From positions 896,001 to 960,000 of the forward strand of contig CBDCWI010000002.1 of NCBI GenBank assembly GCA_965223325.1: a stretch of 64,000 bases of DNA, given 5' to 3'. Source of the DNA: Candidatus Multivoradales bacterium. GTDB taxonomy: Bacteria; Acidobacteriota; Thermoanaerobaculia; Multivoradales; Multivoraceae. The position numbers and the translations under genes are program-made. Each line of letters starts with the position of its first letter. The first letter of the stretch is position 1. The notes below the pieces were generated by a model. The model worked only from the letters and a program-made list of their open reading frames with translations. It was not told where the DNA came from and did no database searches. Positions 1 to 64,000 of this stretch are shown here, in pieces.

Positions 1-2125
1 GCGGGTAGACCATCAGGTCGAAATCCTTGCCAGCCTTCTGGAGCGCGTAGACCAGTTGGACGGTGTTCTGGAAGTGGACGTTGTCGTCCATGAGGCCGTG
101 CAGAATCAGCAGGTCTCCGTGCAGGTTCGCGGCCGCCGCGGCGACCGAGGTACCGGCGTAGCCCTCCTTGTTGTTCTGCGGCCGCGCCATGTAGCGCTCG
201 GTGTAGATCGTGTCGTAGAGGCCCCAATCTGTCACCGGCGCGCCGGCGATTCCGGCCTTGAAGCTCTTGCTGTGGGTCAAGGCGTAGGAAGCCATGAAGC
301 CACCGTAGCTCCAACCCCAGATGCCGATGCGCTCGCTGTCAACCCATGGCTGCTTGCGCAACCACGCGATGCCGTCTTCGATGTCTTGCAGTTCGATGAC
401 GCCGAGCTGACGGTAGGCCTTCCAGGTCGGCGCAATTCCCTTGCCGGAAGCCGAGCGGTTGTCGCACATCCAGATCACGTAGCCGCGCTGCGCCAGCATC
501 TGGTGCCACAGATAGCGATCACCGCCCCATCGGTTCTCCACCACCGGGGCGTGCGGGCCACCATAGTTGTACTGCAGAACGGGGTACTTCTTCTTGGCGT
601 CGAAGTTCGGCGGCTTGATGAGCGAGGCCTCCATGACGAAACCGTCGCGAGTCGGAACCTGCAGAAACTCGATGCTGCCCCAATCGAAATCGGCAAGCGT
701 CGCGGGACCTTCGGTGTCGAGTTCGGCCAGTACCGAGCCGTCGGCACTGTGGAGACGCAATTGCCAAGGCGTCGACACGTCACTCCAGGTGTCGAGGTAA
801 CGCTTCATGTTCGGCGCAAAACGCACGCGGTGGTGGCCCGGACGCTTCGAGATGCGCCTGCGCGCGCCGTCGGCGAGCGCGATGCTCCACAGTTGACTGC
901 CCGTCGGTCCGGCCTCGGTGGTGTTGATGTAGGCGACTCCGGCTTCCTCGTCGACACCGTGCAGGGTTTCGACTTCCCACTCACCATCGGTGAGCTGCTC
1001 GAGCAGGCGGCCTTTACGACTGTAGTGGTAGAGGTGCTGGAAACCGGTGCGCTCTGAAAGCCACAGGAACGAACCGTCGGCCAGCCACTCTGGCTCACCC
1101 GTGACATTGACGAACGCCGGCGATTGCTCTCTGAACAACCGCTCGACTTCGCCTGTCTCTGGGTCGGCCAACAACAAATCGAGCCAGCGCTGCTCGCGAT
1201 CCTGAACCTGGACAACGATGCGATCACTCTCAGGAGTCCAACCGACCCTGACGATCAGATGTTCGATCGGCAGGTACTCGCTGGTATCGATCCAACGTGG
1301 TTCACCGCCGGTGGCATCGACCACCGCTAGACGAACGGTGGGGTTGGGACTGCCGGCCTTGGGGTAGTTGGTGACTTCGAGATCGAGCTCGGTGGGCAAA
1401 TGATCTACCACCGTGAACTCGCGCACCGGCGACTCGTCGAGCTGGATGAAGACCAGTTGAGAACCGTCGGGACTCCACCAATAGCCGCGGAAGTTGCCAC
1501 GACCGTAGACCTCCTCCTGATAGACCCAGTCGAGCCGACCATGAAACAGCTCGGGGCCGCCGCCCTCGGTGACCTGCCAACTGCGCGCGGTCTCGGGGTC
1601 GGCGAGCCAGAGGTCGTTGTGACGCACGAAGCTGACCAGGCGACCGTCGGGGCTCCAGGCGGCTTCATGCTCGACCGCTTTGTCGGTCGTCAGTCGTACT
1701 GCGCGCTCGCTGCCACGCCGCCAGACGAACAAGTCATTCGAGTGCTCGAAGAGGACCGCGGAACGATTCGGAGCCAGGGTCATCGGCCCAGCGACCATCT
1801 CGGCCGCGCGCTTGGGTCCGAGCCCCGGAACCGCCACAAGGGCCTTCTCTATCGCCCTGGGCTCGAACAGCGGTACGGCTTCGAGGTCCTTGCCCTCGAG
1901 CAGCCAGAGGCCCTTCCCCTGTGAGCCGGACCGGCGCTCCCCCAGACTTCCATCGTCGAGCCAGGTGAGCTGCCTGGTGGCACCGTCGAACGACTTGCGC
2001 ACGGCGTCGTCCGGGCTGAACAACATCTCGACATCCAGGTGCCTGTCCTCTGCGGCAGCGATGGTTGGAAGGAGCACCAACACAACGGTCGTCAGCACGG
2101 CTCGGCCGGTTCTGCGTCCGGTCAT
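1..2125 (-). CDS. S9 family dipeptidyl-peptidase IV-like serine peptidase (3' end runs off the window)
   Basis: Translated by hand on the minus strand because it is absent from the ORF track. ATG at 2125 with a GAGGAG RBS and signal peptide (MTGRRTGRAVLTTVVLVLLPTIAAA). Nucleophile motif GIWGWSYGG and LILHGLMDDNVHFQN near the window start are in frame. Confidence 0.92.
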   Translation of the reverse strand, partial: MTGRRTGRAVLTTVVLVLLPTIAAAEDRHLDVEMLFSPDDAVRKSFDGATRQLTWLDDGSLGERRSGSQGKGLWLLEGKDLEAVPLFEPRAIEKALVAVPGLGPKRAAEMVAGPMTLAPNRSAVLFEHSNDLFVWRRGSERAVRLTTDKAVEHEAAWSPDGRLVSFVRHNDLWLADPETARSWQVTEGGGPELFHGRLDWVYQEEVYGRGNFRGYWWSPDGSQLVFIQLDESPVREFTVVDHLPTELDLEVTNYPKAGSPNPTVRLAVVDATGGEPRWIDTSEYLPIEHLIVRVGWTPESDRIVVQVQDREQRWLDLLLADPETGEVERLFREQSPAFVNVTGEPEWLADGSFLWLSERTGFQHLYHYSRKGRLLEQLTDGEWEVETLHGVDEEAGVAYINTTEAGPTGSQLWSIALADGARRRISKRPGHHRVRFAPNMKRYLDTWSDVSTPWQLRLHSADGSVLAELDTEGPATLADFDWGSIEFLQVPTRDGFVMEASLIKPPNFDAKKKYPVLQYNYGGPHAPVVENRWGGDRYLWHQMLAQRGYVIWMCDNRSASGKGIAPTWKAYRQLGVIELQDIEDGIAWLRKQPWVDSERIGIWGWSYGGFMASYALTHSKSFKAGIAGAPVTDWGLYDTIYTERYMARPQNNKEGYAGTSVAAAAANLHGDLLILHGLMDDNVHFQNTVQLVYALQKAGKDFDLMVYP

Positions 2126-2265
2126 CTTCTCGTCTCCTCTGCAGTCCCAGGGACGTTGATCGCACCCTTTGGATGGTTCGGTCTAAGGCTAGCGGCCTGG
2201 ATACTACCGCCGCCGCGGGGACGAGTCCCGCTGACTCACCAGATCGGTAATAGCATGGGGCTCTC

Positions 2266-3012
2266 ATGCGCGAAACCAACCGAAGACGCTCTGGCAGTCG
2301 CTGGCTGGCAGCCTGCGGCGGCTGCGCCGTCATCGGCCTCATCCTGCTGGCGATCTTCGTCTTCCTCGGTTACCGCGCCGCCTCGAGTGTGACCAACGCG
2401 CTCGAAGGTGGCGCGGCTAGTGAGGCGACCGCCCGTTCTATCCTGGCGACCGACCAGTTGCCGCCCGGTTGGCGATCGACGACCGCCTTTCGCTCCTCGC
2501 TGGTTGGAGAGTTCGTCATCCTGACCGACGCGCCCGACGATCCGAGCGACTCGACTGCTGACGGCGGCGAAGTGCTCACCGGCGAGGCGGCAGCCGAGGC
2601 CGTCGAGATCGCGATCACCGATGCGGTGAAGGACGGTGGCCGCCTGTTCATCTACTTCCGCACCCGCGGCATCTCGACCCTGCTCGCCGGCAGTGGCGAC
2701 GGCAAGCTCGAGGCCACCGGCATCGAAGTCGACGAAGGCGGCGAGCTCATCGCATCGGGAACGTCGCGCATTCGCTCCGGCAACCTCGAGTGGGAAGTCT
2801 CGCGCGGAACCTTCACCATCCAGGACCGCAAGCGCCAGGGCACAATCACACGAGCTGACGTGCGCTGCGACGCCGACGATCACCCCCGACTGGCTCTCCT
2901 CGTCGAGCCGGAGAGTCGCTCAGCACAGAAGACCCGAGGTAACGAAGAACCGCCCGCCGATCCGGACGCGCTGTCCCGGCTACTCGACAGTTTCGCGCTC
3001 TGTCCTCCCTGA
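2266..3012 (+). CDS. hypothetical membrane-anchored protein
   Basis: 248-aa ORF with a basic N-terminus, ACGGC followed by a hydrophobic helix, then a soluble acidic domain. Confidence 0.7.
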   Translation: MRETNRRRSGSRWLAACGGCAVIGLILLAIFVFLGYRAASSVTNALEGGAASEATARSILATDQLPPGWRSTTAFRSSLVGEFVILTDAPDDPSDSTADGGEVLTGEAAAEAVEIAITDAVKDGGRLFIYFRTRGISTLLAGSGDGKLEATGIEVDEGGELIASGTSRIRSGNLEWEVSRGTFTIQDRKRQGTITRADVRCDADDHPRLALLVEPESRSAQKTRGNEEPPADPDALSRLLDSFALCPP

Positions 3013-3096
3013 AGAATCATTTGCCCCCTGACGAATCCTTGGCGACGAACAAAGCCCGGGCGCAACGACGCGCAGTCTTGGAGATCTCGAAGGTCC

Positions 3097-3885
3097 TCAG
3101 GGCGCGACCCATCGCGAGCGCCCGCGCGCGCGACAGATGCTTGCATCGCGAACCTCGTGGCCGAAGACGCCCTCTTTGCCCCCATCGAAGCTGCTCGAGC
3201 GCAGTTGCTCTCCGGCGTCGACCTCACGCAGGAACCAGAGTTCGAACTCGGCGAGGCGTCGGTCCCCGACCGCGTCCTCTGGAAGACTCTCTAGCAACCA
3301 GTCGATGTACCAGGCGTTGTTTGCGTGACCCACCCGATCGAGGGCGGCCCGTTGGACGACGAAGTCCAGGCTCCCCAGCGGCTCGCCGCCCATCGCTTTG
3401 GGTGTCTCGGCGAGTCCCGGAGTTCCGTGAGTGAACCGTGGCGCCACGCGTGCGCTCGGAGTGATCGCACGTACCCGATCTGGTAGACGCGCGAGCCGCC
3501 GGGTCGCCAGGTTGACCATCACCCACTCACTGCTGGCCTGTCCCAGAGCCTCACCGTTCGGGGCCCGCCAAGCGAAGTGACGGTGCGCCACCAAACGATC
3601 GAACCTGGTTGGCCAGGTCGCCAGTTCGAGAGCATCCGCCAGGAAAGACGGGCGCAGAACCTCGACCCGTAGACGTCGCAACACCCAGGCCAGACCGTCG
3701 TCGGCTAGCGAGTCCATCGACGCTCCGAGCGCGCGGGCGTGGGCACCGGCCAGGTCCTGCAGCCAGTTGAGGATCACCCGTGGCGCCACGCTGCCCCGCC
3801 GATCGACGTCGTAGGAGCGCACTTCGACGGCTCGCGACACCTCGCGTGGTCCCTCCGACACCTCCCCTGGCGACAACCCAACCAT
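3097..3885 (-). CDS. acyl-ACP thioesterase (FatA/FatB-like double hotdog)
   Basis: VRSYDVD..G, WLQDLAGAHA, WVLRRLRVE and LDRVGHANNAWYIDW motifs. Start moved to ATG 3885. Confidence 0.88.
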   Translation of the reverse strand: MVGLSPGEVSEGPREVSRAVEVRSYDVDRRGSVAPRVILNWLQDLAGAHARALGASMDSLADDGLAWVLRRLRVEVLRPSFLADALELATWPTRFDRLVAHRHFAWRAPNGEALGQASSEWVMVNLATRRLARLPDRVRAITPSARVAPRFTHGTPGLAETPKAMGGEPLGSLDFVVQRAALDRVGHANNAWYIDWLLESLPEDAVGDRRLAEFELWFLREVDAGEQLRSSSFDGGKEGVFGHEVRDASICRARGRSRWVAP

Positions 3886-4103
3886 AGACTCGACCCCCGA
3901 CTCACTGTTGCCGATGTTGACGATATATCCTAGAATCCATAGAACTAGAGGCGCCTGTGCTCGTCGGTAGTTTCTACCGAATCGAGTCTTTCGCCTGATT
4001 CGGACACAACAGTTGTTGTTCGCTGGGGGTTTCCCGCATGATCCATATCGCACCCGAACGGCTGCCCTTCCGCATTCTTCTGAGAGATCAGGAGTGGCCG
4101 CAG

Positions 4104-4550
4104 ATGCCCCTCGAGTTCGATGCGCTACGAGCACACAACGATAACGCCTCCCCTGCCAAGGGGCGAAAGTCCGGTAGTACCAGGGCCCATGTCCTGGTCG
4201 TCGAAGACGACCGAGCGGTCCTCGACCTTGCAGCGACGATTCTGCGCAACGAAGGCTTTGAGATCGTCACTGCCCTCGATGGCGCGGAAGCCCTGGCGCT
4301 GACCGACGAGCAGATCGCCTCGATCGATCTTCTGGTCGCCGACGTTCAGATGCCCGACATCGACGGTCCGACGCTCGCCGAACAGCTGGTCAGACGGGCA
4401 CCGATGCTCAAGGTGATGTACATGTCTGCCTGGGTCGACCCGATCTCGAGCTCGCCCACGGTTCCGCTAGACAGCGACTTCCTTCCCAAGCCGTTTGGCT
4501 ACGGTGAACTGGTCGCCAAGGTGCGCGAGAGCCTCCAGGTCAGCGCCTGA
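4104..4550 (+). CDS. single-domain response regulator (receiver)
   Basis: VLVVEDD, phospho-Asp region LLVADVQMPDIDG, MSA and FLPKPF. Start uncertain (4038 or 4104). Confidence 0.88.
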   Translation: MPLEFDALRAHNDNASPAKGRKSGSTRAHVLVVEDDRAVLDLAATILRNEGFEIVTALDGAEALALTDEQIASIDLLVADVQMPDIDGPTLAEQLVRRAPMLKVMYMSAWVDPISSSPTVPLDSDFLPKPFGYGELVAKVRESLQVSA

Positions 4551-4607
4551 GCCGCGGGACTCTAGCCAGCCGCTACCTTGGCTCCCGGCCACCTGCCCTT
4601 CTGGCGG

Positions 4608-4979
4608 CTACCCCTCAGGAATCAGCGGGTCGCCGAAGCTGACACTGAGATCGGTGCCACAGGCACGGGCCCAGCGGTCCATCAGCTCGACGGTCGGATT
4701 GCTCTGCCAACGCTCGGCCTGGGCGACCGCCTGCTGCGAGCAACCCAGTCGCTTGGCGAGCTGACGCTGGGTCATGCCCGCGCTTTCGCGTGCCAGCCGC
4801 ATCAGGTAGCCGGCCTTGGCGCGCTCGCGCGCTGGCACGACGCCCCAGCGCAAGAGCGTCTTCCACTCCTGATACGAACGTGGGCGGCGGCGCCGCAAGT
4901 CGGCGTCGGAGACCTCTTCACCCGCTGGCACCTCAGCCGGCAGATCGACGGTCAAAGTTCTTTCGTCGGCATCACTCAT
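4608..4979 (-). CDS. XRE-family helix-turn-helix protein
   Basis: ARESAGMTQRQLAKRLGCSQQAVAQAERWQSNPTVE is a typical HTH_3 pattern. Overlaps the upstream gene by 8 nt. Confidence 0.85.
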   Translation of the reverse strand: MSDADERTLTVDLPAEVPAGEEVSDADLRRRRPRSYQEWKTLLRWGVVPARERAKAGYLMRLARESAGMTQRQLAKRLGCSQQAVAQAERWQSNPTVELMDRWARACGTDLSVSFGDPLIPEG

Positions 4980-5565
4980 CTATCGTGCCCTCCATCGCCT
5001 CGAGGAAACCCGCGGCAGGCTGCGCCCCGCCTTCGAGCGCAAACCGTTCCAGGGCACGTAGCAACCCGATCACGCCTTCCTTCTCCGCGGCACGCTCTAA
5101 ACGTTCACGATCGAGACTATCCTTCTGGGTCCGGAAGACGAGCAGCGCGTTGATGACATCCACCTCGGAGCGCCAGTCCTTCCAGTCGAGCAAACGCTCG
5201 GCGATCAGTTCTTCGGGAGCGAGAGCGCGAATCGATGCCTCGCCCACTTTCAATTCGACGGCCGCTGCCCGCCCGGGCATTTTTTCGCTGTCGACGAAGT
5301 CGAGGTAGACCCGCGCACCGTCATGAACCCAGCTGCGACCTTCACGACGAAAGCCGACTCGTTGAAGAATTCGTCCGACCCTCGGGGTCACCTTCCCGGA
5401 GAAATCGATGTCTGCTGTCGTATGGGCTCCGCCGGTGTAGAGGTCGACGGCCGCGCCGCCCACCAACACCGGTACCGTGTCCTCTTCGCTCGCGAAGAGG
5501 CTCTGAACCCAGGCCACCAACCCGGCGGTGCGTGGAGAGCCAACCGGCTCTCGAAGCACCTTCAT
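4972..5565 (-). CDS. putative nucleotidyltransferase (DUF6036-like)
   Basis: VLVGGAAVDLYTGGAHTTADIDF matches the GG...TxDxD motif of Pol-beta-type NTases. Start is ATG 5565 or TTG 5604. Confidence 0.65.
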   Translation of the reverse strand: MKVLREPVGSPRTAGLVAWVQSLFASEEDTVPVLVGGAAVDLYTGGAHTTADIDFSGKVTPRVGRILQRVGFRREGRSWVHDGARVYLDFVDSEKMPGRAAAVELKVGEASIRALAPEELIAERLLDWKDWRSEVDVINALLVFRTQKDSLDRERLERAAEKEGVIGLLRALERFALEGGAQPAAGFLEAMEGTIDE

Positions 5566-5694
5566 GAAGTCCCGTCTAGTTATCACTATTTCGGTATTGT
5601 GCAATAAGTCGGTACGGAAATCTACCCCTCTCTAGAACCCCATAAACATTGGGTTTTGAAGGGTTTGAGAGTGTTCCACTACCTCGTGAATTGG

Positions 5695-6876
5695 TCAAAC
5701 GGTCTGTTTTTCCGACCGCGGTTCCGAGCGTACTCGAACACGCTGTCGCTGTGCTTCCAGCACCTCGACCGCCACCTGCACAATGTCTCCCAGAATCTGT
5801 GCAGCGGGTCTGATTTCCGTCAGCATGCCGGAGGTCTGCCCCGCTGCGTTCATCAAAAGTTCCTCTCGTCCCGCCATGCGCAGCGAGTGGACAAGGTCGC
5901 GGATCATCAAACCCTGCATCCCCATCGGCAAAGCTCGCAAGCCACTCGCCTCCCAGGCATCGATGAGAGGATTGCGAATGTTGCGCATCGTCTTGCCGCT
6001 GTACAGCCGGGTGACCAGCGTGTCCTCGGCAGCCGCCTCGAGGATGCGTTGCTTTTGTAGCTCAGGCTGGTTGGCTTCTTCGGCGACCAGAAACGCCGTC
6101 CCGCACCATGCTCCCACCGCCCCGAGCGTCAAGACGGCCGCCAACCCACGCCCGTCGGCGATGCCGCCGGCAGCCACGACTGGTAGCGGCGCCACCGCAT
6201 CGATGACCTGCGGCAGGAGCGCCAGGGTTCCGATGCGCCCCGTGTGCCCGCCGGCTTCGGTTCCCTGCGCAACAACGATGTCGGCACCCCCGGCCGCCAC
6301 CTGACGGGCGGCGCGCACGTTCCCGACCAGTGAAATCACCTGGGTTCCGTTCGCGTGCAGCGCTTCGACGAACGGAGCCGGGCTTCCGAGCCCCGAGGCG
6401 AAGACCGGCACCTTCTCCTCCAGCAACACCTCCATCTGCGCACCCGCGTGACTCTTGCCCACCGGCACCCAGCTCGGCGGCGGCGGCGCGGCCTCCTGCC
6501 ACTCGACACCGAGATCGGCCGCCATCTTGCGAACTCCGAGGAGGACCTCGGAAGGAATGCGATCGCGCCAGTCGTCTCGGGCGTCACTCGGCGCGCCGGG
6601 GTTGGTCGCCAGGAAGTTCGGCGACAGCAACAGATCAACGCCAAACGGCTTATCGGTCAACGACCGAACGCGGCGAATTTGTGCCCGCAGTGTGTCCGGG
6701 TCGAACGCGACGCCACCGATGACCCCCAGTCCACCGGCTTCGGAAACGGCCGCCGCCAGATCAGCGTTGGCGACCGGCTCGGCGCCGGCGGCGACCGGGC
6801 CCATGCCGGCCAGCAGCACCGGGTACTCGATCCCCAGCCGATCGCAGAGTTCGGTATGCAGGATGGTCTTGCTCAT
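5695..6876 (-). CDS. nitronate monooxygenase / 2-nitropropane dioxygenase family flavoprotein
   Basis: LGIEYPVLLAGMG, AAAVSEAGGLGVIG, QGTEAGGHTG and VVAAGGIADGRG motifs. Confidence 0.92.
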   Translation of the reverse strand: MSKTILHTELCDRLGIEYPVLLAGMGPVAAGAEPVANADLAAAVSEAGGLGVIGGVAFDPDTLRAQIRRVRSLTDKPFGVDLLLSPNFLATNPGAPSDARDDWRDRIPSEVLLGVRKMAADLGVEWQEAAPPPPSWVPVGKSHAGAQMEVLLEEKVPVFASGLGSPAPFVEALHANGTQVISLVGNVRAARQVAAGGADIVVAQGTEAGGHTGRIGTLALLPQVIDAVAPLPVVAAGGIADGRGLAAVLTLGAVGAWCGTAFLVAEEANQPELQKQRILEAAAEDTLVTRLYSGKTMRNIRNPLIDAWEASGLRALPMGMQGLMIRDLVHSLRMAGREELLMNAAGQTSGMLTEIRPAAQILGDIVQVAVEVLEAQRQRVRVRSEPRSEKQTV

Positions 6877-7044
6877 CGCGAAAGAGGCAGACGTTCAGGT
6901 TGTGTGCAACTGTGAATACACCTCTCAGGCTACCCCAAGCGGCCGGTTTCGCCGAACCGCTCGAGTTGCTCTAGTCTGGCGAGGCCGGGCGCGGTCGATC
7001 GGAACGGTTGCCGAACCCTGAGAACTCCCGGAGAAGACGCCATC

Positions 7045-8397
7045 ATGACCAGCCCCGATCTGAAGGAGCGCCAACGTCGGTCGCCGCGAGAGCCTGGTCG
7101 CTCGATCCCTCTCATCGCTCTGGTTCTTCTCGTGCTGGTGGGCATCCATGGATGCACGTCTTCGTCTGAACGCGGCTCCATCTCACCGAGCGCAGCCGCC
7201 GACTGGCTCTCACCCGCCGTCAGCGGGGAGCGGCTTCTCCTGATTTCGATCGACGGCTTCCGGTGGGACTACCTCGAAGTCCACGACGCTCCGACCATCA
7301 GCCGCCTGGCTCGTCATGGCGTGCGCGCCCGGAGCCTCGAACCAGTCTTTCCCAGCAAGACGTTCCCGAACCACTACAGCATCGTCACCGGTCTGAGACC
7401 CGACCGACACGGCGTTGTCGCCAACGAGATGGTCGACGATCAGATCAGCGAGCGCTTTGCACTCTCGAACCGCGCGGCCGTCTCCGACGGGCGCTGGTGG
7501 GGTGGTGAACCAATCTGGGTGACGGCCGAACGCCAGGGCACCCACAGCGCGACGCTCTTCTGGCCCGGCAGTGAGGCCGAGATCGCCGGCTACCGGCCGC
7601 ATCACTGGCTCGAGTACACAACGAAGATGCCGGGCGAAGAACGAGTCGATCAGGTTCTCGACTGGCTCGACCGCCCGCCCGACGTGAGGCCCCGCTTCTT
7701 GACCCTCTACTTCTCAGAGGTCGACTCGGCCGGCCATGACTTCGGCCCGGGTGCGCCGGAAACCAGAGCGGCTATCCGCAACGTCGACCGTCACCTCGAC
7801 CGTCTGGTGCGGGGACTCGAAGCGCGAGGTCTCATCGGGCGCGATGGTCGACCGGTCGAGGGCGGCGTTCACATCATGTTGGTCTCCGATCACGGCATGG
7901 CCGCTATGTCGCGCGGACGCGCCGTGTTTCTCGAAGACGTCATCGACATCCAATCGGTCGACATCGTCACGCGCTCTTGCATCGCGATGATCAACCCGCG
8001 ACCGGGTACCGACCGTGGCGAGGTGATCAAGGCGCTCGAAACTCTCGACCACGTCGAGGTGTGGGCCAAAGAGGACATCCCTGAGGCGCTCGAGTTCGGC
8101 AAGCACCCGCGCGTGCCCGAAATCCTGATGGTCGCCGACGAGGGCTGGTGGATCGGTCTCACCCACGAACTCTTTGCCCACAAACGTTTCGCTCACGGAA
8201 TGCATGGCTTCGATCACCGGCTGCAGTCGATGCATGGGTTTCTCATAGCCCATGGCCAACGCTTCGGTGAAGGCCGCCAAATCGGAACGGTCAAGAACGT
8301 CGATCTCTACAACGTCATGGCCGAGGTTCTCAGCCTCGAACCGGCGCCCAACGAAGGCGCCCCGCCGGAGGCAACGGGGCTCCTCTACGACAGGTAG
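7045..8397 (+). CDS. ectonucleotide pyrophosphatase/phosphodiesterase (alkaline phosphatase superfamily), probable lipoprotein
   Basis: ISIDGFRWDY, catalytic Thr in PSKTFPNHYSIVTG, VDSAGH, VSDHGM and HGMHGFD. Lipobox-like IHGC. Confidence 0.93.
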   Translation: MTSPDLKERQRRSPREPGRSIPLIALVLLVLVGIHGCTSSSERGSISPSAAADWLSPAVSGERLLLISIDGFRWDYLEVHDAPTISRLARHGVRARSLEPVFPSKTFPNHYSIVTGLRPDRHGVVANEMVDDQISERFALSNRAAVSDGRWWGGEPIWVTAERQGTHSATLFWPGSEAEIAGYRPHHWLEYTTKMPGEERVDQVLDWLDRPPDVRPRFLTLYFSEVDSAGHDFGPGAPETRAAIRNVDRHLDRLVRGLEARGLIGRDGRPVEGGVHIMLVSDHGMAAMSRGRAVFLEDVIDIQSVDIVTRSCIAMINPRPGTDRGEVIKALETLDHVEVWAKEDIPEALEFGKHPRVPEILMVADEGWWIGLTHELFAHKRFAHGMHGFDHRLQSMHGFLIAHGQRFGEGRQIGTVKNVDLYNVMAEVLSLEPAPNEGAPPEATGLLYDR

Positions 8398-8414
8398 CCG
8401 GTAGCCGGTAGCAG

Positions 8415-9461
8415 CTAGCTACGGTAGCCGTCGGGGTTGTCGACCTGCCAACGCCAGTGGTCACAGCACATCGCGTTGAGATCACGCTCGGCACGCCAAC
8501 CCAACTCGGCTTCGGCGCGCGTTGGATCGGCCCAGATCGCCACTACGTCGCCGGGGCGCCGGCCAACGACTTCGCGAGGGATCTTCTGGCCGATCGCCTC
8601 CTCGACGCCGCGCACCATTTCGAGAACTGTGGTCCCGGTACCGGTACCGAGGTTGAAGGCGTGGCAACCCGGCCTGCTCTCGAGGTACTCGAGCGCTCGC
8701 AGGTGGCCGAGGACCAGGTCCACGACATGAATGTAGTCGCGGATGCAGGTACCGTCACGCGTCGGATAGTCGCCGCCGAAGACGCGCAGTCGCTCGTGTT
8801 TTCCGGCGGCGACCTGCATGATGAAGGGCATCAGGTTGTTGGGAACTCCGCGCGGATCTTCCCCGATGCGCCCAGAGAGGTGTGCGCCAACCGGGTTGAA
8901 GTAGCGCAGGAGCGCCACTCGCCACTCGGGATCGGCCGCCACCACATCGCGCAGAATGTCTTCGATGACCCGCTTGGTGTTGCCGTAGGGACTGGCTGCC
9001 GGGCGCAAGGGCGCCGTCTCGTCGATCGGCACACTGTCGGGCTCGCCGTAGACCGTGCATGAGGACGAGAACACCAGGCTCCTGGTCTCATGCGCGCGCA
9101 TGACCTCGAGCAAGGTGAGCGTGCCGCCGACGTTGTTGCGGTAGTACTCGAGCGGTTTCTCGACCGACTCACCCACCGCCTTCCAGCCGGCAAAGTGCAT
9201 GACCGAGTCGACCGGACGTTCGCTGAACGCTCGGTTGAGCGCCCGCTGATCGCAGATGTCGACCTGGACGAACTCGAGGTCCGGTTCAAGAGCGAGCTCG
9301 CGGCCAGACTCTCTGGCGATCGCCCGCACCCGATCGACGACTTCGATGAACGAGTTCGACAGGTCGTCGATGACGGTGACTGCGTGGCCGACGCCCAACA
9401 ACTCAACGACCGCGTGACTGCCAATGTAACCCGCACCGCCGGTTACCAGAACGTGAGCCAC
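8415..9461 (-). CDS. galE: UDP-glucose 4-epimerase
   Basis: VLVTGGAGYIGSH, HFAGWKAVGESV, FSSSCTVYG, YGNTK, LRYFNPVGAH and PNNLMP motifs. Confidence 0.96.
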   Translation of the reverse strand: MAHVLVTGGAGYIGSHAVVELLGVGHAVTVIDDLSNSFIEVVDRVRAIARESGRELALEPDLEFVQVDICDQRALNRAFSERPVDSVMHFAGWKAVGESVEKPLEYYRNNVGGTLTLLEVMRAHETRSLVFSSSCTVYGEPDSVPIDETAPLRPAASPYGNTKRVIEDILRDVVAADPEWRVALLRYFNPVGAHLSGRIGEDPRGVPNNLMPFIMQVAAGKHERLRVFGGDYPTRDGTCIRDYIHVVDLVLGHLRALEYLESRPGCHAFNLGTGTGTTVLEMVRGVEEAIGQKIPREVVGRRPGDVVAIWADPTRAEAELGWRAERDLNAMCCDHWRWQVDNPDGYRS

Positions 9462-10372
9462 TACGAACCCGCTCTAAGGGAGGCGTCTTGCACCTCACGC
9501 TCGAGCTCTGTTCGCAAGACGTCCATGCGCGCCTGGTCGTCGTCGGGAACCTGCGGGTAGGTGGCGGCAAGTGAGCGGATCGAGCGCACCACGATGTCGG
9601 CAACCAGGGCCCGCATGGTGGGCTTGTGGTCGGCGGGAATGGCGTACCACGGTGCCCAGGGAACGGAAGTATGGCGGAGCGCGTCTTCGTAGGCTTCCAT
9701 ATAGGCATCCCAATGCTGCGCTTCCTCGAGGTCGCCCTCCGAGAACTTCCAGCGCTTCTCGGGTTCGACCAGCCGCGACAAGAAGCGTCGACGCTGTTCG
9801 CTTCGAGAAACGTTGAGAAAGAACTTGACGATCGCTGTGCCGTTGGCCGCCAGGTGGCGCTCGTGCGCCGCGATCGACCGCATGCGCTCGGCCCAGAAGT
9901 CCTCCTTGGCCTCCGGCATCACGACATGCGGCAGGCGCTGGCCAGCGACGATCTGCGGATGCACGCGCACCACCAACACTTCCTCGTAGTACGAGCGGTT
10001 GAAGACCCCGATCCGGCCGCGCTCGGGTACGCGCATCGAGGTACGCCACAAGAAGTCATGATCGATTTCACGAGCCGACGGTCGCTTGAACGCCATGACC
10101 TGGCAGCCGGCCGGATTCACGCCGCTCAGAAGACGTCTTATCGTTCCATCCTTACCTGCCGCATCCATGGCCTGAAAAATGAGCAGCACAGACCAACGAT
10201 CTTCCGCATAGAGCGCCTGCTGGAGCTCAGCGAGTTCGGCGACCGCGGCGCGAAGCATCTGCTTGGCGGCGCCCTTCGACGGAAACTCTCCAGGCGCTTC
10301 GGTCGGTTGCAGAGCGATCCGGAAGTCGCCGTCGGGCTCGACCAGGTAAGGGCTTGGGGCAGCTTCGAACAC
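9461..10372 (-). CDS. ppk2: polyphosphate kinase 2 family (class III-like)
   Basis: Walker A region FQAMDAAGKDG, DHDFLWR, FNRSYYEEVLVVRVH and APWYAIPADHK. Stop overlaps the galE start. Confidence 0.93.
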   Translation of the reverse strand: MFEAAPSPYLVEPDGDFRIALQPTEAPGEFPSKGAAKQMLRAAVAELAELQQALYAEDRWSVLLIFQAMDAAGKDGTIRRLLSGVNPAGCQVMAFKRPSAREIDHDFLWRTSMRVPERGRIGVFNRSYYEEVLVVRVHPQIVAGQRLPHVVMPEAKEDFWAERMRSIAAHERHLAANGTAIVKFFLNVSRSEQRRRFLSRLVEPEKRWKFSEGDLEEAQHWDAYMEAYEDALRHTSVPWAPWYAIPADHKPTMRALVADIVVRSIRSLAATYPQVPDDDQARMDVLRTELEREVQDASLRAGS

Positions 10373-10534
10373 AGCGATCTCCCTGGAGGGTCCTAGAGGG
10401 CTCGAGAAGGAAAGGGTCTCCCTACCGCCAGTCAGCAGAAGAGACCGTGCCCCGGATCATAGCTGCCGGCCAGCCGTGTTGCGTCTCTCCGGTAGGCAAG
10501 TCCCGCGAGGCTGAGACGGCTAGAGGGTGGGGCC

Positions 10535-12631
10535 TCAACCCGCCTTGTCGACGAGAATCTCGTCGTAGCGAGAGGCCTCACGGCGCAGCCAGGGTTCGAG
10601 GCGCATGAAGACATCGATGATGAAGGGATCGAACTGACGACCTCGCTCCTCGGCGAGGATCGACAGCACCCGGTCGAGATCGACTCCTGGACGGTACGGC
10701 CGCGGTGAGCACAAAGCGTCGAAGACATCGGCGACCGCAAAGATGCGCCCATGAAGAGACAGCTCGGCGGACGGACGGCCACTCGGATAGCCGCCACCGA
10801 CGTACCACTCGTGATGTTCGAGCACGATCGGAATCACTTCCGAGAAGGACTCGATGGGCTCGAGAATCCGTGCACCGAGCTCCGGGTGCATCTCCATGTG
10901 GGCGCGTTCTTTGCCCGTGAGCTTGCCGGGCTTATCGAGAATAGAGAGCGGGATCCCGATCTTGCCGATGTCGTGCAACAAGCCGCCGCGATACAAAATG
11001 TCGAGCTCAGCCTCGGGCAGACCAAGAGTGGCGCCGATCCTCAGGCCGAGATCGGCAACCCGCTCGGAGTGACCCATCGTCCACGCCGACTTTGCATCGA
11101 CCGCACGCGCCATCGCCCGCAGGGTGCCGCGCGAAAGGCTCTCGAGCTCGCCCACCAGACGCAGGTTGGCGAACGCAACGCCCACCTGACCCACTACCTG
11201 TCGCAGGCGCCGACCGTTCTCGGCCCCGAGCGTCCAGGAGGGCTCACCGCCGACCGTCACCACACCGCGCACCGCACCGGAGCTCAGAATGGGGAGGGCG
11301 TAGGCGGGACCTGCCGGAAGCCCTCCGCTCTCTACCCAGCTCGGAACTCCCTCGAGCGCCCCCGCTTCATCGGCAATGCAACGCTCGACTTCGGCGCCCG
11401 GCATCGTGCAGAGACCGACCGAGGTCTCGCGATCCAAACCACCGATCCACTGCAGGCCCCGTCGATCGTTCTGGTCGCCGAGCAGAGCGATCGAAGCCCA
11501 ACGCCCTCCCGAGATCTTGCACAGTCCAGACATTGCGGACTCGATCAATGCATCGGGCTCGTTCAACGACAGGGCAACCTGCCCGAGCTGTTCGACAGCC
11601 GTCATGGTCTCGAACTGACTGGCGAGGTTGCCCGCCATGTCATTGAACGAGGCGGCGAGGTCTCCGAACTCATCGCCGGCCGGGACGACCACCGGCGTAT
11701 CGAAGTCGCGCTTGGCGATCCTGCGAGTGCCCGCCGCCAGCTGCTCGACCGGCTGTAGGCCGCGATGAATGAGACTCGAGCTACCGAGCATCGAGGCCAG
11801 GGCAGCGGAAACGATCAGGAGGAGGAACCAGGGCGTAAAGCTCTGCAAGGGAGCGAAGACCTCAGCGTAGGGCCGGCTGACAAAGATCCATAGGCCCGCT
11901 GCCCTGGCCGGCAAGGCCCAGGGACCTACCAGGTGCTCGCCCTTCGGGCTGTCGGCCGTGAAGGGCTGAAGACCTTTCAGGCCCACCGTGTCGACGACAC
12001 CGACGGGACTCGAACTGGCGATCACGCGGCCACCTTCCTGCCACCAGTGTTGTGCCTTCGCGACGTCTGTGCGGCGCGACCCCCACCACAGAAAGTCGCT
12101 GTCGACCTTCGCAGAGGCCACTCCAATCACGCCGTCAGCGTTCCAGGCGTGGCTGATGAGATAGAAGTCTCCCTCCACCAGCACCAGAACCGGCCTCGAG
12201 AGGCGCAGCGCTCGCTTTTGCGGCGGCGACAGGCGGTGGTTCTGTTGGCCGAGCTGGATCTCGTCATGACCGGTATCCGGCAGAAAAGCGAGAGCACTCA
12301 GTCGGTCGGTGTTGGCGCTCTCGATGAGCATTTGCGCTTCGACCGAAGTCAGATCCCGGGGAGTCGTCGCCGTCTCGGAGCGCAGAGGCGCCGCCGTTCG
12401 ATCGCGCAGGTCCTCGGCCAGGAGGTTCAGTCGCTCGAGAATCGCCATGCCCAGGTCACGCGCCTCAGCCGCCACCCGGTCGCCTCCCGTGCGATGAAGC
12501 TCCGCCCGCATCGAGAACCAGGTGACCCCACCCAGCACCACGAGCGGCAGAACGCCGCACAGCACAAACAGGGAGAACACGCGGCGCGCAACGCGGCTCT
12601 TGAAGAGGCGAGGATCAAAGCGCAGACTCAT
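10535..12631 (-). CDS. membrane HAMP + GAF-like + HD-GYP cyclic-dinucleotide phosphodiesterase
   Basis: Two TM helices flank a periplasmic domain. HAMP DEFGDLAASFNDMA, then HSERV, LLHDIGKIGIP, HHEWYVGGGYP and RIFAVADVFDAL..RPYR. Confidence 0.92.
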   Translation of the reverse strand: MSLRFDPRLFKSRVARRVFSLFVLCGVLPLVVLGGVTWFSMRAELHRTGGDRVAAEARDLGMAILERLNLLAEDLRDRTAAPLRSETATTPRDLTSVEAQMLIESANTDRLSALAFLPDTGHDEIQLGQQNHRLSPPQKRALRLSRPVLVLVEGDFYLISHAWNADGVIGVASAKVDSDFLWWGSRRTDVAKAQHWWQEGGRVIASSSPVGVVDTVGLKGLQPFTADSPKGEHLVGPWALPARAAGLWIFVSRPYAEVFAPLQSFTPWFLLLIVSAALASMLGSSSLIHRGLQPVEQLAAGTRRIAKRDFDTPVVVPAGDEFGDLAASFNDMAGNLASQFETMTAVEQLGQVALSLNEPDALIESAMSGLCKISGGRWASIALLGDQNDRRGLQWIGGLDRETSVGLCTMPGAEVERCIADEAGALEGVPSWVESGGLPAGPAYALPILSSGAVRGVVTVGGEPSWTLGAENGRRLRQVVGQVGVAFANLRLVGELESLSRGTLRAMARAVDAKSAWTMGHSERVADLGLRIGATLGLPEAELDILYRGGLLHDIGKIGIPLSILDKPGKLTGKERAHMEMHPELGARILEPIESFSEVIPIVLEHHEWYVGGGYPSGRPSAELSLHGRIFAVADVFDALCSPRPYRPGVDLDRVLSILAEERGRQFDPFIIDVFMRLEPWLRREASRYDEILVDKAG

Positions 12632-12738
12632 GGCAGCTGCCGGCGGCCGAGCTGAAAGGCCGGTCCCCGCGTTGCCGCCACGCAACGATCCACAGCGCGG
12701 TGGGATTCCATGACAACCGGCAGCTCAGGCGTCACGCC

Positions 12739-13242
12739 TTAGTTGGCGTAGTCTTTGGCCAGTCCCACAAAATCTCCATCGTGGGCGCGAATGATGTCAT
12801 CTGGTGCCTTGTGGACCTGCTTATGCGTGTCTCCGTCGCGACCGATGCTGTAGAGGTCGTAGTCGGTATTGATCGGTACCTCAGAAAGGTTGTGCCGCGC
12901 CTTGCCCTTGTAGCCGTTGTCCTTGAACGGGTAGTACTCGTAAGGCTGGCCCCAGGGGTCGCGGGGAATGATCGGCGACGGGAGGTCCTCGAGACTGTCG
13001 GGAATATCGGCCTTGGCATCCATGTACAGGCTGATGTCGCGCTCGATGAGTCTGATGTCGGTGATCGCGCGCCGGACTTTGGTCTCGTGGAGGTAGCTCA
13101 AGAAGGTCGGAATCAACATCGCTGCCAGAACCCCCAGTAGCGCCACCGCAATCAGGAGTTCGAGCAGGGTGAATCCAGACGCGTCCTCGAGCACTCGTCG
13201 TAGCCGACGCAGCCGTTCGCTCATCATGCGACTGCCGTTCAT
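12739..13242 (-). CDS. prepilin-type (GspG-like) protein
   Basis: Class III signal G|FTLLELLIAVALLGVLAAM, plus GspG-like DPWGQPYEY and YDLYSIGRDG. Confidence 0.9.
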   Translation of the reverse strand: MNGSRMMSERLRRLRRVLEDASGFTLLELLIAVALLGVLAAMLIPTFLSYLHETKVRRAITDIRLIERDISLYMDAKADIPDSLEDLPSPIIPRDPWGQPYEYYPFKDNGYKGKARHNLSEVPINTDYDLYSIGRDGDTHKQVHKAPDDIIRAHDGDFVGLAKDYAN

Positions 13243-13748
13243 GGGAAGGGATCCCCGAAGCCGTCGTCGTCTTGCGGATTCTCTTCGCCGTCAGGGTCGT
13301 AGCCCGGGCGCGACGTCATCGAACCGCTGTTCAGAGATTGCTCGATGGCCAGACGCTGCTCCGCACGCTCGGCAGCGAGGACATCAGGTCGCAACCAGCG
13401 CGTCCCGCCGAACGCCAGCAGGGCCTCGCTCTTGACTCGGTAGCGCACGGAGAAGCTTGCCTCGACGTCGTCGTCGGTGAAGTTGATCTGGTAGCGCGTG
13501 ATGCCTTGTTCGGGCACCAGGAGGACTTCATCGACCCAGTAGGTGTGGACCTTGCCCGGACCGTTGATGACGGTGAACCGATCGAGCGAGAACTCGATGG
13601 AGTGCCCGTCATAGGGCCCGTCGCCGCTCTCCCAGGTTCCCAGGAGCTCGTCGGGAATCAGGTCGATGGAATCGGGTCGCTCCGCAAAGAGCTGCGGCAT
13701 TCCGACCAGGGCGACGGCAACTGCGAGGATGATGATGGTGAGTCGCAT
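13239..13748 (-). CDS. hypothetical secreted protein
   Basis: Signal peptide MRLTIIILAVAVALVG, an ELLGTW motif, a beta-rich core and an acidic tail. ATGA overlap with the pilin gene. Confidence 0.7.
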   Translation of the reverse strand: MRLTIIILAVAVALVGMPQLFAERPDSIDLIPDELLGTWESGDGPYDGHSIEFSLDRFTVINGPGKVHTYWVDEVLLVPEQGITRYQINFTDDDVEASFSVRYRVKSEALLAFGGTRWLRPDVLAAERAEQRLAIEQSLNSGSMTSRPGYDPDGEENPQDDDGFGDPFP

Positions 13749-13828
13749 GTTTGGGTGGAGTGCGTGTGAGGTTTGGTTGCGTGAACGGAGGCAGGGCACG
13801 ACCGGACAAAATCGGTCGTTCCTACTGA

Positions 13829-13860
13829 ATTATAATTAAAACAGTTTTACTTGTAAAACT
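13829..13860 (-). promoter_or_regulatory. sigma70 promoter (TTTACA-17-TATAAT) overlapped by an 8-bp inverted repeat
   Basis: On the minus strand, -35 TTTACA is at 13857-13852, a 17-bp spacer follows, and -10 TATAAT is at 13834-13829. AGTTTTAC-TT-GTAAAACT lies at 13843-13860, within an AT-rich island in GC-rich DNA. Confidence 0.75.
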
Positions 13861-13980
13861 ACACCAGCACCCGGCTCCGCTGCAGAGCGGCAGAGGGGCT
13901 CAAACGACCGCCAACACGGTCCTTCCGCCTCCCGCGTGACAGCTCGAGCCCCGGTTCTGCGGTTCGGCGGTTCGGCTCGC

Positions 13981-15474
13981 TCAGCTGTAGGGGCTGACGA
14001 TGGCCAGCCAGGCGAGCACCACGAGGCACACGAGGTAGAGCTTGAAGAGCAGCGGCACGATGAAGCGCACCCATTGCTGGTAGGGGATCTTCGCCAGCAG
14101 CAGCATGCCCATCAAAAGCGCATTGGTGGGGACCAACATGTTGGTCAGACCATCCCCGAACTGATACGCAAAGACCGCGGTCTCGGCACCGAGGCCGGTC
14201 ACCTCGGCGAGCGGCGACATGATCGGCATGGTGACGTAGGCCTGGCCACTGCCCGACGGAATCAAGAAGTTACACACGCTTTGCACGACCAGCATTCCCC
14301 AGGCGCCGACCACCGAAGCGACGCCGGACCCGAGACCCTCGACCGACTGCAACGCGCTGGCGCAGGCGTGAATGATGGTGTGAATGACCTCGGCCTCTTC
14401 GAGCACCACTCCGATGGTGCGCGCGAAACCGATCAGAATCGCGGTACCCGAGAGCCCCGCCGCCCCTTCGATGAAAGCCCGGGCACCCTGGTTGGGTGAG
14501 ATGCGCGCCACTGCCATCGCCAACAGGGCCAGGGCCAGAAAGAGCGCCGCCAGCTCGACCATGAACCAGCCGTACTGTTTGGCACCGTAGACAAAGACGA
14601 GCAGCATGGCGACGAAGGCCACCAGAACCGCAACACGGGCCGACGTCAAACGAACGTCGTCGGGCATCGAGTAGCCCTCTGAGTAGTCGATGCCAGCCAC
14701 CAGGCTCTTCGTTGGATCGTCGCGCACTCGTTTGGCGTAGCGCATGACGTGGTGTACTCCGATCGCCAACATCACAACCAACAACCCCCAACGCAACCCA
14801 GCACCGACGAGCAGGGGCTGGTCGGCGATCTGTTTGGCGATCGCCACGGTGAAGGGGTTCATCGCCGCGCAGCCGTAACCAACTCCAGCGCCAACGTAGA
14901 CGATACCCATCGCAACCACCGCATCCATCCCCATCGCCAGACACATCGCGACCAGAATGGGAATGAAGGGCATGTACTCCTCGGCCATGCCGATCGTCGA
15001 ACTGCCGACGGCGAACAAAGCCGTCATGCCGGCGACCAGGAGCACCGGGCGCGAGCCCAGGGTGTTGATCGCAGAGCCAATCAACGCATCGATTGCGCCG
15101 GTCTTCTTGATCACTTCGATCACCCCACCGACGATCAGAACGAAGAAGATCACGTCGGCCGCCGCCTCGAGCCCCTTGGGAACCAGCGTCAGGGCAGCGT
15201 GCCAGGGCAACCTCTCAGCCGAGGTGCGATGGTAGCTCCCCGGGATCACCTCGCGACCCGGACGCTCGATCGTCGCACCCACAGGAAGAGTGAGTTCTTG
15301 ACCTTCGAGCCCCGGGACGACTTCGCCGGCCGGAACCGTCACCTCGAGCGGCGCTTCAATCTCCTCGGCCACGGGAGCGAAATCGTAGGCACCGGTCGGT
15401 ATGACGTAGGTCATCACCTGCGCAATGACGATCATCAAAAAGAGCAGCACCAGGGCGTCGGGAAAGCGTTTCAT
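13981..15474 (-). CDS. yfcC: YfcC / C4-dicarboxylate anaerobic carrier family transporter
   Basis: Multi-TM protein with NPFTVAIA, NFLIPSGSGQA, TMPIMSPL and AYQFGDGLTN motifs. Confidence 0.88.
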   Translation of the reverse strand: MKRFPDALVLLFLMIVIAQVMTYVIPTGAYDFAPVAEEIEAPLEVTVPAGEVVPGLEGQELTLPVGATIERPGREVIPGSYHRTSAERLPWHAALTLVPKGLEAAADVIFFVLIVGGVIEVIKKTGAIDALIGSAINTLGSRPVLLVAGMTALFAVGSSTIGMAEEYMPFIPILVAMCLAMGMDAVVAMGIVYVGAGVGYGCAAMNPFTVAIAKQIADQPLLVGAGLRWGLLVVMLAIGVHHVMRYAKRVRDDPTKSLVAGIDYSEGYSMPDDVRLTSARVAVLVAFVAMLLVFVYGAKQYGWFMVELAALFLALALLAMAVARISPNQGARAFIEGAAGLSGTAILIGFARTIGVVLEEAEVIHTIIHACASALQSVEGLGSGVASVVGAWGMLVVQSVCNFLIPSGSGQAYVTMPIMSPLAEVTGLGAETAVFAYQFGDGLTNMLVPTNALLMGMLLLAKIPYQQWVRFIVPLLFKLYLVCLVVLAWLAIVSPYS

Positions 15475-17951
15475 GGGTTGTCCTGACGGAGAGTCGGAGC
15501 GTTGGTAGGAGCGGCGGTGAGGAGATCCTGGCTGCGTTCTGCTTCGGATTGCCAGACCGAGGTTAGACCAGCCGCTTCGACGCCGCGCGAATCAGACAGC
15601 AACTCGAGCGCCCGTCGTGGGCGACCGAACTGGCGCGCTACCTGTGCCGCCTGCAAACGAGCGGCTGGTGCACTGGACGGACCGACGTTCTGGTAGAGCG
15701 CGAGCACTCGATCGTCACCCGGAACCGGCTCAACCGCAAGCTCGTTGCTGGAGGCCCAGATCTGTTGCCCCGCTGTCGGCTGGTCATTGAAGCAGAGCGC
15801 CAATCGAGCGCGAGCACGACGGAGAGCCGGCAGGGCATCGGTAACGCGCACCAGCAGCTCCTGGCCGCGCCGGCGAGTCTCTTCGTCGCCGAGGGGTCCA
15901 TCCGCCAGCTGGCATAGCGCCGTTCCGAGAACCAGATCGGCGCTCGCGCGATCGAACAGCCGATAGAGCTCCGCTTCGCGACCGGCGTCGCCGGTTGCTG
16001 CCAGGAGACCGAGTACATAGGGCTCACCGGGCGACGCGGTCAACGCCTCGCGGAGCTTCGCTTCGGCCCCGCTCCGGTCTCCGGCCAAAAGAGCAAGACG
16101 CGCCAGCCACACCGCCGGCTGAGAGCTCAGCCGCGCACCGCGACTGAACTCGAACGACGAGCCCTCAAGCTCTTCGAAGAACGCCCGGGCCTCTGGTCCG
16201 CGACCACTGAGTGCCGCGAGGACCGCGCGATCGAAGCGGCGTGACGGATCGCGCAGATCGAACGGCCCGACCGCGAGCGCCGCGGCAGCGAGACTGCCGT
16301 CAGAGACGGGCACGCCGGCAGGCCGCACCTGGTCGACCAGGGCGGGAGCGATGTGCGCGGCCAGCACGGTCTCGAGGCTGGCGGCTTGGGTTTCTCCGGC
16401 ATCACGGTGGAACTGTGCCAGTCGCGAGCGCGTCGAGGCCGCATGCCCCGCCCGCACGCTCCACTCCGCGTCGGCGAGCCGAGCATCGACCGGCCACAGG
16501 GCGAGGGTCACGACGACGATCGCGATGAGCGCCAGCCACCGCCGCCGTCGGTCGGCCCGCGCCAGCTGCTGCCAACCGAGAGCCGCCAGTAGAACGACGA
16601 GGGGCAGGAGCGTCAGGCGTTGGCGTTCGGAGACGTAGAAGGCGAGCATTGCGGCGACCTGAACCGCCGCTAGAAGGAGAATCAGAAACCACGAGCGCCA
16701 CCTTTGAAGCGCGGTGGGCAAACCAACGGCCGCCGAGACAATCAAGAACGGGATCGGCAGCAGAGGAAACGGCAGGGCGCGCTCTCGAATCTCGGCCTCG
16801 TAGACGTCGTGAAACGCCAGTCGACGAGCGATGGCGGCTGCCTTATACAGCTCGATGCGCAACCAGCGGAGCGGATGCTCGCGCACAAAGGCCAGGCCCT
16901 TCTGGCGCCAGAACCGATTGACCTCCGACACCGTGAGGGCCTCGCCCGCGGTTGCACGGGCAATGGCGCGGTAACTGACGTGTGGATGATCGACGGTCGC
17001 CCCCAGGGCCGGGTCGAGCAGCTCGCTCTCGATCTCCTCCACCGCCAGCGGGTACGAGCCACTTCGCCCCCACGACACCGGGTTGTTGCCCTCGTAGAAG
17101 ACGGTCCCTGGGTTCATCACCGTCGGCGTCCACTCGCCGATCGCGCGCTGATTGCGCACCGTCAGAGCCGCCAGCAGGAGCACTGGGGCCAAAAGAAAAA
17201 GACCGGTGTGCACGACTCCCCAGCCGACCGGACGGATGCTGCGCGAATCGACTCCGCTAAAGACGTCGCCTTCGCCGGCGCGTTCATGACCAACCTTCTG
17301 CCGTTCTCCAAGAACGAGCCACAGGGGCACGAACACCAGGGCCGGCAGGAGGGTCGGGCGGGTCGCGATCGCTGTGGCACACAGCACCCCGGCAGCGAGT
17401 GCCCACCAGCCGCTGGCGCGTGCGGTGGCCACCGCCTGCTCGACAGTCACCAGGAGCGCCACTACCAGGAAAACCATGACCGCCTCGGGTTCGAGAATCG
17501 GCGCGTAGATGACGACTCCCGGTGACAACAGAAACGCCAGCACTCCGCACCAGGCGATCCACCACCGTCGGAACCGTCGTCTGAGCAGCCACCAGAGTCC
17601 CGCTGCCGCCAGCGCAACGAGGATCGTTTGCAACCACTCGACGGCCAGGGCGCGCTGGCTCGCATCTTCGGGTTCGGCCGTCAGCACCAGCCGATGGAGC
17701 GCCAGGTAGGCCGGACTGAAATCGACCAGGCGCTCGGCGGGCATCGAACCGGCGGCGAACTCCAGGGCGGCGGTGCTGTACTTGGAGAACGGTTCAATGC
17801 GCGTCGGCAGACCGGTCAGAGAGTCGAGGCGTGGCGCCTCGGTGACCCGGTCGAGGGTGCGCAACCAGAGAGTGCTCACCAGGGCGATGGCGAGCATCGC
17901 GAGTCCCCGGACAACGCGGTCGCGGGTTCTCGGTTCCACGGGCACACTCAT
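15471..17951 (-). CDS. GT-C fold (ArnT/PMT-like) membrane glycosyltransferase with C-terminal TPR-like helices
   Basis: Multi-TM N-half with FSPAY, AIATRPT and NPGTVFYEGNNP, followed by Ala/Leu-rich helical repeats. ATGA overlap with yfcC. Confidence 0.7.
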   Translation of the reverse strand: MSVPVEPRTRDRVVRGLAMLAIALVSTLWLRTLDRVTEAPRLDSLTGLPTRIEPFSKYSTAALEFAAGSMPAERLVDFSPAYLALHRLVLTAEPEDASQRALAVEWLQTILVALAAAGLWWLLRRRFRRWWIAWCGVLAFLLSPGVVIYAPILEPEAVMVFLVVALLVTVEQAVATARASGWWALAAGVLCATAIATRPTLLPALVFVPLWLVLGERQKVGHERAGEGDVFSGVDSRSIRPVGWGVVHTGLFLLAPVLLLAALTVRNQRAIGEWTPTVMNPGTVFYEGNNPVSWGRSGSYPLAVEEIESELLDPALGATVDHPHVSYRAIARATAGEALTVSEVNRFWRQKGLAFVREHPLRWLRIELYKAAAIARRLAFHDVYEAEIRERALPFPLLPIPFLIVSAAVGLPTALQRWRSWFLILLLAAVQVAAMLAFYVSERQRLTLLPLVVLLAALGWQQLARADRRRRWLALIAIVVVTLALWPVDARLADAEWSVRAGHAASTRSRLAQFHRDAGETQAASLETVLAAHIAPALVDQVRPAGVPVSDGSLAAAALAVGPFDLRDPSRRFDRAVLAALSGRGPEARAFFEELEGSSFEFSRGARLSSQPAVWLARLALLAGDRSGAEAKLREALTASPGEPYVLGLLAATGDAGREAELYRLFDRASADLVLGTALCQLADGPLGDEETRRRGQELLVRVTDALPALRRARARLALCFNDQPTAGQQIWASSNELAVEPVPGDDRVLALYQNVGPSSAPAARLQAAQVARQFGRPRRALELLSDSRGVEAAGLTSVWQSEAERSQDLLTAAPTNAPTLRQDNP

Positions 17952-18030
17952 CGGCCACACTCTACTTGGAGATGCGCGAATCGACCGACCGCGCGCCGGC
18001 TGCGCCCCCCGAGGCCGGTACACTGCGCGC

Positions 18031-20178
18031 GTGAGAAGCCAGCCGAAAGATGCCCGCCGCCGGCCCCGTTCTAGGACCGTCCAGCGAGCCGCCTTTGCCG
18101 CCGCGCTCGGCGTGTCGTCTCTCCTGCTGCCTGGGTTGGCGGCGGAGAACATCGACCCGCTGCGCGGCTTCTCGGCCGCCGAAACGGTCAAGCAACGAGA
18201 GCTCGAGGAGCGCTACCGCAGCCTCACGCCGGGAAGCGAACGCTTCCGCGAGCTCCTCGAGACGCTGACCCGGGCGCCACACCCTGCGGGCAGCGCCGCC
18301 AACCGAGCCGTCGCCGATGTCATCGCCAACACCATGGCGAAGGCGGGACTAGAGGTCGAGCGCTATCCCTACGAGATCTATCTGCCGCTTCACGATCAGG
18401 CTTCCGCCTCGGTGGCACTGGTGACTCCTGAACGCTTGCCGCTCAATGCGATGGAGAACGTGCACCCGGCCGACCCCTACTCTGCCCATCCCGACCTGCA
18501 CGGGGGTTGGAACGCCTACTCAGCATCCGGTGAGGTCACCGCGCCAGTGGTCTACGCCAACCATGCACGACGCGAAGACTTCGAACAACTGGCTGAGATG
18601 GGAGTCGAGGTCGCCGGCAAGATCGTTATCGCGCGCTACGGTGGCAACTTTCGTGGCTACAAAGAAAAGTACGCCGCCGACGCCGGAGCCGTCGGGCTGG
18701 TGATCTACAGCGATCCCCGAGACGGCGGCTACCGTAGCGGTCTCGAGTGGCCCGAAGGGCGCCACCTCGACAGCAGCACGATCCAACGCGGTTCGATCCT
18801 CACCCTGCCTTGGACCGGCGACCCCCTGACTCCCTTTGAACCTGCGATCCCTGAGGGCGACCCCCAGCGTCTCGACGTCGGAGACGTCGACCTGCCAACC
18901 ATTCCGGTCACCCCGCTTCCCTGGGGGTCGGCCAGGGAGATCCTCGAACGCATGCAGGGCCTGCCCGCGCCGCGCGACTGGCAAGGTGCCCTGCCCTTTA
19001 CCTATCGGCTGACAGGTGGTGAAGAGCTCACGGTGCGGCTCGCGGTCGACCAGCCTCACGGCATGGTGACGGTCGAGAACGTCGTCGGCTTCCTGCGCGG
19101 TCGCTCGGCACCTGACGAGTGGGCGGTTCTCGGGTCGCACTACGACGCCTGGGAGTTCGGCGCCGTCGATCCCAACGCCGGCACCGCGATGTTGCTGCTG
19201 GTCGCCGAGGCTCTCGGCCAACTCGCCAGTGACGGTTGGCAACCCGAGCGCTCGATCGCGATCGCGCATTGGGACGCCGAAGAGTTCGGCATTATCGGTT
19301 CGGCCGAATGGGTCGAGCAGTTTCGCGACACGTTGACCAGCGGCGGCGTGCTCTACCTCAACGCCGACGGCGCCGTCTCCGGCGGACGCGTTTCGTCGTC
19401 GGCGGCGCCGCCGGTCAAGCAGGCGATCATCGACGCCATGGCGGTCACGGCAACCCCTTCGGGCGAGTCGTTCCAGGAACGCTGGGAGCGCCAGAACGGT
19501 CGCGAGCTCGGCCTAGAGAGCTTTGGCAACCTCGGTGGCGGTTCGGACCACGTCGCCTTCACCACCCACATCGCGATGCCTGCCGCGGGAATCAACGTGT
19601 CGTCCTCGGCGCCGATCTACCACTCGGCCTACGACAACTTCGCCTGGTACGAAAAACACGCCGATACAACCTTCGAGCACGGGCCGGCTCTGGCGCGCCT
19701 CGACGGCACCCTGGCACTTCGTTTTGCCAACGCGACGCTGATTCCCTACGACCTTACCGCCTACGCCGAAGATCTCGACCGCCACACGCGCGCGCTCGAG
19801 AAGCAAGCGGGGCGCGAGTTCACCGACCTCCGGCGTGCTGCTGATCGACTCCGCCGGGCAACTCAGGCGACGGCGCGCAAACTCGCCGCCACTCTCGAAC
19901 GCCCGCTGAGCCAGGCGCGCGCCGCAGAACTCAACCGGCTGCTGCTCGAGATTCCGCGCACACTCGCGCACGACGACGGCATGGGGTTCGGCCCCTGGTA
20001 TCGATCGCTGTGGGCATCACCAGACCCAACCAGCGGCTACGCCTCGTGGATGCTGCCGGGAATACGCTGGGCACTCGATCAGGGAACCGGAGTCGATACC
20101 GAAGAGGCGCGCCTGGTCCGAGCGCTCGACGAAATGACCGCCCGAGTGCGCGAGCTCAACCGGCGCGCGGGCCCCTGA
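18031..20178 (+). CDS. M28 family peptidase (glutamate carboxypeptidase II-like, PA + TfR dimerisation domains)
   Basis: PHPAGS, VIARYGGNFRG, IQRGS, LGSHYDAW, GAVDPNAG, WDAEEFGIIGS, GGSDH and YHSAYD motifs. Start uncertain. Confidence 0.93.
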   Translation: MRSQPKDARRRPRSRTVQRAAFAAALGVSSLLLPGLAAENIDPLRGFSAAETVKQRELEERYRSLTPGSERFRELLETLTRAPHPAGSAANRAVADVIANTMAKAGLEVERYPYEIYLPLHDQASASVALVTPERLPLNAMENVHPADPYSAHPDLHGGWNAYSASGEVTAPVVYANHARREDFEQLAEMGVEVAGKIVIARYGGNFRGYKEKYAADAGAVGLVIYSDPRDGGYRSGLEWPEGRHLDSSTIQRGSILTLPWTGDPLTPFEPAIPEGDPQRLDVGDVDLPTIPVTPLPWGSAREILERMQGLPAPRDWQGALPFTYRLTGGEELTVRLAVDQPHGMVTVENVVGFLRGRSAPDEWAVLGSHYDAWEFGAVDPNAGTAMLLLVAEALGQLASDGWQPERSIAIAHWDAEEFGIIGSAEWVEQFRDTLTSGGVLYLNADGAVSGGRVSSSAAPPVKQAIIDAMAVTATPSGESFQERWERQNGRELGLESFGNLGGGSDHVAFTTHIAMPAAGINVSSSAPIYHSAYDNFAWYEKHADTTFEHGPALARLDGTLALRFANATLIPYDLTAYAEDLDRHTRALEKQAGREFTDLRRAADRLRRATQATARKLAATLERPLSQARAAELNRLLLEIPRTLAHDDGMGFGPWYRSLWASPDPTSGYASWMLPGIRWALDQGTGVDTEEARLVRALDEMTARVRELNRRAGP

Positions 20179-20191
20179 CACCAGAGGGCCA

Positions 20192-21202
20192 ATGAAGAGA
20201 ATCCTCGAGGCCAGGCCGTCGCGCCAACTGCAGCGCGCGCTATGGGGCGGGTTGGTCCTTGCGGCCACGGTGACCTCGCCCGTGGCCGCCCAACCAGAAC
20301 CGCGCCCGAGTCCTACCCGCCCTGCCGAGGCCACGGGACACTCCGCGGAGGCTCCTTCACTCTGGCAACGCGGCACAGCAGCGTGGCAGGCGCGCGCGGA
20401 GAATCATCTGGGCGGCCGGGCGGCCCCGGGACCTATACGGCGAGCCGTCGTGGCGTATCGCGAAGCCCTGGCCATCGAGCCCGACAACCTCGGCACGCGT
20501 ACGCAGCTCTTGCGGGCGCTGTTCTTCGAAGGCGAATACGTACCCATGGACGTAAACGCGCGCAAACGCATCTTCGAGGAGGGGCGCACCGTCTTCGAGA
20601 AGGGCGTCGACCAGTTCGCCGACCGTCATGGCGGCCGCAAGATCTGGAACCGGCTCCCTGCCGAGGAGGTCATCGATCGCTTGCGCCAGGAAGAGGACGC
20701 TCAGGCCGTCGGTGAGTTCTATTTCTTCGGTGCGATTCACTGGGGCCTCTGGGCGCGGTACTTCGGCACCATGGCAGCACTCCGACGCGGCGTCGCGGTC
20801 AGGATCCGCGACAACGGAGAGATCGCCCGTACCCTCTACCCAACCCAACACGACGCCGGACCGCTGCGGCTGCTCGGGCGCATGCACGTGATCGCGCCGC
20901 GGGTTCCGTTGTTCACCGGTTGGATCAACCACCGCCACGGTCTCGAGCTCCTGCGAGCGGCCCATTCCCAAGCGCCCGAAGACCCTCTCAACCGCTTCTT
21001 CCTCGCCGAAGCGATCCTCGAGGTCGACAAGAAGCGCCGCAGCGAAGCGTTCGCGCTCATGTGCTCGGCACTTTCGATGGAGGTGCGGCCGGGCCGGACC
21101 GTCGAAGACATCGATGCCATCGCGCGCTCACGAACGACGCTCCAGAAGTGGGTCGCGCGCGAGCGGCGACGTGGGCGGACGCTTCCGTGCAATCCAGAGT
21201 GA
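20192..21202 (+). CDS. secreted TPR-like helical protein
   Basis: Signal-like N-terminus and TPR-like segments (AYREALAIEPDN, RLLGRMHVIAPRVPLFTGW, APEDPLNRFFLAEA). Confidence 0.7.
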   Translation: MKRILEARPSRQLQRALWGGLVLAATVTSPVAAQPEPRPSPTRPAEATGHSAEAPSLWQRGTAAWQARAENHLGGRAAPGPIRRAVVAYREALAIEPDNLGTRTQLLRALFFEGEYVPMDVNARKRIFEEGRTVFEKGVDQFADRHGGRKIWNRLPAEEVIDRLRQEEDAQAVGEFYFFGAIHWGLWARYFGTMAALRRGVAVRIRDNGEIARTLYPTQHDAGPLRLLGRMHVIAPRVPLFTGWINHRHGLELLRAAHSQAPEDPLNRFFLAEAILEVDKKRRSEAFALMCSALSMEVRPGRTVEDIDAIARSRTTLQKWVARERRRGRTLPCNPE

Positions 21203-22113
21203 AGGACCACTCGGCGAGCGCGGTGCGGGGCCCGGACCACACGTGTGCCTGCTGCCAGCAGAGCCTGCAGCCGGCGTTCGAGGTCAACCGCCATCAAGTG
21301 ATGGAGTGCTCGCAGTGCGGCCACCAACAACTCATAGCGCTCGAAACAAGCGCTGCGCGGCGGAAGTTGATCGCTTCGATTTATGACGATCGCTACTTCG
21401 CGGGCGGCGGCGACGGATACCCCGACTATCCGGCCGAGGAAGACCAGCTCCAGGTTCGCGGTTCACAGTACGCCCGGGTGCTCCGCCGTCATGGTCATCG
21501 CCAGGGTCGCCTCCTCGACGTTGGGTGTGCCGCCGGGTTTCTGCTCGCCGGCTTGACCGCCGAGGCAACCACCGACTTCACCGGCCTTGGCATCGATCCG
21601 AACCGCACCATGGTCGAACTCGGACGCAAGAGGGGTCTCGACCTCGAGGTCACAACGCTCGAAGACCTCGGCGCCGAGACCGAACCCTTCGATGGCGCGC
21701 TCCTGGTACAAGTCATCGCGCACTTCGACCGACCGCAAGACGCCCTGGCTCGCCTCGCAACCAGGGTAAAAGCCGGCAAACCCGTGCTCGTCGAGACCTG
21801 GGATCGGCATAGCGTGACCGCCAGGGCGTTTGGAAAACGGTGGCACGAGTACAGTCCGCCGAGCGTGCGCCACTGGTTCACCCGCACCAGCCTCGACACC
21901 CTCATGACCCGTACCGGTTTCGAGCACCGTGCCAGCGGACGCCCGTCCAGGCGACTGCGCCTCGCGCACGCAGCATCGCTTCTCGGCCACAAGCTCGGTT
22001 TCGCCCGCGATGGAAAACTAGTGGCCTGGACCCGGCGGATTCCCCAATGGGCGTGGCTGCCGTACCCCGGTGACGACCTCTTCTGGGCGCTCTACGAGCG
22101 TCGCGAGCCGTAG
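21199..22113 (+). CDS. class I SAM-dependent methyltransferase with N-terminal zinc ribbon
   Basis: CACC and CSQCG pairs, LLDVGCAAGF and VIAHF motifs. GTGA overlap with the upstream gene. Confidence 0.85.
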   Translation: MKDHSASAVRGPDHTCACCQQSLQPAFEVNRHQVMECSQCGHQQLIALETSAARRKLIASIYDDRYFAGGGDGYPDYPAEEDQLQVRGSQYARVLRRHGHRQGRLLDVGCAAGFLLAGLTAEATTDFTGLGIDPNRTMVELGRKRGLDLEVTTLEDLGAETEPFDGALLVQVIAHFDRPQDALARLATRVKAGKPVLVETWDRHSVTARAFGKRWHEYSPPSVRHWFTRTSLDTLMTRTGFEHRASGRPSRRLRLAHAASLLGHKLGFARDGKLVAWTRRIPQWAWLPYPGDDLFWALYERREP

Positions 22114-22126
22114 TACCGCTACTCGC

Positions 22127-23440
22127 CTACTCGTCGGGGGCCGCGAGCCGCGCGCGCCGCTCAGCAAGACTCTTGGGCAACAGGATCCAATAGCGCCCGC
22201 GCCCCTTCATGCGCCCGGCAAGGTCGGCCGCGCGCTCGCCAAAGCCGAAGAACACATCACCGCGCACCGGACCGCGAATCGCACCCCCGGTGTCTTGAGC
22301 AACCATCAACCGGCGCAGTCGAACGTTCTCACCAGGCAAAGGAAGCGGCTGGTCGGGAACCGCAGGTTTCGGCATCCGCGTGTCGAGCCAGATGGGAACC
22401 CCCATCGGCAAGAACCGGCGATCCACCGCGAGCGAGCGGCCGGCAGTGAGCGCCACGCCCTGACTCCCGAGCGGACCGTCTCCCCTCAGTTCGCGAAAAA
22501 ACACGAAGGAGCGGTTGAGATCCAACAGGCGATCGAGCTCCTCGGGGTTGTCTTCGAGCCACCCCCGAATCGCCTGCATCGACATGCGCGGACGCGGCAC
22601 CTCGCCCCAGTCGATCAGCGCCCGCCCAACGGCAAAGTACTCATGCCCGTTCTGCCCGGCATAACCCACCCGCATCTGGGTTCCGTCTTCGAATTGCACG
22701 CGTCCAGAGCCCTGCACATGGAGAAAAAACACATCGACCGGATCGTCGACCCACACCAACTCGAGACCGCGCCCGCCGAGCGCACCCTGCGCGATCTCCG
22801 CCCGATCGAAGTACGGCACAAAGCGCCGACCAGCGATGCGCCCGGCCACCTTGCGACCAGCAAGGTCGTCACGAAAGGCACCGAGCTCGACCGTCACCAT
22901 GTCGCGCGGCGGCCGATAGAGCGGAAAACGATAGCGCTCTGTCTGGATCCGCGAACCAAAGAGCAGAGGCTCGTAGTAGCCGGTGAACAACCCCATCCCG
23001 TCGTCACCATCGAGCGCTCGAAACGGCCGGAACCACTCCTCGAACAAACCTCGCGCCGCCGCATGATCCGTCGCATCCCCAGCCAGCACCGCCCGACATG
23101 CCGCGCGCCAGTCACCCATGCGCCCACCCACCTCTCGAGGCTTGAGCTCTCGATGGTCAGGCACGAGGGCAAAGCGCCGACAACTGCGCTGCAGTGCGGC
23201 CAGCGCAAAGCCATGCTTGTCGCCTTCCCAGCCCGGCAGGTCGGCCCAGACCTCCGGCCGCAGATCCAACCGCACCTCCCCCTTCTCCTCTTCCGCAGGA
23301 GGCACCACCAGCTGAGCAATCTCTCCCTCCGCCTCGGCCGCGACTCGCACTGCCCGATCGCGCGCCAGCAACAGCAGCACCGTCGAGATCGCCACCAGCG
23401 CCAACACCCGCCACCAATTCACCCGCAGCTCAGCCACCAA
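22127..23440 (-). CDS. mltA: membrane-bound lytic murein transglycosylase A
   Basis: GLFTGYYEP, FFLHVQGSG, YAGQNGH, RSLAVD and the 3D-domain AQDTGGAIRGPVRGDVFFG. Confidence 0.95.
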   Translation of the reverse strand: MVAELRVNWWRVLALVAISTVLLLLARDRAVRVAAEAEGEIAQLVVPPAEEEKGEVRLDLRPEVWADLPGWEGDKHGFALAALQRSCRRFALVPDHRELKPREVGGRMGDWRAACRAVLAGDATDHAAARGLFEEWFRPFRALDGDDGMGLFTGYYEPLLFGSRIQTERYRFPLYRPPRDMVTVELGAFRDDLAGRKVAGRIAGRRFVPYFDRAEIAQGALGGRGLELVWVDDPVDVFFLHVQGSGRVQFEDGTQMRVGYAGQNGHEYFAVGRALIDWGEVPRPRMSMQAIRGWLEDNPEELDRLLDLNRSFVFFRELRGDGPLGSQGVALTAGRSLAVDRRFLPMGVPIWLDTRMPKPAVPDQPLPLPGENVRLRRLMVAQDTGGAIRGPVRGDVFFGFGERAADLAGRMKGRGRYWILLPKSLAERRARLAAPDE

Positions 23441-23540
23441 GAAACCTCAAATCGCGAACGATCGATATAATTCACATTGATTTCCGTTCCCCTCGTGCCC
23501 AACAGACCAACGCCTCACCAGGCAGTCGAAAGGTTCTCCC

Positions 23541-23807
23541 ATGGCTTTCCCCGGCGGCAGCGCCTACACCATGTCCCACCAGATCTCCGAAGGCTACATC
23601 CTGGTCACCGATCGCACCTGGTCACGGATGAACAAGCAAGAACTCGACAAGCTCACCTTCGAGTTTCAGAAGCTACTGCGTGAGTTGCGCGCCAACCAAC
23701 CAGACGGCGACGACACGATGGCCATTCAAAAGCGCAACCGCAAGATCTCACGCGTCAACACCTCGATGTCCATGCTGAAGTCGTATCGCCTCCGCCGCAA
23801 GGTGTAG
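23541..23807 (+). CDS. small basic hypothetical protein (88 aa)
   Basis: Helical, Lys/Arg-rich ORF with coding-like codon usage. TATAAT at 23466-23471 lies upstream. Confidence 0.75.
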   Translation: MAFPGGSAYTMSHQISEGYILVTDRTWSRMNKQELDKLTFEFQKLLRELRANQPDGDDTMAIQKRNRKISRVNTSMSMLKSYRLRRKV

Positions 23808-23918
23808 CGGGGGCCATGGTGGTGCGGCCTCTGTGAAGCGTTGCGTGAGCGGGTAGCGCGTTACGGTTGGGGGTGCGACCGCGCGATGTCGGTGCGTGGT
23901 TACCATGGCCCCCGCTAC
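23804..23918. repeat. REPIN/MITE-like element with perfect 17-bp terminal inverted repeats
   Basis: GTAGCGGGGGCCATGGT (23804-23820) pairs with ACCATGGCCCCCGCTAC (23902-23918). Confidence 0.75.
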
Positions 23919-24272
23919 CGTCACTCTTGCGGCGCAAGCGCTACATAGCGCGGGCCGAATGCCTCGGCGCACGCCCTGCTGCTCCCCTCGATGCCTTCGA
24001 AAGACCGGCGCGCGCCGCGGATTCCGGGCTCCGTTGAAACTCCTGTTCCGTGCTAACGCCCGCCGTCCTGCCAAACCTGATGGGTTTCGGCCTCTGTGAG
24101 GCCTTGCGTAGGCGGGTAGCGCGTTACGGTTGGGGGTGCGACCGCGCGATGTCGGTGCGTGGTTGCCATGGCCCCCGCTACCGTCACTCTTGCGGCGCAA
24201 GCGCTCCAACCCGCCGGCCGACCACCTCGGCGCACGCCCTGCTGAGGCCACCGATGCCTTCGAACGGCCGGC
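23825..24272. repeat. two diverged direct copies of a ~185-bp non-coding unit (23825-~24008 and 24088-~24272)
   Basis: Both copies start CGGCCTCTGTGA and share a near-identical core (GCGGGTAGCGCGTTACGGTTGGGGGTGCGACC...CTTGCGGCGCAAGCGCT). Offset is 263 bp. Confidence 0.9.
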
Positions 24273-24353
24273 ATCGAGGACCAGGGTTCTCTTGACGGGT
24301 GCCGCACCGGGGACCTGGACTGTAGGTCTCCCTGGGGCAGCGGGGAACCGATC

Positions 24354-25340
24354 TCAGAACTGCGTGTGGAGGGGGGTTGAAAGCGCGAGATCGCCGAAGC
24401 GGTTGTCCTCGACCGGGTCCTTGAAGGTCAGCACCGGGGCTGGGCACTTGCTCAGCACCCGGACGGCGACGCTGCCGTGGACGAAGTAGCCGAGGCCGCG
24501 CCGACTCCGGCTGGCGAGAATCACGAGCTGGATCTCACCTTCCTCGACGCGGCGTAGGATCTCGCGGCCGGGGTCGCCTTCTGACACTCGAACCGTGCAG
24601 CGATCGGGGTCGATCCCGGAACTGGCACACAACGCATCGAGCCGTTCTCTCGACTCCTTGCGGAGTTCCTCCGTGGTTTCAAGTGGAATCTCGGGTAGGG
24701 CTTCGTAGACCACCGGAATCATCGGGGGTTGGACCACGTGCAGGAGTTCGACCTCGGCGCCGGTCCAGGCCGAGAATCGTTCGGCGTGGGCAATGGCGTC
24801 TTTGGCGTGGTCCTCGAAGTCGATGGGGACGAGAATGCTGCCGTGCGAAAAGCGGTCGCTGTGTTCGGTTTCGTACTTCTCGGCCCGCTCGGCGGCGCCT
24901 TCGGCCTGCACAGTCATCACCGGGATGTCGGCGAAGCGCACCACCTCCTCTGTCACGCTCCCGAGAAACAGCCTCTGTAGACCGCGGAGGCCGCGAGTCG
25001 CCATGACGATGAGGTCGATGTGGTTTTGTTCCGCGTAGAGGAGAATCTCAGCGCCGGCTGCTACAGCCTGGCGAGCTGCGCGATGAATCACGAGATCGGT
25101 CTGAGGGGCGGTGTCAATCAGGCGATCGACGAGCTCAGTGGTTCGCGCGGCGAGAGCATCCGTTAGTTCAGCGTGACCAGGTAGATCCGAGAGCGTGACT
25201 GGTTGCGAGTGCATCTCCTGCACTGTGAGGATGTGAAGGTCAGCGCCGAAGCCCCGCGCGATCTGAATCGCGTGCGAAAGTGCCGACTTCGAAGCATCCG
25301 AAAGATCGGTAGGAAAGAGGACGTGCTGAGGGGCCTTCAT
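24354..25340 (-). CDS. universal stress protein (tandem UspA domains)
   Basis: VLFPTDLS, DLIVMATRG..LFLGSVTEEVVR, and a second domain ILVPIDF...HGSVAVRVL. Confidence 0.92.
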   Translation of the reverse strand: MKAPQHVLFPTDLSDASKSALSHAIQIARGFGADLHILTVQEMHSQPVTLSDLPGHAELTDALAARTTELVDRLIDTAPQTDLVIHRAARQAVAAGAEILLYAEQNHIDLIVMATRGLRGLQRLFLGSVTEEVVRFADIPVMTVQAEGAAERAEKYETEHSDRFSHGSILVPIDFEDHAKDAIAHAERFSAWTGAEVELLHVVQPPMIPVVYEALPEIPLETTEELRKESRERLDALCASSGIDPDRCTVRVSEGDPGREILRRVEEGEIQLVILASRSRRGLGYFVHGSVAVRVLSKCPAPVLTFKDPVEDNRFGDLALSTPLHTQF

Positions 25341-25406
25341 ACTGAACCTCCGGTGCCGGCTTCTCCCGCCCGACGTTTCAGGGGACGGTTGAGCCAGGCA
25401 GATGAA

Positions 25407-26333
25407 TCAAAGGGTTTCGGCGGCGCGCCGTTCGTCGAACACTGCGAGGGCCCGGGGCGGGAGCAGGAACAACGCGCACGGAGAGTGAGAGGCAAGGCGC
25501 CGGGTCACTCTCCCGACCGTCTTCTTGCCGTGATCCTGTGCTCCCGCGACGATCAGGTCGGCCTCTTCTGCCCACGCCACGTCGGACAGGGCTTGATCGG
25601 GTTGACCCGTGACCACCGCAGCACGTACGGGCTGGCCCGCGAGTTGCCGACCCTGTTGCTCCAGCTCCTCGATGCGCCTGGCGACCAGGGTGGGGCCGAG
25701 AGTGTCGTCGACCTGAAGGATGGAAAGGGTGGGAGGGGATGGAGCCTTCCTGGTCTCGAAGGCCATCGCCGCGCACCATTCGAGGGCGAGCTGGACCGCG
25801 GCCCAGGAAGCGTGCGAACCGTCGACGGCACCGAGAACGGTGCGTGGGGGCACAACCCCGCGGCCTCGAACGACGAGGATCGGCCGCGAACATTCGCGCA
25901 GTAGGCCTTTGAGGGTCGTTCCTAGCGCGCCGCGCTTCAGGACACCAGGCTCTGCGGGGCCAACCACAATGGTTCCGGCACCGACCGCACGTGCCACTGT
26001 GCGCAGCGCTTCGTCCGACGGACCGACGTGAATGTGATGAGAGGCAAGCGGGGGGTCTTCGATGGCGGCGGTGAGCCGCTGAACCTGGTCTTGCCCCTCT
26101 TTGTGAACTCGGGCCTTGAGCTTGTCGAGCGAGAGCAGATCGCCTGAGCGGCCTGTGCGGGCCTGATATCGCATCGGAGTGAGAGCGTGAACGACCTCTA
26201 CCGGCACGCGCAAAGAGCGTCCGATCTCCAGGGCCGTAAGGACCACGAAATCGGAGTCCGCCGCCAGACTGGTGCCGACGACGATCGGATCGGCCGTCCA
26301 CGGGGCCGCGCCTCTCGACTTGCTAGTCACCAT
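25407..26333 (-). CDS. universal stress protein (tandem UspA domains)
   Basis: IVVGTSL, LGTTLKGLLRECSRPILVV, VLGAVDGS and ADLIVAG..VGRVTRRL motifs. Confidence 0.85.
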   Translation of the reverse strand: MVTSKSRGAAPWTADPIVVGTSLAADSDFVVLTALEIGRSLRVPVEVVHALTPMRYQARTGRSGDLLSLDKLKARVHKEGQDQVQRLTAAIEDPPLASHHIHVGPSDEALRTVARAVGAGTIVVGPAEPGVLKRGALGTTLKGLLRECSRPILVVRGRGVVPPRTVLGAVDGSHASWAAVQLALEWCAAMAFETRKAPSPPTLSILQVDDTLGPTLVARRIEELEQQGRQLAGQPVRAAVVTGQPDQALSDVAWAEEADLIVAGAQDHGKKTVGRVTRRLASHSPCALFLLPPRALAVFDERRAAETL

Positions 26334-26431
26334 AGAGGCAGCCTACGGTCATTGATCTCGTCCACCCATCGTGAGACTCCCGGAAAGCCCCTGCGGAAAG
26401 CCGCAGCCTGGTCGCCTCGCCCCACGACATC

Positions 26432-27949
26432 TCATGCAGAACGCAAGCGGGCAACGCCCGACCCGACGACGACAATCGTCAAGGTACCAAGGACGATCGT
26501 CATGTTCGCGTGCAGAGGACTGGCGAGCCAGGCCAGGTCGCCGACGAGTCGTGGCGACAGCGATAGATAGAGAATCACCGCCACGCCAGCCAGGACTGCG
26601 AAGAGTGCATCGGCAGCCCGCGAGCGTCGCGCCAACAGCCCCAGTAGAAACAGGCCCAGCATGCCCCCGGCGAAGATCCCCGACAGCGTCCACCAGGCAT
26701 CGAGCAGACTGCTGGTGCCGATCATCAAGAGGGCAGCACCTGTCCCCAGTAAGCCCATCGCACCCGTGGCAATACGCAACACCGCCATCGACGCACCTTC
26801 ACTCTGACGCCCCTGCCAACCCTCGACGAAGTCCGACAGGATGACCGTCGCCGAACCGTTCAGGCTGGTATCGATACTGCTCATCGCGGCCGCCAACAAG
26901 GCGGCAAGCACCAGGCCCCCCACCCCCGGCGGGAGCCGGTTGACCAGGAAGTGTGGGAAGGCCCGGTCGCCAATGCGCGCCTCCAGGTCCTCGATCGGCA
27001 CGGCGCGGTCGAGCTCGCCCACCATGACTTCGGCGACGAGATCGGCGCGCGCCTCCGGATGGGTTTCGTACCAGGCAAACAGACCAGACCCGAGAAAAAA
27101 GAACAGTGCCGAGATCGGCAGATAGAGCGCCGCCGCCAACCAGACCGAGCGCCGCGCCTCCTTCTCCGAGCGTGCCACGTGATACCGCTGCACGTAGCTC
27201 TGGTCGATCCCGAAGTTGGTGAGGTTGATGAACAACCCGTAGACCAGCACCACCCAGACCGTCGACTGCCGCGGGTCGAGAGACCACGAACCCAGCGACC
27301 AGCGCTCGGCGTCGGCTGCCACCGCGAATAGCTCTCCCGCACCTCCCGGCATATCAGTGAGAAGGATCACCGCCACCAGGAGCGCTCCTAAGGTGAGCAC
27401 GACGCTCTGGGCAACGTCGGTGAAAATCACTGCCGCCACTCCACCGATCCAGGAGTAGGCGGTCACCAGGAGGCCCGTGGCGAGAATGATCGCCGCCGGT
27501 GACCAGCCGGTCAGCGCGCCAAGTGCCAACGCAACCCCGAACAGAATCGTGGCGACGCGCGCTACCTGCGTCGCCAGGTAACAGGTCGTCGCGTAGAGCC
27601 TCGCCCAGCGCCCGAAGCGGTTCTCGAGATGAGCGTAGGCCGAAACTTCGCCGCTTTGACGATAGAACGGCACGAAGTAGCGCACGGCCAGAAACGCCGC
27701 CAGCGGAAGCGACAGCGAGAACACGAACGCGTTCCAGTTGGTCGAGAACGCTTTACCGGGAACCCCCAGAAAGGTGTTGCTCGATAGAAACGTGCCAAAA
27801 ATCGAAAGCCCGACGATCCAACCGGGCAAGGCGCCGTCGGCCACCGTGAAACCGCTGCGGGTCTGTGCTGTGCGCCAGAACCAGGCACCGAAAGCGACCG
27901 TTCCCAGGACCCAGACGACGAGAACGATGAGGTCGAGACTGCCGAGCAA
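26432..27949 (-). CDS. sodium:solute symporter (SSS family)
   Basis: GLSIFGTFLSSNTFLG, AYAHLENRFG, AVIFTDVAQ, DQSYVQRY and AAAMSSIDTSLN motifs. Probable TTG start at 27949. Confidence 0.92.
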   Translation of the reverse strand: MLGSLDLIVLVVWVLGTVAFGAWFWRTAQTRSGFTVADGALPGWIVGLSIFGTFLSSNTFLGVPGKAFSTNWNAFVFSLSLPLAAFLAVRYFVPFYRQSGEVSAYAHLENRFGRWARLYATTCYLATQVARVATILFGVALALGALTGWSPAAIILATGLLVTAYSWIGGVAAVIFTDVAQSVVLTLGALLVAVILLTDMPGGAGELFAVAADAERWSLGSWSLDPRQSTVWVVLVYGLFINLTNFGIDQSYVQRYHVARSEKEARRSVWLAAALYLPISALFFFLGSGLFAWYETHPEARADLVAEVMVGELDRAVPIEDLEARIGDRAFPHFLVNRLPPGVGGLVLAALLAAAMSSIDTSLNGSATVILSDFVEGWQGRQSEGASMAVLRIATGAMGLLGTGAALLMIGTSSLLDAWWTLSGIFAGGMLGLFLLGLLARRSRAADALFAVLAGVAVILYLSLSPRLVGDLAWLASPLHANMTIVLGTLTIVVVGSGVARLRSA

Positions 27950-27950
27950 G

Positions 27951-29174
27951 TCAGCGGCCCTTCGCTGCCACGCGATCGACGGGCGCCAGAGTGTCGATCT
28001 CGATATCCGCAAGATCGAGACGCGCAAAAGCGATGCGCCGCCTTCGATGCGTCCAGGTCAAGAGCGCCTGCCCGGAATGGGGGCCAGCTGCCAAGAGCGC
28101 CGCGGCGGGATAGGAGTACTCACCGGGCTCTACATCGCCATTCGAGGCACTGCCATCGAGGGGATCGTCTTCGAGGGTCACCAGATGTCGCCAGTCGCTG
28201 CCATCGCGAGACACGGCCACGTCGAGCCGCCGGCGTGATCCGCGCCAGCGACCCCGATCACGCTGCAGCGGGTTGTAGACCAGGAGATGGACATCCGGTG
28301 CGATCGTCAACGCTTCGACACCTGCACTGGGATTGGGTAACCCGGTGCTCGCTGGCTCACTCCAGGTTCGGCCGCCGTCACGCGAACGGGTTTCGGCGAT
28401 GACACCGTTCTGACTGCGGTGCAGCGCCAGGAGCGACTGGCACGGAGAGTCGAGACAAAGAAGCGAAGGCTGAATGACCGAGAGACCGTCGCCGCCTGGC
28501 GCGCGAGCCCGGCGCGAGGGGAGGGCTCTGGTCAACTGCCACCGGCGGCCGAGATCAGTACTGAGCTCGAAGTGGCTACGCCAGCCATTGTGCTCGGTAC
28601 TCGAGCCGGCAACCAGGGTGCCATCGGCCAACTCGACCGGATGACTGCGCACCGGACCGAGGGCGCCCGCTTCGAGACGCCGCGGCGCTGACCAGCTGCG
28701 ACCCGAGTCGGGTGACTCCCGGCGCACGCCCCACCAGGTGCGCGGAGACGGACCCACCTTGTAGAACAGAACAAGAGGTGCGCTGCGGTCGCGCGGCTGA
28801 AAAAGCACCGGATTCCAGGTCGGAAAATCTCGCCCGCCTTCGATCCCGGTGGCTACGACCAGAGGAGCCGACCAACGTGCGCTGCCGGGTTCGCGACGCG
28901 CCACCCAGATCGCAACGTCGTCATCGCCCTCGCGCGCCCCGCCGAACCAGGCCACCACCCAGGAGCCATCGACCGCCACAGCAACAGTCGAAGCGTGTGC
29001 CTCGGCAAACGGTGCGCGCTCGAAAACGAAACCGCGCTCGGCGATGATCTCGGATGCGTCAACCGAGGAGAGACCACCGACGAGAAAGAGCAGCAGCATC
29101 AGGCCGAGGCGACGTATGCACAATGCAATTCCACTCCGACTGTATGGCCGCATGAGACTCCCTCGAACGTTCAC
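27951..29174 (-). CDS. BNR/Asp-box sialidase-like (BNR_2) secreted protein
   Basis: AHASTV, AWFGG..EG, WNPVLF, Asp-boxes SPDSGRSW / STDLGRRW / SRDGGRTW / SRDGSDW, LPNPSAG and EYSYP. The true start is probably downstream of 29174. Confidence 0.88.
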   Translation of the reverse strand: MNVRGSLMRPYSRSGIALCIRRLGLMLLLFLVGGLSSVDASEIIAERGFVFERAPFAEAHASTVAVAVDGSWVVAWFGGAREGDDDVAIWVARREPGSARWSAPLVVATGIEGGRDFPTWNPVLFQPRDRSAPLVLFYKVGPSPRTWWGVRRESPDSGRSWSAPRRLEAGALGPVRSHPVELADGTLVAGSSTEHNGWRSHFELSTDLGRRWQLTRALPSRRARAPGGDGLSVIQPSLLCLDSPCQSLLALHRSQNGVIAETRSRDGGRTWSEPASTGLPNPSAGVEALTIAPDVHLLVYNPLQRDRGRWRGSRRRLDVAVSRDGSDWRHLVTLEDDPLDGSASNGDVEPGEYSYPAAALLAAGPHSGQALLTWTHRRRRIAFARLDLADIEIDTLAPVDRVAAKGR

Positions 29175-29217
29175 ATTGTTCCGCGCGGTGGACTGAACGC
29201 TCAGACTCTACCGGGAG

Positions 29218-30312
29218 TCAGAAGCGGTCTGCGGTCCAGAAACCGAACTGCGCGCGCGGAAAGGCTGCTTCGAGCAACTCAATGTGGAGAGCGCCCATCA
29301 CGTCTCGGTCGTCCATCGAAGAACCGAGTGTGACCGTTGAATCGAGGAGTCGCGCACGCAGCGATGCTTCATCGAGCACCCGCAACATCCAGGTCGACGA
29401 TCCCTCTTCTCCACTCGTGCCTCCGAGCCACTCGCCACCGAGACGCTCAACCGCCAGCTCGAGACGTTCGTCCTCGATGCCCGCCGGCACGCGCGCCGGC
29501 TGAATGGCACCTTGGGTCGCTAGAACGATGAGCTCTGCAGCAGCCTCACACGGGCCGTTGGCTCGCTCTGCCGTGCGCGTCTCGCCCGAGTCGCTCGGGA
29601 GGTCGTCGTAACCCCACTCGAGGAGGTGGAGCGAGCCGTAGAGTTCGGCCGCTCGCAGGTAGGCGACGATCCGCCGGTCGTCGACCGCGACGGTCATGCG
29701 CTCTCCCGCGGCAACACCGTGCTCGAGGCCAGTAGCCCAGTCTGCCGCATCGCGCACAACGGTGCCCGGGAAGCGATTCGAGTATGAATCCCCGATGCGC
29801 CGTACAGCTGCGCTGTCGAACTCGAGATCGAGTGGACGAAGGTCGAAATGCGACCAGGACGGTAACGTCGCCGGGGCACAGGCAAGCCGGCGGTGACCGC
29901 GACACCAGGCAACCCAGCCGAGTTGCTCATAAAACCCCACCTTGGCCGCTACCAGGGCCGAGACCTCGAAGCCGCGATCGCTCATCTCATCGATCGCCAC
30001 CTCGAGCAGGCGCGTCGCCAGGCCCGAGGAGCGCCTGGAGGCATGCGTGAACACCGTTCCGATCCCACCGGCGGGAATGCTCACGGAATCACGTGCGGCG
30101 CCGCCGGTGCGCAATCGGCGAGGAAAAATCTGCACACACGCCATGAGAGTTCCAGCCTCTTCGGCCACCAGCACGTTGCGCGGTGTGTAGCTCGGATCGT
30201 GTTCCAGGTAGGGCCCAAAGACCTCGAGCGCCGACTCTCCGTGGCGGAATGGCCAGTTCGCCAACAGCTCGAGGAGACGCGGCTCCTCACCCGCACGGAG
30301 GTGCCGGATCAC
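29218..30312 (-). CDS. GNAT family N-acetyltransferase (Eis-like N-terminus)
   Basis: GGIGTVFTHASRRSSGLATRLL and FYEQLGW motifs. GTG start at 30312. Confidence 0.85.
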   Translation of the reverse strand: MIRHLRAGEEPRLLELLANWPFRHGESALEVFGPYLEHDPSYTPRNVLVAEEAGTLMACVQIFPRRLRTGGAARDSVSIPAGGIGTVFTHASRRSSGLATRLLEVAIDEMSDRGFEVSALVAAKVGFYEQLGWVAWCRGHRRLACAPATLPSWSHFDLRPLDLEFDSAAVRRIGDSYSNRFPGTVVRDAADWATGLEHGVAAGERMTVAVDDRRIVAYLRAAELYGSLHLLEWGYDDLPSDSGETRTAERANGPCEAAAELIVLATQGAIQPARVPAGIEDERLELAVERLGGEWLGGTSGEEGSSTWMLRVLDEASLRARLLDSTVTLGSSMDDRDVMGALHIELLEAAFPRAQFGFWTADRF

Positions 30313-30461
30313 GGCGCCGCCGGAGTTGGAACCTGTTCTCTTCCCTGGCGTTCCCACGGCCCGTGACGATAGCAGCGCCCCTCTGCTTCCGCACGGAAAG
30401 GTATCTCCGCACGGAAAGTTTCCGGTCAAAGGGCTGCCCCAGAGAGCTCGCAGACAACGGC

Positions 30462-30506
30462 CAAAAGCGAAGACCGACCCGGGCGGTGTCGCGCCGCCCG
30501 GATCGG
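30462..30506 (-). terminator. probable intrinsic terminator
   Basis: GC hairpin CCGACCCGGGCGG / CCGCCCGGATCGG just after the stop at 30516, followed on the minus strand by TCTTCGCTTTT. Confidence 0.55.
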
Positions 30507-30515
30507 ATGTGGTCG

Positions 30516-30950
30516 TCAATCGGCGGTCGACGGCATGATGCGAATGATGCCCTTGAAACGGAAGGTCTCTGGATCGATCAGCTGCCCCTCCTCGTGGACC
30601 TGTGCGCCCTCGAGGTAGCCGCTGGTGATCGGACCGTTCATCACCACCCGACCTGTCTTCGTGTGCAGCGTCCCCTTGAGAGTCGCCTCGAAGGAGCGGT
30701 CGCCGGCATCGACGATGCTCCATCGAAACCGCACATGCCAGATCGGTCCGGTGACCTTGAGGCTGAGCAGCTCGGTCTCGAGGTTCCCGTCGATATCGCC
30801 TTCGACGGTGCCTTCCCAAATAGTCTCTGCGATGGCGGTCTTGTCGAACACCAGGTAGAGCGGTTCATCGGCAACCGCGGCAGTCGAAGAAAGGGCGAGA
30901 AGAAGCAGGCAGACAAAAGAGAGCAGCGAGATCTGACGAAGTGACTTCAT
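30516..30950 (-). CDS. small secreted beta-rich hypothetical protein
   Basis: Signal peptide MKSLRQISLLSFVCLLLLALSSTAAVA followed by an alternating beta-strand pattern. GGGAG RBS. Confidence 0.75.
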   Translation of the reverse strand: MKSLRQISLLSFVCLLLLALSSTAAVADEPLYLVFDKTAIAETIWEGTVEGDIDGNLETELLSLKVTGPIWHVRFRWSIVDAGDRSFEATLKGTLHTKTGRVVMNGPITSGYLEGAQVHEEGQLIDPETFRFKGIIRIMPSTAD

Positions 30951-31209
30951 GTTGGGTCTCCCATAACCTTGGTGGTGAGGTCTGAGCCTCGAGACCGGTC
31001 CAGGCCGGCAGCGAGAAGAAGAGCAACAGCGATGCCACACCCCGCTAACCAGACCGCAACGGGGAGAGCAGAGGTGCCGGGTCACGACGTACGAAAACCC
31101 GCCAACTCGAGTTGGCGCTCCGACGGCCTTCGGTTGGCACCTTCGAGTCTCCGGGGCGTGACGATAGGGTGGGCGCGAGAACCCACAAACGCAACCCGGA
31201 ACTGCTCTC

Positions 31210-33276
31210 ATGACCGCTCTTGAAAGAACCGTCAGGACTCTCGTGCTGGTCGTCTTCGCTTTCTCCATCGCCGAAGCAACCAGCGCCTCGTCGTTCCGCC
31301 AGCAGGTCCGTGTCCATGGCAACGGAGATCCGTCGTGGCCAGAGGAAGTGACCGCGGTCGCGCTTTTGCCCGACGGGCAGGTCGCGGTGGCGACACCGCA
31401 AGGGACATTCCTGTCGACGCCCGGAACGTTCAAGGTCACTCTCCACAACACCGTTCCGGTCGCACCCAGCCCGCCAGCAGAGCTCGACCCAGCGGCCCGG
31501 TTGGCCTTCGAAACCGTTTTGCCGATGGCGGCGCTCGATGACTCGACATCGTTCCTGGCCCACGACCGCGCTGGCAGAACCTGGCTCGCTTCCCGCAACG
31601 GCCTCGCCGTCTATGAGCCAGAGACCTACGCGGCAAGGCTCTGGCGGGGCGCCGATGGCTTGCCGTGGAACGAGTTCACCGCCATCGCCGCCGCGCCCGA
31701 CGGCACGATGTGGTTCGGTACAACCCGCGGCCTGATTCATTTCGACCTCGATACCCTTACCTGGGAGTACCGCCAGGGGCCACGCTGGCTGCCCGGCGAT
31801 CACGTCACCAGCCTGGTGGTCGATGGCGAAGGCAGCGTGTGGGCAGCCACCGACGGTGGCCTCGGGCTCATCCGTCACGTGCCGATGACCCTGGCGCAGA
31901 AGGCGGCGCACTTCAACGACCAGATCGAGGCTTTTCACAAGCGCACCCCCTACGGCTACGTCGATGCGGTAACCGTGCCAGCCCCCGGGGACCTGACGCG
32001 GCCCGAATTGATCGAGCAACACTCGAGCGACAACGACGGCTTGTGGACGTCGATGTACGGCGCCGCGCAGTGCTTTGCCACCGCGGCTACCGGCGACCCG
32101 AAAGCCGAGGAGCGTGCCCACCGAGCGTTCGAAGCCCTTCGTTTCCTTGGCACCGTGACCCAGGGGGGGTCCCATCCGGCACCGCCCGGCTTTGTCGCCC
32201 GATCGATTCTGCCCACCAGCGGCCGCGACCCGAATCCCGGCCGCGTCGAAACCGATCGCCGCAAACGAGTCGAGGATCGTTTGTGGAAATCCATCACGCC
32301 GCGCTGGCCGATTGACGAGAGCGGCAGGTGGTACTGGAAGACTGACACGTCATCCGACGAACTCGACGGCCACTACTTCTTCTACGCCCTCTACTACGAC
32401 CTGGTGGCCAAGAGCGAAGCCGAGCGCGCCGCGGTGCGAGGCGTCGTCACCAGCATTACCGATCACCTCCTGGCCCACGACGGTTCGCTGGTCGATCACG
32501 ACGGCAAACAGACCCGCTGGGCAGTGTTCGGACCCGATGACCTCAATCTCGACAAGAACTGGTGGGGAGAACGCGGCCTGAATTCGCTCTCCTTCCTGTC
32601 GTACCTACGGGTGGCAGAGCACATGAGCGGTGACCCAGCCTACGGCGCAGCGGCCGAGGAACTGATGGAGAAACACGGCTACGCCGCCAACGCCCGCGTT
32701 CCCAAGATCCACCTCGGCCCCGGCACCGGCAACCATTCCGACGACGAGATGGGCTTCATGTCGCTCTATGGGCTCCTGCGCTACGAGCGCGACCCCGAAC
32801 TTCGCCAGCTGTGGGCACACACCCTCCACCGCTACTGGCTGCTCGAACAGCGCGAACGCAACCCGCTCTTCGACTTGATGTACGCCGCCTTGATCGAGGG
32901 CGAGGTCTACGAAGACGCCTTCGAGCGCGGCACGCTCTTAAACCCCGAGCATGATCCGGTCGCCGCGGCGCTCGACTCGCTCGAGCGCTACCCCCTCGAC
33001 CGATTCGATTGGCCACTTCGGAACTCGCATCGTCTCGACATTCAGCCGCTCTACGACCTCGAACGAGGGGCCTGGAGCCCTCAACGCGGTTTTATGCGTG
33101 GAAGGCATGCCGAAGGCCGCGTGCTGCCGATCGACGAGCGCTTCGTAGGCCACTGGAACCATGACCCGTGGCGCCTCGACTACAACGGCTCGGGACGACG
33201 GCTGGCTGACGGTGCCTCGTTTCTCTTGCCCTACTACCTCGGCCTCTACCACCGGTTGATCGAGCCGACGCTCTGA
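31210..33276 (+). CDS. secreted protein with regulator-propeller repeats and an acidic/aromatic helical domain (function unknown)
   Basis: Signal peptide and repeats GLPWNEFTAIAAAPDGTMWFGTTRG and WLPGDHVTSLVVDGEGSVWAATDGG. SDNDGLWT and WKTDTSSDELDGH follow. Confidence 0.8.
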   Translation: MTALERTVRTLVLVVFAFSIAEATSASSFRQQVRVHGNGDPSWPEEVTAVALLPDGQVAVATPQGTFLSTPGTFKVTLHNTVPVAPSPPAELDPAARLAFETVLPMAALDDSTSFLAHDRAGRTWLASRNGLAVYEPETYAARLWRGADGLPWNEFTAIAAAPDGTMWFGTTRGLIHFDLDTLTWEYRQGPRWLPGDHVTSLVVDGEGSVWAATDGGLGLIRHVPMTLAQKAAHFNDQIEAFHKRTPYGYVDAVTVPAPGDLTRPELIEQHSSDNDGLWTSMYGAAQCFATAATGDPKAEERAHRAFEALRFLGTVTQGGSHPAPPGFVARSILPTSGRDPNPGRVETDRRKRVEDRLWKSITPRWPIDESGRWYWKTDTSSDELDGHYFFYALYYDLVAKSEAERAAVRGVVTSITDHLLAHDGSLVDHDGKQTRWAVFGPDDLNLDKNWWGERGLNSLSFLSYLRVAEHMSGDPAYGAAAEELMEKHGYAANARVPKIHLGPGTGNHSDDEMGFMSLYGLLRYERDPELRQLWAHTLHRYWLLEQRERNPLFDLMYAALIEGEVYEDAFERGTLLNPEHDPVAAALDSLERYPLDRFDWPLRNSHRLDIQPLYDLERGAWSPQRGFMRGRHAEGRVLPIDERFVGHWNHDPWRLDYNGSGRRLADGASFLLPYYLGLYHRLIEPTL

Positions 33277-33286
33277 CCACCCGCCC

Positions 33287-34129
33287 ATGAACAGCCGACA
33301 TCCACCGCCACCACGAACGGCGCTTCAGCTCTATAGCGTGCGCGACGCCTTCGAGGCGAATCCTGAGGCCACGCTGTCACGCATCGGTGCTCTGGGTTTC
33401 GAGGCCGTCGAGTGGTTTGGTGACCTGCGGGGAAGAAGCCCCGGGCAGTGGCGCGACACCTTGCGCGCCGCGGGTCTCGAGATGGTCGCGGCGCACGTCC
33501 CTTTCAAAACGCTGACCTCGGGTTCCGACCTTGGCCCGCTGCTCGACAGCTACCTGACGATGGGGTGTTCACACCTCGTGTGCCCATACCTCGACGAAGC
33601 CGAGCGCGCGCTCGGCTACAACGTGGTCGGCCGACGACTCGACCTGGCGGCGTACCAGCTGCAAAGTGCGGGGTTTCGGCTGTCGTACCACCACCACGAT
33701 TTCGAGTTCGCGAACAACCAGGACGGCCTCGCCACCATTCTCCAGCAGGCTTCGACCAGCAACCTGGGTGCCGAACTGGACGTCTTCTGGCTGGCCTGGG
33801 CAAACCAGGACATACAGGAGACCATCGAACGCATCTCGGGGCTCGCCGGCGGCATTCCTCTCGTCCATCTCAAAGATGGCGTCTTGTCCAAAGGGCGTTC
33901 CTTCGCCTATCCGGAGATGCCCTTCCGCGCCCTCGGCGAAGGCGAACTCAATCTCGACACGATCGTGGCGACCAGCTTCGAACGCGGCGCCGAAACGATG
34001 ATCGTCGAGCAGGACTTCTTCAGTGAGAACGACGACCCCCTGACCGTCGTCGGTCGTAGCCTTCGTTCCCTCGAGGCTCTGCCAGCCTTCGAGCGGTGGA
34101 ACCCTCCCAGCGAGGTTGAAACCACGTGA
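33287..34129 (+). CDS. sugar phosphate isomerase/epimerase (xylose isomerase-like TIM barrel)
   Basis: ALQLYSVRD, YHHHDFEF, ELDVFW, VHLKD, LGEG and IVEQD motifs. Confidence 0.9.
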   Translation: MNSRHPPPPRTALQLYSVRDAFEANPEATLSRIGALGFEAVEWFGDLRGRSPGQWRDTLRAAGLEMVAAHVPFKTLTSGSDLGPLLDSYLTMGCSHLVCPYLDEAERALGYNVVGRRLDLAAYQLQSAGFRLSYHHHDFEFANNQDGLATILQQASTSNLGAELDVFWLAWANQDIQETIERISGLAGGIPLVHLKDGVLSKGRSFAYPEMPFRALGEGELNLDTIVATSFERGAETMIVEQDFFSENDDPLTVVGRSLRSLEALPAFERWNPPSEVETT

Positions 34130-35736
34130 CCGGCTCCGCCCTGGCCGGCATCGACCTGGCCATCGTCTTGTTCTACCTCGCCGGCACGCTGGCACTTGGC
34201 CTCCTGTTCAGCCGCTGGGTGAAGACCTCCGGCGACTTCTTCCTCGGTGGCCGCGCCCTTCCCTTCTGGGCGGTTGGCATGTCGATCGTCGTGTCCGACA
34301 TTGGCGCCACCGATTTCATCGCCGTCGCCGGCGGCACCTACTCCTATGGGCTGGCGCAGGCCAACTTCGACTGGCTGGGCTCGATGCCGGCACTCTTGAT
34401 CGCAGCGTTCCTGTTCGTGCCGTACTACTGGCGTGCCGGTGTCTTCACCGTGCCCGAATTTCTCGGGCGTCGTTTTGGCGGCTCGGTACAAACCTTTATG
34501 GCCGTGTGCTGGGGGCTGATCCTGGTGATGAACCTCGGGATCATGCTGCACGCCACCGCCATTCTCCTGCGCGGCGTGCTCGGCTGGCCGCCTGTGGTTT
34601 CGATCTGGGTGACCGCCCTGATCGTAGGCGTCTACGCCCTGGGAGGCGGCCTGACAGCCGTCGTTCTCACTGATGTTCTGCAGTTGGTGGTGATGTTCAT
34701 CGGCGGTGCCGCGCTGGTCGTGCGGGTGCTCTGGGAAGTCGGCGGCCCGGGTGCACTCCGCGAACAGGTGCTAGCGCGAGGGCCGGAGTTCGCCGACCAC
34801 TTCTCGCTCTACCTTCCGCACGACTCACCGACACCCTTTCCCTGGAGCGGCATCGTCCTGGGGCTCGGCATCGTGCTTTCGACCGCCTACTTCACCGGCA
34901 ACCAGGCCGTCGTGCAACGCGCTCTGGGTGCCCGCAGTGAGTGGGATGCGCGCGCCGGTGTCTTGTTGGCGGGCTTTCTCAAGCTCTTCATTCCGCTTCT
35001 GGTTGCCCTCCCCGGCCTGGCAGCGGTGGTTCTCCTGCCGGAGCTCCGTGTTGCCGACGAATCTGTGCCCACCCTGATTCGCGAGCTGCTTCCCGCTGGG
35101 CTGCGCGGATTGATGTTTGCCGCCTTCCTCGCCGCGCTCATGTCGAGCGTCGATTCGAGTCTCAACTCGGCGACCACGCTGTGGGTGCACGACATCCTGG
35201 TCAGGATCCGCCAGGCGCTTGGCTTCTCGACCAGCGAGCGCGCTCAATTGCGCATCGGCCGGGCGCTCGGGTTCGTTCTGCTGGTGGCCGCGGGTCTCTT
35301 GGTTCCCACCATTGAAGCGCGCTTTTCAAACATCTACAACGCCATTCAAAGTGTGTTCTCGCTCATTCAAGGCCCCAGTCTTGCCATTCTGCTCCTGGGG
35401 CTGGGCTGGCGACGGGCCAATAGCACCGGCGCCTTGTCTGGGCTGCTCACCGGGGTCTCGTTCTGCGTGGTGCTCAATACGCGCGCCATGGAAGGCCTGT
35501 TCACATCAGCCGAACCGTTCCTGTTCGTCGCCTGGTGGTCTTTCGTACTGACGCTCCTGGTCACCGTCGTCGTGAGTCTCCTGACGCCGCCGCCGCCGCC
35601 CGAGCGGCTCCACGGCCTCGTGTGGCGCGACGTCACCTCGAATGCAGAGATCCAGGCTGCGCTGCGTAGCCGCTTGCCCAGTCGCCTGGCCGCTCTGAAC
35701 GAACCCGCCCAGGACGGCGCCTCGCAGGGCACGTGA
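34126..35736 (+). CDS. sodium:solute symporter (SSS family)
   Basis: DFFLGGR, TVPEFLGRRFG, GGLTAVVLTDVLQ, NQAVVQRAL and AALMSSVDSSLNS motifs. Confidence 0.93.
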   Translation: MTGSALAGIDLAIVLFYLAGTLALGLLFSRWVKTSGDFFLGGRALPFWAVGMSIVVSDIGATDFIAVAGGTYSYGLAQANFDWLGSMPALLIAAFLFVPYYWRAGVFTVPEFLGRRFGGSVQTFMAVCWGLILVMNLGIMLHATAILLRGVLGWPPVVSIWVTALIVGVYALGGGLTAVVLTDVLQLVVMFIGGAALVVRVLWEVGGPGALREQVLARGPEFADHFSLYLPHDSPTPFPWSGIVLGLGIVLSTAYFTGNQAVVQRALGARSEWDARAGVLLAGFLKLFIPLLVALPGLAAVVLLPELRVADESVPTLIRELLPAGLRGLMFAAFLAALMSSVDSSLNSATTLWVHDILVRIRQALGFSTSERAQLRIGRALGFVLLVAAGLLVPTIEARFSNIYNAIQSVFSLIQGPSLAILLLGLGWRRANSTGALSGLLTGVSFCVVLNTRAMEGLFTSAEPFLFVAWWSFVLTLLVTVVVSLLTPPPPPERLHGLVWRDVTSNAEIQAALRSRLPSRLAALNEPAQDGASQGT

Positions 35737-35984
35737 TGGAGGCTCTGCGCACCCTGCTCGAGGCTTTCTTCGGTCCCTTCGATCGAGCACTCCTGTCGCT
35801 TCCCCTCTGGGTCGCACGGTTCTCGGCGGTGCTCTTGTTGCTGGTGCCGGCGCTGTGGGTTGCACTCCGGTCTGAGCGCTCCGTCGTCATGCGTGGTGCG
35901 CCTGATGATTCTCGCTGGCGTGACTTGCGCCTCTGGGCCATCCTGGTCACCTTGCCCTACGTCCTGATCTACCTCCTTTTGTGA
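35736..35984 (+). CDS. small membrane protein
   Basis: Two hydrophobic helices around a WRDLRLWA motif. Overlaps the SSS stop codon. Confidence 0.7.
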   Translation: MEALRTLLEAFFGPFDRALLSLPLWVARFSAVLLLLVPALWVALRSERSVVMRGAPDDSRWRDLRLWAILVTLPYVLIYLLL

Positions 35985-36037
35985 AACTCGTCTTTGTAGG
36001 CCGTCTAGGAGACAGAACCGCAAACCTGTGAGACCGC

Positions 36038-36253
36038 ATGAGCACCGAACAACGAAACCAGCACCAGGCACGTGACAAGACGACCCTGCACGCTTTGGCG
36101 GTCTTTCTGCTGGTCCTCGGTCTCCTGGTGGCGCTCGGTGGTTTGACGGCCGAGCTCCCCATCGACCGTTGGCTGGCGCTGGCTTCGGGGGGCACGCTCT
36201 CCGCCGTCGCCGGACTGTTCATCTGGTTCGGCGGCCGAAGACGGTTGTCATGA
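36038..36253 (+). CDS. small two-TM membrane protein
   Basis: 71 aa with two hydrophobic stretches. ATGA overlap with the next gene. Confidence 0.65.
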   Translation: MSTEQRNQHQARDKTTLHALAVFLLVLGLLVALGGLTAELPIDRWLALASGGTLSAVAGLFIWFGGRRRLS

Positions 36254-36873
36254 GCGAGGCGCGGGCGTTCGGCTCGGCCATGACGCCGTTGGTCGATCGA
36301 TCATCGGCACTCGCCAGACTGGCCAGGCGCTCACCGGTGGAGCGACTGCTCGGCCGGCGAGGGCGCGATCCGGCAACAGGACGGTCTCACCTCGAACTCC
36401 TGTGGACGCCGCGCTACGTCGCACGCGTCTGTTTTGGCAGTGCGTCTCCACTCTCGCTCTCTGTGTGCGGGTTGATGGGCACCGCGGTTCGCCTCGCTCC
36501 CGAGGTGGAAGCCCTTGCGATGGACTCCAGCCCCCCCGCCGCGCCAACACTCGATGGTGAGGTTCTCGCAAGCGCCGTCGACCGGAACATCGCCGAACAG
36601 GCGGCGCGCCGCTTCGCGCTTCACACCCTGGCCGTCTTTCGCCGGCGCGACGATGAGGTCGCAGGAGTCGAGCTCTTTCCGCGCTTGTGGCCCTTGTGGC
36701 GTGAGATCGTCGAACGACGCAACGGAACCTGTGACCTCCGTCTGCTCGACGCCGTCACCGGTCAGCCGGCGGGAACCGCCGCCCGACATGCCGTCCTGCG
36801 CGCCTTTGCGCGGAACCTCCAAGAAGGTCCTCGGCTTCGAGGAGCCGACCGCACTATGATCCGCAGATCATGA
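36250..36873 (+). CDS. hypothetical protein
   Basis: Fills the operon gap with ATGA overlaps at both ends. No recognisable motif. Confidence 0.55.
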   Translation: MSEARAFGSAMTPLVDRSSALARLARRSPVERLLGRRGRDPATGRSHLELLWTPRYVARVCFGSASPLSLSVCGLMGTAVRLAPEVEALAMDSSPPAAPTLDGEVLASAVDRNIAEQAARRFALHTLAVFRRRDDEVAGVELFPRLWPLWREIVERRNGTCDLRLLDAVTGQPAGTAARHAVLRAFARNLQEGPRLRGADRTMIRRS

Positions 36874-37343
36874 CGCAGAAGAGAGAAAGCAGCCTCGAGA
36901 AGTTGCTGCATGGCACCTGGCCGGACCTCGGTCTCCTCATCCTGCGCCTGGCGATCGGCGCCAGCATGGCCTTCCTGCACGGATGGGGAAAGATCTCCGG
37001 TGGTCCCGCGCGCTGGGAACGCATTGGCCAGGCGATGGGCAACCTGGGGATCGACTTCGCGCCAGTCTTCTGGGGGTTCATGGCAGGTTTCGCCGAGTTC
37101 TTCTGTTCGCTGCTGTTGATGGTCGGCCTGGCGTTTCGGCCGGCGGCCTTCATGCTGGCGTTCACGATGTTCGTCGCCGGCCTGATGCACCTCAACATGC
37201 CGCCCGAAAACGACAACGCCGGCTTGCTCGGGGCCTCGCACGCCCTCGAGTTGATGGCGGTCTACATCGCCCTCTTCTTCATAGGTCCAGGTCGCTACAG
37301 CCTGAGCACCTGGTTACACAACAGAAGGTCCTCCGGGAGGTAA
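36870..37343 (+). CDS. DoxX family membrane protein
   Basis: DLGLLILRL, HGWGKI, AEFFCSLLLMVGL and GPGRYSL motifs. Confidence 0.9.
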   Translation: MTQKRESSLEKLLHGTWPDLGLLILRLAIGASMAFLHGWGKISGGPARWERIGQAMGNLGIDFAPVFWGFMAGFAEFFCSLLLMVGLAFRPAAFMLAFTMFVAGLMHLNMPPENDNAGLLGASHALELMAVYIALFFIGPGRYSLSTWLHNRRSSGR

Positions 37344-37351
37344 CCGAACCC

Positions 37352-37750
37352 ATGACTGTGACACGCGGAATCAAGCAGCTGGTCGCCGACGCCATGGAAC
37401 GAATCGAGACTCTCGATCCCGCTGCCGCTAGTGTTCTCCTGGAGTCTGGCGAGGCGATGGTTGTCGACCTACGCGACATCCGCGAGCTCGGTCGGGAAGG
37501 ACGCATCGTTGGCTCGGTGCACGCCCCGCGCGGCATGTTGGAGTTCTGGGTCGACCCCGACAGCCCGTACCACAAGCCGATCTTGGCAACCGAGAAGAAG
37601 CTGGTCCTGCACTGTGCGAGCGGCTGGCGCAGCGCACTCGCTGCCCAGACTCTCCTCGATATGGGGCTCGGTAATGTCGCCCACATTGGCGGCGGCTTCA
37701 AAGCCTGGCGCGAAGCCGGTCTGCCAACAGAAGAACTGCCACCCTCTTGA
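37352..37750 (+). CDS. rhodanese-like sulfurtransferase
   Basis: VVDLRDIRE, HAPRGMLEFWVDP, active-site HCASGWRS and GGFKAW. Confidence 0.92.
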   Translation: MTVTRGIKQLVADAMERIETLDPAAASVLLESGEAMVVDLRDIRELGREGRIVGSVHAPRGMLEFWVDPDSPYHKPILATEKKLVLHCASGWRSALAAQTLLDMGLGNVAHIGGGFKAWREAGLPTEELPPS

Positions 37751-39024
37751 GTGAGCTGGCGATTCTGGGCGGGTCGCCGGTCCGCACCGCGCCGTGGCCG
37801 CACTGGCCCGAACGCGGCGAACGCGAGGTGCAAGCGGTAGCTGCCGCGGTTGCGGACGGCGACTGGGGTGGCTTCCCGCTCCCGGGCCCCCACACCGAGC
37901 GCTTCACGAGTGCCTTCTGCAAGCGTTGTGACAGTCGCTTCGGACTGGCGGTCGCCAACGGATCGGTGTCACTCGAAATCGCGCTCATGGCGCTTGGCGT
38001 TCCGCCCGGCGCCGAAGTCATCGTGCCGGCCTACACGTTCGAAGCGACCGCCTCCGCCGTGCTCTTTGCCGGCTGCCGCCCCATCTTCGCCGACGTACTG
38101 GGAAGTAACGGTTGTCTCGACCCCGAGGCGCTCCAGAACGCGATCACCTCGAAGACCGAGGCGGTTGTTCCCGTCCACCTGGCGATGCAGATCGCAGACA
38201 TGGACAGGATCGGAGAGATCGCCCAGAAGCACGGCCTGGCCGTCCTCGAAGACTGCGCCCACGCCCACGGTGCGCGCTGGCGCGACAAGGGAGTGGGGTC
38301 ACTGGGCCATGCCGGATCGTTCAGTTTCCAGTCTTCGAAGCTGCTCACCGCTGGTGAGGGGGGCATCGTCACCACGGATGACGAGGGGGTCTACGACCGC
38401 TGCTACGCACTCGCCAACTGCGGCCGCACCCCGGGCGCCGAGCCGCTGGCCGAGCCCACACCCGGCCACAACTACCGCATGACCGAGATTCAAGCAGCGC
38501 TTCTCGGAGCGCAGTTGGAACGGCTCGACGAACAGTCTGGGCGAAGGCAGAAAAACGCCCAGCTTCTCGAAGAAGGCCTGCGTGAGGTCCCCGGTGTCAC
38601 CTTGATGCCCGATGACCCGCGCGTGACCGAGCGCGCCATCTACCAGTACGTCTTCCATTGGCAGCCCGAAGAAATGGAGCTGCCGCGCGACGTGCTGGTC
38701 GCCGCCTTGGCCGCCGAAGGTGTGCCCGCCGACGGCCGCTTCTACGAGGCAGTGCCCTACTCGCCCCTCTGGAGTGGCCAGCACCTGAGGCAACCGCAGC
38801 TGGCGTTTGACCAACCCCCGCGGGGCTCGTTTCCGGCCGCCGAGCGGCTGGCCTACGAGACCACCGTGTGGCTGCCCCACTGGCTCCTCCTGGGCGAGAG
38901 CGAAGACGTCGGGGACCTTCTCGCCGCGATCCACAAAGTCGTCGACCGTCGTTCGGAGCTCGCCGATCTCGACGCCTCGACGCTCGCTGGCCTCACCCAG
39001 GCCCGCGCCACCCGCCGCACCTGA
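37747..39024 (+). CDS. DegT/DnrJ/EryC1/StrS PLP-dependent aminotransferase
   Basis: EVIVPAYTF, EDCAHAHG, PLP-lysine motif SFSFQSSKLLTAGEGG and NYRMTEIQAA. Confidence 0.93.
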   Translation: MSELAILGGSPVRTAPWPHWPERGEREVQAVAAAVADGDWGGFPLPGPHTERFTSAFCKRCDSRFGLAVANGSVSLEIALMALGVPPGAEVIVPAYTFEATASAVLFAGCRPIFADVLGSNGCLDPEALQNAITSKTEAVVPVHLAMQIADMDRIGEIAQKHGLAVLEDCAHAHGARWRDKGVGSLGHAGSFSFQSSKLLTAGEGGIVTTDDEGVYDRCYALANCGRTPGAEPLAEPTPGHNYRMTEIQAALLGAQLERLDEQSGRRQKNAQLLEEGLREVPGVTLMPDDPRVTERAIYQYVFHWQPEEMELPRDVLVAALAAEGVPADGRFYEAVPYSPLWSGQHLRQPQLAFDQPPRGSFPAAERLAYETTVWLPHWLLLGESEDVGDLLAAIHKVVDRRSELADLDASTLAGLTQARATRRT

Positions 39025-39297
39025 ACGCAGGACCCGGGTCGCCACCCGGGCCCCCGCTCGGGGTCCCCGGGCCGACAGTGGGTGTCAGCTGGTTGGGCGG
39101 CGCCTGACGGTTTTCGGCAGTTCGGCCCAGCCCGCGGTGTGCGGAGGAGAGTCGGCTGGAGTTGGCTCGGGAATCGGCCCGACAGGCTTACCTTTGGTCC
39201 TACAAGGGGGAGTTTGTGCGCTTTACGGCGTCGGTCCAGGTCGCCTGGAGGCTGGAAGACGGTGATCTCTCCCAAGATTTACCAGATATCTTCAATT

Positions 39298-39313
39298 TGG
39301 TACTTAATTTGCA
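39298..39313 (+). promoter_or_regulatory. sigma54 (-24/-12) promoter
   Basis: TGGTAC-TTAAT-TTGCA matches TGGCAC-N5-TTGCW with one mismatch. It lies in an AT-rich patch about 45 nt before ATG 39357, which has an AGGAG RBS. Confidence 0.7.
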
Positions 39314-39356
39314 AATATGGCGTTTTGCGTATGTTTTGATGTTCCTAGGAGATCCG

Positions 39357-40025
39357 ATGTCCGGCCTGCGCACCCGCCTCAGCCCTCTTCGCCTCGCCCT
39401 GTTTGGAGTCGCACTTCTGGCTCTCAGCGTCACCGTTCTGCCGGCGATGACGGCAGCCAAGGATCGGATCGAGCTGCTGCAAGGTGCAGACCTGGTCTCG
39501 CGTCAGCTCATCGAGGCGCGCTACGAGGCACTCAACAGCGGTTTTCCGGTCATCGTGCGAATCGACACGCAACGCGGCGCCATGGAAGTCTTCTCCAATG
39601 TCGACGGGAGCCGGGACCTGCTTTTCCACCCCGACAACCCGGTCTCCCTCGAGCGCGATCAACTGCTCGCCCGCTACGAGCTGCCGGCCAACGCGACCTG
39701 GACCTATGGCGGCGTTGACCCCTCGAAATGGTATGAGCGCAGTGATCTCGGCAGCCTCGGAGACCCCCGTGACGACAGCTGGGCCGGCCACGTGGCTTCT
39801 GGTTTCAACCTCGACGGTGAGGGTCGGCGCGTAGCGGTCTTCGATCCGCTCGGCAAACTGCGCACCGAGGGATCGATTCGCCTGACCAGTGATGGCGTCA
39901 ACGTGCTCGAGATCCGAGTCTCACGCTACGGAGCGCTCGAGATCCACAAGCTCGAGGCCTTCGCGGAGTACCCGGCCCGCTTCGTCGCCGGCAACGACCC
40001 CTACCGCGCCTGGAACTGGCTCTAG
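39357..40025 (+). CDS. FimT/GspH-like pseudopilin lacking a canonical class III cleavage motif
   Basis: Hydrophobic N-terminal helix, then ADLVSRQLIEARYEA. Clear similarity to the next gene (AVFDPLG, GSIRL, NVLEI, terminal WxW). Confidence 0.75.
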   Translation: MSGLRTRLSPLRLALFGVALLALSVTVLPAMTAAKDRIELLQGADLVSRQLIEARYEALNSGFPVIVRIDTQRGAMEVFSNVDGSRDLLFHPDNPVSLERDQLLARYELPANATWTYGGVDPSKWYERSDLGSLGDPRDDSWAGHVASGFNLDGEGRRVAVFDPLGKLRTEGSIRLTSDGVNVLEIRVSRYGALEIHKLEAFAEYPARFVAGNDPYRAWNWL

Positions 40026-40141
40026 AAGCGCCGAGGTCCGGGCAAACTAGATATAGTTTTATATCAACTTTTTCTTGTATTTATAGTCGAATTCTGACAT
40101 CCTTCGGAGACCAGGCCCGACCTGGGTTCCTTTCCTCTTGA

Positions 40142-40864
40142 ATGTCTGTTGAGAACACACCGATGAAGAACCGCATCAAGAACCGGCACGAACAAGGTTT
40201 CAGTCTCATCGAGATGATCGTCGTCGGGGCAGTGCTCATCACCCTCGCGGTGCTCGCCTTCCCGTCGTTCAGCAAGATGAAAAAGAAGATCGATCTGGTC
40301 TCGTCTGCCGACGAAGTGCGCTTCGAGCTGGTGCGCGCACGCCAGGAAGCGATGAAGTCGTCGTTTGACGTGGTCGTTGAGCCGATTCCGAACAGCACCG
40401 AAATGGTCGCGTGGGTCAACGTCGACGACGACGCGGACTACGCCTACAACGCCAACAACGGCGATCGCGAGCTCTTCCGGTTCATCATCTCGAACGACCG
40501 CGGAGTCACCTTCAGTGGCCTGCCAGACCCTAACGGCACCGGCAACACTCCCCCGGCGATCATGGGCCAAGGTGGCAACGGTGGCAACGGTGGCAACGGC
40601 GGTACCGGCGGAAACAACACCGTCGATCCCTCGTCCGCGATCAGCGGCTTCGAGCTCGTCGGCGAAAAACGCCTCGCGGTTTTCGACAGCCTGGGTAGCG
40701 TCACCGAACCGGGTGCGATCCGACTCAACAACGGCAGCACCAATGTGCTCGAGGTTTTCGTCCAGCGCACCGGCAACACCACGATTCGTAAGTACAACCC
40801 CACCCTCAATGCCTTCGTAAAAGACGGCACAAACGCCAGCGGCCGCAGCCTCTGGGAATGGTAG
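40142..40864 (+). CDS. FimT/GspH-like prepilin
   Basis: G|FSLIEMIVVGAVLITLAVLAFP and ADEVRFELVRARQEA motifs, with a GGN repeat insert. Confidence 0.88.
   Translation: MSVENTPMKNRIKNRHEQGFSLIEMIVVGAVLITLAVLAFPSFSKMKKKIDLVSSADEVRFELVRARQEAMKSSFDVVVEPIPNSTEMVAWVNVDDDADYAYNANNGDRELFRFIISNDRGVTFSGLPDPNGTGNTPPAIMGQGGNGGNGGNGGTGGNNTVDPSSAISGFELVGEKRLAVFDSLGSVTEPGAIRLNNGSTNVLEVFVQRTGNTTIRKYNPTLNAFVKDGTNASGRSLWEW
40571..40597 (+). repeat. in-frame 9-bp tandem repeat (GGTGGCAAC x3)
   Basis: Read directly. Encodes GGNGGNGGN. Confidence 0.85.
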
Positions 40865-40874
40865 ACCCCTTCGC

Positions 40875-41486
40875 ATGATTTCCTTCTCCTTGCCCACCAA
40901 CGAAGATCAGCACAGCGGTTCACATGGCCAGGCCGGCATCACCCTGGTCGAGATCCTGGTCTCGATTGCGGTGCTCGGCATTCTCGCTGCGATCGGGATC
41001 CCCAGGTATCACTGCCACGTCAAGAATGCCCGGTACACCGCGGCGATTCAGGACTTGAGCGGCGCGCGCGACGTCGTCGAACTGTACGAAGTCGAATACG
41101 GTCGCTTCCCCGACCATCTCGAGGATGCCTACAAGCCCGGAATGGTCTTTCCTACCACCCTGCACTACTGCTCGTCGACCGCTCCCTCGGATAATGACCA
41201 CGGGCACGGTAACGAAGACTGCAGCTTCGCCGACGTCGACAACACCGGTGCCTCGGGAGCCAAGAATCCCAACCTCATCGACCCGGCGATCGGCTACCTT
41301 CTCCGCACCACCGCCGACAGCGCACCCTGCGGAAAAGAGGCTCAGGTCGCATGGACCCATTGCTGCGGCAAAGATCCAGTGGTGGCCGAGAACGGCGACT
41401 ATCCAGGCGCCAAGGGAGGCGTCGGTGGCGGTGGCGGTGACGACGGTGACGGCGGCGGCGGCGGCGGCAAGGGCGGCAAGGGCTAG
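40875..41486 (+). CDS. type IV pilin / GspG-like prepilin, Cys-rich with Gly-rich tail
   Basis: G|ITLVEILVSIAVLGILAAIGIP and YGRFPDHLED motifs, six Cys residues and a poly-Gly C-terminus. Confidence 0.85.
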   Translation: MISFSLPTNEDQHSGSHGQAGITLVEILVSIAVLGILAAIGIPRYHCHVKNARYTAAIQDLSGARDVVELYEVEYGRFPDHLEDAYKPGMVFPTTLHYCSSTAPSDNDHGHGNEDCSFADVDNTGASGAKNPNLIDPAIGYLLRTTADSAPCGKEAQVAWTHCCGKDPVVAENGDYPGAKGGVGGGGGDDGDGGGGGGKGGKG

Positions 41487-41537
41487 ACTCGCTGCACTGC
41501 CTCCTACGTCTCTGTGGGTTCAGTCTCGTATGCGCGT

Positions 41538-42923
41538 CTATTCGTCCGCCAGGCCGAGCGGCTCGAGCACCCGCGTGTCGATCCAGAAGGCGTCCCACCA
41601 CTGAACGGGATCGGCCGGAATCCCCCAGACCAGAACACTGAAGTGCAGGTGATCGCCACCAGCAAGACCGGTCTGTCCTGAGCGTCCGACGACATCGCCC
41701 TTCTCGACGGCGTCACCTTCTGCGACCTCGAACGACGACAGATGGGCGTACAACGTCTGCAGGCCGTAGCCATGGTCGACGACGACGAGTCGGCCGTAGA
41801 TGCCCAGGTAGCGCGCAAACACCACCACACCGCTGTTCGCGGCCACGATCGCATCGCGGCGACGGGACGCCAGGTCGTAGCCGAGATGCGTCTGGCGATC
41901 GACCAGCCGCCCCTCGTACATGTAGCGCCGCCGGGAGGCGAAGGCATCGGTCACCTGGCTGTTTGGCTGCTGACGGAAAGCGCCCCGCCACAGAATCTCG
42001 GGGCGCGACCCGAGAGCGAGCTCGATCAGCGTCTGGTCGTTCTGAGCCCGCAGCGCGCCGTTGATCTTCAAGTAGCTGTCGAGCAGTGTCGCTTCTTCAC
42101 TCATCGACGACTCCGCGAGGATCGCCGGCACGACACGCTCCATGAAGCCGTCCGAGAGGCCGATGGTCGACTCGCGCGGCGGCTGGTTCTTCCAGTCGCG
42201 TACGAAGCGCCGCGACGCGCGGTTGCCGAGGTCGTCGTAGGCGGTGAGTTCGAAGGCACCCGCATCGGCGACGTCCCAGGGCGCAGCAAAGAAGGCCACC
42301 CGCGAACCGTCGCCAGCCGGATGATCACGCCCGGGAAAACGGCGCGCACCGACCTCGACGCCGTCCCAGCTTGCCGGCCGCTCCAACCGATAGACGACCA
42401 CCCCGGCACCGCCCTGGCGGAGGTTCGGGCTCTCCGCCAGGACCGACAGAGACGGCGGCTTGAGCCGGACCTCGGTGAGCTCCTCGACGACGACCGGCGG
42501 CGGCGAACGCAACCAGGTGCCCGCGCGCTCGAGAACCAGACGCACGGTGGCCGGCCCCTCCTGGAGATCGGGTTGAAGAAGAGACCCGGCCTCGCCAACC
42601 AGGGTCGCCTCGCTGACGCGATCTCCCCAGAAGGCCCAGAACCGCCGGGGCGCGTAGTCCTCTTCGGCGAGCACCGTGGTTTCGCCCCCCTGTTCGAGCT
42701 CGAGTCGCGCACCGGCCAGCCCGCGGCCCGACTCGAAAGCCCGGCCCTCGACCGGCGTGTTCGGGCCGATGCCCGGCAGCTTCAACTCGAGTTCACCGAT
42801 GGGAGAACCGACCCGAAAGAAGTTGAGCCCGGCGAGCAGCAGGAGGAGTGCCAGCAACACCCAGCGCCAGCGCCGCCGACCGGACGTACGACGCTCGCCA
42901 ATGTAGTAGGTCCGGTCTTTCAC
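41538..42923 (-). CDS. M23 family metallopeptidase
   Basis: HLGYDLA, VVVDHGYGLQTLYAHLS and GQTGLAGGDHLHF motifs with an N-terminal TM anchor. Confidence 0.93.
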   Translation of the reverse strand: MKDRTYYIGERRTSGRRRWRWVLLALLLLLAGLNFFRVGSPIGELELKLPGIGPNTPVEGRAFESGRGLAGARLELEQGGETTVLAEEDYAPRRFWAFWGDRVSEATLVGEAGSLLQPDLQEGPATVRLVLERAGTWLRSPPPVVVEELTEVRLKPPSLSVLAESPNLRQGGAGVVVYRLERPASWDGVEVGARRFPGRDHPAGDGSRVAFFAAPWDVADAGAFELTAYDDLGNRASRRFVRDWKNQPPRESTIGLSDGFMERVVPAILAESSMSEEATLLDSYLKINGALRAQNDQTLIELALGSRPEILWRGAFRQQPNSQVTDAFASRRRYMYEGRLVDRQTHLGYDLASRRRDAIVAANSGVVVFARYLGIYGRLVVVDHGYGLQTLYAHLSSFEVAEGDAVEKGDVVGRSGQTGLAGGDHLHFSVLVWGIPADPVQWWDAFWIDTRVLEPLGLADE

Positions 42924-42962
42924 AGAGTCGGGCTCCTTCTCGAAAGTTCCGCCAGGAAGATG

Positions 42963-44255
42963 TCACCGACTGGCGACCACCCGGGTCTGGAGAACCGGCG
43001 GTGCCTGGCGACTGTCGAGCCAGATCGCCACCAGCGAGCCGTCAGGCAGTGCCATCAGGTCAGGGAAACCGGCTGCCCGCGACGCCTCGGTTTCGCCAAG
43101 CTCGACCATCTCGAGCTCTCCATCGGCCGCGAGTTCCGCTAGCCGTACAGGAGCACGCTTGCCGTCGCGCCCGAACCAGAGGGCATAGGCCCGGTCGCCC
43201 GAGTACGCAACGTCGACTCGACCGAGGGGGCCTTGCGCATCGAGCACCACGGGGCGACCGAACGTCGCGCCGCCGTCTTTCGAGCTCGCATACAAGACAC
43301 GCGCATCATTGCGGGCGGCGGTGAACCAGGCAACATGCACAGAAGAGTCGGCGGCGGCGATTGCCGGACCGTTGACTGGACAGCCAGCGATCTGCCACTC
43401 GTCGCGCGCCACCACCGCTTTGCTCCAGCCATTGCCGGTCCGACGAATGATCGAGATGTCGCGGACCTCTTCGTGCGTGCGATCGCGGTAGACCACCATC
43501 GGACCATTCCGACCAGCGGCGGCGTCGGTTGCACAGCACTCACACACCCGGTCGTCGAGCAGCTCCCCGTCACGTACTCCTTCTGCATCGATGCGCGCCG
43601 TGCGCAGGGTCATCGCACCCCCACTCGGCATCTCGCGACCATCGAGCCAGAAGGCGCGAACACTCCCGGCGTCGCTCACAAAGGACACGAAGCCGTGCTC
43701 CGCCGGCACCCGGTCGTCGTGAAGCAGGCCGCGACGCTCAAACTGCTCGCTGGGCGCGAAGCTCCCGGCACGCAAAAGCTCGATCCCATAGTCGTAGGTA
43801 CCCTCCCCCACCCGGCGCAGGCGGTGCACCCAAACGCTCCCATCAGGAGCCACGATGCCGCGCGAACGATCGGCCCAGTTGGGCCAGAAGTCGAAACCAG
43901 AGTCGAGCTCTCGCAGCGACCCCCATGACAGTTCACCTTGGCGCTTCTCGAGGGGCGCAAGCAGAAGCGTTACGGTCTGCCCTTCGTCCTGGGAGTCGCG
44001 ATTCTGCGCGTCGCGCGCCAGGAAGAGGAGAGCCGCGGTGTCTCTCCAGGGCAAGAGCGTCGGGCCTACCATCTCGAGACCTTCGGCGAGGACCGGTGGT
44101 GCGACCTCGCGCGGTTGGTCACTGACGGCGGCCGCCGTCGAACAGAGCCCGACCAGGATGAGTGAACAGGCGACATTGCGCCTGACGACGCTTGAAATGG
44201 ACCACAAAACGAAATGCCTCGCTCTCAGGTAACAGGGAACGACAGGTCCCGTCAT
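42963..44255 (-). CDS. BNR-repeat (sialidase-fold) secreted protein
   Basis: EHGFVS, FWLDGR, VCECCAT, YRDR..EVRDI, WQIAGCPVNGP and Asp-box SKDGGATF. Start uncertain. Confidence 0.8.
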   Translation of the reverse strand: MTGPVVPCYLRARHFVLWSISSVVRRNVACSLILVGLCSTAAAVSDQPREVAPPVLAEGLEMVGPTLLPWRDTAALLFLARDAQNRDSQDEGQTVTLLLAPLEKRQGELSWGSLRELDSGFDFWPNWADRSRGIVAPDGSVWVHRLRRVGEGTYDYGIELLRAGSFAPSEQFERRGLLHDDRVPAEHGFVSFVSDAGSVRAFWLDGREMPSGGAMTLRTARIDAEGVRDGELLDDRVCECCATDAAAGRNGPMVVYRDRTHEEVRDISIIRRTGNGWSKAVVARDEWQIAGCPVNGPAIAAADSSVHVAWFTAARNDARVLYASSKDGGATFGRPVVLDAQGPLGRVDVAYSGDRAYALWFGRDGKRAPVRLAELAADGELEMVELGETEASRAAGFPDLMALPDGSLVAIWLDSRQAPPVLQTRVVASR

Positions 44256-44311
44256 GTTAGCGTGCGCGCTCGTTCCAGGAGTCCCTACCCGCCGTTGAAA
44301 GGATAGAAGCC

Positions 44312-45229
44312 ATGGCCGTTGGAATGTTGCAGGACAAGGTGGCCCTCGTCACTGGTGCGGGTCGAGGCATTGGTGCCGAGATCGCCAAACTCCTTGCCAG
44401 GGAAGGCGCCGCCGTGGTGGTCAACGACCTGGGAGGTTCAGAAGGGGGAGAGGGCGCCGACCAGACCCCCGCCAATGAGGTCGTCGCTCTGATCCGAGAG
44501 GCCGGCGGCCAGGCCGCACCGCACTTCGGCAGCGTCTCCGACTGGGACGCAGCACACGACATGGTCGACACAGCCGTCCGGGAGTTCGGCCAACTCGACG
44601 TGGTCATCAACAACGCCGGCATCCTGCGTGATGTGATCTTTCACAAGATGGGCGAAGACGACTGGGACGCGGTCATCAACGTCCATCTGAAGGGCTGCTT
44701 CAATGTCGCCCGCGCCGCCGCCCCCCTGTTCCGCAAACAGATCGGGGGTGCGATGGTGCACATGACCTCGACCTCAGGGCTGATTGGCAACTTCGGGCAG
44801 GCCAACTACGCCGCAGCCAAACTCGGCATCGTAGGGCTTTCCAAGTCGATCGCCCTCGACATGCAACGTTTCGAGGTGCGATCGAACTGCATCGCACCGT
44901 TCGCCTGGAGTCGTTTGATCGGCACGATCCCAACCAAGGATCCCGCCGCGGCCGCCCGGGTCGAGAAGTTCAAAGAGATCACCCCGGACTACATTGCTCC
45001 ACTCGCCGTGTTCCTGGCCAGCGATCGAGCAAAGAGTGTCAGTGGCCAGATCTTCGCGGTACGCAAGAACGAGATCTTTCTGATGAGTCAGTCACGTCCC
45101 ATCCGTTCGGTTCATCGCGCAGAGGGCTGGACTCCGGCAGCCGTTGCCGAGCACATGCTCGGTGCCTTCGAACCGTCCTTCTTCGGCCTTGACCGCACAA
45201 CGGATGTGATCCCCTGGGACCCGATCTGA
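44312..45229 (+). CDS. SDR family oxidoreductase
   Basis: TGAGRGIG, VVVNDLGG, NNAGILRD and GNFGQANYAAAK motifs. Confidence 0.94.
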   Translation: MAVGMLQDKVALVTGAGRGIGAEIAKLLAREGAAVVVNDLGGSEGGEGADQTPANEVVALIREAGGQAAPHFGSVSDWDAAHDMVDTAVREFGQLDVVINNAGILRDVIFHKMGEDDWDAVINVHLKGCFNVARAAAPLFRKQIGGAMVHMTSTSGLIGNFGQANYAAAKLGIVGLSKSIALDMQRFEVRSNCIAPFAWSRLIGTIPTKDPAAAARVEKFKEITPDYIAPLAVFLASDRAKSVSGQIFAVRKNEIFLMSQSRPIRSVHRAEGWTPAAVAEHMLGAFEPSFFGLDRTTDVIPWDPI

Positions 45230-45924
45230 TGGGTCAACGGGCTCTAGTCCTCGGGCTCTCCGTCATTGTCGGGGTCGGCAGCCTGGCGTGCAGCGGGAGC
45301 AACGAGTCGCGCGCACAGGAACCTCAACTCGCCAGCCAGGCCAGCCCCGCAGCTCAAGAACCCGCGACCGAAGAGCCCGAAAGCACAGAGGCCAACGCCA
45401 ACCAGCTGGTCCATTCCGAGCTCGGGTTCTCGATCACCAAACCGGAAGGCTGGTGGTTCCACCTCCCGCAGGCAGTGCGCGAGGGCCTCGACAAACCGCG
45501 GGCCGAGAAGGTCGAGCTCGAACGCTCGCTGCCGACGCGTTCCCAGGGTCCTCTCCTTTTCGTCAGCCCCAATGAAGATCCACGTGCACCAGTGCCGCGC
45601 GTCCGGGTGCGGCTGCATGGCCTGATGGTCGACCGGGGCGGGCCGACCGCAGCCGCGGAGATGCTTCTCGGCGGCGGAGGCGCCTTCCCGTCGTACGAAC
45701 TGCTCCAGCCACTCGGTACCCTCGAAGTCGGCGGACAGCCAGCCGCCGCCACGGTCTACTCATTCGAGCCCGAACCCGGCCAACCCCGCCAGCTCGAACA
45801 GGCGATCTTCCTGGTCCGCGACGGCGTGGTCTTCGAGGTCACCCTGCAACGGCCCCTCGAGCACGACGGCTCGCTCGATGACCAGCTCAACGAGGTCGCG
45901 CGCTCCTTCACCCTCCTCCCCTGA
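45229..45924 (+). CDS. hypothetical lipoprotein
   Basis: Lipobox GSLAC, a low-complexity linker, then LGFSITKPEGW, which suggests a PsbP/Mog1-like fold. Confidence 0.7.
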   Translation: MGQRALVLGLSVIVGVGSLACSGSNESRAQEPQLASQASPAAQEPATEEPESTEANANQLVHSELGFSITKPEGWWFHLPQAVREGLDKPRAEKVELERSLPTRSQGPLLFVSPNEDPRAPVPRVRVRLHGLMVDRGGPTAAAEMLLGGGGAFPSYELLQPLGTLEVGGQPAAATVYSFEPEPGQPRQLEQAIFLVRDGVVFEVTLQRPLEHDGSLDDQLNEVARSFTLLP

Positions 45925-45982
45925 CCCTTCGCCGGGGCCAAAGGCGCAACACCCGAGAAATCCCAGAACCATCCCCGGCAAT

Positions 45983-46048
45983 TGCCCGGGAGATGCCCGG
46001 GAGATGCCCGGGAGATGCCCGGGAGATGCCCGGGAGATGCCCGGGAGA
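45983..46048. repeat. 11-bp tandem repeat TGCCCGGGAGA x6
   Basis: Six perfect units read directly, followed by a degenerate seventh (TGCTGGGTGAT). Confidence 0.95.
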
Positions 46049-46055
46049 TGCTGGG

Positions 46056-46064
46056 TGATATACT
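46056..46064 (+). promoter_or_regulatory. extended -10 element (TGnTATACT)
   Basis: TGATATACT directly follows the repeat, lies in an AT-rich tract and is about 140 nt before ATG 46205. Confidence 0.55.
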
Positions 46065-46204
46065 AGTTTTTCTCGTTTTACGGTTCTTCTGGACCGTCGA
46101 CTCCTTCTCAGTCGGTTGCTGAACACCCCTCCGCTGTCCTTTCCGACCTCGGGGAGCGCCCCTGCCCACCAGCCTTCTCCACTGCCACGCTCAGGTCCTC
46201 CTCA

Positions 46205-47056
46205 ATGCTCTTTCGACACTTCGTAGCGGTCGCGATCCTCTCGCTCGTCTTTGTCGGCGCCGCCGGCACCGCGGTTGGCGAAGAGGCGGACTGGCGCCGC
46301 GACCGCGTTGAATGGCACGGAGCCTGGGCGACCGAAGAGTCGGCCCATGCACCCCCTACGAAACTTCGCATCGACAACCCCTGGGGCGACCTGCGGGTAC
46401 GCGCGGCCGGAGACGCGCGCCTTCACCTGGTCGCTCAGGTCCAGCACCCACCGGGAGACGCGTCTACCGTCGAGTTGGTGCCGACCCTCGACGGCGGTGT
46501 GATCAGCATCGTGCCGCGGTTCGACGATCTGCCCTCGGAAGGGCCCGAGCCGCGAGTCGACCTGGCGGTGCGCGTGCCGAGCGGTCTGCACCTCGATCTC
46601 GAAGTGCGAGACGGTCTGCTCGAAGCGCGCGGGACGGCGCAGCCAACCACGGCCAGGAGTCAGCACGGCGAGATCCGCCTTACCGTTCGTGACTGCTTCT
46701 CGGCATGGAGCGCAACCGGCCCGGTCCTCGCGGTCGTTCATGGCGTACCCCGTGGTTGCAAAGCCCGCATGACCAGCGAGCAAGGTGTGATTGAGCTCCG
46801 TTTGCCGCATGAACTCGGCGCCGAGATCAAAGCGTCAACACGCGGCCGCTTCACCACCGACTGGTCACTCGAGATCGAACAAACGCCCGGCTCCCTCGTC
46901 AAGAAGGCGCGTGCCCGCCGCCATAGCGGTGGCGCGTCATTCGAACTCGAGAGTGAACTGGGTGACATCAAGACGCTCTTCTTTGGCACTGCGGAAGGCG
47001 ACGCCACTGCGGCCACCTCACCACCTTCCAGCTCGACACCCGAGGACGCTCCGTGA
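46205..47056 (+). CDS. secreted DUF4097/adhesin-like beta-solenoid protein
   Basis: Signal peptide, IDNPWGDLRV, VDLAVRVP and repeated S..G.I.L strands. Confidence 0.7.
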   Translation: MLFRHFVAVAILSLVFVGAAGTAVGEEADWRRDRVEWHGAWATEESAHAPPTKLRIDNPWGDLRVRAAGDARLHLVAQVQHPPGDASTVELVPTLDGGVISIVPRFDDLPSEGPEPRVDLAVRVPSGLHLDLEVRDGLLEARGTAQPTTARSQHGEIRLTVRDCFSAWSATGPVLAVVHGVPRGCKARMTSEQGVIELRLPHELGAEIKASTRGRFTTDWSLEIEQTPGSLVKKARARRHSGGASFELESELGDIKTLFFGTAEGDATAATSPPSSSTPEDAP

Positions 47057-48828
47057 AACTCCGCCAACTCTCACCAGCCGTGCGAAGCTTTGGCTGGAAG
47101 CGCGCGTTGGCCGCGACATTTCTGGCTTCGGCCTTCGCGATGACGACCCCGATCGCCCAGGCGCAGCCGCCGGCAAGGAGCCAACCGATCACCCTCACCG
47201 GCGCCGAGACCGGTGTCGCAGTTCGACCCTTTCGCTACTCCGGGAACCTCCGGACGCTCGAGAGGCCGCTCGCCTGGCAACCGGGCGACTCCATCCGCGA
47301 GGTCCCGCGCCGGCTCCATCCGCGTGAGCGCCGCACAGCCGCGCCGACTCCCCGGCCGCAGGTCGATCCGCTGGCTGCCCTTCAGCGCGAAGCCGAGAGC
47401 CGGCGCGCCACGAGTGGCCGCAACCCGAGTCGCGCCCTGGCCAGCCCACACGTGACGACCGATGGGCTCGGCTTCACCGGCGTTGGTCCGCCCGACACCA
47501 ACGGAGCGGTGGGCGCCGACCACTTCATCCAGGGTGTCAACCACCCGCAAGGGACCTTGATCTCGATCCGCGACATGGACGGTGTGGAGGTGAGTCAGTT
47601 CGTTCTCGAAACCCTCGGCGCCACGATCGCCCCCGGCACGTCGTGCGCGACCAGCGGCTTCGGTGACTCGATCATTCTCTTCGACGAGCCAGCCCGACGC
47701 TGGCTGTTGACCGAGTTCACGACCGTCGACAGCCTGTGCGTCTACGTGTCACAGACCCACGACCCGATCGCCGGCGGCTGGTATCTCTATGAGTACGCAA
47801 CCACTGACTTTCCGGACTACCCGAAGTTCGGCGTCTGGCACGACGGCTACTACGTCGGCACCAATGAATCGACACCGCGGGTCTACGTCTTCGATCGCCG
47901 CTCGATGCTCTCCGGAGGAGCCGCGGCGTTTCAGTTCTTCGACGTTCCCGACGAACTCAGTTTCGCGTTCCAGATGCTCTTGCCTGCCGATATCGACGGG
48001 CCGATTCCACCCGCCGGCGGCCCGGCGTACTTTGTTCGACACAACGACGACGAGCAGCACGAGGCCATGCCCAACGCGGGCTTCGACTTGCTGCAGGTCT
48101 TCGAAATGTCCGTCGACTGGGACACGCCGGCCAACTCGACCTTCACCGGTCCGGTCGACGTTCCGGTTGCCGACTTCGACTCCGACGTTTGCGGGCTCAA
48201 CTCGCTGGCCTGCATTCCCCAACCCGGAACCGCGGTCAGACTCGACCCAGTGCGCGAAGTCCTGATGTGGCGACTTCAATACCGGCGCTGGCAGGACTAC
48301 CAGAGCCTGGTCGGCAACTACACCGTCGACGTCGACGGCAACGACACAGCGGCGGTGCGTTGGTTCGAACTCAGGGCTAGTGGCGACGACCCGTGGACGC
48401 TGTTCCAGGAAGGTTCCTACTCGCCCGATGCCGACCACCACTGGATGGCCGCGATTGCCATGGACGGTGCAGGCAACATGCTGATGGGTATGAACGCCGC
48501 CTCGAGCGTGAGCTACCCCAGCCTCGTTCTCACCGGCCGTCAGAAAGGCGACCCTCTGAACATCATGACCGCGGCCAAGTCCACCCTCGGTGCTGGCGGC
48601 GACTCGAATTTCAGTAACCGCTACGGCGACTACAGCGCACTGACGGTCGACCCCGACGACGACTGTACGTTCTGGCTCACCGGCGAGTACAACAAGAGCG
48701 GCCACAACGGTGAGTGGACCACCCGCATTGGTGCGCTGCGGTTCGACGACTGCCAGGCGCTCGCACTGTTCGGCGACGGCTTCGAAAGCGGCACCACCGG
48801 GCGCTTCTCCAGCGAAGTCGCGGAGTAG
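47053..48828 (+). CDS. secreted uncharacterised protein with C-terminal FxDGFESG motif
   Basis: Signal peptide, PPDTNGAVG, FPDYPKFGVW and RYGDYSALTVDPDDDCTFW motifs. Ends LFGDGFESGTTGRFS. Confidence 0.8.
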   Translation: MKLRQLSPAVRSFGWKRALAATFLASAFAMTTPIAQAQPPARSQPITLTGAETGVAVRPFRYSGNLRTLERPLAWQPGDSIREVPRRLHPRERRTAAPTPRPQVDPLAALQREAESRRATSGRNPSRALASPHVTTDGLGFTGVGPPDTNGAVGADHFIQGVNHPQGTLISIRDMDGVEVSQFVLETLGATIAPGTSCATSGFGDSIILFDEPARRWLLTEFTTVDSLCVYVSQTHDPIAGGWYLYEYATTDFPDYPKFGVWHDGYYVGTNESTPRVYVFDRRSMLSGGAAAFQFFDVPDELSFAFQMLLPADIDGPIPPAGGPAYFVRHNDDEQHEAMPNAGFDLLQVFEMSVDWDTPANSTFTGPVDVPVADFDSDVCGLNSLACIPQPGTAVRLDPVREVLMWRLQYRRWQDYQSLVGNYTVDVDGNDTAAVRWFELRASGDDPWTLFQEGSYSPDADHHWMAAIAMDGAGNMLMGMNAASSVSYPSLVLTGRQKGDPLNIMTAAKSTLGAGGDSNFSNRYGDYSALTVDPDDDCTFWLTGEYNKSGHNGEWTTRIGALRFDDCQALALFGDGFESGTTGRFSSEVAE

Positions 48829-48867
48829 TCTCCTGCCGTTCGCGCCGTGCCGGAGGAGACCGAGTGG

Positions 48868-49875
48868 TCAGCGCACCCGCACCTCGCCCATCGACGCCTC
48901 GACCGAAAGGCTGACGGTCGGCGCATCGGGATCGACGCCGGCGTCATCGGGAAGCCTGACGTTGCGCTCCCCCATTGCCACGCTGGCCTTATCGAGCGCA
49001 ATGTGTACGTTGTCGGGAACCGAAACCCCGCACTCGCCCATCGAACAGCGAACATCGACCGTCGAGTCCGTGGTCCAGGCACCTTCGAGATCGAGTTGCA
49101 GAGCACCCATGGACTGCTTGACGCTCACGCCACCCGGGCTGGCATTGCCAAGGCTGAAGATCCGAAGCTCACCCATCGATTGTTCCGCGGTGAAGGACTC
49201 GATCGGGAACTTCGTCGGGTCGGCGACCTCGACCTCGAACTCACCGGCCGACATGTCGAGTTCCACTTCCCCGAGCCACAAACCGCCGAGGTTGACGACG
49301 TGCTCACCGAGCCCAAGATCGGCGATCAGATCGACGCGCCGATCCTCGGGAATCCAGACCGTCAGCCGGTTCTCGACCTCGCCGCCACCGAACAAGAGAC
49401 CCATGAAGCGGCCACTGCCGCCGAAGGTCGCCGTGTAGGTCCAGGAGCCGTCGTCGGCGGTCTCCATCGTTTCTTCGAGGTTGAAACGACGGCTATCCCA
49501 ACTGCCTTCGATGCGCAGGCTTTCGCCAGCCGGCGCGGGACGGATATCGAACTCGCCCATGCTGAGATCGAGTACCACGCGTCCCGTCGGCACCGCCGCC
49601 GCTTCGGCGGCCGTCATCGTCAGGACCGGAAGCTGGTCGGAAGCGGTGTCACCGTCGAGCTCTGATTCGGCCGGTAGTTCGATCACCCGTTGCACCTCCG
49701 GTGGAAGCTCGGGCAGCACCTGGGCCGTGTCGTGGGTCACCATCTCGACCGGCTGGTTGGCCGCAGCCACTTGAAAGGCAATGGCGAGACCCAGGAGCAG
49801 CCCACAAAAGGCGAGGACCCCCAGGCAGCCGAAGCACCCGTACTTGAAACAACCGCTTCTCTTCTCGTCGTTCAT
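48868..49875 (-). CDS. membrane-anchored beta-solenoid (toast-rack/LiaF-like) hypothetical protein
   Basis: GCFKYGCFGC followed by a TM helix, then repeated SMGE turns. Confidence 0.72.
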   Translation of the reverse strand: MNDEKRSGCFKYGCFGCLGVLAFCGLLLGLAIAFQVAAANQPVEMVTHDTAQVLPELPPEVQRVIELPAESELDGDTASDQLPVLTMTAAEAAAVPTGRVVLDLSMGEFDIRPAPAGESLRIEGSWDSRRFNLEETMETADDGSWTYTATFGGSGRFMGLLFGGGEVENRLTVWIPEDRRVDLIADLGLGEHVVNLGGLWLGEVELDMSAGEFEVEVADPTKFPIESFTAEQSMGELRIFSLGNASPGGVSVKQSMGALQLDLEGAWTTDSTVDVRCSMGECGVSVPDNVHIALDKASVAMGERNVRLPDDAGVDPDAPTVSLSVEASMGEVRVR

Positions 49876-49991
49876 TGCGTACCACTCTCCGCGCAGGCGC
49901 CACCCACGGAGCCCATCGATTGATTACCTATCGTTCACACTCCCTACGGATCCGGGTGTGAACTTGTTTCGGGATCGGACGGTCGACGCCC

Positions 49992-51146
49992 TCAGACGCC
50001 CAACCCACGCCCGATGATCTCTTTCATGATCTCGGTGGTTCCGCCGTAGATCGTTTGTACACGAGCATCGAGAAACGCCCGGGCGATGGGGTACTCCGTC
50101 ATGTAGCCGTAGCCACCGTGCAACTGAAGGCAACGATCGGCAACCCGGTTCTGTAGTTCCGTACACCACCACTTGGCCATCGCAGCGTCTTCGGCACTGA
50201 GCTCGCCGGCGTTGAGTGCTTCAACCTGGCGATCGACGAACACCTGCCCGATTTCGAGTTCCGTTTTGAGCTCGGCGAGCAAGAAACGGTTGGCCTGAAA
50301 AGAGCCGATCGGCTTGCCGAACGCTTCGCGCGACCTTGCGTACTCGAGACCGAGTTCGAAGCAGTATCGGGCATGGGCGATGGCGATCACCGCGATGCCG
50401 AGGCGCTCCCGCGGCAGGTTGCGGACCAGGCTGTAGAAACCGGTACCCTCCTCGCCAAGCCGGTTTTTCGTCGGCACCCGCACGTTCTTGAAGAAGAGCT
50501 CTGCCGTGTCCTGGCTCTTGAGGCCGATCTTGTCGAGATTGCGCCCGCGCTCGAAGCCCTCCATGCCATCTTCGATCACCAGAAGACTCACGCCGCGGTG
50601 GCGCTCCTTGGGGTCAGTCTTGACGGCGGTGATGACGAGGTCGGCGTTCATGCCGTTGGTGATGAAGGTCTTCGACCCATTGACGACGTAGTCGTCGCCG
50701 TCACGAATGGCAGTCGTGCTCATACTGGCGAGATCGCTGCCTATTCCGGGTTCACTCATCGCCAGTGCCATCATCGAGTCGCCCGAGACGATTCCAGGCA
50801 GCCAACGAGCCTTCTGTTCCTCGTTGGTCAACTCGAGCAGATACGGCACGCAAACGTCGTTGTGGAGGGTGATGCAAAACCCCGAGGAGCAAACGCCTGC
50901 CTTCTGTAACTCCTCCGCGATCACGGCGTTGAAGCGAAAGTCTGTGACTCCGGTGCCGCCGTACTGCTCGGGCACTTCCATTGCCAAGAGACCCTGTTCG
51001 CCCGCCTTCTTGAACATCTCTTTCGAGACCCGGCCGGCCGCGCCCCACTCTTCGTCGTAGGGTGTGATTTCGCGCTCGGCGAAGCGCCGCACAACGTCAC
51101 GAAATGCTCGGTGAATGTCGTCGTAGAGAGTCCGTTGCACGCTCAC
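49992..51146 (-). CDS. acyl-CoA dehydrogenase
   Basis: AMSEPGIGSD, NGSKTFITNG, KIGLKSQDTAELFF, QLHGGYGYM and IYGGTTEIMK motifs. Confidence 0.95.
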   Translation of the reverse strand: MSVQRTLYDDIHRAFRDVVRRFAEREITPYDEEWGAAGRVSKEMFKKAGEQGLLAMEVPEQYGGTGVTDFRFNAVIAEELQKAGVCSSGFCITLHNDVCVPYLLELTNEEQKARWLPGIVSGDSMMALAMSEPGIGSDLASMSTTAIRDGDDYVVNGSKTFITNGMNADLVITAVKTDPKERHRGVSLLVIEDGMEGFERGRNLDKIGLKSQDTAELFFKNVRVPTKNRLGEEGTGFYSLVRNLPRERLGIAVIAIAHARYCFELGLEYARSREAFGKPIGSFQANRFLLAELKTELEIGQVFVDRQVEALNAGELSAEDAAMAKWWCTELQNRVADRCLQLHGGYGYMTEYPIARAFLDARVQTIYGGTTEIMKEIIGRGLGV

Positions 51147-51340
51147 TGCTCCCGCGCAGCCTTCTAGGGCGGCTTCTTGTTCACTGGTTGGTTAGGGCTC
51201 TGGGGGCGCGAGACATCGTCTTGGGCTCGCGCTCCGCTGGCCAGGATGTGCCTCTCCAGCCTATCCAACGCCTGGCGCCAATTGCACCCGCCCGGACCCG
51301 CTTGAGTAAGCTCCTATCCCTCCGCGACCTCGTCGCCACA

Positions 51341-52969
51341 ATGCCAACGGAGCACCACCGGAGCCGACCCTTGTCTGACGATCGACCTGCCACAACCAGC
51401 CACAGATCGCCACCGCGAAAGCTGCCTCGGTGGTTGCTCATCCAATGGACGAGCGCCGTCGTCGCTACGATCTTCTTCCAGACCGTGGCGCTCGGCGGTG
51501 ATCCGTCGATCAGCAATCTCGCGACCCTGGCGACGGGACTGGTCACGGCGCTCATCACCCTTCTGTGGCTCGCCCTGGCAAGCCCCCTGTCGCAGCGTGC
51601 CCGTTTAGGAGTTGTAGCCACCGTCGTAGGAGCGCTCGCCTTGTTTTTTGGCTTCTACCGTTTCGAGCGCTTGAGCGGGTCGCTGATGCCGGTGTTCGAG
51701 CCGCGCTTCGGCGCCAAACCGTGGAACGCCCTCGAACCCCCGTCCGGGGCGAGTCGGACCGTCGACCTCGAGCGCGAATCGGCGTTCGACTTCCCGGGTT
51801 TTCTCGGCGCCGCACGCAACGCGCGCGTCGACGGTGTAGTGCTCGCCACCGACCTGGAGGCCCGCCCCCCAGAGCTCCTCTGGCGCCATGCGCTGGGTGC
51901 CGGCCTCGGGGGGTTCGCAGTTCGCAACGGGTTCGCCGCAACGCTCGAGCAGCGAGGCGACGTTCAGGCGGTGACGCTCTATGAAGTCGACACCGGCAAA
52001 CTGGTCTGGCTCTACGAATTCGGTCCACAAACTCCCTACGAAGACACGGTCGCCGGCGACGGCCCACGGAGCACGCCCGCGATTGCCGACGGGATGGTCT
52101 TCGCACAGGGTGTCTATGGGGTCGCTGTCGCCCTCGATGGCCGGACAGGCGAAGAGGTGTGGCGCCATGACCTATCGTCTGCGTTTGGCCTCGGCCGCGA
52201 GGCGGAGAGCGAGGTGCTGCCCTACGGTCGGCCGGGCTCACCGCTGGTCGTTGACGACCGGGTCATCTTTCCTGCAGGCGGCAGCCCACCCCGCTCGATC
52301 GTGGCCTTCGACCGCTTCACCGGCGAGCGACTGCTGGTCGCCGGAGAGGAGCAGATCTCGATGGCTTCACCCAACACCGCGACGCTCCACGGTCGTCGCC
52401 AGATCGTCATCACACTCGAAGAGCTGGCGGCCGGGTTCGATCTCGAGACGGGCGAGCAGCTGTGGGAGATTCCGTGGCCGGGATCGAGTAGCGGGGCAGC
52501 CAACGTCTCGCAAGCGGTCGCCATCGAGCCCGACCGGGTGCTGCTGTCAAAGGGCTACGGCCAGGGCGCAGCGCTCTTCCGGCTGAGTAAGAGCTTCGAG
52601 CCCAGCGAAGTCTGGCAGTCGTCGCGCGTGCTGAAGACCAAATTCACCAACGTCGCCATCGACGGTGAGACCGTCTATGGACTCTCAGAGGGTATTCTCG
52701 AGGCCGTCGACCTGGCGACCGGAGACCGCCGCTGGAAGGGTGGGCGCTTCGGCCACGGCCAGACCCTTCTGGTGGGAGGAGTGATCCTGGTCCTCGCCGA
52801 AGATGGCGAAGTGGTGTATGTCAGAGCCTCCCCAGATGAGGGGCCCGAGGTTCTCGCCCGCTTCCAGGCCCTTCGAGGTCAGACCTGGAACAACTTCGCC
52901 CTGGCGGGAGACCGGCTGGTGGTGCGCAACGGCCGTGAGGCGGCGGTCTACCGTCTGCCGACCGACTAG
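51341..52969 (+). CDS. membrane-anchored PQQ-like beta-propeller (BamB-like) protein
   Basis: Three TM helices, FPGFLGAARN, GPRSTP and repeated ALDGRTGEEVW-type propeller motifs. Confidence 0.85.
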   Translation: MPTEHHRSRPLSDDRPATTSHRSPPRKLPRWLLIQWTSAVVATIFFQTVALGGDPSISNLATLATGLVTALITLLWLALASPLSQRARLGVVATVVGALALFFGFYRFERLSGSLMPVFEPRFGAKPWNALEPPSGASRTVDLERESAFDFPGFLGAARNARVDGVVLATDLEARPPELLWRHALGAGLGGFAVRNGFAATLEQRGDVQAVTLYEVDTGKLVWLYEFGPQTPYEDTVAGDGPRSTPAIADGMVFAQGVYGVAVALDGRTGEEVWRHDLSSAFGLGREAESEVLPYGRPGSPLVVDDRVIFPAGGSPPRSIVAFDRFTGERLLVAGEEQISMASPNTATLHGRRQIVITLEELAAGFDLETGEQLWEIPWPGSSSGAANVSQAVAIEPDRVLLSKGYGQGAALFRLSKSFEPSEVWQSSRVLKTKFTNVAIDGETVYGLSEGILEAVDLATGDRRWKGGRFGHGQTLLVGGVILVLAEDGEVVYVRASPDEGPEVLARFQALRGQTWNNFALAGDRLVVRNGREAAVYRLPTD

Positions 52970-52971
52970 CC

Positions 52972-53742
52972 TCAGGGGCCGCCGCCGTTGACGGCGATCC
53001 GCTGGCCCGAGACGTAGGACGCCTGGTCCGAAACCAGAAAGCGCACCGTGTTGGCGATGTCCTCGGGCTGGCACACGCGACCGAAAGGCATCGAAGCGTC
53101 GAGCTCGCGCAGATCCTCGACTCCCGAGCGCGCCTTCATCAGACGTCGCCCCATCTCGGTCTCCACCAGGCCTGGTAAGACCACGTTCACCCGCACACCT
53201 TCGGGGCGTAGCTCTTTGGCAAGGGTCAACGCCAGGGCCTCCATTGCCGCTTTGCCCATGTTGTACGGCCCACCCCGCGCGCTGTTTGACAGCGTTGCAA
53301 CGCTCGAGATCATCACGACGTCGGCACGCTGGTGAGACACCAGGTCTGGAATCAGCAACTGGGTCAATCGGTGCGGCGCCAGGGCGTGAACGCGAACCAC
53401 GCGCTCGAGCTCGTCGGGATCGGTCTCGAGAACCGTGTTGCCGCGCGATGCGATGCCAGCGTTGTGAACCAGAATCGACGGCGCACCCAGCTCTTCGCGG
53501 ATCGTGGCCACCATCTCCAGCAGCTGATCTTCGGCGTCAACCGACGCCTGACAGGCAATCGCCCGCCGACCGCACGCCTCGACCGCGGCGCAGGTCTCGA
53601 TGGCCGCTTCACGGTCGCGCCGGTAGTTGACCGCGACGTCGGCACCATCCTCCGCCAGCGCCAGGGCAATGGCGCGTCCGATTCCACGGCTGCTCCCGGT
53701 GACCAGGGCCACCCGGGCGTTCGAATCGCTGGTGACCGACAT
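52972..53742 (-). CDS. SDR family oxidoreductase
   Basis: TGSSRGIG, VHNAG, YNMGK, VRVNVVLPG and YVSGQ motifs. Confidence 0.93.
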   Translation of the reverse strand: MSVTSDSNARVALVTGSSRGIGRAIALALAEDGADVAVNYRRDREAAIETCAAVEACGRRAIACQASVDAEDQLLEMVATIREELGAPSILVHNAGIASRGNTVLETDPDELERVVRVHALAPHRLTQLLIPDLVSHQRADVVMISSVATLSNSARGGPYNMGKAAMEALALTLAKELRPEGVRVNVVLPGLVETEMGRRLMKARSGVEDLRELDASMPFGRVCQPEDIANTVRFLVSDQASYVSGQRIAVNGGGP

Positions 53743-53942
53743 GAGCAGGAGTCCTCTGACGTCTCTTCGATACGCGGCACACTGGCACCCTACCGAAGGC
53801 ACTGGTCGAGGGTGGGCGGGAGGGTTTCAGGCGCGTTTCTGGCCTGCTTCTGGCGCCGGCCTCTCAGCCCCGCCAAGCGGCCGAAGGACGCCGAGAGGCA
53901 AGAAATCACTATGTAGAAATAGTAACGCCTGCAACAATCCCT

Positions 53943-54027
53943 GATCTGTAGTATCCTATAGATCTGGCCAGAAAGCCCAGAAATTGGGCTTTTCCAACAC
54001 CTTGATATCTCCTTTTCTTGGTATACT
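53943..54027 (+). promoter_or_regulatory. promoter region with two inverted repeats and an extended -10
   Basis: GATCTGTAG/CTATAGATC at 53943-53964, AAAGCCCA/TGGGCTTT at 53972-53992 and TGGTATACT at 54019-54027. Confidence 0.55.
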
Positions 54028-54060
54028 TAGTGTTCAGCCAGGCGAGAGCTGTCTATCCAT

Positions 54061-55257
54061 ATGCCTATTTCAACCAATGAATCCAAGGGAATCCCCTCGG
54101 ATCGAAAGACCCAGCGAGCCCGGGTCCTGGTCGTCGATGACGAGCCCCTCCTGCGGGAGCTCATGGCGACTGTTCTCGAGGCCGCAGGGCACACCGTCAC
54201 CCTCGCCGGTGGCGCCCGCGAAGGGCTCCTGATTGCCGCCCGTGACCCCTTCGATCTGGCGATCGTTGACTACGAAATGCCGGGCACGAACGGTCTGCGG
54301 GTGCTCGACGAGCTGCGCGAGCTGCAACCGCACTGCCAGCGGATTCTCTGCTCGGGCAACCTCGACGTGCCAACTGTTATCGAAGCCGTCAATCGCGGCG
54401 AGATCACGCGCGTGCTTGCCAAACCGGTCGACCGCGCGCTGTTTCTCGAAGCGGTCGACGAAAGTCTCGAGGCACGCGACCTGCAAACCGGTCCCAACTG
54501 CTGGAGCCTCGAGAAGCAACGCCAGGACCTCGAAGAGTGCCTCGGCAATGACTACGTCAGCCTCGCCCTGCAACCCATCTGCGCCCGCGATCGCTCGGTC
54601 ACCGCCTTCGAGGCTCTCCTGCGCAGCAGCCATCCGGTCCTCGACTCGCCAGTCGCCGTCCTGCGCGCCGCCGAAGCCCACAGCCAGCTCGACGCCCTCG
54701 CGGACGTGATCGCCGATCTCTCGCTCGAGCGTATGGCCGAGCTCGCCGGGGACTGGAAGCTGTTCATCAACGCCCACCCCAAGGAACTGACCAACCCTGC
54801 CCTTCTCGAGAAACGCCTGGCGCGACTCGCAGATCATCGCCATCGTCTGGTCATCGAAATCACCGAGCGCACCTACCTGCTCGAGCTCAAGGACTGGGCC
54901 ACCTCGATTCGCATGCTCAGCGATGCCGGGTTCGAGCTCGCGGTCGACGACCTCGGTGCCGGTTACAACTCGCTCGTCGTGCTGGCTGAACTCCAGCCGA
55001 ACTACCTCAAGGTCGACATGTCAATGATTCGCAACGTCCACAATGACGAACGCAAGCAGCGCTTGATCGAGATGCTGGTGAAGTTCGCGGAGTCGACCAA
55101 CGCGCGGGTGGTTGCTGAGGGCATCGAGGTTCCCGAGGAGGCGGCCGCCCTACTCGACTGCGGCGTCCACATGTTGCAGGGCTATTGGCTCGGTCGTCCA
55201 ACAACGGACATCGAAGAGTCGCGAGCTCGCCTGGCCGCCGAACAACTACCGCTCTAG
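54061..55257 (+). CDS. REC-EAL c-di-GMP phosphodiesterase response regulator
   Basis: Receiver motifs VLVVDDE and DYEMP. EAL motifs FEALLR, LFIN, IEITE, VDDLGAGYNSL, LKVD, AEGIE and QGYW. Confidence 0.93.
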   Translation: MPISTNESKGIPSDRKTQRARVLVVDDEPLLRELMATVLEAAGHTVTLAGGAREGLLIAARDPFDLAIVDYEMPGTNGLRVLDELRELQPHCQRILCSGNLDVPTVIEAVNRGEITRVLAKPVDRALFLEAVDESLEARDLQTGPNCWSLEKQRQDLEECLGNDYVSLALQPICARDRSVTAFEALLRSSHPVLDSPVAVLRAAEAHSQLDALADVIADLSLERMAELAGDWKLFINAHPKELTNPALLEKRLARLADHRHRLVIEITERTYLLELKDWATSIRMLSDAGFELAVDDLGAGYNSLVVLAELQPNYLKVDMSMIRNVHNDERKQRLIEMLVKFAESTNARVVAEGIEVPEEAAALLDCGVHMLQGYWLGRPTTDIEESRARLAAEQLPL

Positions 55258-55316
55258 CCGGATACCGCAGCACGCGCCGGATCCGCGTTGCTGTCGTGAT
55301 GCGACATCATGGGGGC

Positions 55317-56591
55317 ATGCCCCATCTGTCGCTCGAAGAGTTCGAGAATCTGCTGCCGGCGCTCCTTCGCCAGTCGCCCGCGGACCGACCGACCCGCCTG
55401 TTTTTCTCGGGCGGCAAAGCCGAGCCGTGCTCCTTGACCGCCGCCCTCGGTCGACAACGTGAGGCGGCAGCCAGCATCGAAATCGTCGAAACCCGCCTGC
55501 CAGGTTTTCGAACAGAAACCTACGCCGACTGGCACGACTGCCGGGTCACCGTCACCTTCCTGCCACGCGAACTCCAGCCCGCGGCACGACGTGGCGTCGT
55601 GCGCTTCGTACCGCTCCACTATCGCGACACCTGGGACTGGCTCGCCGCGCAGACCTTCGACGTCGCGTTCGTCGAGGTCACACCGCCCGACGCAAAGGGT
55701 CGTTCGGGCTTCGGCCTGACCGCCGACTTCGCCCCGGCAGTGCTCGAGAACTCGAAGTGCCTGATCGCCGAGGTCAACCGTGCCCTGCCCGACCTCCCCG
55801 GCGCGCCGCGCATCGAACTCGAACGGTTCGACTATGCCGTCGAAACAGAACGCGCCCCGAAGGCGACGTCGCCACCCGCCGCCAGTGAAACCACCGCCGC
55901 CATCGCCCGCCACGTCGCGACCCTGGTTCCTGATGGAGCTTGCCTGCAAACCGGTCTGGGCGCGATTCCCGACGCGGTGCTCGCCAACTTGGACGATCGC
56001 CGCGGTCTGGGCTGCCACTCGGGGATGATCGGGGACGGGATGATGAAGCTCGCCTCGAGCGGCGCCCTCGACGGTTCGCAGAAACCACTCGACCGCAAGC
56101 TGCATGTCACCGGCTTCGTGCATGGCTCTCAGGAACTCTACGCCTGGGCAAGAGATGAACCGCGGGTCGTTCTACGCACGGTCGACTACACCCACGACCC
56201 GCGGATCATCAGCCATCTCGACGGTTTCATCGCCATCAACTCAGCGATCGAGATCGACCTGGAGGGCCAGGTCAACGCCGAGACGGTGCGCGGCCAGCAG
56301 ATCTCTGGTGTCGGTGGTTCGATCGACTTCGCACGTGGCGCCGCGCGCGCTGTGAACGGGCGCTCGATCATCGCCTTGCCAGCCACGGCGCGGCGCGGTG
56401 AGGTCTCTCGCATCGTAGGCACACTGCCGCCTGAAACGCCGGTCACCGCTTCGCGCAACGACGTCGACACGGTAGTCACCGAGTTTGGCGTCGCTCACCT
56501 CCGCGGCCTGTCGTCGCGCGAGCGCGCCGAGGCGCTCATCGGGATTGCCGCTCCGCGCTTCCAGCCCGATCTCGAAGCCAGCCTGCGCTAA
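55317..56591 (+). CDS. acetyl-CoA hydrolase / 4-hydroxybutyrate CoA-transferase
   Basis: DGACLQTGLGAIPDAV, AINSAIEIDLEGQVNAE, SGVGGSIDFARGA and VVTEFGVA motifs. Confidence 0.92.
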   Translation: MPHLSLEEFENLLPALLRQSPADRPTRLFFSGGKAEPCSLTAALGRQREAAASIEIVETRLPGFRTETYADWHDCRVTVTFLPRELQPAARRGVVRFVPLHYRDTWDWLAAQTFDVAFVEVTPPDAKGRSGFGLTADFAPAVLENSKCLIAEVNRALPDLPGAPRIELERFDYAVETERAPKATSPPAASETTAAIARHVATLVPDGACLQTGLGAIPDAVLANLDDRRGLGCHSGMIGDGMMKLASSGALDGSQKPLDRKLHVTGFVHGSQELYAWARDEPRVVLRTVDYTHDPRIISHLDGFIAINSAIEIDLEGQVNAETVRGQQISGVGGSIDFARGAARAVNGRSIIALPATARRGEVSRIVGTLPPETPVTASRNDVDTVVTEFGVAHLRGLSSRERAEALIGIAAPRFQPDLEASLR

Positions 56592-56723
56592 ACGACCTCT
56601 GGCACCCATGACCGACCACGGCGCTAGATTCCTAGACCTCTGAAACCAGGTTTTCTGAATCAGGTCTTGTGTTGGTCAAGGAATCCGAGGCGCAGCGCGC
56701 AGCGCTGCTTGCCGGGAAGCACG

Positions 56724-56820
56724 TCTAGCGAGGGTCGTGGTAGGACCGCCGGACGCGTTCCCAACTCAGGGGCACGCTTGTCGGTCCGAGGAAGCGGTGA
56801 ACACCGCGACCCTCGCTAGA
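56724..56820. repeat. REPIN/MITE-like element with 18-bp terminal inverted repeats
   Basis: TCTAGCGAGGGTCGTGGT (56724-56741) pairs with ACCGCGACCCTCGCTAGA (56803-56820) with one G-U type mismatch. Inner stem GGACCG/CGGTCC. Confidence 0.75.
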
Positions 56821-58390
56821 TCTTCCTTCCGGCCCCCTCCCAGTAGGGCTTGCGCAGCTCGCGCTTGAGGACCTTCATGGCTCCCGAGAGCGGCAGCGGC
56901 TCGCTCCGGAACTCGACCGACTTAGGCACCTTGTAGCCGGCGATGGTCCCGCGGGCGTGTTCCTGAATCTCCTCGGCGGTGCACTCTGCGCCGGGCTTGG
57001 TAACGACAATGGCGTGCACCTGCTCGACCCAGAGGTCGTGAGGAATGCCGATGACGGCGACCTGGGCAACGGCGGGGTGGGTCGAAATGGCGTTCTCGAC
57101 CTCCGAGGAGTAGACATTCTCGCCGCCGGTCACGATCATGTCTTTGACCCTGTCGACCAGGTAGAGGTAGCCATCCTCGTCGAGATAGCCCGCGTCGCCC
57201 GTGTGGTACCAACCTCCGCGGAAGGCCTCGGCGGTCTCCTCCTCCTTGTTCCAGTAACGGTCCATGTAGTTGCCGCCCTTGGCGCACACCTCGCCAACTT
57301 CGCCGGTGGCGACCTGGTTACCCTCCTCGTCCTGAATCTGCAAGACGATGCCCGTAAGCGGCCGGCCAACCGAGCGCAGAACATCACCCCCTTGCCGATG
57401 TTCCTCGGGACCCAGGAAGGTGAGAACCGAGCTCGACTCGGTCATACCGTAGCCCTGCGAAATGTCCATCTCGGGGTAGAGCTCGAGCAACTTCTCGAGC
57501 AGCGCCGCGGGCATCGGCGAGGCGCCGTAGGTGAGCGACTGGAGAGACGCGAGGCGCTCCGGGCGAAACTCGGGGTGTGCCATGACCATGCCGATCATTG
57601 TCGGCACCATGGTCGTCTGGGTGACCCCGTGCTTCTCGATCTCATCTAGAACCCGGCCAGGATCGAACATTGGAATGGTGACCAGCACGCCGCCCGCACC
57701 CGGAGTCGCCAGAATCCCAATGATCGAGGCGGCATGGAACATCGGCGTCTGCATGAGTGACACTTCTCCCTCGTTCAGGCGATCGAAGCGCATCTGCACG
57801 TGGTAGCAGTTGAGCATCTCAGCGCGCTGACTCACCAAGACGCCCTTGGGCAGGCCGGTGGTGCCGCCGGTATACATGAGGACCACCGGGTCTTCTTCCT
57901 CCGGCTCAGCCGGCGCCACCGGTTGCGCTGCGGCGAGTAGATCTTCATAGCCGATGTCACAGCCCTGGTCCCCTTCACCGATCAGCACCAACTTCCGAAT
58001 CGGGCTCTTGGAATCGCTCTCCGCCATCGCCCGTGTGAACACTTCGTGAAAGTGCGCGTCGACGAACACCACCTCGGTCCCTGAGTCGCGCACGATGTAG
58101 TCGAGCTCGGGACCGGCCAGGCGCAGATTGAGCGGGTTGATCACCCCCGCTCCAAGGAAGGCTGCATGGTAGAGCTCCAGGTACTCGTGGCCGTTCACCG
58201 CCATGACGGCAAAGCGGTCGCGGGGTCCTAGCCCGAGTTGATTCTCGAGGGCGTGCGCCAAGCGCAAGACGCGCTCCTGGTGCTGATTGAAGGTCGTCTG
58301 GTACTCGCCGTCGATCACCCCGACCTTCTTGGCGCAGCGCTCCATCGCCGGGAAGAACATCCGTGGATAGACCAACTCTTTCATCGCCAT
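56816..58390 (-). CDS. long-chain fatty acid--CoA ligase (AMP-binding)
   Basis: YTGGTTGLPKG, QGYGMTE, WYHTGD, DRVKDMIVTGGENVY and GAMKVLK motifs. Confidence 0.95.
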   Translation of the reverse strand: MAMKELVYPRMFFPAMERCAKKVGVIDGEYQTTFNQHQERVLRLAHALENQLGLGPRDRFAVMAVNGHEYLELYHAAFLGAGVINPLNLRLAGPELDYIVRDSGTEVVFVDAHFHEVFTRAMAESDSKSPIRKLVLIGEGDQGCDIGYEDLLAAAQPVAPAEPEEEDPVVLMYTGGTTGLPKGVLVSQRAEMLNCYHVQMRFDRLNEGEVSLMQTPMFHAASIIGILATPGAGGVLVTIPMFDPGRVLDEIEKHGVTQTTMVPTMIGMVMAHPEFRPERLASLQSLTYGASPMPAALLEKLLELYPEMDISQGYGMTESSSVLTFLGPEEHRQGGDVLRSVGRPLTGIVLQIQDEEGNQVATGEVGEVCAKGGNYMDRYWNKEEETAEAFRGGWYHTGDAGYLDEDGYLYLVDRVKDMIVTGGENVYSSEVENAISTHPAVAQVAVIGIPHDLWVEQVHAIVVTKPGAECTAEEIQEHARGTIAGYKVPKSVEFRSEPLPLSGAMKVLKRELRKPYWEGAGRKI

Positions 58391-58529
58391 CTGGAACTCT
58401 CCTGGCACCCGGGAGTTTCGGACACCGGCTCTTTGAAGGGGGCCGCTCATGGTAACCCGAGCGATCCCAGCCGCTCTCTCCTCGACGTACTAGAGTCAGC
58501 CCACACTCGTAGACCGCCGGAGATGAGGA

Positions 58530-59771
58530 ATGAGCGACCCCAGCGCGCCAGAGAACCAGACAACAGCCGCGAGCCGCGTCCTCGACGGCATCCGCGTCCT
58601 CGACTTCGGCCGCTACATCGCGGGACCGTTCTGCGCCGCACTACTCGGCGACATGGGAGCCGAGGTGATTCGTATCGAGAAGGTACGTGGTAGCGAAGAC
58701 CGCTGGGTCGCGCCGGTCACTGAAACTGGCGAGGGCGGGCTCTTCCTGCAGATGAACCGCAACAAGAAGTCGGTCACCCTGAACCCGATGAAGCCCGAGG
58801 GCCGCGAGATCACCAAGAAGCTCATTGCAACCGCCGACGTGGTCGTCGCCAACCTTCCCCCGCAAACCCTCGAAGCAATGGGGCTCGACCTCGCCAGCCT
58901 GCACTCTGTCAAGCCCGACGTGATTCTGACCACGGTCTCAGCCTACGGACGCGGCGGCCCGTACTCCGACCGAGTCGGTTTCGACGGCATCGGCCAGGTC
59001 ATGTCGAGCGCCGTCTACATGGGTGGTGACGAAGGAGAACCGAAGCGTGCCGCCGTTGCCTGGGTCGACTTCGGCACCGCGCTGTCGTGCGCCTTTGGCA
59101 CGATGGGCGCCCTCATGCATCGTTTGAAGACCGGCCAGGCGCAGCAGGTCGAAGGCTCGCTCCTCCACACCGCCATCACATTCACCAATGCCGCGCTCAT
59201 CGAGCAGGCGGTGATTCAGCGCAACCGAAAACCGACCGGTAACCTCGGTCAGACTTCGGCGCCATCCGACCTCTACCAGACGAAGAACGGTTGGATTCTC
59301 TGTCAGGTCATCGGCCAGCCTCTCTTCGATCGCTGGGCGAATCTGATGATCGCCGACGGGAACGAAGGCGAGGTCGACTGGCTCGCCGACGAGCGCTTCA
59401 CCGACGACCTGGCGCGCGGCGACAACGGGCCGGTGATCTCCGAGCGAATGGGCCGCTGGACGGCTAGCCGCACCACCGAAGAGGCGCTCGAGATTCTCGG
59501 CGAGGCGCGCATTCCTGCCGGCCCGGTCTACTCGATGCAGGAGACCCTCGACGACCCACACATTCAAGAAGTCGGCTTCTTCCAGTATCTCGACTACCCA
59601 GGCGCCCCACGGCCGGCGCCGGTCTCTCGGACCCAGGTGCTCCTCAGCGAGACTCCCGCCCGCATCAACCGACGTGCCCCGACGCTCGGCGAACATACCG
59701 ACGAGGTGTTGGGCGCGCTCGGCTACGACCAGGCGACGCTCGACGACCTACGAACAAAGCGTGTGATCTAG
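58530..59771 (+). CDS. family III CoA-transferase (CaiB/BaiF)
   Basis: LDGIRVLD, AGPFCAALLGDMGAEVIRIE, NRNKKSVTL and APTLGEHT motifs. Confidence 0.95.
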   Translation: MSDPSAPENQTTAASRVLDGIRVLDFGRYIAGPFCAALLGDMGAEVIRIEKVRGSEDRWVAPVTETGEGGLFLQMNRNKKSVTLNPMKPEGREITKKLIATADVVVANLPPQTLEAMGLDLASLHSVKPDVILTTVSAYGRGGPYSDRVGFDGIGQVMSSAVYMGGDEGEPKRAAVAWVDFGTALSCAFGTMGALMHRLKTGQAQQVEGSLLHTAITFTNAALIEQAVIQRNRKPTGNLGQTSAPSDLYQTKNGWILCQVIGQPLFDRWANLMIADGNEGEVDWLADERFTDDLARGDNGPVISERMGRWTASRTTEEALEILGEARIPAGPVYSMQETLDDPHIQEVGFFQYLDYPGAPRPAPVSRTQVLLSETPARINRRAPTLGEHTDEVLGALGYDQATLDDLRTKRVI

Positions 59772-59814
59772 CGCTCCTGCTGTATCGCCCGCGACCCCGC
59801 TCTACACTCCCACC

Positions 59815-61179
59815 ATGCCAGCCCAGCCACAGTCCACTCGCCTGCGAGCTCGTCAGCGACTCGGCAAGTACCGCATCGGCAAGACCCTGGCCAAGGGCGG
59901 TTTCGCCGCGGTCTACCAGGGCTACGACACCATCGAGCGCCTGCCGGTGGCGATCAAGGTTCCTGATCAGCACTTGCTCGACGACGAAGCGATGAAGCTG
60001 CTGGCACACGAGGTGCGCCTGATTGCCCGCCTCGAGCATCCGGGGATCCTGCCGGTCAAGAACGCCACCATCGAAGAGGGCATCTTCCTGATCGTCTACC
60101 CCCTCGGCGAAGAGACCCTCGATGCCCGGCTGCGTCGCCGGCTGCCGATCGTCGAAGCGCTCTCCTACGCCGACCAGCTGCTCGACGTGCTCGCCTACGC
60201 CCACCAACGGCGGGTCATCCACTGCGACATCAAGCCCGACAACATCATCCTCTTTGACGGCCAACGCGTGCGGCTGACGGACTTCGGCATCGCCCGCGTC
60301 GCCGCCGGCACCCGCACCATCGCTTCAGGGGCGGGAACGGTGGGCTACATCGCCCCCGAACAGGCTCTCGGTCGACCGTCGCTGCGCTCCGATGTCTTCT
60401 CGATCGGACTGGTGATCTGGCAGATGCTCTCCGGGCAGCTTCCCGAATGGCCCTACCGATGGCCGCTTCCCGGTCACGAGAGAATGCGGCGCAGTGTGCA
60501 TCGCGACATGGTCGCCGTGCTCCGTCGCGCCATGGAACTCGACGAGCGCAAACGCTTCAAGAACGCCGGCGCCATGCTTCAGGCCTTTCGCGCGGCGCGC
60601 CGTAAGACCCGCGGGTCAAAGACCACACGTCGCAAGTCGAGCAAGGTCACCAACAAGGAACGCCGGCGCAGTGTGCCGACATGGCAAGAGGTTCGCCTCC
60701 TGCAGTACCAGAAGAGCTACGCCAAGGTCCTGGGCAAGGCCGGGAAGTGCTCCAAATGCAGCGGCCCGGTCTCTGAGCCCATGCACTACTGCCCATGGTG
60801 TTCGATACGGCTCAAGGTGTGGAAAGGCGAAACCGACTTCCCCATCGCCTGCGGCCACTGCCACCGAGGCAACAAACTCGACTGGCGCTACTGCGCATGG
60901 TGCTACAGCGCCGGCGTGCCGCCCGAGAACAAGAGACAGTACGACGACAAGCGCTACACGGCGCGCTGCTCGAACCGCAAGTGCCCACGTCGTGACCTGA
61001 TGCCCTTCATGAGGTACTGCCCTTGGTGCCACACCAAGGTGAAGAAGCCGTGGCCGATCGAGGGCAGTCGGCGCCGCTGCAAGCGCTGCCGCTGGGGGAT
61101 CACCGACTACTGGAACAACTGTGCCTGGTGCGGCAAGTCGTGTGGAAACTCGATCGCCAACACCACCACGACGAGATGA
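59815..61179 (+). CDS. Hanks-type Ser/Thr protein kinase with four C-terminal zinc ribbons
   Basis: KGGFAAVY, VAIK, HCDIKPDN, DFG, GTVGYIAPE and DVFSIG motifs. Eight Cys pairs in the C-terminus. Confidence 0.92.
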   Translation: MPAQPQSTRLRARQRLGKYRIGKTLAKGGFAAVYQGYDTIERLPVAIKVPDQHLLDDEAMKLLAHEVRLIARLEHPGILPVKNATIEEGIFLIVYPLGEETLDARLRRRLPIVEALSYADQLLDVLAYAHQRRVIHCDIKPDNIILFDGQRVRLTDFGIARVAAGTRTIASGAGTVGYIAPEQALGRPSLRSDVFSIGLVIWQMLSGQLPEWPYRWPLPGHERMRRSVHRDMVAVLRRAMELDERKRFKNAGAMLQAFRAARRKTRGSKTTRRKSSKVTNKERRRSVPTWQEVRLLQYQKSYAKVLGKAGKCSKCSGPVSEPMHYCPWCSIRLKVWKGETDFPIACGHCHRGNKLDWRYCAWCYSAGVPPENKRQYDDKRYTARCSNRKCPRRDLMPFMRYCPWCHTKVKKPWPIEGSRRRCKRCRWGITDYWNNCAWCGKSCGNSIANTTTTR

Positions 61180-61190
61180 GCGCATAGGCC

Positions 61191-62048
61191 TTGAAGGTCG
61201 AAGCGACCAGCTGGAGCGGCGCCAACCGTTGGCCCCCTGACGTTGCCGAGCTCCCGCCGCTCGGTCAGGCGGTGTTGTCGACCGTCGCCTACGACGGTCC
61301 AGGGGACAACGAAGATGCGCTGGCGGTGTGGAACCTCGACACAGAGAGCGCCGTTCTGGCGATCGCCGACGGTGCCGGTGGTCTTCCGCAGGGCAAAGCG
61401 GCAGCGAGGGCGGCACTTCAGGCGCTCGACCTGTGCCTGCGCGGTCGTGCCGACGGGCAGATCGAAGGGGCCAGCCTGCGCAGCCGCATCATGACCGGCT
61501 TCGAACTCGCCAACCGCCGCGTCAGAGACCTGCGGGGTGCTGCCACGACCCTGCTCGCGCTCGAGATCCAGCCGGGCATCGCCCGCTGTTTCCATGCCGG
61601 CGATTCGGGCGCCACGATCTTCGGCCAACGCGGGCGCGTCAAGTTCCGCACCGTCGACCACTCACCGGTAGGCTTCGGCGAGGCCGCCGGGCTCATCGAA
61701 CCCGCCGAAGCCATGTTTCACGAGCACCGGCACCTGGTGTCGAACATGTTGGGCGATCAAGACATGAAGATCGACGTGGGGCCGACCGTCGCGCTTGCCC
61801 CCCTCGACACCGTCGTCCTGGGTTCGGACGGCCTGTGGGACAACCTGCACTTCGACGAGGTCATCGATCTCCTGCGCGCTGGTCCGCTCGTCGAGGGGGT
61901 CGAAGCGACCTGCAACCTCGCCCGCTCACGCATGGGGCTCCTGGCAGGAGAGCTGCCCAGCGCGGGCCGGTCCAGCGACGAAGAGCCCGGAAAACCCGAT
62001 GACCTGACGGTGATCGCCTTCCGCCAGAGCCACTCTGGCCAGAGCTAG
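61191..62048 (+). CDS. PP2C-family Ser/Thr phosphatase
   Basis: NEDA, IADGAGG, HAGDS, TVDHS, GSDGLWD and KPDDLTVI motifs. Starts 11 nt after the kinase stop. Confidence 0.92.
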   Translation: MKVEATSWSGANRWPPDVAELPPLGQAVLSTVAYDGPGDNEDALAVWNLDTESAVLAIADGAGGLPQGKAAARAALQALDLCLRGRADGQIEGASLRSRIMTGFELANRRVRDLRGAATTLLALEIQPGIARCFHAGDSGATIFGQRGRVKFRTVDHSPVGFGEAAGLIEPAEAMFHEHRHLVSNMLGDQDMKIDVGPTVALAPLDTVVLGSDGLWDNLHFDEVIDLLRAGPLVEGVEATCNLARSRMGLLAGELPSAGRSSDEEPGKPDDLTVIAFRQSHSGQS

Positions 62049-62189
62049 CTGCTGGTCGCGACTCGATGTCCGCCGACCCCGGGGTAGGTGAAGGCTGTAA
62101 CACCTGCGCTCGCATTCGGAAGAGAGAGGCAGGCTGGCAACGTCGCCGGCTCAGAAAGGGCCGGAAGCGGCCAGAAAGCCTCTCACCCC

Positions 62190-62438
62190 ATGTCGTGCCT
62201 GAAGACTGTCCGTTTCCGTACCCAGCCGCTTTCCTCCAGCTACAAAGATCTGCCGGTCGAAGTCCTGCAGGAGGCTCAGTTTCTCAGTTGGACGACCGGT
62301 CGGCGCGTCCTCGTTCGCCGCCTGCGCGACCGCTACGTGGTCAGCGCCGGCGAGAGTCACAGCTCGATTGCCACTGCGGTCGCCTACGTCGAGATCAGCC
62401 CTGAGCATCGCCACCTCGTTCCCGCGGTCCACATGTAG
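62190..62438 (+). CDS. small hypothetical protein (~82 aa)
   Basis: Coding-like ORF filling the gap, preceded by a structured leader. No recognised motif. Confidence 0.45.
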   Translation: MSCLKTVRFRTQPLSSSYKDLPVEVLQEAQFLSWTTGRRVLVRRLRDRYVVSAGESHSSIATAVAYVEISPEHRHLVPAVHM

Positions 62439-62482
62439 CGCCGCGGCCCAGCCATTAGCTCGCGCCGGGAGCGCCGCCCGTG

Positions 62483-62974
62483 TCAGCGCGTGAGGTGCTT
62501 CTCGTGACAGATCTCACACGCGTCGATCACCGCGTTGCCGGCATCGATGACACCGTCCGCATCCCGCTCGCGGGCCGCAACCAGCGCATCTTCGCCAGCG
62601 TCCACCATCGTCTGTGAAGTCTCGACCCAGACGTCGTCATCGACCCGGCGCCCCTCCATGAGCATCAGGTTGCCGGCTTCCGCGAGAAGAATGGCCATGC
62701 TCTCGAGCTCTTTCCAACCCTCTTCGTCGGCTGGTGCCTCACGGGCCACGTTCCAGAGCGCCGCCGAGGTCGGAATCACCATCACGTCCATCACCTCGCG
62801 CACACTCGCGACCGCGCGCAGTTCGTCGTCGTCTTCCTGGGCGACGCCAATGTGACGCGTCGCCGCGATCAACAAGAGGGCGATGGCCAAAGCCCCCATG
62901 ACCTCCAGCAAGGTCATGATGCGCTCGCGCAGTGACCGATGGGGACTCGGGGTGAGGGAATCAAACAGCGGCAT
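62483..62974 (-). CDS. putative c-type cytochrome (cytochrome c'-like, C-terminal CxxCH)
   Basis: AAGGAG RBS, hydrophobic export helix, acidic helical body and CEICH at the C-terminus. Confidence 0.75.
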   Translation of the reverse strand: MPLFDSLTPSPHRSLRERIMTLLEVMGALAIALLLIAATRHIGVAQEDDDELRAVASVREVMDVMVIPTSAALWNVAREAPADEEGWKELESMAILLAEAGNLMLMEGRRVDDDVWVETSQTMVDAGEDALVAARERDADGVIDAGNAVIDACEICHEKHLTR

Positions 62975-63083
62975 GGTGAACTCCTTTAGCGAATTCTGGC
63001 ACGCCTCACCGGGACGTTCGAATAGGGGTTCGCCGTAAGGTTCGAAGCAGCAGGCCACCTTTCCGGAGCTGCCGGCGCCGCGG

Positions 63084-64000
63084 TCACTCCTGACGCAACG
63101 CAATCAACGGGTCGAGATGTGCGGCGCGCCGCGCTGGAATCAGGCAGGCTGCCGTCATCACCAGCATGAGAACCAGCACCGCGCCCACGAAAACGAGTGG
63201 ATCCCAAGGCTCGACTTCTACCAGAAAGCGCGAAACCCCACGGCTCGCAGCGAGCGCCAGCAGCAGGCCAAGACCGCCTCCGGCAAGAGTCATCTTGAGC
63301 CCCTCGCCCAGAATCAACCACACCGTGTTCCTCTCCGATGAGCCGAGCGCCGCGCGAATCCCGATCTCACGCGTGCGTTGCGCAACGCTGTAGGCACGCA
63401 CTCCGTAGACGCCGGCGACGGCCAACAGAAGTGCGATCGCGGCAAAGATCCCGAAGATCTGCGCACCCAGGCGCAAGACCCAGGCATCGAAGCTGGAATC
63501 GAAGTGAGTCCTCATGCTACGCAGCTGCAGAACCGGCAGCTGGGCATGGGTGTCTCGGATGGCTCCACGCGCCGCAGCGAGCAGTGCAGTGTTGTCGACG
63601 CCCGGAGCGGTGCGCAGATGAATCTGCTGATTGGCGAGGAAGCGTCGCGAGGTTGGGTAGAAGACGTGCGGTCGCGCGTCTGCCGAGAGCAGCGTGTCGC
63701 GCGACGGCGCCACGATACCGACGACCTCGGCAAGTCGACGCTCGTCGCCTCCGTTCCCCGGAACCCTCAGCAACTGGCCGAGAGGTTCTTCCTCGGGCCA
63801 CAAGAGGTCGGCCAGCGTCTTGTCCACGATCACGACACCTTCACTCTCCGAGTCGTCAAAGCTCCGCCCCCGCAGGAGCGGCAACCCGAGAGTCTCGAAG
63901 TACGAACCGCTGACATAGTTAGTGCGCGCGCTGGTCGGCTCCCCACCGTCTTCAGGTAGCGGTGCATCGGCTCGTTGCACGCCGTGCCCCATTCTCAGGA
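63084..64000 (-). CDS. ADOP-type FtsX/MacB ABC permease, C-terminal part (5' end outside window)
   Basis: VSGSYFETLGLPLLRGRSF, GVYGVRAYSVAQRTREIGIRAALG and IPARRAAHLDPLIALRQE motifs. Confidence 0.92.
   Translation of the reverse strand, partial: LRMGHGVQRADAPLPEDGGEPTSARTNYVSGSYFETLGLPLLRGRSFDDSESEGVVIVDKTLADLLWPEEEPLGQLLRVPGNGGDERRLAEVVGIVAPSRDTLLSADARPHVFYPTSRRFLANQQIHLRTAPGVDNTALLAAARGAIRDTHAQLPVLQLRSMRTHFDSSFDAWVLRLGAQIFGIFAAIALLLAVAGVYGVRAYSVAQRTREIGIRAALGSSERNTVWLILGEGLKMTLAGGGLGLLLALAASRGVSRFLVEVEPWDPLVFVGAVLVLMLVMTAACLIPARRAAHLDPLIALRQE

Follow-up and report, generated by a model that had tools for sequence, protein, structure and literature searches.

What does a GspG-like pilin do directly ahead of a membrane receptor that carries an HD-GYP domain? 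The question is raised by a locus in a 64,000-nt stretch of Candidatus Multivoradales bacterium (contig CBDCWI010000002.1, positions 896,001 to 960,000; hereafter the window), for which an earlier note had proposed that the pilin acts as a signalling partner of the receptor and couples pilus or T2SS activity to the turnover of c-di-GMP, a biofilm messenger. Its coordinates all held on re-check of the sequence (Table 1), including the ATGA overlap of the component X and prepilin reading frames and the gap of about 107 nt from the prepilin to the receptor ATG at 12631. Two public contigs carry the same stretch without differences and may be its source sample.

Table 1 Features of the pilin-receptor locus, in positions of the window
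Feature	Positions	Strand	Remarks
Sigma-70-type promoter-like site	13829..13857	-	TTTACA-17-TATAAT; 11/12 matches; sole site in 5.5 kb
Component X, exported or membrane-anchored	13239..13748	-	unnamed family, 169 aa; N-terminal hydrophobic stretch 1-24
Prepilin of GspG-derived family	12739..13242	-	167 aa; class III signal G23|F24, Glu5; predicted cleavage before base 13173
Spacer, pilin to receptor	12632..12738	-	107 nt
Membrane receptor	10535..12631	-	698 aa; TM1, periplasmic dCache-like domain, TM2, HAMP, GAF-like segment, HD-GYP
Sensor module	11783..12631	-	residues 1-283; predicted double-Cache fold; defines receptor family
HAMP	11624..11773	-	residues 287-336; E 2e-14
HD-GYP domain (HD_5)	10625..11116	-	residues 506-669; RxYR = c-di-GMP-type motif

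Genes and proteins of the locus

The promoter described earlier is best called a promoter-like site, located 80 nt before the first ATG, because one such site was found against 0.7 expected in shuffles and the count alone is not above chance. The spacer between the pilin and receptor genes is longer than in relatives (median 13.5 nt, range 2-42, 38 loci). No terminator-like site was found in it, and its RNA fold is not unusual (z -0.2). Rfam gave no match in positions 9000-16000 of the window, the spacer included, nor in nine related loci, which leaves no candidate for a c-di-GMP or cGAMP riboswitch. GC content (receptor 0.65, pilin 0.59, genome 0.64) gives no clear sign of a recent transfer.

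The intact class III motif of the prepilin was confirmed, with G|FTLLE, Gly at -1, a hydrophobic tract and Glu5, and the N_methyl and TIGR02532 profiles score over their cut-offs. The T2SSG match sits at its cut-off (E 0.0004), whereas the GspG profile TIGR01710 gave only 45.4 bits against an equivalog cut-off of 88.85, with the match confined to residues 22-82. The structural model (pLDDT 93) has the long N-terminal helix and globular head of a pilin fold; its top ten structural matches at Z >= 5 are all pilins, led by EpsG (Z 8.3, rmsd 3.1, 93 aligned). The prepilin is a member of a distinct GspG-derived family, which comprises 839 clusters at 50% identity (E up to 1e-30). Homologues are named 'general secretion pathway protein G' in their sources.

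Among 149 representatives of this family, Glu5 is kept in 148 and Gly or Ala at -1 in 147, which is why the pilin is likely to remain assembly-competent. Conservation peaks in the head (3.3 bits vs 2.6 in the N-terminal helix), where, by profile columns, Asp78, Asp112, Asp133 and Asp134 are invariant (149/149) and Arg99 occurs in 145. The pilin had been described as lone, and it is alone in its operon but not in the window, where two unrelated prepilins are encoded at 40142-40864 and 40875-41486. The statement that the window holds no ATPase, secretin, platform protein or prepilin peptidase was borne out; the machinery genes of this genome are located on the same contig at a distance of over 2 Mb, together with other pilin candidates.

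The two hydrophobic segments of the receptor (residues 14-41 and 264-289) enclose a sensor of which the genome has a single copy. Its model (pLDDT 86, pTM 0.81) consists of a long helix and two PAS-like modules between two TM helices, and Foldseek returned 112 matches at E <= 0.001 led by dCache domains, the top ones being those of chemoreceptors and kinases (E about 1e-6, 9-16% identity). The fold is thus predicted to be dCache, with the distal module as the least conserved portion. Pfam gave no match on the sensor module, dCache_1 included, and no dCache_1 match at 1e-5 in the receptors of related loci. One paralogue matches dCache_1 weakly (E 0.011). The GAF-like segment did not match GAF in the studied receptor, while many orthologues match GAF at the same position. 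As for the catalytic motifs, reported as intact, HD, HHE, GYP, AD and RxYR are all present, but Val occupies the D/N position of HHExh[D/N]GxGYP, where 41 relatives have D (28), N (12) or G (1) and never Val. From its motifs the receptor is predicted to hydrolyse c-di-GMP. The studied cassette copy is divergent, as seen from its long branch, this HD-GYP residue, the 107-nt spacer and two changes in the pilin, Lys100 to His (0/149 representatives) and Asp101 to Asn (7/149).

Component X had no Pfam or NCBIfam match and no PDB sequence match below E 0.1, and the studied copy falls within a coherent family (leave-one-out E 2.5e-12). X recurs as a third cassette component, present in 23 of 38 HD-GYP loci and in none of 24 GGDEF loci. 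Of 34 homologues, only 7 have a lipobox-like Cys, and among the aligned X sequences an acidic tail is found in the studied copy only. The Atlas look-alikes of an X homologue belong to clusters without a name; DUF3876, at 0.86, is a lead only. A fourth component, an output-less 2TM-HAMP protein, was not found in the studied genome. It is often joined to the pilin as a single protein, and such fusions that retain the cleavage site make up eight full and one partial case of the 149 representatives. The 23 longer pilin homologues include 16 with a HAMP-protein match and none with a fusion of pilin to sensor or X.

Pairing of the pilin with one sensor family

The neighbourhood of the pilin was surveyed in the best 80 of at least 588 pilin loci, in which related genomes are not independent. 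In 75 of the 80, from eight named phyla, the next gene encodes a receptor of a single unnamed sensor family with the order TM, predicted dCache fold, TM, HAMP. These receptors end in HD-GYP (38), GGDEF(-EAL) (24) or histidine kinase (4) outputs, and nine are cut by contig ends; the adjacency that the earlier note had asked about is therefore widespread, with 62 neighbours carrying a c-di-GMP enzyme, and gsp/pil machinery was near only 2 of 80 pilin loci. Among 40 close relatives searched, all five with the pilin have the receptor as next gene. Cultured environmental bacteria with the cassette include Thiomonas bhubaneswarensis (L050), Teredinibacter waterburyi (L098) and Geotalea sp. (L028). 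All 73 sensor regions that were tested belong to a single family, with 25% identity on average and a leave-one-out E of 1e-11 in the worst case. Since outputs differ while the sensor family is one, the pilin tracks the input domain and not c-di-GMP as such. The proposed link to c-di-GMP thus stands as conserved adjacency, but it follows the sensor domain, to kinase outputs as well.

The pairing was also reciprocal in whole-genome samples drawn without regard to the pair, in which either gene was present in only about 4 of 100 genomes. There, 26 of 29 sensors at E<1e-20 stand after a pilin and 25 of 32 pilins stand before a sensor. Of the seven other pilins, four adjoin X or the HAMP protein as second copies, in genomes where a complete cassette is present too; the remaining three (of 32) have no cassette gene beside them. 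An intact pilin is missing at three of the 29 sensors, including one strong match preceded by insertion-sequence-like frames. A pilin was found beside none of eight weaker sensor-like matches, four of which have a Pfam solute-binding protein in the pilin slot.

On a sensor tree built by a quick method, 9 output changes were needed vs 23.8 in shuffles, with the number of swaps not fixed because starred branches force only 1-2 per class. Identities of pilin and sensor correlate (Spearman 0.38), which we do not count as support because shared ancestry explains it. A count without a control set gave two or more PilB/GspE-class ATPases in each of the 32 cassette genomes checked, and a prepilin peptidase in 31 of them. 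Three loci touch T2SS/T4P machinery (L061, L147 and L155), and in L155 the cassette stands at the head of a complete T2SS cluster, in which a canonical GspG is encoded as well.

Explanations for the pairing

We prefer, with slightly more doubt than confidence, to read the locus as a pilin-plus-receptor cassette, in which a dedicated GspG-derived pilin would feed into its own dCache-type receptor, with the free pilin pool reporting machine activity. A housekeeping prepilin peptidase encoded elsewhere would cleave the prepilin and leave it anchored in the inner membrane with the head in the periplasm. Binding of the pilin to the receptor would follow, by way of the conserved pilin head, the membrane helix or the two together; X, and in loci that have it the output-less HAMP protein, would probably take part. 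These two steps, shared with the co-receptor explanation below, are together quite probable. In the third and weakest step, retention of Glu5 would allow the pilin to enter and leave T2SS or type IV filaments that are assembled in trans, and the free membrane pool would change with machine activity. This change would pass via HAMP to the HD-GYP domain and alter c-di-GMP. Glu5 is dispensable for processing and needed for homopolymer assembly (PMC4471445, partial text), and there is a precedent in membrane PilA, which attaches to PleC at TM1 and drives c-di-GMP (PMC7196804, partial text).

The general form of the proposal is possible and is offered with greater reserve: a GspG offshoot whose own dCache receptor keeps count of it would let the activity of a T2SS or type IV pilus be read out as c-di-GMP or kinase output, through a portable cassette of two to four genes in at least eight phyla. 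If it is true, the prepilin peptidase itself would release the pilin from a signalling subunit in the HAMP-pilin fusions. The support for the pilin as a receptor partner is genomic or predicted throughout. Adjacency of the two genes also fits co-regulation, retention of Glu5 could have a reason other than assembly, and the higher conservation of receptor TM1 may be generic, because the Pro and basic residues of TM1 are found in weaker relatives too. Complex prediction with the sensor module and the mature pilin scored 0.00 twice, with controls not folded, and is no evidence either way.

A static co-receptor is unlikely but deserves to be taken seriously. Here the pilin would never be in a filament, the class III signal would be an anchor only, and the Asp/Arg-rich head would bind a metal, small molecule or envelope protein and present it to the dCache domain, on the model of the solute-binding proteins of MbaA, LuxQ or ChiS. 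Conservation that peaks in the head suits such binding as well, with its four invariant Asp residues and Arg99, and the solute-binding proteins in the pilin slot of weaker sensor relatives, the poorly conserved distal module, the scarcity of machinery near the loci and the class III-anchored sugar-binding proteins of the archaeal bindosome (PMC4471445, partial text) point the same way. Against it, Glu5 is almost always kept, needless for an anchor, and three loci adjoin T2SS/T4P genes.

We consider an output-side role improbable, in which the pilin would serve as a minor component of a pilus or T2SS assembled elsewhere and be co-expressed with the receptor without touching it, while the receptor tunes c-di-GMP for the same behaviour. 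Such a role would agree with the intact assembly signature, with the T2SS cluster in L155 and with the links between c-di-GMP and pili in many bacteria (PMC13234629, partial text), but the pairing follows the sensor through output changes, kinases included, fusions join the pilin to the HAMP module, and gene order is fixed with a very short median gap. That an ordinary gspG was displaced by chance beside an unrelated HD-GYP gene is hardly credible and is already contradicted by the neighbourhood counts, as the same sensor family adjoins in 75 of 80 loci while either gene is rare among genomes. The GspG names of homologues and a fold closest to EpsG/PulG would speak for displacement; however, the pilin fails the GspG equivalog cut-off (45 vs 89 bits) and coexists with canonical GspG in L155.

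Comparison with known systems

In the known cases of type IV filaments that signal to c-di-GMP, the signal comes from the major pilin, which makes structure and signalling difficult to tell apart. An apparently signalling-only pilin beside a single enzyme-bearing receptor would make such signalling testable with two genes. The pairing further suggests a partner for dCache-HD-GYP and dCache-GGDEF-EAL receptors without known input, and it flags a large pilin family whose members often carry the GspG label. GspG/PulG/EpsG resemble this pilin in the class III signal, the best structural match and the DPWG and S-G-DG...DD-type motifs, which in those pseudopilins have a role in calcium binding. Unlike GspG, it has an extra conserved R-D...P-N-DYD segment and a C-terminal extension, scores below the equivalog cut-off, lies outside gsp operons in 78 of 80 loci and coexists with true GspG.

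The receptor has the domain order of dCache-GAF-HD-GYP one-component phosphodiesterases, none of which was characterised by 2021 (10.1101/2021.11.05.467447, partial text), whereas its sensor misses Pfam dCache_1. The words 'pilin' and 'GspG' occur nowhere in that source, a search of PMC8967002 gave nothing relevant, and no description of a pilin-receptor cassette was found in literature searches, which covered main texts.

NspS-MbaA, ScrB-ScrC, LuxP-LuxQ and CBP-ChiS likewise pair a dCache-like receptor, whose output is GGDEF-EAL or a kinase, with an exported accessory protein from a neighbouring gene, and weaker relatives of the sensor show the NspS-MbaA / ChiS-CBP layout (PMC8050422, partial text). 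The accessory protein described here differs in having a pilin fold and a class III signal instead of a solute-binding fold, and it is joined by two further unnamed components. In Pseudomonas, the membrane receptor PilS senses the pilin PilA, as we infer here for the cassette, but there the major pilin is what PilS detects, in order to control transcription of pilA; PilS has another sensor domain and works without a dedicated pilin paralogue or a fused c-di-GMP enzyme (as told in the partial text of PMC7196804). The Caulobacter system of PilA and PleC/PleD is similar in that an inner-membrane pilin acts on a two-TM receptor with a periplasmic sensor and sets c-di-GMP, which we infer here from the genes. 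There, the major Tad pilin moonlights and signals via a kinase and a separate cyclase (PMC7196804, partial text), whereas here the pilin comes from a separate family encoded with the receptor, whose sensor and enzyme form one protein.

Pilin family, receptor neighbours and accessory proteins

The window pilin belongs to a family of its own, separate from generic GspG. It scores on N_methyl and weakly on GspG models; a first search returned 18 full-length family proteins including the query at E up to 1e-19, with generic GspG following only at 1e-8, and a profile search returned 839 clusters (E up to 1e-30). The nearest structures to its predicted model (pLDDT 93) were EpsG and PulG. Across 149 representatives, Glu5 was conserved in 148 and residue −1 was Gly or Ala in 147, and a number of head positions (Asp, Gly, Pro, Asn and Arg) were kept in 141-149; these were selected otherwise than the 80 loci below, which were chosen with the head motif so that head conservation is partly built in there. 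In P0098, P0107, P0108, P0118, P0137, P0149, P0160 and the L110 pilin, the DPW and PxN motifs are separated by long insertions that reach about 90 aa and are Gly/Ser- or Lys/Asp-rich where inspected, marking this region as a tolerant exposed loop. Single pilin fusions to a receiver domain (P0136) and to a fragment with PF00474 (P0223) could be miscalled genes.

Of 592 stretches in a genome scan, 588 were confirmed as pilin loci, and the best 80 of at least 588 were analysed (median length 15.8 kb; 49 reach 12 kb). The earlier note expected pilin homologues to adjoin HAMP receptors with c-di-GMP enzymes, and this was borne out: the gene after the pilin encoded a receptor in 75 of these 80, with HD-GYP output in 38, GGDEF in 24 (23 with EAL) and histidine kinase in 4, the other 9 ending at the contig end (one of them identified by eye from about 50 residues). 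The 75 loci come from eight named phyla and from 5 records that carry no assignment; the receptor was absent at L036, L052, L086, L102 and L103. Machinery genes, which would place homologues inside ordinary gsp/pil operons, occurred at just 2 of the best 80. Among 40 relatives of the genome, five carry the pilin, all with an HD-GYP gene next, two of these neighbours having weak sensor similarity. Two plasmid-collection records gave one full pair and one pilin before an EAL protein without the sensor.

X, an exported or membrane-anchored protein of an unnamed family (leave-one-out E 2.5e-12), lies 5' of the pilin or 3' of the receptor. Within the best 80 of at least 588 loci it occurred in 23/38 HD-GYP, 1/4 kinase, 2/5 receptor-less and 0/24 GGDEF loci, the HD-GYP/GGDEF split being confounded with phylum. 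A 2TM-HAMP-like protein without an output domain, not found in this genome, adjoins in 12 of the same 80 loci and more weakly in 3 more. Of the 149 representatives, 8 carry it in full and 1 in part as an N-terminal fusion to the prepilin that preserves the cleavage site (mutual identity 23-44%), and it matches 16 of 23 longer pilin homologues, five of them common to that fusion set. The predicted topology of the fusions is coherent, running from a cytoplasmic HAMP through the pilin helix to a periplasmic head.

Positions of cassette genes, flanking genes and variant loci
Feature	Sequence	Position	Strand	Remark
Receptor	window	10535-12631	-	698 aa
Pilin	window	12739-13242	-	167 aa
X	window	13239-13748	-	169 aa
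PPK2 and an epimerase	window	8415-10372	-	downstream flank; ordinary
DcuC-family transporter	window	13981-15474	-	upstream flank; ordinary
Prepilin-like gene	window	40142-40864	+	tandem with next row; Gly-rich low-complexity stretches; outside cassette family
Prepilin-like gene	window	40875-41486	+	tandem with previous row; Gly-rich low-complexity stretches; outside cassette family
2TM-HAMP-prepilin fusions	P0059, P0077, P0095, P0115, P0127, P0135, P0137, P0181			cleavage site kept
2TM-HAMP-prepilin fusion	L146	4493-5719		cleavage site kept
Single pilin, two receptors	L030	8480-12609		sensor-family; histidine kinase first, HD-GYP second
Family pilins in tandem	L102	2239-3543		without receptor
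Second GspG-like pilin	L082	11433-11852		3' of receptor
Pilin broken into two frames	L077	7337-7801		decay sign
Truncated pilin	L140	1087-1473		decay sign; 5' of intact receptor
Short receptor frame	L115	1084-2304		decay sign; without Pfam domain
Pilin and GGDEF-EAL receptor	L155	60-17345		lead full gspA-B-E-F-G-H-I-J-K-L-M...D cluster, same strand

Sensor domain and reciprocal test

The N-terminal sensor of the receptor, single copy in the genome, has no Pfam name, and its model (pLDDT 86) matches dCache domains. Mean identity among 73 aligned sensor regions (HAMP excluded) was 25%, and a profile built from the remaining regions recovered each one with E no worse than 1e-11. Output type varies across the sensor tree, which does not fix the number of changes. 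With a single sensor family and several outputs, it is the input domain that the pilin accompanies.

For the reciprocal test, samples of 201, 201 and 350 genomes were searched, with only some candidates scored per genome. Sensors at E below 1e-20 numbered 29, and 26 followed a family pilin (12/12, 10/10 and 4/7), one of these being pieced from two contig ends and three being centre genomes, while other sampled genomes may overlap the 80 seeds. The three exceptions comprised one truncated pilin, one sensor with insertion-sequence-like frames upstream (by eye) and one with none. Conversely, 25 of the 32 sampled pilins preceded the sensor, 4 were second copies that adjoined X or the HAMP protein where the genome also holds a full cassette, and 3 stood alone. 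None of eight weaker sensor-like matches lay beside a family pilin; upstream were a Pfam solute-binding protein in 4, a solute-binding-like protein (by eye) in one and a Cache-like protein in one (6 of 8 examined). At L117, L119, L132 and L133, the gene ahead of a distant sensor relative encodes a solute-binding protein of family 5 or 8, a layout resembling NspS-MbaA.

State of the window copy

The three reading frames, ATGA overlap, 107-nt spacer and promoter-like site (match 11/12) were all recovered where first placed; one promoter-like site against 0.7 expected is by count not above chance. Two hydrophobic segments were recognised in the receptor, along with HAMP and HD-GYP. The earlier description of its catalytic motifs as intact holds for the metal-site motifs and RxYR, but the D/N position of the published consensus (10.1101/2021.11.05.467447) is Val, a residue seen in 0/41 relatives. 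ATPase, secretin, platform and peptidase are indeed missing from the window, those of the genome lying >2 Mb from the locus, and the window likewise holds no machinery genes for the tandem prepilins. In the close relatives inspected, the cassette flanks apparently differ from those here.

This copy is a divergent member of the cassette, with a long branch, changed residues at conserved head positions, the odd HD-GYP residue and the longest spacer among those measured. Its reading frames are unbroken, and two public contigs, which may be its source sample, carry the sequence unchanged. It may have lost function in part, and members nearer the consensus are better test subjects.

Role of the pilin and known systems

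The pilin is most likely an input-side partner of the receptor. With the pairing recovered from both sides, adjacency by chance is highly improbable; co-regulation alone, in which the two would share only their expression, is also improbable. The pilin may well report filament assembly, a proposal we hold tentatively. According to PMC4471445, Glu5 is dispensable for processing and needed for homopolymer assembly, so that its retention favours an assembly-competent pilin. Assembly ATPases were present in 32/32 cassette genomes checked and the peptidase in 31/32 (no control set), and three loci adjoin machinery, in one case a complete T2SS cluster that encodes a GspG of its own. A static co-receptor, to which the strong conservation of the pilin head and the parallel with solute-binding proteins upstream of weaker sensor relatives both point, is somewhat less likely.

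Full-text searches over largely open-access literature, judged by listing and abstract, found no description of the pilin-receptor arrangement, and the portion covered of a review from 2026 on pili and biofilm (PMC13234629) names PilA-PleC and nothing resembling the cassette. In PMC7196804, PilA in the membrane binds PleC at its TM1 and drives c-di-GMP, a precedent for the pilin-on-receptor half of the input-side partnership; for the other half, PMC8050422 describes dCache-like receptors controlled by accessory proteins encoded alongside. The cassette may be counted among known receptor systems of the pilin-sensing and accessory-protein kinds, as an apparently undescribed form.
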